A DNA stretch of 64,000 nucleotides from Bispira polyomma (lineage: Eukaryota). Where the stretch lies: NCBI GenBank assembly GCA_965649765.1, contig OZ287759.1, positions 46,748,001-46,812,000 on the forward strand, given 5' to 3'. The position numbers and the translations under genes are program-made. Shown in pieces: positions 1-64,000 of the stretch. The stretch's first letter is position 1. The number at the start of each line of letters is the position of its first letter. Below the pieces are notes generated by a model, which did no database searches, was not told the origin of the DNA, and saw only the letters and a list, made by a program, of their open reading frames with translations.

Positions 1-737
1 TATATATAATTATTTTGAAGCATCGCTGATCCCTTAAACAATAAAAGATCAGAAAACTTTAACTGAACAGATGAATGTCAAACAGCCTTACAACTCTTAA
101 TAATCAATTAATTTTAGCCTCAATGCTACAACTCCCAGATTACAATAAAGAGTGCTACCTATTCACAGATTGATCACAACATTTATCTGTAAATGCTATT
201 TGACAGGAAAGTCTCTAGCAAATCTGTTTGTGATTTGCATGCCTATTTTGCCAAAACAGAAAAAACATTCAGAAAGCATGTCTTTAAGACTTCAAAGGTA
301 ATGTCTTATATTTTGATTAACAGTTTGATATGTAGCTTATAAGTCAACTAGTGATCCCTAATGCGTATATTAAAACATAGCTTAAGGAGGAGAAGTTATG
401 TATTTTTTTGTCCTTACAAAATAAATCCATAACTTATTTCATCATTGTTTTCTTTTTTTGTATAAAAAAAGATAGCAACCACTTATTGAGATTATATATA
501 TTAGATCTATAATTCTAGGTCACTTGTAATGTGTAATTTGTGACCAGAAAAGCCTTTTCTGAATACAAGACCTTTGAAAAAAAAACCTTTAGATAGAGAA
601 TTACAGGTAAAAAATTCATGTAAAACACTTTTTGTTCCCCTATTTCTAAAGACCTACTTCAAGCTGTTTGTGTTTCCTTTTTGAATGAAAAGACTACTTC
701 TTTTATTTCCTAATAAGCTATATGGAGTTATGTGGCT

Positions 738-874
738 NNNNNNNNNNNNNNNNNNNNNNNNNNNNNNNNNNNNNNNNNNNNNNNNNNNNNNNNNNNNNNN
801 NNNNNNNNNNNNNNNNNNNNNNNNNNNNNNNNNNNNNNNNNNNNNNNNNNNNNNNNNNNNNNNNNNNNNNNNNN
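738..874. other. Assembly gap (N run)
   Basis: Run of n. Confidence 0.99.
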
Positions 875-1045
875 CAGCCGTGGTTTCAAGAGTTGTCTGT
901 GATATCAAATGCCAGACTATTTAGTATGCCTCAGTGAGAAGATAGAGCAATTGTCCCATGGTCAATTTGTCACCGCAAGCAAATCACCACACTAATTACC
1001 CTACACCTTATTGTGTGGCTCTAACTAACTGGTAATAACTGCAAA

Positions 1046-1099
1046 AAAGGCCAACAGCAAAAACACACACACAAAACATTGTGTCAACAGTATTTTATT
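1046..1099 (-). terminator. Distal poly(A) signal AATAAA (1094-1099) with GU-rich downstream element, isoform 3A
   Basis: Minus strand AATAAA followed by tgttttgtgtgtgtgtttttgctgttgg; conserved in unit B. Confidence 0.55.
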
Positions 1100-1624
1100 A
1101 TATTTTTATCCAATATTTTATTGAGATTTTTTACATGTCTAACAGAGTAAGCACACAATATTAATATAACACTAAATTTGCATTGTTGATAAGGTTCAGA
1201 GAGAGAAAAAAAAAGACATTTTAATTTTAGAGGTGACCCCTTCAACATTTTTTGTCCTTTATATGAATACATGAAAAAAACATATTAACTGATGCTGGAA
1301 TGAACATTTTCATACAGTTTTTAAATAATGATTAAATTACAATTTTTTTTATAATTCTATATACAATTTGTAAGTGGTTGGTTTTTTTGTTGTTTTTTTT
1401 TGCTCTCTCCATACATAAGTTAACATAGCTTGCTAAACTAGGAAACACCTTCTCCTATCCAAAGTAGCAGATATTTGATAAAGGCCAGACATGTCCAAAA
1501 GTAACAATTCCCTATAACAATTACTCCACTGGAGTTAATACATCTACTTGTTAAAAAGCTAATCTGTCTAGTTCACTATATACAGATACATACATGTAAA
1601 CTTGTGTCAATTTTCATCAATTTG

Positions 1625-1810
1625 AATTTAGTTTGGTTTTAACGTCACTTTCCACAACTTAGATCATGTTAAAAAGGCCAGATTATATGGTGGAAGAAAT
1701 CATCACTGTAAACCTCTGACCTACATGAAGGAACGAATAGGACATCGTATTCACATTGGTGAGAGGCCAGTGATTATCAGCAAGCGCTTCGAACCACTAG
1801 ACCACCATAA
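1625..1810 (-). mobile_element. S2-type SINE remnant present in duplication unit A only
   Basis: Reverse complement has head ggtggtctagtggttcgaagcg and tail gaaagtgacgttaaaacc; absent at the equivalent position of unit B. Confidence 0.6.
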
Positions 1811-2166
1811 TTCTTAACTTAGTATTAATTTAAATCTAATATTTTGGCATGGCCTTTCGACCGCCCGAAAAGTAAAAATTTTGATGGTAATCCTAGTGGC
1901 ATCAAAAAGAGCTCATGAGACTTAGTTTAAGTCAAAAATGTTTTGGGGAATACCGATTCTGGATTATAAACTGAGGGAATTTCAAAAATGTTTTTTTTTA
2001 AAATGCATTAAGGCTTAAGTATCACAGTCATCCTTTGTAAGACAAAATATCAAGGTGTCTATAGTTCCTAGTTAAACCTGATATACACATTTTAGTGCCA
2101 GCTAGAAATTGAATGCAATGGTATTTGATTTCAGAACATCAAAGGCCAAATAATACATGTTAAACA

Positions 2167-2172
2167 TTTATT
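2167..2172 (-). terminator. Candidate proximal poly(A) signal in 3A UTR (paralog at 6409-6414 in 3B UTR)
   Basis: AATAAA inside a block that is highly conserved between the two units, followed by U/GU-rich sequence. Confidence 0.4.
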
Positions 2173-4094
2173 TTACACAAACTTTTCTATATACAGCATC
2201 ATTACAATAGCTTAAGTTAATATCATAGCAGCCACTACATAAATATACACTATAAATATTAATATGACACACAATATGACTGACACAGAAATCATACCCT
2301 TAAAACAATGACTCTATCGAAGTTGCAAAACCAGTTTTAGGGGAATATATTGTTTGTTATGTAATGTTTTCATGACAATTTAAAATTTAAGGACAGTTTG
2401 CAGGGTGTAGTGATTTAAATCATAGTTAAAACATATGTGATAAATTTAGATTTTTAAAATGAAATTTGTTTAAAAAACATTTTATGTAAACAAGAATTAT
2501 GACCAATATAACAGACGCAAAAATGACTCAGGCTCTTAAAATGGGTCAAGGGTATCAATATTTCACTTTTTTATGATAGCAGTAACGGCTATATAACTGA
2601 AAATCAGCGTTTTAACCAGATTAAAGAAATTGGATTTAGTTGAACATATAGCAAAAGCAAAGAGTTGCCTTTAATTTATGCTTACATATTGTTAGTAAAA
2701 GAAACGTGCACTATTGTCTTAATGTCAATATTTGTGGGAATACAAATCTCTCTCTTTTTTAAAGCACAATTAATAAAATGTTTATAATTTATATCTAATA
2801 CATTCCATGAATAAAATACACATATATTTAGAGTATTTGTAACTACACAAAAATCTAACCCTACACTCCATCAAGGTATAAAGGACACTATTTATATTAA
2901 GAACACACCATATTTTCTTGTAACCGTTAGAGGAATAATTGGTGGGGTAGAGACAACACTCTCGCCTCTGTGAACTTTGCCGTTGGGCTTGATTCTTAGC
3001 CACGGCATCATGTATGTAGAAAAGTTGTAGATTCTATAAGTCACTGGACAAGGCACAGCCAGTCAGGAAATTTTTGGCATATGAATACATTGTTTAGATG
3101 AAATCATTAACACCAAACCTAAAGATTCACACTGAACCTTAAACACTGTGATGGTATGGACACCCAACCCTTATGCTAGAATGATATATAAATGTGTTAA
3201 AATATATCTTTTTATTTTGGGAACAAATTTTAATTTGGCCGAGCCCTGTCTAGTAAATTCTGCAATTTAGCCAAAAGTTTGCACAAGATTTGCTTAAGGG
3301 TCAGTGTTCTGCAGTGCAAACAAACCTTGACTAATTGCCCTGTATTGCTTTTATCGCCACCAATAAATTTTTTCATGACATGCCAATACATAAATCTATG
3401 CTGGTATTAGCTATTCCAACCCTTCTACAATATCTCTTTGGTACAACCACCACCAATTAACTTTCACCGCTTACTTTCTGCAAAAACTTCAAGCACTGCA
3501 TTGCAAGCTATATCATCCAAACAAAAGTATCGCAGACCATACAAAATAAGCTCAATTGAAATAAAAACATTGGTAACCAATGATCAAATTTATGTATAAC
3601 ATTTTGAAATAAGATACACTATTATCAAGCAACAATAAAATGTTTCAGATCTTATAATGTGAAAACAAGGACAATATGTTTTTGGTTCCAATGTGTATGT
3701 ATCATATGCAAAACTAATCATAGTGGACAGTTTTTTTATCTTTCAACATACGATTTCACTTGTATTCCTTAACTTTTACTTTATGGATATATATATATAT
3801 ATATATATACATAACTCTACCTCTGCACTTCTTCTGCTGGGCCTCAGCAGCTGCAATCAGTATCACAACCTCGTACTGATTGGCTAGTTTTTTTTTTATA
3901 TTAATGCCCATATAAACCAATAAGACAGCTGATTAGAAAATATCAACCTTTTATAGCAATGTAAGATGTCACCATCACTTGGGGGTAACCAGACCTGGTA
4001 ACACATAGCCATATGTGTTTTGATTAATACAGGAATAAACATTGTGCACACCTAATTACATTGTTTTGGTGTCTAAACTGAACCGTCTGGACTG

Positions 4095-4391
4095 TCATTT
4101 CTTGTAGGATGGTCTGCGGCCCCTTCGGAGCCCGTGTCTCCGTGGCCTGTGTTGGTGTTGATGGCTTTTCTTGTTAACAACAAACTGAGCGATTCCAAAG
4201 TTACCACTCATGTCTGTGGCTTTACAGTAAAACAGGTTGGGGCCTTTGTCCAGTAGATACCAGTAGTTCTTGTTCAGTGTCAGAAGCTGCTTCACGCGAT
4301 ACTCATTGCTGAAATCGGTGACACTCATGGGAGTCAGACTTAATCCAGGGTAGCCAGAATCCAGAGGCATGTGGGTTTCGTCAAACTGTCT
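4095..4391 (-). CDS. Terminal coding exon 3A (distal): alternative C-terminal half of Ig-like domain + His/Arg-rich tail (RQFDETHMPL…FYCKATD…GRRPSYKK*)
   Basis: Acceptor gtttttattttAG|AGA CAG, phase 0. 98 codons + TGA. Intact frame; the net length difference from 3B is a multiple of 3. Confidence 0.8.
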   Translation of the reverse strand, partial: RQFDETHMPLDSGYPGLSLTPMSVTDFSNEYRVKQLLTLNKNYWYLLDKGPNLFYCKATDMSGNFGIAQFVVNKKSHQHQHRPRRHGLRRGRRPSYKK

Positions 4392-5288
4392 CTAAAATAA
4401 AAACACAAGAAACACAAGAGACTATATAATTAATGCTTTAAGAACAGACATAGCAGGTACTATAGGATGGGTAATCAAATTTGTATGATATTATATATTC
4501 AAATTTTACACTCTCAATCAGCACCAGTAACTGTCATTCTCCTTATTGAAGAGAGGGACTTAAGGATGACCATTTATCAACATACATAATATTATTTAGC
4601 CTGTCACTGGTGATAGGAACCAGTTGACATAGAACTGCAATTTTAGTGGTTATCTGAACCACTATCTATCTGCCTGTACCTGAGTGTGTTACCCGCTGGG
4701 CTACATTGGTGGAGCTTCAACTTGGAATATGGCATATACTTTTTGAAACATCAGAGCTTCCGTTTTAGAAGTTGATAAGCTGTTGCTCTCTTGTTTGGCT
4801 TCCTACTTCAGTCAGGGGAATAATAGTTGCTGGTGTTGGTTGATTATGCCACTTTGACATAGTGGGTAAACTTATGCTATATCTACGATATAGAGTGGTG
4901 CATACATTAAAAAAATGGCGTTGTCCTCTGCCACTTGGTCATGTTCCCAGTGGCAGGTTAAGAGCCTGGTGTGGTGTTAAATTCTTCAGACTAAGGGGAA
5001 TGATAAGTTGCTAGTGTTCGTTGACTGTGGTTGGACAGCTCACATGGCCAATTTTGGTGTTTTTATACCAGATAAAACCAAAGGTAGAGTAAACATATAA
5101 ATATGAATACTTACACCTTACATTATATGAACTTTTATATGAACTAATCCACACGATATGTTTCCAGGCTTCCGAGAGGAGATGGCAATATACCTTGGCA
5201 GTGGTTTTACCATTATATATGGGTTCTATAATTATGGTAATATAGTTGAGTAACCCGGTGGATGATTGTTATATTGTAGATTTCTCTT

Positions 5289-5355
5289 AAAGGCCAACAG
5301 AAAAGGTCAACAACAACAAAAAGCACCGAAAATCTTGTGTCAACAGTATTTTATT
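5289..5355 (-). terminator. Distal poly(A) signal AATAAA (5350-5355) with GU-rich downstream element, isoform 3B
   Basis: Minus strand AATAAA followed by ggtgctttttgttgttgttgaccttttctgttgg. Confidence 0.55.
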
Positions 5356-8300
5356 TTCATCCAATATTTTAATAAGATTTTTACATGTCTAACAGAGTAA
5401 GCACACAAGATTAATATAACACTGCATTTGCATTGTTGATAAGGTTCAGATAGAAATAAAATATTTAAATTATAGGGGTGACCCCTTACGACAAGTTTTT
5501 GATTCATATTCACATGTATATATCATATCAACTGAAGCTGGAATGAACATTCATATAGGTTTTAAATATATATTAAACTACAATTTTTATCTTCTATGTA
5601 CAATTAGCAAATGCTGGGTTTTTTCTCTCTCCAAACATAAATAACATAATTTTCTATTTTAGAGAACACAACCCCTACCAAAGAAACACATATGCCATGA
5701 AGGTCTTACATATCTAAAAGTAACAATTCCCCACAATAATTACTCTGTTATTTACTACATCTACTTGTTGAAGAGCTAGCTGCCTAGTTCACTATATACA
5801 CATATGTACATAAATATATATATATAATATATATATATATATAACTTCACAATAATTTTGCTCCAGGGCTGGTTTTCATAACAGGTCTTAGCTTATGCTT
5901 AAATGTAAAATTTTGATTTTAGACCTACTGACATTTTAAAAAACTTAGTGCTTAGTACTAACTGTTCCCTGAATAAAAATACTAACATAAGTTAGTCTCA
6001 AATACTTCAGTTTAGGACCAAGTTTAAGACATTTTTTGTAAATACCGACCCTGGATGATAAACTACGGGAATTTCTGAAATAATTATTTTCTATTATCCA
6101 AATGCATTGAGGCTTAAATATCACAGTCATCTTTTTGTGAGACAAAATATCAAAGTGTCTATTGTTTCTGGTTTAAACAGATACAAAGACAAACAAGCTG
6201 TCCATAGGATATTAAAAGAAATTCTGTATGAACATCTTCTTCTCGATAATGCTACTAAAATCATAGGGTTTTTAAGATGTCTCTTATACAAAACTATATG
6301 GCACCTATATCATAACCAAGAGATAAAGCCAACAAGAAATTGAATGCAATGGTATTTGATTCCAGAACATTTAGTCAACATCAAAGGCCAATAAATACAT
6401 GTTAAACATTTATTTTACACAAACATTTCTACATACACATACATAAATACAACAGCTTAAGTTAATATCATAGCAGCCACTACATAAATATATACCATAA
6501 ATATTAATATGACACACAATATGACTGACACAGAAATCCTTGCTTTAAAACAATGACTTTATTGAAGTTGCTAAACCGGTTTCAAACACTCTGGTTTTTT
6601 TTGGTTTTGTGGAGATACAGCTGTTGTTGTGTAATATGTTTTAATGACAATATAAAATTTCAGGTCATTGTTTTCTTAGTTTATCACATAATATTTGTAT
6701 ACCGATGCTGGCAGTTAAAACATTTGAAATAAATCCAGTGTATTCAAAAGTGAAATTGATTTCCTTTTCAAATGTATACAAACAAACATTATGACCAATA
6801 TTAAAGAAAAACCACTGCTTTTACTAAAGCTTTTAGATGTGTCAAGAGTATCAATATTTCACTTTTTATAATAGCAGTATTGGCTATATAACTTTGAAAA
6901 TAAGTGTTTTAATTAGGTTAAAGAGATTGGGTTTAGTAGAACATACAGTAAAACCAAAGAGTTGCCTTTTATTTACGCTTACACATAGTTAGTAAAAGAA
7001 ACATACACTAATAATGTCTTAATGTCATTATTTCTAGGAATACAACTGTCTCTATTTTAAAGCACAATTAATCAGCTGTATATAATTCATCTATAATACA
7101 TTCCATGACATGATTTTCAATGCAATATGTATTTAGATGTTTTAGAGTAACTACACAAATCTGACCCAATCTAGGGTAGTTTACACTCCATAAGGTATAT
7201 AAGACACTATTTATATTAAGAACACACCATTTTCTATTTTTGTAGCAACAGTTTAAGGGGACAATTTGTGGTGTGTAGAGATAATACTCTCATCTCTGAC
7301 TTCTGGTGTTGGGCTTTCAATTTTGGGCCGCGGCATCGTGTATGTGGGAAAGTTGCAGATTGATTTTAAAATTCATTTGATTTGGCCACAGCCATGTTGG
7401 ATATTTGGGCATATATGAAGGCTCACACTAATCGCCAAATGGTGTGATATGAGTAAATATCGAACAACCCTAATTCTGTGATATTTTAATGCATCAGAAT
7501 AATATTTTTATCTCTTTTATTTTGGGAACAAATTGCAATAAAACCTCACTGTGTCTTTCATGAATTCTAAAATTTTAGCCCTAAGTTGGCAGTAGACTTG
7601 CTTCAGGGGCCAGTGGTTTGCAGTGCACACAGACCTTGATCAACTATCCCATACTGCTTATGTCTGTACAAAAATACATTTTTCCATCCCGATACAAAAT
7701 GCAAATATAAATCTTTGCTCAAAGAATCTCTTCTACAATATCTGTATGGTACAACCACCACCAATCTACTTTCACCATTTACGGCCAAAACCTCGATCTC
7801 TGCATTGCTATCTATATCACCCAAACGAAAGTATCGCAGACCTTACAAAAATGCTCAATTAAAAAATAAACAAAAATATTATTTTTACATTTAAACTCTG
7901 TATTTTGCAATTTTGTAATAGATGTTGCAGAAAGGTCAAATTGATGCATATAATTTTGAAATAACATACACTATTGTCATGCAACAGGAAACGTTTTTAA
8001 TCTTATAATGTGAAAAAAAAGAGTGGACGTGTTTTTTTTTAACCTTTCAACATACGATATCACTTGTATTCCTTAAGTTTCACTTCATGAATATCTATAT
8101 ACACAGCTCCACCCCAGCTTTTATTCTGCTGGGCCTCACCAACTGCATTCAGCACCACAACCTGGTTCTGATTGGCTAGTTTTTTTTTATGTTAATGCCC
8201 ATATGAACCAATGAGACTGCTGGTTACAAAATGTCAACTGTTTATAGCAATGTAAAGACGTCACCAGCAATTTCGGTGGAAGCCAAGTCTGGTGACACAT

Positions 8301-8393
8301 AGCCATATGTGTTTTGAATAGAACAGGAATATACATTAGTGTACACCCTAATCAAAACACAGTTTTGGTGTCTACACTGAACCGTCAATACTG

Positions 8394-8699
8394 TCATTTC
8401 TTATAGGACGGTCTGTGGCCCATTCGGTGCCGGTGTCTTCGTGTCCTGTTGCGCTGGTGTTGATGGTGATGGTTTTTCTTGTTGATCCAAAAGTAAGCGT
8501 ACCCAGAGTTACCACTCATGTCTGTGGCCTTGCAGCAAAACAAGTTTCGGCCATTGTCCAGTAGATACCAGTAGTTCTTGTTCAACGTCAGCAGCTGCTT
8601 CACCCGAGAATCGTGGCTGAAATCGGTGACGCTCATGGGGGTCAGACTTAATCCAGGGTAGCCGGAATCCAGAGGCATGTGGGTTTCATCAAACTGTCT
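8394..8699 (-). CDS. Terminal coding exon 3B (proximal): C-terminal half of Ig-like domain + His/Arg-rich tail (RQFDETHMPL…FCCKATD…GHRPSYKK*)
   Basis: Acceptor tttttcttatAG|AGA CAG is phase 0, matching the exon 2 donor. 101 codons + TGA. E-strand LLTL and F-strand F-x-C-x-A motif. Paralogous to 4095-4391 with synonymous differences. Confidence 0.85.
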   Translation of the reverse strand, partial: RQFDETHMPLDSGYPGLSLTPMSVTDFSHDSRVKQLLTLNKNYWYLLDNGRNLFCCKATDMSGNSGYAYFWINKKNHHHQHQRNRTRRHRHRMGHRPSYKK

Positions 8700-11600
8700 C
8701 TATAAGAAAAAAACACAAATATAACATATAATTAATGTGTTAATAGCCATTGCAGGTACCATAGGGGTACATCATGTTGTACCTTTGTATTTATATTCTT
8801 CACCTTTATCTACCTTTATTCTGGTATTCAAACAACTTCAATTTCGTGTTTTCCAAAGTATGGCCAAACAGCACCAATAACTATCATCCTGCTAATTGAA
8901 GAGTGAGGCATTAAAGTTGAGCATTTATTGCTTCTTAAAACACCAGAGCTTGTGACAGCCTATTGCTCTCATGTTTGGCTTCCTACTTCAGTCAGGGGAA
9001 TAACAGTTACTGGTGTTGGTTAACTGTGCCACTGTGACCAAGTGTGTAAACACATGCATCAGAATTCGGTCCCAGGCCTGGTGATACATAGTGGTGTATA
9101 CAAAGTGGTTTGAGTGACAACTTATAATACTATTGTCCTTTTGTCACTTCATACTGTGTCCAGTGGCAGGTTTTAAAGAACCTGGTGCAGTGTTAAATGG
9201 GTTATCCTCTAAAGCTTTTGTATTCAGACCTAGGGGAAAGATTAGTTACCAATGTTGGTTGACTCCGATGGACAGCCCACATGGCCCAATTAGTGTGTTT
9301 TATATACCAGACTAAAAGTAGACAAAGAGTAGACAATTAAAAATCAATACTTACACTATGCATCAGTCATCTTACATTATATGAACTTTCAATCTACATA
9401 ATATGTAGCCAGGCTACCGAGAAAAAGATGGCCATATTTCCAATGCCATCCCGTTGTTCTAGCTTTTTATATGGCTTCTATCATTATGGTATGAGGTGGA
9501 GTAACCAGTAATCATATTGTAGCCCCAAAAGGTTGGCTAACTCTTGCTGTCCATGTTTTCTGCTATGTACTTCAAGTTACCAGTGCATACTCTATGGATA
9601 AAATGTGAATTTACAGCAGTATGTCTTACATTAATTATACAAGAAGGACCCCAAAAAGTGTCTGGGTATTCTTCTTTATTTTTTCATTTCCCCCGAAAGA
9701 ATTCCACAGGAATGTGTTGATTACTGTAGTTGTTTGTACAAGTGACAGCCGTTTATCAGATTTACATACTTGCCTAATGTAGGGAATCAGCTCAAGTGAA
9801 CAGATGCAAACGTGTGGAAAATCAAACGATCATCCAAATAAACACTGAGGATTATTACTGTACACAGACAATACACAGTCGGCTAACATTGGACACAAAA
9901 CGGTGCTGCTCAATTGGACTTACTTAATAAAGGACTACCAAAGTCTTTGCCCCAAAAGTCTATCTACCAACAAGAGTTGTCGTTTAAAATAGGGCACACA
10001 GGCGCATAGTGTGAAATACACCAAACGTTGATATGGGCCACTATATTACTCAGGCCCCATGCTGCACTAACAATGACTAACAATAAATTTGAAACCCACT
10101 CAGTTTTGGCCAGTTTGATTTGCTTACAACCGATCCGTGAAAACCTCAGAGAGTGTCTAAGATGACGTCGCCCTTTTTATAATACTGCGCATTGATAAAA
10201 ATCACTTCTAACTGTCTTCCAAAAACCTGTTGTCATTTTTATTAGTAATTTGAAATAAGTGTGACATTTTATATATTTAGATATGCTGTACACTCCCAAG
10301 AAATGTGAAAACATTTAGGTGTTTCTTTTTTTCTTCTTTTTTTTTGAGGTCCTATTTACATGTATATTTATAGCATTGACAATATATTTATATACATATA
10401 AATACCTTATGTATAAGTGACATAAGGTGTTTTTACATATCTCTCCCTCCCATTAGATGTCAAAAGAACTGGACTCAGAAAGCCTTATTGCTATTACCAT
10501 TCTCTATTCAGGTCCTCAATTTTTCAGTCTGCTTGTTTGAGACCATTTCAAACTTCTTTTACATTTACAGATTTAAATACAAGGGGGAAGAGGGGGACCC
10601 CCTTTTCTACATGTCGACTTTTTGCATTCCTTTCTGACCCGCTGATGGCAATTTCACATTTACCTAACTCTGGTTAACAGATATAATCAGTCTTTCAAAA
10701 CAGTGTACATGTATGTATTTATATATATATATATATATACCATAATATCTTTACTATAAGCCCCCAGTGTGTTTTTCCAAAAAGGCAATTTCCTATTACG
10801 AGGAAGCTGAATGAAATTAATAAGTTTTATAATAATATTTCTGGGGTGTCGACGGCTATTTGACGGACACATCGATTCTGGGACTAACAAAAGCTTAAAC
10901 TAAACAATTGGTTGACAAGTTGAAGAACCAAGGCTGGGGGTGTAATCATGTCAAAGTGCATTAGATAACAGTAATGTTAACAACTGCGCTTTTGAGAATT
11001 ATAATTATTATTATCATTACACATTTATCTAATACAAATCACACTATTTTCACACATTGCCACAAGTGCCCGATTTTACGATATTATGCTATTATAATTT
11101 ATCTGTAGTAGCCGTTGAAATAGTGCCATTTGATTATCTCTCAAATTCTCTTTACAAAGGAGTGGGGTGTATAACTATTAGAGGCCTTTAATATGTAAAA
11201 TATGGTATATAAGTGTGTGTTGAAATTTCTTGTGTATTGCACTATTTGCTAGAACTTTGGGAGTCAATTAGAAAAAGTTTTTTATCCACCCAATCCTTCT
11301 TTAGACTGAAAAATTAGTTGTTTTTTATGATATGGCAATTGATTTCTAAATATTTTTTGTCCGATATCAAAAACTGAATCATTACACTCATTTGTAAAGT
11401 GCAGTACACAAAAACAGTTACTGTGCTTAATAAAGGACGCATGCCACAGCTTTGAATGTCGCTCACAAAATTTTTCGATATTCTAGAATTAAAGAGTGAT
11501 ATTCAACAATATATCTGTCAGCAAAAGAAAAACAAAATAAGCCATTAACTGCAGTGTAATCTGAATAAAAATAAATCTAGTTCTCATAATTTTTACGGTT

Positions 11601-11789
11601 TTGCTTAACCTTCAAGATCGCTGCTACTGATATGCACAGTTGGCTAAGCTTTGAAAGGAACTCGTTTGATTTTTCAAAACAATATTTGATTTTTGAAACT
11701 ATTTTAGTAGAATATGACCTAATATATTGCAGTGCATATTGTAAATACAACTGGAATATCAAAATGTAGTTTAATACGATTTTTAAGCA

Positions 11790-12205
11790 CAATGCCCCGT
11801 TCACACATTGGCGGTTTGGTAGGCCATACAAAAAGGTACTAGAAGGTATTGTAACTCGTCTTTCCACCTAGGGGAAATTCGGCTGTTACATCTAGGGGAT
11901 AATATTCCTTCTTATATTGTCCATAGAAGTATCACATACCGAAACATAAGATTAATGGCACGAAAGATTTGTAGTAGTTATACGCTAGTACACTAGAAAC
12001 TAGGGCAAGGTTTTTCCATTTTGGTTAGGCAAACGTTTTTGAACATGCCCAACACGTCCGCCTCGTGCGGCGGACTGTTGAAGGTTTCGAGAAGGAAGCT
12101 GAGGAAAACTTATATACATTGAGTTCTCTGTGCTATAAGGCAATTTTCATAACGTCTCTTTACCTTCGCCGAGCCATACCGACATAGTGTGAGCCCCACA
12201 CACAA
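11790..12205. mobile_element. PIF/Harbinger-like MITE; second copy 27312-27649
   Basis: Identical left end aatgccccgttcacacattggcgg in both copies, with a degenerate inverted right end (ccg(a/c)catagt(g/a)tga…). Confidence 0.65.
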
Positions 12206-27311: not shown

Positions 27312-27649
27312 TAATGCCCCGTTCACACATTGGCGGTGTATCAGGAAGTTACTTTAACTTGACATTTTCCATCTGTCATACCATGCTGATCTATCCAAGG
27401 GTAAGGTATGGCGTGAAACTTGTGTCCAGCTAAGTTTCACAGATGGAAACAGGCGATTACTGGCATTGAAGAGTTTACAGTAGTGATACGGAAATAAACT
27501 GAAATGAACACGTCAAAAACGTCCACCTTGCACGGCCAACTCTAAAAAGTTAAGGGAAGTTACAGATAGGGTTCCCCTTGCTACAAGACAATATTCATTA
27601 CTTTTCTTTCGTCCTCTCCATACCGCCATAGTATGAACACCACACATTA
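27312..27649. mobile_element. PIF/Harbinger-like MITE (copy 2)
   Basis: See 11790-12205; TAA/TTA flanks. Confidence 0.65.
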
Positions 27650-27784
27650 GAAAGAGTTTGCTAGAATGTGGTTATGTCTATCTAGGAGAAATAGAAGACC
27701 TGTATTCTGTGTCTAAAAAATGTCACTGTGTGCAATAAAAAAACAAATAGATCCAGACTATTTAACTTTTGACGAGAAAGTAAG

Positions 27785-27924
27785 AAGAGAAGTAGAGTTT
27801 TGTGGGAAGAAAAGTAGAGTTTTATGGGAAGAGAAGTGGAATTTTGTGGGAATAGAAGTAGAGTTTTGTGGGAATAGAAGTAGAGTTTTGTGGGAAGAGA
27901 AGTAGAGTTTTGTGGGAAGAGAAG
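27785..27924. repeat. 22-bp purine-rich minisatellite (AAGAGAAGTAGAGTTTTGTGGG) x6.4
   Basis: Six near-identical units plus a partial one. Confidence 0.95.
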
Positions 27925-28074
27925 GAAGCTTTTCGGATCACAAGACCACATGGGGGAGATGTAACCAGCCCCTGAATAGCCAACCAAACCTACTTAGCTC
28001 CCCCCCCCCCCATCTCCTTTGTGACAGTACATCTAATCTGCTGGCATTTCTTTTAACTGTCCCACCCACCTCCT

Positions 28075-28620
28075 CACTAGGGGACATTCTAACATGTCAA
28101 TTCTGAGCTATGTATACAAATAAGAACTTATGTGACCTGACAATTATCAACCATCAATCCCCTTGAATACCAGACTTAATCTCAATTAACACCTGTTTCA
28201 CTTCCTGTTCCAACATCCCCTCCCCCGGTCATCAAGGTGAAACACTGTGAGCTATGTATACAAATGACAAGAGCTCTATGTGTCCTCTTCACACAAACCA
28301 TCCATCCCCTGGACAGCAAATATGCAGCTACCTTTTACACTTCCACCTTCCTCAATAGGGAACAGTGCCCCCCCCCACACACACACACAGACACACACAG
28401 TCCTATCATCCCCTGGACAGCAGACACTAAATCTGTAGCGACCCGTTTAACATCCGCCTCCCTCACTACTGACACACAATCTCCAGTGAGCTATAAGTAC
28501 ACACATGACCTGGAACAGCAGTCCTGTCATCTTCAGGTACCATAACATCACTTTCTGCCCTCATTAAGGGGGACACACTCTGACACACCTACGATACTAT
28601 CAGGCTGTGTGTGTACAAAT
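28075..28620. repeat. Degenerate local tandem repeat, ~120-240 bp spacing
   Basis: tgagctatgtatacaaat at 28104 and 28248 with variants at 28487 and 28603; atcccctggacagca repeated. Confidence 0.6.
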
Positions 28621-31600
28621 CTCAACGTCAAGAGTTTTTTTACGACCTTTTATATAAAACAAGCATCTTAACTGAACACAGTGCACTCTCTTGCACCATA
28701 GATCTAATGATGTCCAGGGAGGTGCATACATCAATAAATAGTATCAAATCTATGATTTGGCCATTTTATTATTAGTGTTTTACCTGATAGGATATTATTT
28801 ATCTCATGTAACTCTTTCAAGCAAAGCTAAATGTCCGGTTTGGTTGTGTTTTTTGTGTATTAATAGACTTCCGGATACCCCCAGCTGATGCCTAGGTATG
28901 TTGAGATGGGATCAGCAATTCTAGAGGTTATATGAGTTTACACCAAATTACTAGGTCCCTGGATTGATATTGATATTGCAAAAAAAGCCCATGGTCTCTA
29001 CACACACTAGAAATACCTTACTCCTGGTGACTTATATTGAAGACAGAGCTAATATTTCACATCCTGGATATAAACAAACAAAACGCATCAACTTTTTTCT
29101 GGCCATTGAATACTTCGTGCACTAATCCCCCTTTTCTGCCCCTGGTTTCACCCATTACTGTATTGTGTAACTGTGTACAAGGGATGTAAAACCACTGACC
29201 ACAATGAATGGTGAAACTGATAACGAGGCTAATGAAGTTCCAGGGTAGCAATAGCGATATACCACAAAACCTGACGTCACGACCCAGTTGACCCCATGAG
29301 ACATCTCACTGTGTTGATAAAAAGAGTTGTTCTGCCTGGTGTTGTCAATATTATTAGCCTCATTTTAGAAAAGAAATATAAACTTCCACCACTTGACAGG
29401 TAGTTTGGAGATGGTGATAACTCTAGGTGGTATGAATTGCTTTTAATAGGAGTAATGCAGTGTATTTGTTCATTTGCATTATAAGCCTTGTTTAGTTACC
29501 AAAAGCAAAAACAATGGGAAAAATACATTATTATACTATTGTTTTGAAATAGTTTCCATTGATCTACCACCTGTTTTTATCACATATTCAAAAGCAACTA
29601 AATCATCTATTTCTTCTTGACTGCTTTATGTATATAGCCAACTAGCACTAGTGACTGGCATTCCCCTTAAATCAAGGAGAGAGATGGAGCTTGAGGATTG
29701 ACAGCCATTTTATCAACATTCCCAAAGGTTCTCTTAAATCTTAGCCTAGTGGGGATAAGTACCCAATGACAGAGGTGTACATCTGAGGCCACTATGGCGT
29801 AGAGCTGACCTGTACTTGGGGGTTTTTTTGTGTGTTTAAAAATTAACTTCTTTAGTAAGATAATATGTGCACAAAACCCTCAACTCTTTCCTTGTTTTTG
29901 CAAGATGTTTATTGCTAAATATAGCCAGCATACTTTATGTCAATATGTGCACACTCATGACACTCAGATATCAAGCCCCCCCCCCCCCCCCCCCCCCCCC
30001 CCGTTGTAGTTTTACAAGCCACAATTGGCCCTGTTTTTTGGACACCAGGGTTTGTTTGACATAATGTGTACATCAAGTGTTCCACACTGCAGTCCATATT
30101 TACAGTTTTTTTGTCAAAACTTCAAACACACACATACACGCATATATATCGTCGGCTCTACATGTTAAAAGGGTGTGTCAAGTCTTGTATATTAGGACAG
30201 AATAATCTGAAAGAATCTGGAAGAATCTAAAAAAAAAAACTGATACACAAATGGGGTGTAAACTACTGTGTAATGTTGATATTTTCAGTATAAAATTTAT
30301 TTTAGACAAAATGGCCTTGGAATAGTAGCAATAAATATATACCACTGAAATTTTATATTTATAGTAGTAATGTTTTAACTAATATGGAGCAATACATAGT
30401 GAACATTAACTCCAGAGAATGTTTTATCTTAACAAATAGTAGAAAAAGTAGTGGAAAACCCTTTTTTTCCAGTCAAAAAATGTCGCTTTATACACAGTAC
30501 TTTTGACAAACGGTGTCGGGTTGCAATGTGTCTTAGTAAACGATGAGTGTCTCATTGACAAGGGCTTAAAGGAGATAGTTTCCGTGTTTTTATGTATACA
30601 CCTTCCATTAAGAGATATATAAGTGACTGTTCTGGCCTCTTTTAAAGTAAAGAGTCTTATCCCTGCAGTTAAAGAGAGGTGATAGAAATCACTACTGTCC
30701 ACCTACTTAGCAACTGGTGAAATGTTTCTGAAACTGGCTTTGTGTAAAGGACATTTTGTGTGTGTTTTACAAACAGCAAAGCTCATTAAAACAGTATTAT
30801 ACTAGTTATGCAATGTGTGGTGACAGTTGCCTGTGGTATTTAGCTGCTAGGTGGAGGTCAGTAAAACTAACATTAACAAAAAAACGACAAAAGACTGGCG
30901 AAGTTTATTTACTATTGAGAGGTGGATCGACTTCCAAGTCATTCCATATATAGACCACGCCCATATTTCGATTGACAGCTAGCTCAGCACTGCTAGAGAA
31001 ATGTGAACTAAGATAGTTATATAATATCCTTAATCGGTTGATGCAATTTACAACAAAAAAAGCTTATTTAATACTACCTGAACTAGTACAGATCAATATA
31101 TATATAAAGGACTTCTTCCACTCAAGCTAATATAACAGTCTGTGCAGTGCATAAGTAAGTCATTGTGGAAGACAAAATCAAATTTACCTAATTATGAAAT
31201 ATGTTATTGAAATCTAGTTGTTCTAAGCCTACATCGGTGAAACCCACGAAAGACCACAGGTGACTGAGGAGCAGTTAGAATAAATCCTAGATGTCCTCGA
31301 ACTTTTTAAGGGCGAATCCCTCAATATGGCAATTCCTCATTTCACTAATAAAACTCTATGGTGTACGATAAAACTAGCAACTTCTTTTAAGAATTATAAT
31401 TATAACAAAAAATATTAACCTGCATTTATGTCAGAAAAAGTATAACATACATTTAAAGAATTAGTGTAGATGTTTAACTATGAATCACAATTATGTATAA
31501 CTATGTACAAAAAAAGCTAATTATTAAGCAGATTGTGCAAAAATATGCAGTATTTTTTCAAAAAAAAAACCTCTTCATTGTAAGATGATTTGTCATCGAT

Positions 31601-32454
31601 TGTCTAAACCTAATGTAAAACTTGTCAGTGTAGAGATATGACTCCATAGGTCTTATTTAAGTCAGTCACCAAAAAAACGACTAAGTATATCCACACTATA
31701 TAGTAAATGACTGAAAGTGTAGCACTATTTTTAAATTGAACTCCATGTAAAGATATATATATCTATCTGCTATCTGGCTTATCGGTGATGCAGCAGTGGT
31801 AACATTCTCGCCTCCCACCTCTGTAGTAGTGGATTTGAACCTATAAACCTTAACTTTTGCTGAAGGCTTGTTGGTGGTTTAACAGTACACAGAAATCTTA
31901 TCTCAAACTATTTATGTCTAGTTTCCAGCACCAGAAAAATAACCTGCCTTTCGCCAAAAAAGTACTTAGTTTTGGAGGGTTTTTTGAGGGATGTGAAGAA
32001 ACTGAAATTCAATCTCAATGTACTAGCAAAAACTTCACATCTTATACTACAGTGTTAACGTTTAGTGTTGGGTTTTTTAACACTGCTGTCAACCCAAACC
32101 TTTTCTGTCACATCACGGCTGGCAGTTTACTGAATGAAGGAAGGAAATCAGAACAGGGGTATAGTTGATGTTGGTCAGGGTTTTTTTCTGTTCTGCAAAC
32201 CATACTGTATCTTTAGCCAAATCTTGTATGCCAGCTTTTTATTCACCACACACATACACATGGTAGGTACCGAGATTTGAACCCACGACCCACATGTGGC
32301 ATTAGAAGGCGTGTGTATTACCACTCCACTGCACCACCGAGGACCCCCCCCATACACATACAGGTTTGCTGATCAAGTGACACATCAACATCTTTTAACT
32401 AAAAACTAAACATATCACCAAGATGTATATATATATATATATATCTGTACATAT

Positions 32455-32668
32455 AACTGCAGAACCTCTGTTATCCGAACATAATTGAGAAAAGGCAAGA
32501 TTTTTTTTGGATAATAGAATATTTTTTCAAACAAAATAGGAGAGACATTTTTAAAATTTTAAAAAAAAATTAGAAAAAAAATATAAATTTTGGGGTAAGT
32601 TGAAAATTAGTTAATATAGCATTGCATATTCGGATAACAGAAGTTCGGATAATAGAGGTTATAGAGTA
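32455..32668. mobile_element. pogo/Tigger-like MITE
   Basis: Terminal inverted repeats agaacctctgttatccgaac / gttcggataatagaggtt around an AT-rich core. Confidence 0.7.
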
Positions 32669-32687
32669 CTATATACAAGTTACTTAC

Positions 32688-32746
32688 AAATTGAGTAGAA
32701 ATGTGTGCATATCTCCCCTGCCCATACACTGCATATACAGCCTCAT
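32688..32746 (-). CDS. Coding exon 1 of secreted single-Ig-domain protein (MRLYMQCMGRGDMHTFLLN; alternative in-frame start MHTFLLN at 32710)
   Basis: In-frame ATGs (caagATG at 32746; ATG at 32710) run into a perfect donor TT|GTAAGT (intron starts 32687). Phase 2 matches the single G that opens exon 2. The join gives MHTFLLNLLLPVYIVISLSLVISHAKA, a continuous signal-peptide-like stretch. Confidence 0.65.
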
Positions 32747-32788
32747 CTTGTTATAGGTGTGTGTAATGTGTGGAAAAATCTTCAAAAA

Positions 32789-32856
32789 TGACTCACTGCG
32801 ATGACTTTCTTACTTTTAAGAAGTCAGAAGATTTCACAATACCCCAAGTTTATATA
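32789..32856 (-). promoter_or_regulatory. Candidate core promoter of the Ig gene: TATATAAA (32849-32856) and AP-1 site TGAGTCA (32789-32795)
   Basis: TATA-like box ~105 nt upstream of the first ATG. Motif match only, in AT-rich DNA. Confidence 0.3.
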
Positions 32857-33964
32857 AATATATACAATATAAAAATATATGACCCTTTTATCTCTGTCTT
32901 TGGTCACAAACACTGACACTTTTTAAATTTATATGTCCCGAAGTTCCTTAATAGTCACAATGCACAAAACAAAACTACTTCTTTTTCTTCCTTTCTTCTA
33001 TGCAGAATGATCATTAGTTATTCTTGTCATGTCCAAATAATACAGGTATAACTCTGTAGCTCAGTGGAAATCACAGTTCAAATGTACATTATTTTCAATA
33101 CAAAAATCATCATAGCAGCAAAATGTCCTGTTTTTTTTTTGTTATAACCACTCTTAACACAATTCTGTTAAAATGACAGCTACTTCTGATTTGACAATAG
33201 TCATTTATAAATCAATTATATTGTTTCATTCACCAATATATATTCCAGTACAGTTTGTGTTATCTGTAGATATAACCCAAAAAAGCCCACTTTATTTATA
33301 AAGACTCAGTAACACTTATTGACGTGCTTCAACAGCTTATATTATGTGAATAAGGTTTTGATTGTTATACCAAACTTGTAACTTATTATCAGATCAGATC
33401 ATCACCGAACACTTTCTTTCTGGAACTGAGGGGCAAATTAGGAGCACTCCTGAATTCAAACAACAAAACTCCCCCCCCCCCCCATCTCCCATTGCCTTAT
33501 GACATCATTGACTTTCACCAATGAGAAGTCCCCCTAATGCTGTACAGGTTTGAGTGGCACTAGCCACGCCCACCTCCCTGTGGCATGATTGACAGGTAGA
33601 GCTAGTTGAAGAAAGATCTTTATTGCTATATGCTATGACACGAGCCATTACAACCTCTCCACCCCCCTCCTTCCAAAATATCAACTCATTCACACAATTG
33701 TTAAATATGGAGACTTTTAGGAGGAAGTAAGACCCACAAAACACACACACGCACACACATGCATACACTCAATTGATTGGAGGAACGAACCATAAGCACT
33801 GAGATTTTTAATGGAATTCAACAGTTCGACGGAAAATGCTGTATATTGGGGAAAACATGACTTAGGTACACAAGGGACATAATAAACAGTTACATAATCA
33901 GTATATATATACACATATATGTGAATTTATATTTGGGGACAATATAATAACGCACTGAAATACA

Positions 33965-34230
33965 TCTTTTATCAGGCACCACCTGATATTGTTTTCATTC
34001 AGAAAAAGGGCACCGCCATCTTAGAAATAATACAATATGTAAAGGCCTTCATGGATTTGGTTGGAAGCAATCGACCCGTCCAAACTGAGGGGGTGTTTCC
34101 GATTAATATTTGTAGGGGGTGCGGGTCTGAGTGTATATATAGTGGCCACATCAACGTTAGTGTATTTCAAACTTGTGTGCCTATGTTTTTTTTTTTAAAA
34201 AGACAATTCTTGTTTGGTTATAAAGACCAT
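33965..34230. repeat. Unclassified interspersed repeat R5; copies ~18250-18480, 19855-19998, 52655-52757, 53585-53670 (opposite strand) and 56398-56640 (same strand)
   Basis: Shared core aaggccttcatggatt-ggttggaagcaatcgacc…ccaaactga and gtggccacatcaa(c/a)gttagtgtatttca. Confidence 0.75.
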
Positions 34231-34699
34231 GTCCCACATTGGCGAATTTTGATGGCAAATCTTAAATTAGTCATAGTTGGTAGCCAATTCCTCTCCCAAT
34301 TCTTCGCCATTCTTCCTTATTTTCTACCCCTCGCCGGTTGGGGCTACGAGAATTTTAAAATGTTGAAACCCTAAGACATACCCAAGACTTACCCATGACC
34401 ACATACTACAAGACATATAAATACATATATATATATATATATATATATTTATATGTATAAAGACTACCACCGACTAACTTAAGAGCTTACTAGAATGACC
34501 TACAAGGGGTATACGCGTATATGTGCATATTCTTTGACCCCCCTCATAATTTTTGTCTTGGAGAAGAATTGCCCCAGTTTTTGTGGCCAAAATGTATACA
34601 ACTGTCTATGTAGTATTATTGTTTTCCCGTCTGGGTATCTGCACTGATTTCTCTCACTGCTTCAACAAATAATGACATTGTCCTTATAGTCATTATCAA

Positions 34700-35375
34700 A
34701 TTCTGCTTGAAATCAACTACATCACGACTTTGAAAGCTATTGTCTCTCAACAGCCCAGGGCCGCGGCGGCATAGTGGTTAGCAAGCATTGCGCTTCACAA
34801 TCACTGGTTTCTCACCTCTGGGCGGCGTGAGTTCGAATCCTGTCGATGCCTATGTGGGAAAGGTGGTAGTTCCTTACTGTGGGCCACTGGTTTCAGTGCA
34901 GAACCTTGACCGACTGTATGCAGTGTTTCCTCCAGCGTTTCCAACTACCCGTCCCAATATAACCTACTAAAAGGTACTAGAGTAGACGTTAAATATCCAA
35001 ATTCAAATTCTCTCAACAGCCCCTACCTTGCTATTCGTCTTTCCTTCAGTAACAGCCTCAAGAGAGAAAAGAGATTTTTAGTTTCCTCTGTCAATCCGAC
35101 CAAGAGGCCTGGATCTAGAGCTTTCACTATTGCATCCCTATGTTATGGAGTATGCTCCCAGTTGAGCTTTGAATCACTAGAAACACTTTCTGGGTTCAGA
35201 AGAAAACTTAAAACCTATTGATCTTCCCCTAAATCCCCTCCCTATTCACCCACTACATCCTTTCTTATGACCTGGCTATGTTTTTTGGTGATTTTTCTAC
35301 TGGTTATTGATTCTGTTGTTGCATTCTAGAAATTGTATTGCATCAAAAAGCCACGTTAATAAATTCAAAATATAA
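34700..35375 (+). mobile_element. L2/CR1-group LINE 3' fragment (interrupted by S1); same family at ~19677-19862(-), 24080-24200(-), 26570-26720(+), 42160-42625(+), 43170-43390(-), 43930-44065(+), 50490-50890(+), 58930-59100(+), 62005-62250(+)
   Basis: Copies translate piecewise to G-x-RAFSIAAP-x-LWNSLPVELRSLETLSGFRRKLKTY, the L2-type ORF2 C-terminus, followed by a common 3'UTR. Confidence 0.8.
34757..35008 (+). mobile_element. SINE S1, full length, nested in an L2 fragment
   Basis: A/B boxes; TSD tctctcaacagccc (34743-34756 / 35009-35022). Confidence 0.92.
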
Positions 35376-37141
35376 TACCATAGAATTTGTTTGATAGGAA
35401 GTAGTTGATGGTATATATTTGGTATTTCCTATATGTATTTATATACTTCTATATTTTACTTCCTGTACCAAAATGCCTTTTAATACACCCATTTTTTTTG
35501 TATTTTCCTTATCTATTCATTCATGCATAATGTTAACATATTTACATATAGAATGATGTCTTCTGTAATGTTCCCCGCCGCTTGAGGGCAGTGAAGTCAC
35601 TTGTTCTGGAGATTTTTATTTGGCTAATAATATCATGGGAAATGTGTCAGTAAATAGTTGAACACTGAGAAATCACTCGATATATAAATATATCATTTAC
35701 TTCAATGGACCAAGATATGCATTCCAGTCCTCAGTTATCATTATTTTGTCTGCAGTTTGAGTGTTTATTTCTTATTTGCTTTGTAGGACATTATAGGTTT
35801 AAATACATGTAGATGTAGTTTTGTGAAATATATATATATATACATATATAAAATATATATATCTAAATATTCCACATGTACAAGTTTTCCCCTAAATCAA
35901 TCACATTTGAGTCATATTCAACTTGAGTTCAAAAACACTTTAATAATAAAAAAGGCATTAAAAAAAACCATCACCAGCTTATTACAAAAGAATAGTTTGT
36001 TGTACGTTTATTCGGGGGAGAGGGGGCATCATATCTCTTGAACTTCAAGTATATATTTAATGTGTTTTTTCGAATGTTTAACTGTTTAGATTGTAGATAT
36101 AGAAGGACAATGGCTCATATTGTCCTATGTGGGGCGACGGGGGCGGGGGGGGGGGGGGGGGGTCTTTTGAAAATGTTGAAACTTTATGGAGAGAAATTCC
36201 TTGAAAACCCATCCCATTTATTTCCGGGTTGGAGCTTCAACACTCCCTTTCTTTGGCCATTGCATCATTTCCTTTTAAAATATGTTGCCTATGCATGACC
36301 CCAGGGGCCCACCTTGCTTTGTAGGGCCCCGTAACTGGCTTGGAATGGATTTAGGAAATTTCCATTAAAATGCTCCACACAAAAGTGGGCTGGTAGTGAG
36401 TATAGTTTTATTACCCAGAAGTCTGTCTGTTTCTCTGACGTCAGCATGGGATTAGCTGCAACTTTTCAAGCTACTTTTGATTCAAAAGAACACACAATAT
36501 AATTACTTGCCTTCTTTGGGTTTTTCCTGATTGATCGAGCAAGAAGAATCGAGTAATGAAATTATGATTTACATATATTCCCATTTTAAAAACAATAATC
36601 ACTTATGATAATATTTCCTCTGTAAATATTACTCTCCAAATAAAATAAATAAAAAATATAGTTATGATCCTCCTTAAAAAGAGGCTCTTCTTATTCCGCC
36701 GAACAGCAGATTTACGATTACATAAATCCTCAGAAGAATAGACCATTAGTCAAAACAAAAATAAATTGATTCCTTGGTAAATAAACTTTCAAAGACTGAC
36801 TCACTGTGTGATATTTATATAGGCTTATTCTGTTAGCTTTAAGTCAGAAAATAATTAATGCAAAGTACAAGCTTATTATAGTCGCAGCTGTCATGTTATG
36901 TCAAATTGGTTTTATTTTTTTATTTTTTTTTTTATTTGCAAAAAAAAGTCGTGAATAATTCATTGCATTGTATTCAAATTTACATTCTACACATTTATCT
37001 ACATTAAAAGTGCTAATTAAACTTTTCTTGACTGCCAAAGTACGACTACCAACCTGCACCATCAACTGTCATACCCCTAACTGAAGAGAAACAGGCTTGA
37101 AGATAACATCATTTCTCAACGTCCCTGAGGTTGTTACAAGA

Positions 37142-37399
37142 AACTGGAATTTGAACTTGGATATTTAACGTCCACTCTAGTACCTGTTTAGGTTATATTG
37201 GGACGGGTAGTTGGAAATGCTGCAGGAAACACTGCATACAGTTGATCAAGGTTCTGCACTGAAACCAGTGGCCCACAGTAAGGAACTACCACCTTTCCCA
37301 CATAGGCATCGACAGGATTCGAACTCACACCACCCAGAGGTGAGAGACCAGTGATTGTGAAGCGCAATGCTTGCTAACCACTAGGCCACCGCGGCCCCC
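37142..37399 (-). mobile_element. SINE S1, full length
   Basis: A/B boxes; TSD ttgttacaaga (37131-37141 / 37400-37410). Confidence 0.92.
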
Positions 37400-37429
37400 T
37401 TGTTACAAGAGACACAGTCATTGTAGTGC

Positions 37430-37760
37430 TGTATATAATAATTATCATTTGACATAGAGCATTTTTTAACATCACTGTTATCTACTGCGCTTTGATATTA
37501 TTACCCCAGCCTGGATTCTTCAACTGGTCAACCAATTGTACAGTCTCAGCTCCCTTCGGAAACATACTAGCCGTGCTGCCACATATGGCACGCAAATATA
37601 AACACCAATTAGCGGGCCAGGTACCCATATATACACCTGGGTAGAGAGAGACAACTGTGTGTAAAGCACCTTGTCCAAAGGTACCATCACCAAGCCAGCA
37701 CGCGAACTGGGACCCTCAGATCTTCAAGGTTTTTAAAGTCTGACACTTTAACCACTATAC
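37430..37760 (-). mobile_element. Nin/Deu-domain-like SINE; related copies ~43390-43660(-) and tail ~10905-11015(+)
   Basis: Reverse complement contains ggacaaggtgctttac…ctctctacccaggtgta…atgggtacc, the conserved Nin/Deu-type core; tail shared with 10905-11015. Confidence 0.65.
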
Positions 37761-37932
37761 AAGGCTAATGTTTTTTTAACTACAACCAATGACCAGGCAT
37801 TCTCTCTGGTACACATTCCAATTAGTATGTGAAGGAATAATCTGACAGAAGAAAAGGTTTGTAATCACAGTTTAATCGTAACCAGCAGATGGATGTTATA
37901 AAGTGGACGAGTCCGCATGCAAAGGCGAGAGT

Positions 37933-38110
37933 AAAGCCCATTGCACACTGAAACCGATGCGACGTGACTCGACACGGCAAAAAAATAGAAACCTAATAAA
38001 ATAACCAGCCATTTCAGACTGAAGACGACGCGACGCGACATGACACGTCACGACGTGACCCGTTTTTTTAAATAGAAATTTCTCTATATTTTTGTGGTGT
38101 CGCGTCTGAG
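37933..38110. mobile_element. Harbinger-like MITE end with CGACG pentamer array
   Basis: gccccattgcacactg…cgacgcgacgcgacatgacacgtcacgacgtgac. Confidence 0.45.
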
Positions 38111-40969
38111 TTAGGCATGCAAGTATTCACCTCACTGCAGAAAATGCGAAAGGTACGCATATTATTGGATTCTAAAATATTTTTTTGGCATGGCTATAGT
38201 TCACAACGACCTTAAATATTTGAAATATTCTAAGCTTTAGCCTGATTTACCTCAAATATTCTATATTAAGAAACTGCTAATGTTCAGACTTATGTAGGTC
38301 ATGGTTTAATTGTTATTTATGTAGATTTCTACTATAAATAAATGGCGCATGGTACACCAATTCATTATTTGGAACACAAAAACTACATATCCAAAAACAA
38401 ACAAATAAAAAATACACATTATATATCGATAAGCTCTTGTAGACTGTGAATGTTAGTATGAATGACTCATATATAGTTTATGCAGGCCACAATACCAGGG
38501 GTTTTTTTACCTTGTATAACTTGTGTGTGACCCAAATTGTCATTGAAACACACACATAAATACTGTCCTAGTTAAAACCCCTTTTTAATATCACCTAAAG
38601 AAGCAGCTCCCATTTCAAGTAGCAATCATCTTAATGAAAAGTGTCAACAAGTACAATCACCTCAATAAGGTGACAGTTTTTGTGGAGACTTGTTAGTTGA
38701 CATCAACCAAGCATTTGACAGTCTTATCTTATATTCTGATTTCTCAGCCACTAATGAAAAACATCTACAATTAAGATGTTGAACCCTTTTCACCCTCCTT
38801 TTATGCTAAAGGTTTGACCTTTAAAGAGTTAAAAAAAGAAAGAAAATATCTTCAACTGTAGATATTTATACATGTATATTAGATTGTTTTTACTTCAATC
38901 TCTACACTATCATGCTATTGTTTGTTATTGTTGACACAAGTCATTTCATGGCCTTAAACACATATATAGATCAATTAATAATGAGATATATATGAATGTG
39001 TATAGTATTATTACATACACTGACATTAAAACAGGAATCCCATTGAGGAATCTCATTTCATTTGTAGAATATCATATTCACTCACCCGGGATTACAAAAA
39101 AAAACTCTCAACTACTTGTAGTTCAGAGCTGTAAAAACTTTTTAATTAAACCAAAGAAAGAAAAGTAGCTTGGCAACTCTGTGTGTGTACAAATTAGGGA
39201 CATTAGTGTTTATCCAAGGTGTTTTCTTCCCGTTACCGACCAGATCTCTTGACATAGTAACTGTATCCCCCGCAATATGTAAGACACCCTTCATCATGAC
39301 AAGGTATTCTATCAGGTCAAATCGTTAAAGCCGGCGCTCCACTTAGGCGACAGATACATAAAGACACCGTGATGCGATGATTTATAAGTCGTTGTCCCCA
39401 TTGCTTGTGTGCAAAAAAAGCAAACGGATCTTCCAATGACATTGTTGTACTGTCAGTTGGAGATATGCACATTTCTAGATTCCTTGCAATACATATTGAC
39501 TATATTGTATGCGAAATAAGGAGGAGCGGTTTACCCATAATGCATCACATGCACCTAGTGACCTCCCCTTAACTGTAAAAAGGTCTAGGAACATAGAGAT
39601 TTCTCTAATTTTTGTCTGATCGGATGAAGAGAAGGTTGAATGGAAAAGCAGTTGACATCCCCCCCAAAATATTATTCTATTTTTCTTCTGTTGCTCGCAA
39701 TAAGAAATTGTTACTACAGCACAGACTCCTTAGATTAAACAATTATACATGAGGCCGTTATTAAATGCCGGAAGTAGTCTGTGGTGTGTGTTTTAGTGAC
39801 TCCAGCTATCTGTAACCTATTCCCCGAAACCAAAACTGATTTCCTTCAGTTTTTAGTGATTTGTTATCATCTTGAAGTCAAACGGGTTAATCACATCACC
39901 AGACTGTATATATATATATATCAAATGAGAGCCTGAGAAACAGGATAATTGTGGCCATTTTGGGGGTGGTGATAATTACCCAGGTAATAATGTTTAATTT
40001 TGAGTATTTTTTTTGTACCACCAATCTGACCATATATCTAGAACAGTTTTACACTACATGTTTCCACTTACGTACCAACCTACATTAAAAAAGGTAGTAA
40101 ACACAAAAAATATATAGATAAACACGAAGTATCAGTACATTATGTGAACTTAATGGTGTACCCATTAAGTTTACATAATATAAGTGCCACGAGGTGTTTG
40201 TCTATTATAAAACCCAACCCAACTAAAACAACATTTTGGAATGAAAATTGAAATTAAAATTAAGAATGCTTCTTTTAATATTTACTTTATTAAATGGCAG
40301 AAAAAAAGCTACCACTACATTATTTATCAATACTACATTATTAGAAAATAATGCTGTCAGAGTTCAATGGCAATGCATACCGCTAGCTAACTGGATAATG
40401 CCCCCACCCCCACCCACCCCACCCCCGCCTCTTCTCCCCCAAAACCTGGTTGTGTCTATATATGTCTAAAAAAGGATGTACTACATAACACTTTACCTGC
40501 TGTTGTAGGCTCTGACACAGTTATTAAATAAGACCAGTCATTTCTAAACAAAAATCCCTTTACTAAAAATAATATGTTTACAAGTAATGAGTTTCAGTTC
40601 ATAATTAATTTTTTAGGTAAACTGTAAAAGTCAAAGTCTAATGTACTCATGTCTAATTGCCTGTTATATAAATATTTCCCTGTAACTTATTTATATGTCT
40701 TTATTTTTTTTTTTTTTTTTTCTCTCTTTTTCTTTTTTTTAATTTCTGTTTATTTTTTCTTTACCAGGTTTTTTTTTTTTCAGATCTCTTTCGAAAAACA
40801 TGTATGTACCATTATTGTAAAAATGAATACTAATGTACTTAGAGTACGATTAATATAGTTTATTATTATTATTATTTAATTGTTTCCTTGAAAACTATTA
40901 GTACTACAAATGACATCACTACACTCAGCTGAATAAAACTGTGTATACATTTTTTTCGGGGGGCTTATT

Positions 40970-41750
40970 TACTTGAGGAGGCACACGCATCTGCTCCTCA
41001 AGTATTATTTTTACCCGCCCATGGTTTTTTTCAAAATCTTTTTAAACTCACTATTTTTTTTTTCAGAAACATTAGTGAGAAAAATGAGCAAACTCTGTTA
41101 ACCATAAAATTTTCCTTTTTTTAAAGTTCATTTATACAAAAAAAGCTTTTGGTAGCAAAACAATGACCACAGATGGAGATATATGTGGCCAAATAATTAG
41201 GTTTGGTCATCGTGCCGATGGACGCCGCCATGTTTAATTCCCACCTGAAAATATTGATTTCTATTTTATCAAAGCTATTTAATTTTAGGACGTGCACACA
41301 AAAGTATGACATAATATGAATTTTGGGTCATCAGCATTTTCGAAATCTCCAATGAGATCACTCAAAACATCATGCACCGAAACCCAGGGAGACTTATCGG
41401 AAATGCTGCAGAAGCACCACCTAGCGGCTTTGTACTACAGCCTGCATAAAATACATCGAACCCGAAACTAGTGGCAGTCAGCGGTAGGGCAGCTGAAGCG
41501 CCACCTAGCGATTATGATTAGTACTGAAATGAATTTGGGTGTTGTACTATTCAGATTTCCCAAACCATAATTTATATGTACAGTAAATATAATTTACAAT
41601 TTTAAAGTTTTTGACAAAATATGCATCTACAAAATGATTTTTTTAAATTAAATGCCTATCTAATATGTATTTCCCTTCCTATAATACTTCAATCTTGCAG
41701 AGGCTTACTTAAGTATTTGATTTGTACGAATATAACTTTCCTTCTTGGTG
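40970..41750 (+). mobile_element. Helentron/DINE-1-like non-autonomous element (tentative)
   Basis: 5' 11-bp inverted repeat tacttgaggag / ctcctcaagta, a similar motif plus small hairpin near 41705-41735, T-rich flanks. Confidence 0.4.
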
Positions 41751-42159
41751 TTTGGGGTTTTTTTTTTGTGTTTTTTTTTTTTTTGTGTGTGTGTTGAAAA
41801 CTGTACATACACAATAACACATGGATGAAATAGTTTATTCATAACCAATTACACTTACACTTTTAAGTTTATTATATTTGTACAGATATTTTGGTCACAG
41901 TGCAAGTAAGGTTTGAGCCTTTTTTGTAATCTCATCTAGCAAACATTAAAATAACAGTTTTGCAGTTTGTTTTCCAAGAAACTGACGTACATTCTTTTCT
42001 TTTTTTTTCAAATTGTGTTTGAATCCATTTGAAGTCAGTACAGAGTTAGTGTAGGTATGTCATTTAGCCATTGATCAGTAAACCGGTCATTTACAAATAG
42101 CCTTCCTAAGGCTCTGTTTTGTAGATCCGTATACATATACTTCCTACGCATTAGCAACT

Positions 42160-42625
42160 GTTGTTTGAAATCCATGTCACCAGTTTTAAAGCTGTTGTCT
42201 CTCAACAGTCCCCCCCCCACACACACACACATTGTCACTCGTCTTTTCTTCAGTAACCTTCATCTGTTAAACCCCACCCAGTGGTGGGGTGGGGTGGTTA
42301 AACCCCCAGTGGTTAAACCCCACCCAGAGCTTTTTCAATCACTGCATCTATGTTATGGAAGAGTTTGCCAGTTGAACTTACATTACTAGAAACACTTTTT
42401 TGTTTTAGGAGAAAACTTAAAACCTATCTCCTTAAACTCGCTTACACCCCCCCCTCCCCCCCCCCTTCCCCTGAATTCCCTGCCTCTACACCCCTATATC
42501 ATTTCTTATGGCCTGGCTGAAGGTTTTGGACTTCTCGATTAGCAAAATTGATTTTGTTATTGCGCTTTAGAAGGTGCCTTGCATCAATAAGGCGCGTTTG
42601 AAATGGAAAAAAAATACAATACAAT
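42160..42625 (+). mobile_element. L2-type LINE 3' fragment
   Basis: Same family as 34700-35375. Confidence 0.75.
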
Positions 42626-44296
42626 GTCTTTGAGGTCGGAGTTTCTTTAATAAGAAATACCTTAAGCAAGTCTCACATCTCCCTAAGTTAAAGAAGCCGA
42701 GTTCAATGCTAACTTTAACTGGTCATGGAAAAAATAACCTATACTTGTGACCATTCATTTTAATAGCCATTTTAACACTGAATTCAAATTTGAAGTCAGA
42801 TTTTTTTGCTAGATTTGATTCTATCCGGCGTTATAGAGAAACTAGATTTCAGTTTGACTGTAACTTTAAGCTATACATTCGAGAATTGTGAGCCCTGGTG
42901 ATCAGTCCTTGGATGCCACGGCCACTGTGTACATCTGAACAATGCTTTACTCCACAGTAGGTAAAGCAGTGCATCTTCACTCAGCACCACACCCAGTTTC
43001 TCTGAGGATCATAAAAGCCAGTCCATCAATTGATTCTATCATCCCATATGAGTCAAGCAGAACACTGATCGGGCTGAGTTATATCTCATATATGTATAGA
43101 ATATATGTATTAAATGGGTGTTGTTAAATTACCAGAACAAACCAATTTTCAGACAGGTATTTAAGTATTAGTCTATATTGACATTGTATTCCACCTTATT
43201 GGTGTGAGGCATCTTTCCAAAAGACCCAATAATGGAATCAATTAACCAATAGATAAATAAAAAAAAACATAGCTAAATCGTAAGAAAGAATGTGGGAGTG
43301 TCCAGGGAGGGAACTAAAGAGGCTAAATAAGTTTGCAGAGATAGATTTTAAGTTTTCTCCTAAATCCGGAAAGTGTTTCTAGTGAGCTAGTGTACACAGT
43401 TTACACCCAAGCCTGGACTTTTCACTTGTCAATCAATTGTCCAGTCTCAGCTCTGTCAGGGAGCACATACGAGTCAGGCTGCCACATGCAGTGTGCAAAG
43501 ACTACAACAACACCCATTTTAGCAGCCAGGTACCCATTTATACACATGGGTGGAGAGGGACAACTTCGTCCAAAGGGTACAATCTCCAAGGCTGCATCAA
43601 GGATCAAATCTGGGACCTTCAGAACCCTTAGATCTAAAGTCCCACACTCTAACCGCTAAAGGTCATACGATACCATTAAATAAAATCCATTTTGAGAATA
43701 GACTAGACTCGTTGACCATGTAGTCAGATGTGAGTAGGCCATGCCACACGCAGTCAGAACCACACCCACTGCCACAGTGGTGGACTATGGAAGCCAATGA
43801 AGGTCACGTGATGTCAGCATTCCCTATTATCGCCTGTTGCTATTTTTAGTGCACTATATATAGAGAGAGAAATGCTGAAGTGCTGAAGTAGTTCAGTCCT
43901 GGGCCAGTGTGTTAACAGTGGATTGTTTCACTTCTCCCACTTCCTTCCTTACGACTCTGCAATTTCCATGGACTTAATGATTGGACTAATGATTCTGCTG
44001 TTGCGCTTTAGAAGATGCCTAGCATCAATAAAGCACGTTAAAAATCTATAATCTAATCTAATCTAAATTGTGCTGGTGTATAAAGTAGGGATTTAAAGAT
44101 TTGTCTCGAAAACAGCTCATTTGGGTTAATGAATAACAAGATGAATGTCTGTTACAGTGAATATGTGTATAAACTAAAATTTAAACAGAATTAAGTTATT
44201 AAGAACGAACTTATTTCAATATGAAAACAACTGTATTAAAATAATAGTGATTCAACCACTATCAGTTATAAAATCCTGATTGCAAACCTCAAACTG

Positions 44297-44449
44297 AGGG
44301 GGCCGCGGTGGCCTAGTGGTTAACAAGCATTGCACTTCATAATCGCTGGTCTCTTACCTCTGGGCGGCGTGAGTTCGAATCCCTTCGATGCCTATGTGGG
44401 AAAGGTGGTAGTTCTGTCGATGCCTATGTGGGAAAGGTGGTAGTTCCTA
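44297..44449 (+). mobile_element. SINE S1, 3'-truncated with internal 30-bp duplication
   Basis: S1 head; tcgatgcctatgtgggaaaggtggtagttc occurs twice; TSD aaacctcaaa(c/t)tg. Confidence 0.88.
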
Positions 44450-45593
44450 AAACCTCAAATTGTCTTTGAATCTTGTCCTTTATTAAATATCCCTTCAGTT
44501 AGTACACCAGCCTTTATTTCTAAATTCAACATATATAAATACATACACGGGGCAAAGTATTTATCTACTCAAATGGTTCTCAATAATGTTATTACAAATC
44601 CCCCCCCCTCCCCCACCCAAAAACAAAATTTAAAAAGATAGGTATATAACTTATTTCAAAGCAATAAAGATACAGACCACTGTATTTACAAAAATTCTTA
44701 GAATACAGTTCTGAGAATTTTCTTTGTCTCAGCCAGTTAGATTCTTGGGAACAATATGTTCAGCCAATCAAATTGGTTGAGACAAATATTTTACAAAAAA
44801 AAATCTTTGTGAAGACCAGTCTCATCGTACTTTGCATATGGGACATACTAAATCGTCAATTTGTGGCACACAATTCCCTGGGTGTACATATAACACATTT
44901 TAGCTCAACATACTCTCTCATAACCGGCATATGTAAAACAGTTTACAATAAAAATTACAACATGTTGTGTGAATTTGGCATAAAAGGCGTAAAAGTTTTT
45001 GAGAGGTTTTGGTTTTAGTGGAATATGTCTTTTCAGAAATTGCTATTCCAAAAATATAAAAACACAACTCCACAGAATAAACATCTTAAAATAAACATCT
45101 TCAACAACCCAGATAATTGTCGGTTGAATTACATGACTGGTGATAGAAGTCCTGGTTAATCTATCACATTTCTTATTGACTGATTTCCCCTAATCAAATA
45201 CCTCGTGTTTAAAACCTTTCGTACATAGAGACACATATTAGACGTGTAACCTTATCTGTATAATATAGTAGAACTATTTAATAATAAGTCATTCCCTTGA
45301 GAAGGGCCTTGTTAGAACTCAATACGAGTGTCCTATATTGTGAACTGATCTGCAGAAAAAAAATCAGCTGCAAATCTTTGGACTTATTCTCTATGCATTT
45401 TTTTCGAATACAGCCTAATTGTGTTCAAAGCTGTCAAACTCAATCAACGCTACTTGTTCACTGCATCTCTGTTTCCTCAACCTGACCAAACGTACAAATC
45501 GGCCGACGCTGCTTCGCTGTTGCGGCTCCTGTTGAATGGAACAAACTCCTATCCTACAGACTGTCAGATCACAGGATAAAATCCCTGGTTTCA

Positions 45594-45790
45594 GATTTGA
45601 ATCTGAATTGGGATATTTAATGTCCACTCTAGTACCTGTTTAGGTTGTCTTGAGACGGATAGTTGGAAACGCTGGAGGAAACACTGCATACAGTTGATCA
45701 AGATTCTGCACTGAAACCACAGTAAGGAACTACCACCTTTCCCACATAGGCATCGACGGGATTCGAACTCACGCCAGCCGATCCCAGAGG
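45594..45790 (-). mobile_element. SINE S1, 5'-truncated (gggatcggctggcg subfamily)
   Basis: Matches S1 body and tail. Confidence 0.88.
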
Positions 45791-47415
45791 CTTTGAATCC
45801 TGTTCTGTTGCTTCAAATGTGGAAACTGTGTCAGGTACTTGCCATAGGTCGGTGGGTTACAAAGTGTTTTTAAAGCACGGGTTTTTTTCCACGGTTTAAT
45901 TTGACCGTAGTGATATGACCTAAGCGGTTGAAAGCTTTAGATGTCTTCCAAGTGCAACCAATATGGTTTGAAGTTGGGCTGGACGTCATAGATATGTAAA
46001 TTACGACGTTGCTGTGACGTATCACAGTGTAGCATGAAATCGAAGATGGTGATTTTGTTGCTGTCAAGAAGAAATGCCTATATTGGTATAAAAAATAATA
46101 TGAAGGCTAACTTACAAAATTAAGTATTTTTCTTTCTCAAGTACCAGCTTTCCCATCAATACCACAATCAGTGGCTTATAAAGGCCTACAACTCTTCAAT
46201 AAAACAAACTTACATATTAATATTATAGAAATGTGATACACCTTGGACACAATAAGCGGCTTTTTACAAGATATAAGTGTCCCGTATTACCGGATCCATT
46301 ATAAAAGGTAAAGTCAATATCTCTATGAAATTCCACAATTTAATAAAGTGGCTTTAGGACACACACCATTACTTGACTGGCTGCAAATGTTGTAAAACTA
46401 GAAATCTTAGCTGGTGGCAAATTTCACCAATCTTTACATTTATTGATAAAATCGATAGAATTATTATTTGTGACAACCATTATGGCAGGTTTTTGGCTTT
46501 TCACCCACGTATAAATCCCAACATTGCACACATCATGCCCCCTCCAGGCACACTACAACGAAGTTGAGGCGTGTTCCAAATGAAACTGTGACGGACGTGC
46601 TGCAAAGGGACACATACTTTCACTAAAACCCACTAATGAGAAATTAAGACATAACAAACAATAATGAATACCCTCAAATACCTACTAAATAGGGTTACTA
46701 ATTGACACTAATGCGATGCGAAATAGACCAGAACGAGCCAACACAACCTGTTACTGAGGCGAAATATTTCAAAACTAATCAAGACATACACCTCTCCACT
46801 CCTTTCCGCCCCACAAAACCCCTCCTAATGTCGACGAATCTGAAACGAAGTTAAAACGTACAGTCATTGATTGATACCAAGACATTTGTGGTGCTTTCGT
46901 AACGGTCATCTGTGTAAATGATACCTTGGTATAAACTATATGTAATTAACATTTTCGCTGTCCCAACTAAAATAGCTTAAATAAATTCCTGGTAAAAAAA
47001 TTGGTGCAGTATCTAAATGTGACCTATTTAAATGTTCACCTTCAAACAAAATGTAAACTGCTTCTAATAAGGTACCATTTAGCTATAAATATGAACATCA
47101 TTCTGAACAAAATATAAACACAAAACACTCAATGAAAATTAGTTTTTAGTTAAGTAAAATGTGACACCGTTATTTGATTTCATTTTATTTACTTATTTAT
47201 GTTGTATTTTGAGTTGTGTCAATTTTACAAGAGATCAGGAAAACAAATACATATACATGTATATGCATACTCGGAACCTCTCAACATATAAATATATATG
47301 AAATAAATTAACTGTTTTGCAGAAGGATCAGGTTATCTCATGCATTTCATATCAACAAGAAGAATTAGGTCAAAGTGTCAACCAATTACAGGAGTATTTA
47401 CAATATATGACAAGC

Positions 47416-47601
47416 NNNNNNNNNNNNNNNNNNNNNNNNNNNNNNNNNNNNNNNNNNNNNNNNNNNNNNNNNNNNNNNNNNNNNNNNNNNNNNNNNNNNN
47501 NNNNNNNNNNNNNNNNNNNNNNNNNNNNNNNNNNNNNNNNNNNNNNNNNNNNNNNNNNNNNNNNNNNNNNNNNNNNNNNNNNNNNNNNNNNNNNNNNNNN
47601 N
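47416..47601. other. Assembly gap (N run)
   Basis: Run of n. Confidence 0.99.
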
Positions 47602-49739
47602 CTTGGGGTGTTACATTCACTGGGCAATTAAGTGTTCAGCTATTTAAATAACTAATAAAACATAATCTGAAAATAAATTCCCCTGTGAAAGTTTTAATTT
47701 GTTATATCAATACTTTGAATTAAACAATAATACCTTTTGTGTAAAAGTTATATTCCAGCAAAATTCTCTGTAACAAAACCAGACAAATCAGTGGAAAATT
47801 TGCATCCAACTGAAATTTCCGTTGATTAGAGCATATAAAGAAATAGGGTAATTTTTGTTCAGTAAAAACATCTGTAAAAGGAAATGACTAAAACCTTATT
47901 ATTATTTATATGTCTATCTCTGTGTCATAGATTAACTTTTAAAAAGTTACCTGTATAATGAAGGGTAACTAGAACAGGTATATATCAAATTGCATATCAC
48001 CCTAATCCTTTATAAAGTAGCTGTGGTGTTAAATACCAATGATTGCATTGTATCCCCCCACTTTTTTTAGGGATATATGTATCCACTTTTGTGTGAATCA
48101 TTTCATGTGGTATCAGGTTTAGCTTTATATAAACTAATTAAAGTCCTAAGTTGGGAATGGGATACTCCTAGGTGTCAGTTGTATGGAACAGGTTTGGACA
48201 TTCTAAGCTTTCATCTTTGACTTTACATGGCTTTTATTCATTCATTTTATGTTGGGATCTTTTCCTTTAACAAATAGGCATTGTTCGTCACTTAGGCCTG
48301 GCCCCAACAAATGTAGTAAATTTATTTTGTGATCAGTCAAAAAACAACAACAAAATTCTGTATTTTGTAAGGACCTCCCCCCCCCCCCACCCCCACCCCA
48401 ACCCCCTCAAAAAAAACATCACTACAAGAGGCCCCTTATACACCAAATGATCTCAAACATTTATCCACCATCCATAGTGCTAATGAAACCTTTTTTCCTG
48501 CTTACCCAAGTACAGCCAACCATCACCAATAACTGTCATTCTTTTAGCTGAAGAGCTCATCAATGTGTGTGCGAATCATGTTTATTCTTTCACATGGGAA
48601 TGTTTGGCGGGTACTTGCCATAGGTTGATGGTTTACACAGTTTCTTCTGCCATTAAATCTGGCCCTTGCAATATGACCTAACCTGTTAAAAGCACCATAA
48701 AACCCACGGCAAGTACCTGACAAACTTGTCACATGAAGAAGAAATCTGTGGGATTCGATCCCCACAGGTGAGAGGCTAGTGATTTTAAAGCAGATGCTTA
48801 TAGCAACTAGGCCACCGTGACCCAGTAAAGAAAATGATGGCATTGCCCTAGTGGTTACAATCATTGGTTTCATTCGTTTCATGGGCACGTTGATCAATGT
48901 TCATCCTCAAGCAAGCCTCAGCGCCCCTAGTGGCTGCCCGTTAGGGAGCAGCATTTGAAACAATAACAAATGTCCTATTTCATTTCATTTATAGTACCAT
49001 AGATATCATATAGCCTTGACCTGCCAAATCACCTAATTTTCTCCTATTATACATAATGCCAAAAACAAATGGTGAGGTGTGTCTTAACATAATCTGCCCT
49101 AAAAAACAAAAGTATTTGACAACGACACCTGAATGTTACACAAAGCAATATTACGACGAGGGTACAGTTTTTTTCTAGAGTTTGCATATCTCCATATAAA
49201 CCTGTGTATGTTTACTTGACAACAAAACCCTCATATTACAAAACACATCATCAGCAATTACATGCTACCCATTCAGTTTGTGGTGCATTCTTTATGTTCG
49301 TCTCATTTCAACCAAATAATTCTATAACATTCATACATATATATATATTCACCCCAACCGTCTCACTTTACTAAGTGAAGACAACCTGTTTTTTTCTATT
49401 AATGGGAACTCTGTTAAATCTTCAAAAATGAATTTAAATGAGATTGCAGTATTTATGTCCTCCCCAAAGCAATGACACATTTTAATCACATGTATATATC
49501 AGTTTCTCTCCCCCCCCCCCCCGCCATGTTCCACAGCCCCAGGCTTTAGTGTAATGATACCCTGGATGGAGATGATGATGATGGCATACCCCTGGATGTC
49601 AAACCTCTCATGTGAACCACATGTAGACCACATATAGAACACTTGGTTTTACTGTTTCTACTTTCTTTTTATGCCCTGTGACTTACTTACATTGGTAATT
49701 ATAAAAGGATCTTTTTTAAAAGATTTCTAATGAATGTAC

Positions 49740-50085
49740 ACTAATTAACAAGTAACACATCCACTAAATGACAAGCCATACAGACACTAAGTCACTGTCC
49801 ATACACCCATTAAATCAATAGCCATATAAAAACTAACTCACAAGCCATAAATCCACTTAATTACAATCATGAATAAACTAAATTACAAGCCATTCAACCA
49901 CTAAACCACACCATTTCAACTACCAAACGACAGTCATCCTAGCACTAAACTACAGCCCTTCAGCCAACAAACAATAGCCATGTATCTTATAAATCCCAGC
50001 CAAAAAGCCTCTAAATCACAGCCTTTCAACTACTAAACGACAGCCATACACCCACTAAACCCCAGCCATACAACCACTAACTCAT
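49740..50085. repeat. Old degenerate 22-23-bp minisatellite (cactaaa-cacagccatacaac), ~15 units
   Basis: Periodic cactaa…agcca motifs. Confidence 0.8.
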
Positions 50086-50489
50086 GAGGAGGATGCCATT
50101 GATATTTCCTCCTGACCTTGGCAGAGTCGTGTTGCAAATGGTTGGCCTTTCTGAACTTGATCTATGGCATATACTTTGGCGTGACACCGGCTTTGGTTCT
50201 AGTTTGGTTTGCCAGGGATAAGTGTATACTTAAGACCAGGTGACTTAATGCAAGAGATCCATTAAAACCACTAATCAACGAGCTTCACAGTTAAAATATT
50301 TACCTATTGCATCAGTTACAGAAGGTGTTAACTGTAATATATTTCTATATTAGATCTCTGTAGGACTGATATCATGTTACCATTGCTTCATTAAACCACA
50401 TTCATGTCTGATATCTGTTCTACTTTGAGGAGACACCATGGCAGTGGTATATCATTGCAAGGTTTTTAATTAGTATAGCAATATATGAA

Positions 50490-50890
50490 AATTCTGTTGA
50501 AAAATCCAGGTCACCACTTTTAAAGCCGTTGTCTCTCAACAGCCCTCCCTACCGCTGCTTCACGTATTTCCTTCAGTAACCTCGTGGGAAAAAAAGAGAC
50601 TTTTTGTTTTCTCTGTTTAACCCAACCAGGAGGGCTGGATCTAGAGCTTTCTCTATCACTTCCACCAATTTCATGAAATAGTGTTCCAGTTGAGCTCTGA
50701 TCACTAGAAACACTTTCTGTGTTAAGGAGAAAACTTTAAAACCCTATCTTTTTTTAACTTTCTTAGTTCCCTCCATGTACACCCCTCCTTACGACCTGGT
50801 TATTTACTTATTTTATCTCTTGTTGTTTAACTGATTCTGTTGTTTCACTTTAGAAGATGCCTCGAATCAAATGCAAAATGCAATACAATA
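50490..50890 (+). mobile_element. L2-type LINE 3' fragment
   Basis: Same family as 34700-35375; aatgcaatacaata tail. Confidence 0.8.
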
Positions 50891-51007
50891 TATTTGAAAA
50901 TATTGCATGCGCAAAAGCTAAGCCACCGGCTACTGCATGTTCCAAATAGTTGATGGCATGTGCATAGTACTAGGTAAGTTACTAATTAAAATCATATAGT
51001 AGTCCCC

Positions 51008-51256
51008 AGGGCCGCGGTGGCCTAGTGGTTAGCAAGTATTGCGCTTCACAATCACTGGTCTCTCACCTCTGGGCGAGTTCGAATCCCATCGATGCCTATG
51101 TGGGAAAGGTGGTAGTTCCTTACTGTGGGCCGCTGGTTTCAGTGCAGAGCCTTGATCAACTGTATGCAGTGTTTCTTCCAGCGTTTCCAACTACCGGTCC
51201 CAATATAACCTACTAAAAGGTACTAGAGTAGACGTTAAATATCCCAATTCAAATTC
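51008..51256 (+). mobile_element. SINE S1, full length
   Basis: A/B boxes, S1 body and tail; no clear TSD. Confidence 0.9.
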
Positions 51257-52757
51257 TTTACCACTAGCCTTTTCATAGTGGTTCTACAAATGACACACAT
51301 TTCCCTACTCTTAACATTTCACATATTATGACAGGGTTTTTTCTTACAAATTTTTGTATGTGTCACAATAATTTCTCAAACCCCTGGGAACTTCTAAAAT
51401 AAGCACCTTGATTGTTGTGAGGAGGGAGGCGGGTGGGTAGAAAATATGTCAAAGATTTGTGTTCTCTTTCTGTAAAGCGACACCCCCTCCACATACAAAG
51501 GTTAGTTGATTGCATGCTAATGGACAATTTAAGGAGAAGGCCTTTAAAAAACATGCCATCAAATGAAACGTCTGTTCAGATGTCATCATTGGAAAAAAGG
51601 TTGGCATTCATTTTTAACCGCATTCTTTTTTTTTTTTGAGAATTCCAGTATCAAAACTGTAATTATCAGGCAGGTGTACAAATGGATACAAGACGTTGTA
51701 TCAGTGACGTTATAACGAATACATTTTTCCCTGGCTTGTGTTATTCCACACTTTATTTACTTGTTTATTTCTGTGGGCTCAAGACTGCACAAATACACAA
51801 ATAATAATACTATTCCAATTGCAGTCTATACATACTTACATTAGATTCAGGGTTTTGTGTATTACCTTTAAATAAATTGTCATAAACAAAATGTCCACGC
51901 CCCAAAATATTACTTTATTTTTTTATCAGTTCTATGCAATAGAAATGCAAAAATTATCATCACTTAAGTAAAAATGGGCCATAACTTTCATAATTTAGGT
52001 AATTGAAAAGATTTTAAAAATATTTTATATGTATTAAATTATTTTTAATTTCATAAAAGTTATAAACATTGAGTAAAAATTGTTTGTTAAAATCTAAAAT
52101 TTTAATATAAACAACAACAAAAATTAAATTTGAAAAAATGAATTAGGTTTGTTTTCAAAATAAAAATTGAATCGAAAACAAATGTACTTCGAACAGTATA
52201 CAAACAGAATTAAGTGTTTGAACCTTCCTTGTTTTGTACCATATGTATAAACACACTCTTCCAATACTTCACATAGCTGGAACATTCCTTTCTGTGTTTT
52301 GAAAAAGCAAGTGACGTCATAGCATCACGTGATCAAAGAGAGATTGAGATCAAGGATATGACGTCAGTGTAAACAAACCAATTCTTCCCCAGTACATGCT
52401 GACTTTACTTTATTAACCTTTAATTCTGTGTCAGAAAATGCATGGAAAAAGAGAATTGATGTAGGTGGACCTATTTGTTTAAGAAACTGATCTGCTTAAT
52501 GGTTTTAACCTTTTCATGGTTGGGTTGTGGCATACACTCACAGATATGACATGATCAGTGTCTCAAGAAGCTCAGACTGGCGCTGGTGTGGAATGTGCTT
52601 AATACAAGATGCAGACGTGGCCTTCAGATCGCTTTTGGGCTCCTTGAGAATGTTAAACAAGAATTGTCCTTTTTTCAAAAGACATAGAGGCCACAGTGTG
52701 ACTTGCAAAAAGTCAGTTTGGCTGGATCGATTGCTTCCAACCAATCAATGAAGGCCT

Positions 52758-53315
52758 TAAGTCGTTGTTATACTGAGCACGTTCGTGTTATCTTTTAATT
52801 TCCGTAAACGGGAGAAAACGAAAATAAACGCAGTGAAAATTCGGGAAAATGTAGCAAAAAATCAATGTATAGGCCGTTTTGTACACGTTCTGTGCACATC
52901 TGTACACGCATTTAACACATTAGCCACTTTTTTAAACACGTTATCCACTTTTTTAAACACGTTAGCCATGTTTCTAAACCCGTTTCATTCCCGTTCACCT
53001 CATTTTAAATATTATTTGGATGTATAGTTTGTTTTACTGCCATCCTTAAAGTCATATACGTATTGAATATGTGTCATACCTTTTCCACAAACACACCAAC
53101 TGTTTCAGGAAAAAGGCCAAAAATGTAAAATTTTGAGCAGCTTAAGTGTTTTTACGTTTTTGAAAAAACGGGACATTAAATTACCATCTTACTCACGCAT
53201 GCTTACGTGTACTTAAGTACACTACGTTCACTAGTCGAATGCTTCGGTTTCACATTTCACCTTCACCATTTTTTTGGCGTAAACAAAACGTAAGCCCAGT
53301 GTGACCAAAGCATTA
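52758..53315. mobile_element. Harbinger-like non-autonomous element with internal ~21-bp tandem repeat
   Basis: Right end gcccagtgtgaccaaagcatta is inverted to a degenerate left end; CpG-rich interior; tttaaacacgttagccac repeats ~52910-52980. Confidence 0.45.
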
Positions 53316-53769
53316 GTGTTTTCAAAAAAGGATATATGTAAGGCTGTTATTGAATGCCAAATGTTGTCTGTTGTATATGTTTTAGTGGCTATATTTGTAT
53401 GTGAGCTATATATGTAACTTATAATCGCAAAAATTTCCTTCGGTTATCGGGGATAGCTTTTTTTGCAAATTTTATATCAGTACCAAAACTGTATTTCAAA
53501 GAATAGTGAAATAACAAATGCTCGGGTCCCAGGTCCCATTAGTACATCCGAGATCCTTTCTAATTTCATGCTTCCCGGCTGTGCCTGATATAATGGCCTT
53601 TTAATATAAATCGGAAACCTGTCAGTTTTGCCAGGTAGATTGCTGCCAACCAATCGATGAAGCCCTTGCATCTTTCCAGCCTGTAATATATACTGCTTTC
53701 AGCAGTGTTCTTTAATATCTAATTTTCCCCCCATTTCCATATAGCCAACACCGGCAGTCTACCACTTCT

Positions 53770-54345
53770 TTGATTTTCACTGGATGCCTCAGATCAACGC
53801 CAACAGAAAGTCTATACACCCTAGCATGTATAGCATCACCAGGGATTTCGACAAAGTGCTGAAAAGTAGTAGAGAACGCAAGCGCTAGACCACAGATGAG
53901 CGACACTTCCTATTTGGTCATGAACCAGCAAAGAGTTGGCTTAAGTCTAGATAAAGAAAAGCTTCCTTTAACGAAGTTGAATCCAGTGGCGCTGACAATA
54001 CCAGAGCTGCCTTATGGTAAGAGAGGCTTGCCAATCTTCTGACAGCAACCATTTCCATAAGTGCCAAAGAAGAACTCCCACCTGGTGCTGACTCCAACTG
54101 GGCTGAATGGAAATGTCTCAATGAACTAAGATCTGGTGTTGGCAGCTCAAAAGTGACACTCAAGAAATAGGGATATTTGGACACCAAAGATGTGACCTGC
54201 AAATGTGGCACTGAACCACAAACCATGGAACACTTTCTGTGCTGTCCACTCCTGGAGCAACAATGCAAAGCTCAAAATCCTGCAGAATACAACAATAGAG
54301 CTAAAAACACAACATATAGCGTGTGTGTGTGGACACGCTAAGATC
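53770..54345 (+). mobile_element. Ingi/Vingi-like non-LTR retrotransposon 3' fragment with CCHC zinc knuckle (pseudogenised)
   Basis: Plus-strand pieces TGCLRSTPTESLYTLACIASP, DERHFLFGHEPAKSWLKSR and WKCLNELRSGVG…KK*GY…CKCG…QTMEHFLCCP, with stops and frameshifts. Confidence 0.8.
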
Positions 54346-57300
54346 AGATGCTGCAGGTTGATAAAAGGCGGATTTTTCAGCTGATGTAGCAGTAGTTTTG
54401 TTTTTTGGTATTGTTTGGCGGATGGTATAAATCGAATCAAATCTAATCAAATTCCGTAAAGGTGCTTACTTGTCTGTACTAGCAGATTCTAAGGCACAAC
54501 ATTTAAAATCATTGTTCAGTAGCTTACACACTGTATAAAAATTAATACCAAAATTGGTTAGGGTTTGAGGCTGGGAACTGGTAACACACTCGGCTCCTAT
54601 CTATGCAAAGTCTTGGAGTTCTATCCAATCTTGGGTTCTGGAGTGTATGTATCAAAGTTGAAACAGTTGGCTGAAGACTTGTGGTTTGCAGAAAGTCCTT
54701 GACCAACTACCCTTGTTCTGACTAACAGTAAAAACTGCCTGTCGTCATATGACTTGACAAACTTGACTTGACAAACTTGGCTAGAAATGGCCTGCAGTTA
54801 TTTAGAGCCTTTACCAGGCTTGGCAAATAGCCCTCAAATTATGCAGAGGCTTGCGTACACCCCAGAAAGGGGTTTAATATTGATTTAATATGCTTTGGAA
54901 GGAGTGGACGTTCCCGAGCGTATTGATTATTTATACAGTTTGGGCGACACATGGTAAAAGAAAGTTCAGAGCACAACACCTGAAAGTTTTATGTTCAAGT
55001 CTGTGGACTTCCATAATTTGCTGTGATGCCAGAAGCTTCTATGTTTGTAAGTATTTTAATTTTCTTACTAGTTAGGTTGTAATTTCTTTCCAATGTTATT
55101 ATTTTTTCATTTGTTCCCCTCCTTTTGCACTTGTTACTTTGAATGGTTTTTTGCCGTCTGTTTTTTTCCAGATTTACCTGGTTTTTCTTTTTCCTTTTGG
55201 GGCCCATGTCATTGCCTCTGTTTTGTTTTTATTTTTCATTTTCTCTTTTTAAGATATGGCCTATGTGTTTTCTGAATAATAATTTCCATTGGCTCTATTT
55301 TTTTTCTAAAAGGTGTTGACTGGTATATTTTAGGCTAGTATATTTTTATAATTCTTCTTAGACATCTATTTTTGGAATGTTTCGCATGTCTTTACATCCG
55401 CTTTTGTTGTTTTCCAGCATTCTGATCTGTATAGTAAGACTGATTTCACATTGCTTTTATAGATCTTTACCTTGGCTGCTTTGTTGTAGATGTTTTCCAC
55501 AAGTGACAAATGCTGTGGGCCTGTCCCAATATGACCCTGGCAGTTGAACGGGACGTTAAACCCTCAACTTTGATTTTGTTGTAGATGTTGGATTTTCAAG
55601 CTTGACTAAGTCCTGGTCCAGTTATCTTAGTCCATTTGTCAGGTGTTTCCCCAACTATGTGTATTTAATTTACCTACTCATTAAGAGATCCCAGTGCATG
55701 GACACACACAACAAACTGAGGGTTCTGACTTCACCCAGTGTGAGAGATATCAAAGGAGTTCTGTCCAACTTTACACAGGAAACTGGACTAAGTACAAACA
55801 TCCAGTTGTTGAGTAAACGATGTCTTATTTGTGTTAAACAGAAATTCACACAAAAATATGATAAATAATGAAGTTTAATTAAACTCATTTTAATTTAGTT
55901 ATCAGGCATTGGACTACAGTTAAACTTTTTTTTTCAAATTAAATTATGAGGCTTTGGACTACAGTAAACGTCTTCTTTTTAAATTTATTCATCAGGGATT
56001 GGACAACAGTTGAACTTTTTATCTTTTTTTTTTGTCTGCCATTGAATAATATATGGGTGATCATCCTTAGAGGCATGCTCTGAACAGGGGGTCTATATTT
56101 GCCGTAAAATTCTTGTAGAGGAAGTTTGTGCAAGTCGATTTCATTTGGCACAAGGTTTTACACATCTTGAGGAAAGAGGCATTTACCTAAGTCATCCACC
56201 TTTTTTGAGTAAACCTGTATAATGGACCATCTGACACCCACCCATGGGCATATATCAGACAATGGAGACCTATATTTGGGAGCCAGGATAAAAGCAAACT
56301 ATGCTGTCTGCTTAAACCAGAACTCCAGTAAACTTGCAAAAAAGTACTGATTGCTCCTAATTAAAAATCTGGAAGCAAATGGGCAATGTGTGGAGGCCTT
56401 ATTTATCAGGCACACAGCCTGATATTGTTTTCATTCTAAAAAAAGGGCACCGCCATCATCTTCAAAAAGAGGTAAGGCATTCATGGATTGGCTGTGGAAG
56501 CAATCGACCTGGCCAAACCTTAGGGATGTCAGATTTATTGTTATCCGGTGCAGTCTGGGGCCTGAGTGCATGTAGTGGCCATATCAAAGTTAGTGTATTT
56601 CACACTGTGCACCTTTTTTAAAAGTCAACTCTTGTTTATTATTCTTTCTCTTTCAGTCTGATCTTGTACATCCTCTGATGGAAGTCAAATGGCAGTGTAG
56701 TTCAGAAAAGTCAGGTTCCCCTTTTATACAAGGGTTAACATTCTATGTCATGGTGTATGACGTGCTGCCCTAAATCTGTGGCAAACCATCATGTAGTCTT
56801 GCCTCAGGCTCCACATGCCAGTATGTAATCAATTGGGAATTTTAATATTATCTAGTTATGTCAATACACACCTGAATAACTTGAAGAGCTACAGGTTTAG
56901 ATTAAATTTAACCGCGACTTTCAGCATGTCATGAGCCATATTAAAACGGGTAGTTCTGAAATCGGAACTTAGTAGTTAGTTTTAAATCCCAGCCATGGTG
57001 TGTTTGTGTGAAAGCTGGCAGTAAATTGCTGAAGGCAAGTTGTTTTGTTGCAGAGCAGAAAACACTTGACCAACTAGCCCCTTGTGATTTTCCTCCAACA
57101 GTAGAACTGTCCATCATGTTTCAGACACAAGACGTATTGGAAGTGGTATAAAACGTCCCACTTTGACAAATTTTGTTGGCGACAGTAAGACAGTTTTGTC
57201 AGTTCTTGGTCAAAAAGCCTAATATTCCTTTTGCAGTGACATTGAATCAACAATGACAAGTTACCATGCATAAAAAAAGTTTAGTAAGACAGTAAAAATA

Positions 57301-58140
57301 CACCAATATAAATATGAAGAACACATTTCAACAATATGATGCAAACGCGTTTGACATTGCTGTGAATTGCTGGTATCGCAGCACAGAATTTGAATGTGTT
57401 AACATGTTCAAAATTCTCTGCATTGCAAATTTGTTTTTGCATTCAGCAACTGCAGGCGAACACAATACAAACATATAACAAAAATTTGAAAGACAGTTTG
57501 AACATTGCCCAAGAACTGAATTTGTGATATATCGTAATCAGAAATTAACAATAATTGGGACAGGGACTTAATAACTAAATTTAAATTACCGAAACTTACA
57601 TAGGCCGAGAATTTACAGAGCGATGTTTGCAGTGTTGGTGACCCATGTTGAGTAGGCGCATTGAACCCTTCCACTGAACTTTCATCTCTATCCTCTCTAA
57701 TAGCCAGCTATTTGTACTCAAAACCAGGGAGAATAAGTGGAATTACGTGGCTACATACAAACAATTCCTAGCCTAAGTTGTTGATTCTACTTCCTAACTT
57801 AGAAACTTTCTGTATTTAAAGGCAAATTCCTCCGCCATTCTGTACCTGTAGGTTTGTTTTCTATAACATCACCTATTTTTCTCTTCTTCTGTTTTGGCCA
57901 CTTTTGTTAAATAAAGAAAAACAGTTGAGTTTCAGTGAAATGTACACAATTGCCAGACTTAATGGACCTTTTTTTTCAATTGGGTTCAAAAAGAACCTTA
58001 AAACAAATCTAATATACCCATAAATACCAGGCTAATGTTGTTGATTGTCGTCACAATGTTTTGGTCAGTTATTTTCTAAAAAAAACTAATGTTTACTGAA
58101 GCTGAAAAAGCTCCATATTAAAGAGTACATCAACCACTAA

Positions 58141-58375
58141 GGGGCCCTTGGTGGTGCAATGGTAACATACTCGCCTCCCACCTCAGCTGCCGCGGGTTCG
58201 AATCACAGCTCTAGTGTGTATGTGGGGACAGTTGGCAATAGACTTGCTGACGGTCGGTTGGTTTGCAGAGCAGGAACACCTTGACTAACCATCATATTCT
58301 TATTGCCTACAACAAGTGACCTCCCCCTGGTGATATGACACAAAAACTTGTCGAAACAATGTTAAAGCCAAAACA
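58141..58375 (+). mobile_element. tRNA-derived SINE (family S3); related copies ~31780-31940(+) and ~32165-32350(-)
   Basis: Head ggtggtgcaatggtaacatactcgcctcccacctc…gggttcgaatc shared among the three copies. Confidence 0.7.
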
Positions 58376-60999
58376 AGTGTAAATCATAAGCAATTGAACC
58401 TGTCAAAGTTTGGCAAACCCCTAAAGTACCTGTAAAAATATGGGTTTATGGCTTAAATAAACCCTTGGTGCACTGATATGTAAACCACCTACTTGCCATT
58501 CGTTTAAACAATCTTACAGTATATTTAAATATATACACTGAAACAATATTGCAAAATATCCAAAGTTTAATCAGATCAAGTATAAAATGCTTTGGATAAA
58601 GTAGCTGATACATCACTGGGTTCCATGTAGCATTCTAAAATAGGAATAAAGATATTCTGCATTATGGTGAACTATGTACTATCTCAGACAGATCATTCTA
58701 ACATTCCTCACATAGTTTAGTAGTAGTAATAGTAATAGTACCCTACTACATGAATGAGAACACTTTCTTAATGAAACTACTTAATGCATGTTTTCAGCAA
58801 GACTGCCTGATGACACAACTCATCAGCCATAAAGCATGTTGACATTAGAAGTTTCAAACACTGCTGCTTGTCTTAGAACACGCATACCATTGGGAACCCT
58901 GCATACTGGATAGACCCATGCAGATAGACCATATTCTCCAACAAGCTCAGGCCCAATTATTGTCTTCAGTAAAAACGTCAAGAGAGGAACAAGACTTTCT
59001 GTTTCCTCAGTTAAACTCACCAACTGGGCTGGATTTAGAGCTTTCTCAATTGCTGCTCCTTTGTTATGGAATAGTCTCCCTGTTGAGCTTTGCATCAATA
59101 AGTTTTTAAGTATTCTCCTGAACTTAGTGATCTAAGCTCACCTGGGGGACTATTTATTTATACCTAGCTCCTTATCTACCTTATTTTTGGTAATAAAATG
59201 CCATAATAATCACATATTTTTATATTAATTTTCCCAATTACAGCTAACCATCACCAGGTAACTGTGATTCTCCTAAGTTATTGAAGACATAGGCTTGTGA
59301 GGATGGCACCATTTAGCAATGCCCTGCAAGGTTATCTTTAATCTAACCACTAGGGACTGGGACCCAATTTGACTGGAGTGCTTATTTAACAAACTGTTAC
59401 TTAAAGCCTGACTTGAGTTCCACTTAATACCCAAAACATTGACTAGTCAAAGAAATGACTACACTTTTTAGACATCACAAAAACCCTATGTGAGAGCTAA
59501 ATAAACCATGACAAGATTTTTAAAAAATCAATAGATAAGACAGCTCTATTAGCCCCATTGGAACACCCCGTAAGGCCTCATCCAGCAGCTCAGAGAGAAC
59601 ATCCTTTGACACTGTACGCTTGTATGTGTCTTTTTTACAAAGGTTGTTATTTTGCCTTTTGAAAAAGGGGAAAGCAAACCTGGAAATTGGATCTAATTGT
59701 GTCCCAAGGAATATCCAGGCCAGAAGAAAGAACTAAAGGAAAACAAGTCATCTTTGTCGGTGTAGTTTTACAGAGGATGGATGGGATAATGGTGGTGGCT
59801 TTTCTGTGCTAAATAGGTTTGCACTTCCGCCTTCTGATAGTACTTCTTGAAAGTAGAATGGCAACAGAAACTCTACAATAGACATTTGGGGGCCCAATAT
59901 ATTCAGTCAAAAAAAATGTTCTGCTTTGGGATGACACACTTGATATATCAACATCCCCAAGGTTTGTTTGTAAAACTGCAACTAGTGGGTCAGGACCCCA
60001 ATGACCTGGGGTCAACTAATTGGTGTATGTTCTTTGATCGACTGGTATAGCAGAATAAAGAATATATTTCCTATGTCTGCAATACGTATTATACATAATT
60101 AATTATGAATTTGTTATTCGACTGGATAATATTACGGGAAAAAAAACATTTTGGAAGTGATTTTGAAAAACAAGTAAATCACATGACTTCAATTGGAGGG
60201 TTTAACTGGCCTGTCTTAATTCTAAATAAATTTAAACGATTGTTACATATGAAGAAAAGCATACACCTCATACAAAAAAAGAAAATTTTTTTATTTCCAT
60301 AAAAATAGTAGCAGCAATGTTTAATTCCAATGTGCCTTAGAGAGGTCTTACTAATTAAATTTAAACTCAACTATTACTTATTGTTTTAGTTTCGTTCACC
60401 AAAACCAGGCACTGCTTTATTGTCAACAGTGTGGTCTTACCTTAGGCGTAAAAATAGGGGGTGGGGGTGGGGGGGGGGGCAACTCAGTGGTTGAAATAAT
60501 GAAAAATGATCAAAACATTATATATCCAGTCACCTTTCGGTCACCTCACATTACAATTTATTCAACTGTAGCCAACACTCTCATAAGGTAATGGGCAATT
60601 TGATTTTAATTAGCAGAATCTTATGTTACTGTAGGCACTGTTTAGGTAACACACTCTTTAAGGAACACAACAGACCTGGGTTTAATCCCAACCTGGGAGC
60701 AAGTTGTGAAGTGTCTGATATAATTATTTAATTACTATTAATACTTTGACAATTAAATTTCAACCCTTGATTTGTGGGTCTTATCTGTAGCAATCTTGAG
60801 TTTGGGGGTTTCACCCTTAAGGTACATTTTAGACGGGTTGCTACTTATTTATTTATTAATTTTAATTCATACAGATACAAAGTAATGCATATCATTTCTT
60901 CAACTTATGTACATTATGCTAAACATGCAAATTTACCCTATTCACTAGTTCACTGTTATTTGTAGACTGTGTGGTCTGTACTGTCTCTTAGAACTAACA

Positions 61000-61262
61000 G
61001 GGGTGGCCTAGTGATTATCAAGCATTGCACTTCACAATCACTGGTCTTTCACCTCAGGGATCGGCTGGCGTGGGTTCCACTCCCGTCGATGCCTATGTGG
61101 GAAAGGCGGTAGTTCCTTTCTGTGGGCCGCTGGTTTCAGTGCAGAACCTTGATCAACTGTATGCAGTGTTTCCACCAGCGTTTCCAACTATCTGTCCCAA
61201 TATAACCTAAACAGGTACTAGAGTGGACTTTAAATATCCCAATTCAAAGTCAAATTCAAAAT
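61000..61262 (+). mobile_element. SINE S1 (gggatcggctggcg subfamily)
   Basis: S1 body; TSD tcttag(a/g)actaaca (60986-60999 / 61263-61276). Confidence 0.9.
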
Positions 61263-63043
61263 TCTTAGGACTAACATGTCTCTTACCACTTAGCTATAAA
61301 CATCAGAGTTTGTACTATTTTTTATCGTTACATGATTTTCATATTAAACTTATAGCAGAATTATATTGGTGGCATAATATATTGATTGTGTTACAGGATC
61401 CTGATCTACATCCATTAATTGCTAATTTTAGGCAACTTCTATTACATATATTTTTAGATCTGAATATTTTTATTTATAAAACTAACAATTCTCTTATGTA
61501 ACTGACAATTAATTACATTTACTGAAAAAAATTTGAATATGATAAAAAAAAGAATAGAAACAAAGCCTGTTAGCCAGGCTAGTAGATATGTTTTGTTTAC
61601 ATCTCTGTTGAGTGTAGGAGCATCCCTGGATCAGTGTTTGGATCAAATACCTGTGTCAATGAAGGGTTTGTCCTGAGGCGAGAATTAAGTAGAAACTGGG
61701 AGAAAAACTGGTTTGAAAAAAGGATGTTGTTGTAAAGATGTAAAGCCTTATAAAACTTTTAAGCTGAGCCTCAAAGCAGCTACAATTTCTTTATCAGCGA
61801 AAAACAAATATACGAGTATTTTTTATTTATTTTAAACTCAGAAATCAACAGATCACTTTGTGTTGACCTTTATTATGTTGGAACCCACAGGTTTTCCATT
61901 AAAGTGACAGCTTATAGTAAGAAAGACAAGGTATTCAGTAGATTAGTAATGTGTTCACCTATAATCCTATAATATCCTATATTTTGACTTTATTTCTTAG
62001 CTTTAGTAAGAACCTCAAGATAGGAAAGAGACTTTCTGTTCCCTTTGTTAAAACCTACCAAGAGGGCTGGATTTAGAGCTTATTCAATCGCTGCCCCTAT
62101 GTAATGGAATAGTGTCCTAGTGATGAGTTTAGATCACTAGAAACACTTTCTGGGTTTAGAAGAAAATTTAAAACCTGTCGCTTCAAATTGTTGGGCCCCC
62201 CCCCCCCCCCTTAGTTCCCTCCCTGTACACCCCCACATCCTTCCTTACGACCTTTTGCACCACGTCTCGGATGCAGTACAACTAATATAGGACGCCTTTA
62301 TACAAATTTAAGAAAGACAAAAACAAACCATTTGTTTTATTGTAGTATGAATATTATTAGTTTTCATAGATTTTCTTTTGTTATATTTTCTCAGGAATTG
62401 TTTTCTGCCAAAAATGTACAAATACACATTCATACACCATCAACAAAAATCACACACGCTGATCTGGCATGGTATTAACATTACCATCTTTTTCAAAAGC
62501 ATTCCACTCACTTGATAGTGTAAGAATCTATAGAGAGATGGTTTGTTTGTCCATCTTTAAAGTAGTAGCTCGTATGAATATGACATTTTGTACCCATTTT
62601 TTGTTGCCCTGTGTATAACACACTCATGATGTGTATCCAACCCACACACTTACAACCCACACACTTTTTTTTTAAAGACGCCCCTTGTTCTGGGCTTATA
62701 TCAAATTTGTTGTATTTCATTTATTTATTAAAAATGGAGACAGTATATGAAAAAATATCTATATATATATTCATAAACTAAATCACTTGTACTAAATGAT
62801 GTTTACTTTTCATATTTTTTTACATATTGCAATTACCCCAAAAGTGGAGGGTGATTGAAATATTTTACCATTATTTTTATATTTTTTTTTTCTTTGACAT
62901 ACACACTTTCTGTGTTATATAAGTAAACAGCACATGGGTGATTAAATCTGAAAATACACTACCATCTGTGTGAAAACATAATAACAAAAAGAAACTAATA
63001 AATGGTCCACAAAAATGTAGGTATTTTGGGTTAAATTTGTATA

Positions 63044-63269
63044 CAGCGGCCGTATTTATATAAAGTTCTTTGTCTTAAGATTTCAGTCTTTGATTTTGGC
63101 CCTAAACAAGGGTTCAGATTTTGGTATCTTAGTCCCAGTGACAGTAAGTAAAAGATCTTTGCGTATTGTGAACTTTTGCAGTTATCACTAAATGCTTTAA
63201 CAGTAGGCAGTCTTGAATGTTTTAGACATTAATGTTAAGATTAAGACCATTTTGTGAATACGGCGGCTG
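63044..63269. mobile_element. MITE with CAGC(G/C)GCCGTATT TIRs; related element at 5863-6054
   Basis: cagcggccgtattta / tgaatacggcggctg inverted ends with subterminal tcttaa / ttaaga. Confidence 0.7.
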
Positions 63270-63569
63270 ATGTTTTCTATGACATTAAAGCCAATAGGGA
63301 ACAAAAATCTCTTTTAATCCATATGCAACCAACACTGTAATTATTAAATTTTTTTTTTTTTTTTTAATCCTCTCTTCATCAATTCCATACATGAAAGTTC
63401 TCACCAGACATGCATATGTGTGGTTGAAAAACTCTTCATATTCATATATGTATATATTTCGTCATCAATAATATTACATTATATTTATATAGTTGTTTAC
63501 AATTTTAAAAATTATATGAGAAGGCACCAGAAAAAATAATTGAGACATATTAACAGTTGTACACTGATT

Positions 63570-63800
63570 AAAATAAGCAGGTTTTTAAAATTGTTTTTTA
63601 AAGTCTAAACTGTGTTGTTACATCTTAAGTTGATTGGCAGACTGTTCAACAATCGTGGTGCTGGTGAGCCAAATGCACAATCTCGAAGGGTTTTACTTTT
63701 TCTTCTTGGAACTAACAGTAGTTTGTGTGAATCTGAGCGCAAGGAACGAGCAGGGAAATATGGAATTAAGAGACTGATGATGTAGTCAGGTTCAAGAGGT
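63570..63800 (-). mobile_element. Second L2-type LINE 3' fragment (degenerate ORF2 C-terminus)
   Basis: PDYIISLLIPYFPARSLRS…LLLVPR…AF…APRLLNSLP…LR…*TFKK, the typical L2 terminal motif, with stops. Confidence 0.8.
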
Positions 63801-64000
63801 ATCAAGGTCATAGGGGTCATAAGGCAGTGGCAAATTTGTTTTACGATATACGGGTGTATGTAGAAAACCTAGGTCCTACTTCGGCCATTTTGAATTATCA
63901 TCTCTATATGATCACCAGTGACTCTATTTAGAAAGAGTATAAAATGCCAAGGTCGCGTCCGGCGGTTGTACGGTACCCCTACTTTTGTCACCCATACTGT

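What the first reader, a model, noticed from the sequence alone, without database searches (positions are those of the whole stretch)
4095..8699. Both terminal exons look selected, with substitutions clustered in predicted surface segments
Seen: the first 28 codons differ at 4 positions, all synonymous (GAC/GAT, TCT/TCC, ACT/ACC, AGT/AGC). Amino-acid changes concentrate in NEY>HDS, K-G-P>N-G-R, Y>C, the last strand FGIAQFVV>SGYAYFWI (three new aromatics) and the tail. Inference: purifying selection on the core plus divergence of one face, i.e. different ligand specificity rather than neutral decay.
Basis: partly seen in the sequence, partly recalled or inferred. Interest (0 to 1): 0.7.

Follow-up and report, generated by a model that had tools for sequence, protein, structure and literature searches.

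The report
Duplicated last exon, secreted Ig protein
An invertebrate gene for a small, predicted secreted antibody-fold protein carries two intact, selectively conserved copies of its last exon, so it likely makes two versions that differ mostly on one predicted outer face, a known way of diversifying proteins seen here in a family with no name.

Summary
The two exons (- strand, 8699-8394 and 4391-4095) lie in a 4.25-kb tandem duplication holding acceptor, last exon, 3'UTR and poly(A) signals. One shared upstream exon (20294-20060) is single-copy in the genome. A full-length homolog joins the same two halves and folds as one Ig domain (pLDDT 83), with a signal peptide before it and a basic tail after it. 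Purifying selection holds: dN/dS 0.24 over codons 1-76, and a model with one copy neutral since duplication is rejected. The most conserved non-coding blocks surround AATAAA in both UTRs. Changes fall on inferred outward F/G-strand positions (6 of 10, against 1 of 11 inward and 4 of 54 elsewhere), so 'one face' is largely right. But dN/dS on that face (1.55) is not significantly above 1, these sites vary across the family, both copies changed, and 'three new aromatics' is mis-polarised. A ligand switch is plausible, not shown; use of both exons is inferred. Verdict: tandemly duplicated alternative terminal exons, a known kind (PGRP-LC, pipe), in an unnamed family of secreted single-Ig proteins.

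The parts
20060..20294 (-). Shared coding exon: predicted signal peptide (no ATG inside the exon) and Ig strands A, A', B (Cys) and C; AG acceptor at 20296-20295, GTAAGT donor from 20059, phase 0 to the last exon
   Evidence: single match in the genome; aligns to residues 30-80 of full-length homolog P0030, ending on the same ISFF
8394..8699 (-). Proximal last exon (copy b), coding part: Ig strands C', D, E, F, G and a His/Arg-rich tail; has an extra Cys55 next to the conserved Cys56, and W71
4095..4391 (-). Distal last exon (copy a), coding part: same strands and basic tail
5298..9506 (-). Proximal duplication unit: about 0.8 kb of intron, last exon b, about 3 kb of 3'UTR
   Evidence: self-BLAST, alignment
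1042..5255 (-). Distal duplication unit: about 0.85 kb of intron, last exon a, about 3 kb of 3'UTR; non-coding parts differ from the proximal unit at 25% of 3516 aligned bases
5350..5450 (-). Conserved 3'UTR block with AATAAA (5355-5350) followed by a U/GU-rich stretch: candidate poly(A) site of copy b
   Evidence: 6 mismatches in 100 against copy a; 0 of 2000 permutations reach it
1094..1200 (-). Matching conserved block with AATAAA (1099-1094, also 1122) and GU-rich downstream stretch: candidate poly(A) site of copy a
6338..6558 (-). Second conserved UTR block of copy b around AATAAA at 6414: candidate shorter-UTR poly(A) site
   Evidence: 6-8 mismatches per 100
2107..2313 (-). Second conserved UTR block of copy a around AATAAA at 2172
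8484..8555 (-). Codons 49-72 of copy b: end of E-F loop, F strand, F-G turn, G strand; holds 8 of the 11 domain changes, 6 of them at inferred outward positions (51, 55, 65, 67, 69, 71); the matching stretch of copy a is 4176-4247

Best explanation
One gene for a small, predicted secreted single-Ig-domain protein with a basic tail carries two intact tandem copies of its last exon, each with its own acceptor and conserved poly(A)-signal blocks, and likely makes two isoforms by alternative 3'-end choice that share the front half of the domain and differ mainly on the predicted outer face of the F-G hairpin. Shown: the duplication, the single shared upstream exon, intact frames and splice signals, dN/dS well below 1, conserved UTR blocks, the Ig fold of a full-length homolog. 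Inferred: the donor at 20059 splices either to 8699 (transcript cut at the proximal poly(A) site) or, when that exon and site are skipped, to 4391; the protein is secreted; its basic tail tethers it to polyanions such as matrix glycans and may be clipped at the RX(R/K)R motif that both copies keep; the F/G face, which IgSF domains often use for partners, binds a protein partner whose affinity or identity would differ between isoforms. Whether the face diverged by selection or by relaxed constraint is open (my odds about 35:65).
For: Duplication unit and boundaries. Only two matches to the last exon and one to the shared exon in the 1.04-Gb genome at E<=0.001; no further exon copy in 264 kb around the gene. 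Homolog P0030 (180 aa) matches both exons in order, and a paralog 0.96 Mb away has an intron at the same phase-0 point. Purifying selection: ratio 0.24, P=1.8e-4; with one copy neutral since duplication 17-21 differences are expected in codons 1-62, 6 are seen (2 of 5000 and 0 of 5000 simulations). The best-conserved non-coding windows (6 of 100 against a mean of 25) cover AATAAA in both UTRs. AlphaFold2 of P0030 with a 10-row alignment: mean pLDDT 83, 88-96 over the domain; best structural match NCAM Ig1, Z 13.3, rmsd 2.0 over 100 residues. Changes at 6 of 10 outward F/G positions, 1 of 11 inward, 4 of 54 elsewhere. Contigs of 3 of 3 DNA-like runs hold both copies; 16 of 16 listed other letters are those of the distal copy.
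Against: Splicing of the shared exon to each last exon is inferred from sequence only, and the ATG-bearing first exon was not located (5 candidates with strong donors). The model is of a homolog 32-36% identical, not of either isoform, and inward/outward labels come from strand register and invariant residues, not from computed accessibility. The face was defined after the differences were known. Face dN/dS 1.55 is not above 1 significantly (P=0.43), and changed sites are the family's variable ones. Codons 1-62 were chosen after looking at the data; the one-neutral-branch simulation was not run for 1-76. A pairwise ratio cannot see a recent loss of function of one copy. No ortholog with both exons was found, so the age and spread of the duplication are unknown.
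Confidence: 0.7

Rival explanations
1. Both last exons are used, but what matters is regulation (tissue, stage, 3'UTR or dose); the proteins are functionally equivalent and the F/G face drifted because it is weakly constrained.
For: Face dN/dS is compatible with 1 (P=0.43) and positions 51, 65, 67, 69, 71 show 4-5 residue types among 6 outgroups. Both UTRs keep conserved blocks. Tail charge is unchanged: 10 R+K and no acidic residue in each.
Against: Other family-variable sites changed far less (4 of 25 against 5 of 8, P=0.02). V71W needs three base changes, I67Y and Q69Y two each. Y55C and Q69Y sit on inferred neighbouring strands and look like an exchange of one aromatic.
Confidence: 0.4
2. 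Only the proximal exon is now used; the distal copy was functional for most of its history but is a recently silenced remnant behind the proximal poly(A) site.
For: The distal exon needs read-through of about 3 kb of UTR with two candidate poly(A) signals. Copy a carries probable derived changes at 65 and 69.
Against: Copy a keeps its acceptor, frame, stop, all of the family's nearly invariant residues that copy b keeps, and both conserved poly(A) blocks; long-term neutrality is rejected.
Confidence: 0.15
3. The likeness of parts of the two units is kept by gene conversion, not by selection.
For: Tandem copies 4.3 kb apart; a 31-base stretch of the exons is identical; UTR blocks of 92-94% identity.
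Against: Synonymous divergence is high in the very codons that lack replacements (pS 0.21 in codons 1-28, 0.38 in 29-62), as high as in the intron (0.30); conversion would erase both kinds of change alike.
Confidence: 0.07
4. The second copy is an assembly artefact (two haplotypes written in tandem).
For: Two similar units side by side.
Against: 25% non-coding divergence with many indels; both copies at about equal contig depth in runs X1 and X2 (8.3-8.8 against 8.9-9.7; 13 against 14-16).
Confidence: 0.02

Closest known systems
Tandemly duplicated, mutually exclusive 3' cassettes of Drosophila PGRP-LC, pipe and CG42235 (PMC6191721, abstract and Discussion read; PMC9013439, passages read)
   Same: Common 5' exons followed by tandem homologous terminal cassettes, each with its own 3' end; one cassette per mRNA; in PGRP-LC the isoforms differ in recognition.
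   Different: Here two copies, one exon each; the exon border cuts one Ig domain after strand C, so only the back half and the tail are swapped; no docking/selector pairing was found beyond ends of a dispersed repeat; isoform use is not shown.
Ig-superfamily I-set/V-like domains (NCAM Ig1 5aea_A, Dscam Ig7-9 6zr7, basigin 7xy8_A)
   Same: Fold of the homolog model (Z 12.6-13.3); B- and F-strand cysteines; A-A'-B-C-C'-D-E-F-G strand order.
   Different: 10-13% identity; Phe or Tyr where the C-strand Trp is usual; G-x-N-x-F-x-C instead of D-x-G-x-Y-x-C (canonical motif recalled); stands alone as a secreted protein with a basic tail; no Pfam match.
Interleukin-18-binding protein (secreted single-Ig decoy; PMC9313042, search listing only)
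   Same: Architecture: signal peptide plus one Ig domain. ESM Atlas ranks clusters with PF22009 first (0.92, family on 44% of members) and third (0.91) for P0030.
   Different: No Pfam PF22009 match for any of 13 family sequences; all top Atlas hits are generic Ig clusters; no ligand known. A lead on architecture, not orthology.
Basic-tailed secreted factors such as class-3 semaphorins (PMC6387194, start of abstract seen)
   Same: An Ig domain followed by a basic C-terminal tail; RX(R/K)R motifs in the tail (matrix tethering and convertase release recalled, not read).
   Different: No Sema or PSI domain; no sequence link found.

Membership tests
Tandemly duplicated alternative terminal exons (PGRP-LC/pipe type) | Homologous terminal cassettes in tandem, same strand | tested here: met
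Tandemly duplicated alternative terminal exons (PGRP-LC/pipe type) | Shared upstream exon present once | tested here: met
   1 match in G000 at E<=0.001; the only other relative belongs to the paralog 0.96 Mb away
Tandemly duplicated alternative terminal exons (PGRP-LC/pipe type) | Each cassette has an acceptor in the same phase, open frame, stop and poly(A) signal | tested here: met
Tandemly duplicated alternative terminal exons (PGRP-LC/pipe type) | Both spliced isoforms seen in RNA | not testable with these tools
   only DNA-like contigs could be laid
Tandemly duplicated alternative terminal exons (PGRP-LC/pipe type) | Docking/selector RNA pairing (present in some members only, PMC6191721) | tested here: inconclusive
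   only arms of a dispersed repeat pair (-43 to -60 kcal/mol, local and cross pairs alike)
Immunoglobulin superfamily domain | Two-sheet Ig sandwich | tested here: met
   on homolog P0030; the two isoforms themselves were not folded
Immunoglobulin superfamily domain | Cys in strands B and F | tested here: met
   Cys61 of the shared exon, Cys56 of both last exons
Immunoglobulin superfamily domain | Trp in strand C (recalled; not kept in all members) | tested here: not met
   ISFF here and in P0030, VSFY in the paralog
Immunoglobulin superfamily domain | Match to a curated Ig profile | tested here: inconclusive
   1 of 13 sequences hits PF00047 at E=0.31; most are half domains
IL-18-binding protein family (PF22009) | Profile match | tested here: not met
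   0 of 13 sequences, full-length P0030 included
IL-18-binding protein family (PF22009) | Binds an IL-1-family cytokine | not testable with these tools
   no ligand known
Class III receptor tyrosine kinase Ig domain 3 (CSF-1R) | Sequence homology | tested here: inconclusive
   best PDB sequence hit of profile A5 at E=0.3, second of A6 at E=0.12

The most novel reading that the evidence does not exclude
An unnamed invertebrate family of secreted, matrix-tethered single-Ig proteins has gained a specificity switch: alternative last exons swap the F/G half of one binding face under positive selection, while the shared exon supplies the A'/C half, and the proximal isoform's extra surface cysteine lets it form covalent dimers or adducts that the distal isoform cannot.
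Probability: 0.25. Interest if true: 0.6.

Novelty: new member of a known kind. Interest (0 to 1): 0.33.

Why it matters
The mechanism is known. What is new is the host: a small family of secreted one-Ig proteins with no Pfam family, no named member among the 7 relatives found, and no description in three literature searches. If both isoforms are made, they form a natural matched pair that points to the binding face of the family (positions 51, 55, 65, 67, 69, 71 around an invariant outward Lys57) and makes a search for the partner direct. It is a modest example of 3'-exon duplication splitting a single domain, not a new kind of system.

Tried and rejected
RNA: no RNA holder listed. The three runs laid read through the acceptor into the intron, so they are DNA; they are at most 2 samples of 1 study and may include the assembly's source; contigs of X3 break at a GATC inside the exon, as a restriction-based library would (my inference), so its lower depth on copy b is not read as a deletion; no polymorphism data came out. 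Self-association: two copies of P0030 residues 38-157 gave no answer (score 0.00, alignment not used). Single-sequence folding failed (pLDDT 40). Pfam: nothing for the three exons. HYR-domain proteins dominate the phmmer list through a short C-x-A-T-D-x-x-G likeness and repeat summing; of its 59 hits I kept 5 single-stretch short proteins as family members, read 9 and scanned 11 against Pfam, and did not read the rest. Longer or fused relatives: none (weak evidence). Metagenome contigs: 85 pattern matches, none confirmed. Docking/selector pairing: only dispersed-repeat arms. An alignment with N-half and more than three C-half fragments could not be made correctly, so the folded alignment has depth 1 over the N-half. 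Phylum: an erythrocruorin-linker match first suggested an annelid, but linkers occur in ten phyla (PMC6400237, abstract), no haemocyanin domain match is uninformative, and the mitochondrial contig shows only the invertebrate code with genes on both strands; phylum left open. No earlier finding near this place or with this sequence. Supplements of papers were not read; none bears on a claim here as far as I know.
Full report
What is there. Self-comparison of the window shows a tandem duplication, about 1042-5255 against 5298-9506. Each unit holds, on the - strand, 0.8 kb of intron, a pyrimidine tract with AG, a phase-0 coding exon ending in TGA (copy b 8699-8394, copy a 4391-4095), and about 3 kb of 3'UTR. 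An exon at 20294-20060 encodes a hydrophobic N-terminal stretch and the first half of an Ig-like domain and ends in a phase-0 GTAAGT donor. The 1.04-Gb genome holds two matches to the last exon and one to this upstream exon at E<=0.001; 100 kb on each side of the window hold no further copy. The upstream exon has no ATG; five upstream candidates with strong phase-2 donors exist and none could be chosen.

The gene model. phmmer over 1.84 billion representatives gave 59 hits; most are long proteins hit through many short stretches (HYR repeats in 6 of 6 long ones scanned), and 5 are short single-stretch relatives. A profile search added 2. None has a name beyond 'hypothetical protein'. One, P0030 (180 aa), is full length: it matches the shared exon (33%, E 1e-5 pairwise) and the last exon in order, with no extra segment at the junction. 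A paralog on the same chromosome (C12:47711653-47716487) has the same phase-0 intron, plus one more, and a basic tail. So the window gene encodes signal peptide, one domain and a basic tail, and the intron cuts the domain in two.

Fold. AlphaFold2 on P0030 alone failed; with a 10-row alignment it gave mean pLDDT 83 and 88-96 over residues 41-160, with strands A, A', B, C, C', D, E, F, G. Foldseek and VIA-align both rank NCAM Ig1 first (Z 13.3, rmsd 2.0, 100 residues, 13% identity), among many tied Ig domains. No Pfam family matches. The ESM Atlas gives Ig clusters, some with the IL-18BP-like family, at 0.90-0.92: a lead on architecture only.

Selection. Over codons 1-76, dN 0.093 and dS 0.39 (ratio 0.24; Fisher P=1.8e-4); over 1-62, 0.11; over 63-73, 1.0. 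If one copy had been neutral since the duplication, 17-21 amino-acid differences are expected in codons 1-62; 6 are seen (2 of 5000 and 0 of 5000 simulations at two divergence values). This range was chosen after seeing the data and the test cannot see a recent loss. An open frame alone is weak evidence (17-25% of neutral simulations stay free of stops). Outside the coding part, the units differ at 25% of 3516 aligned bases, but the best 100-base windows differ at 6, 6 and 8; they lie at or beside AATAAA at 1099/5355 and 2172/6414, followed by U- or GU-rich sequence (0 of 2000 permutations reach 6). Both 3' ends therefore look maintained, though conversion cannot be excluded for these blocks. 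Contigs of 3 of 3 runs hold both copies; the 16 of 16 listed other letters equal copy a.

Where the changes fall. Using the model's strands and the register fixed by invariant F54, C56, G63 and F70, odd positions of strands F and G face out (inference from Ig geometry; coordinates of the model were not available for accessibility). Six of 10 outward positions differ (51, 55, 65, 67, 69, 71), 1 of 11 inward (V72I), 4 of 54 elsewhere (29-31 in the D-E loop, 49 in the E-F loop); P=0.024 and 5e-4, and 0.02 when only family-variable sites are compared. [quoted passage not shown] The shared exon supplies its A' and C strands. Against a selected switch: the face has dN 0.61 against dS 0.39 (ratio 1.55, P=0.43), the category was drawn with the differences known, and changed sites are more variable among six outgroups than unchanged ones (4.3 against 2.8 residue types, P=0.003; P0064 left out as a near copy of P0058, P0065 for its long insert). 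Both copies changed: by the closest outgroup P0006, F65 and Q69 of copy a and C55, W71, I72 of copy b are derived. 'Three new aromatics' is thus not right; the face has Y55 and F65 in a, Y67, Y69 and W71 in b. Copy b has an odd cysteine (55) at an outward position. The tails differ in sequence but keep 10 R+K and no acidic residue, and both keep an RX(R/K)R motif, as do P0030, P0006, P0017 and the paralog (read); the other four relatives end without a basic tail.

How it likely works. The donor at 20059 is joined to the proximal exon and the RNA is cut at a proximal poly(A) site, or the proximal exon and UTR are skipped and the distal exon is used. Simple scanning and poly(A) competition suffice for 3' cassettes; competing RNA pairings act in some genes only (PMC6191721, Discussion read). 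I found only ends of a dispersed repeat as possible pairing arms. The products would be secreted, held near the cell by the basic tail (inferred by analogy, recalled), and would present two versions of the F/G face. I put 0.7 on both exons being in use, and about 0.35 on a selected difference in binding given that.

Comparison and novelty. Duplicated, mutually exclusive terminal exons are described for Drosophila pipe and PGRP-LC (PMC9013439 and PMC5740500, passages read; PMC6191721). An earlier AI note of this scan reports a like case in a CUB gene of another genome (not tested). Searches for this protein family or for such a case in an Ig protein listed nothing that describes it (listings only; 0 papers; PMC11999971, passages read, has no such family); these word searches cannot exclude an unnamed entry in a transcriptome paper. 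The organism is an invertebrate with mitochondrial code 5; the phylum is open. Verdict: real, ordinary in mechanism, new member of a known kind, in an unnamed protein family; interest 0.33.

Noticed in passing
G000:C12:47711653-47716487 (+), locus L035:1653-6487: Paralog of the same family, three coding exons, same phase-0 intron after strand C plus a second intron after strand E, longer acidic D-E loop, basic tail; last exon not duplicated within the 140 kb examined.
   Followed up: partly
window 52552-52542 and 32710-32688 (-): Two of five candidate first coding exons (ATG plus a strong phase-2 donor) that would complete a plausible signal peptide; not decidable without RNA.
   Followed up: partly
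window 4509-4551 with about 4800-4850, and 8865-8910 with 8986-9028: Each unit's intron holds inverted arms of a dispersed repeat 120-460 bases before the acceptor; cross-pairing between units is as strong as local pairing and would loop out the proximal exon, but a third copy at 17018 pairs better still.
   Followed up: partly
window 14512-14759, 34754-35011, 37147-37400, 44300-44414, 45595-45790, 51005-51257, 61002-61255: A 250-base tRNA-like interspersed repeat (SINE-like; label from recall) in at least seven copies, 86-94% alike.
   Followed up: no
G000:C75 (L051, L052): Mitochondrial contig of 15,503 bases, invertebrate code, genes on both strands, two tRNA-Met(CAT) calls and a run of seven tRNAs before cox3.
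   Followed up: partly
proteins P0045, P0058, P0064, P0065: Four relatives end shortly after strand G with no basic tail, so the family has tailed and tail-less members; P0065 has a long basic insert in the D-E loop instead.
   Followed up: no
window 24280-24435 and 27784-27924: Short tandem arrays (about 20- and 22-base units) in the upstream intron or intergenic DNA.
   Followed up: no
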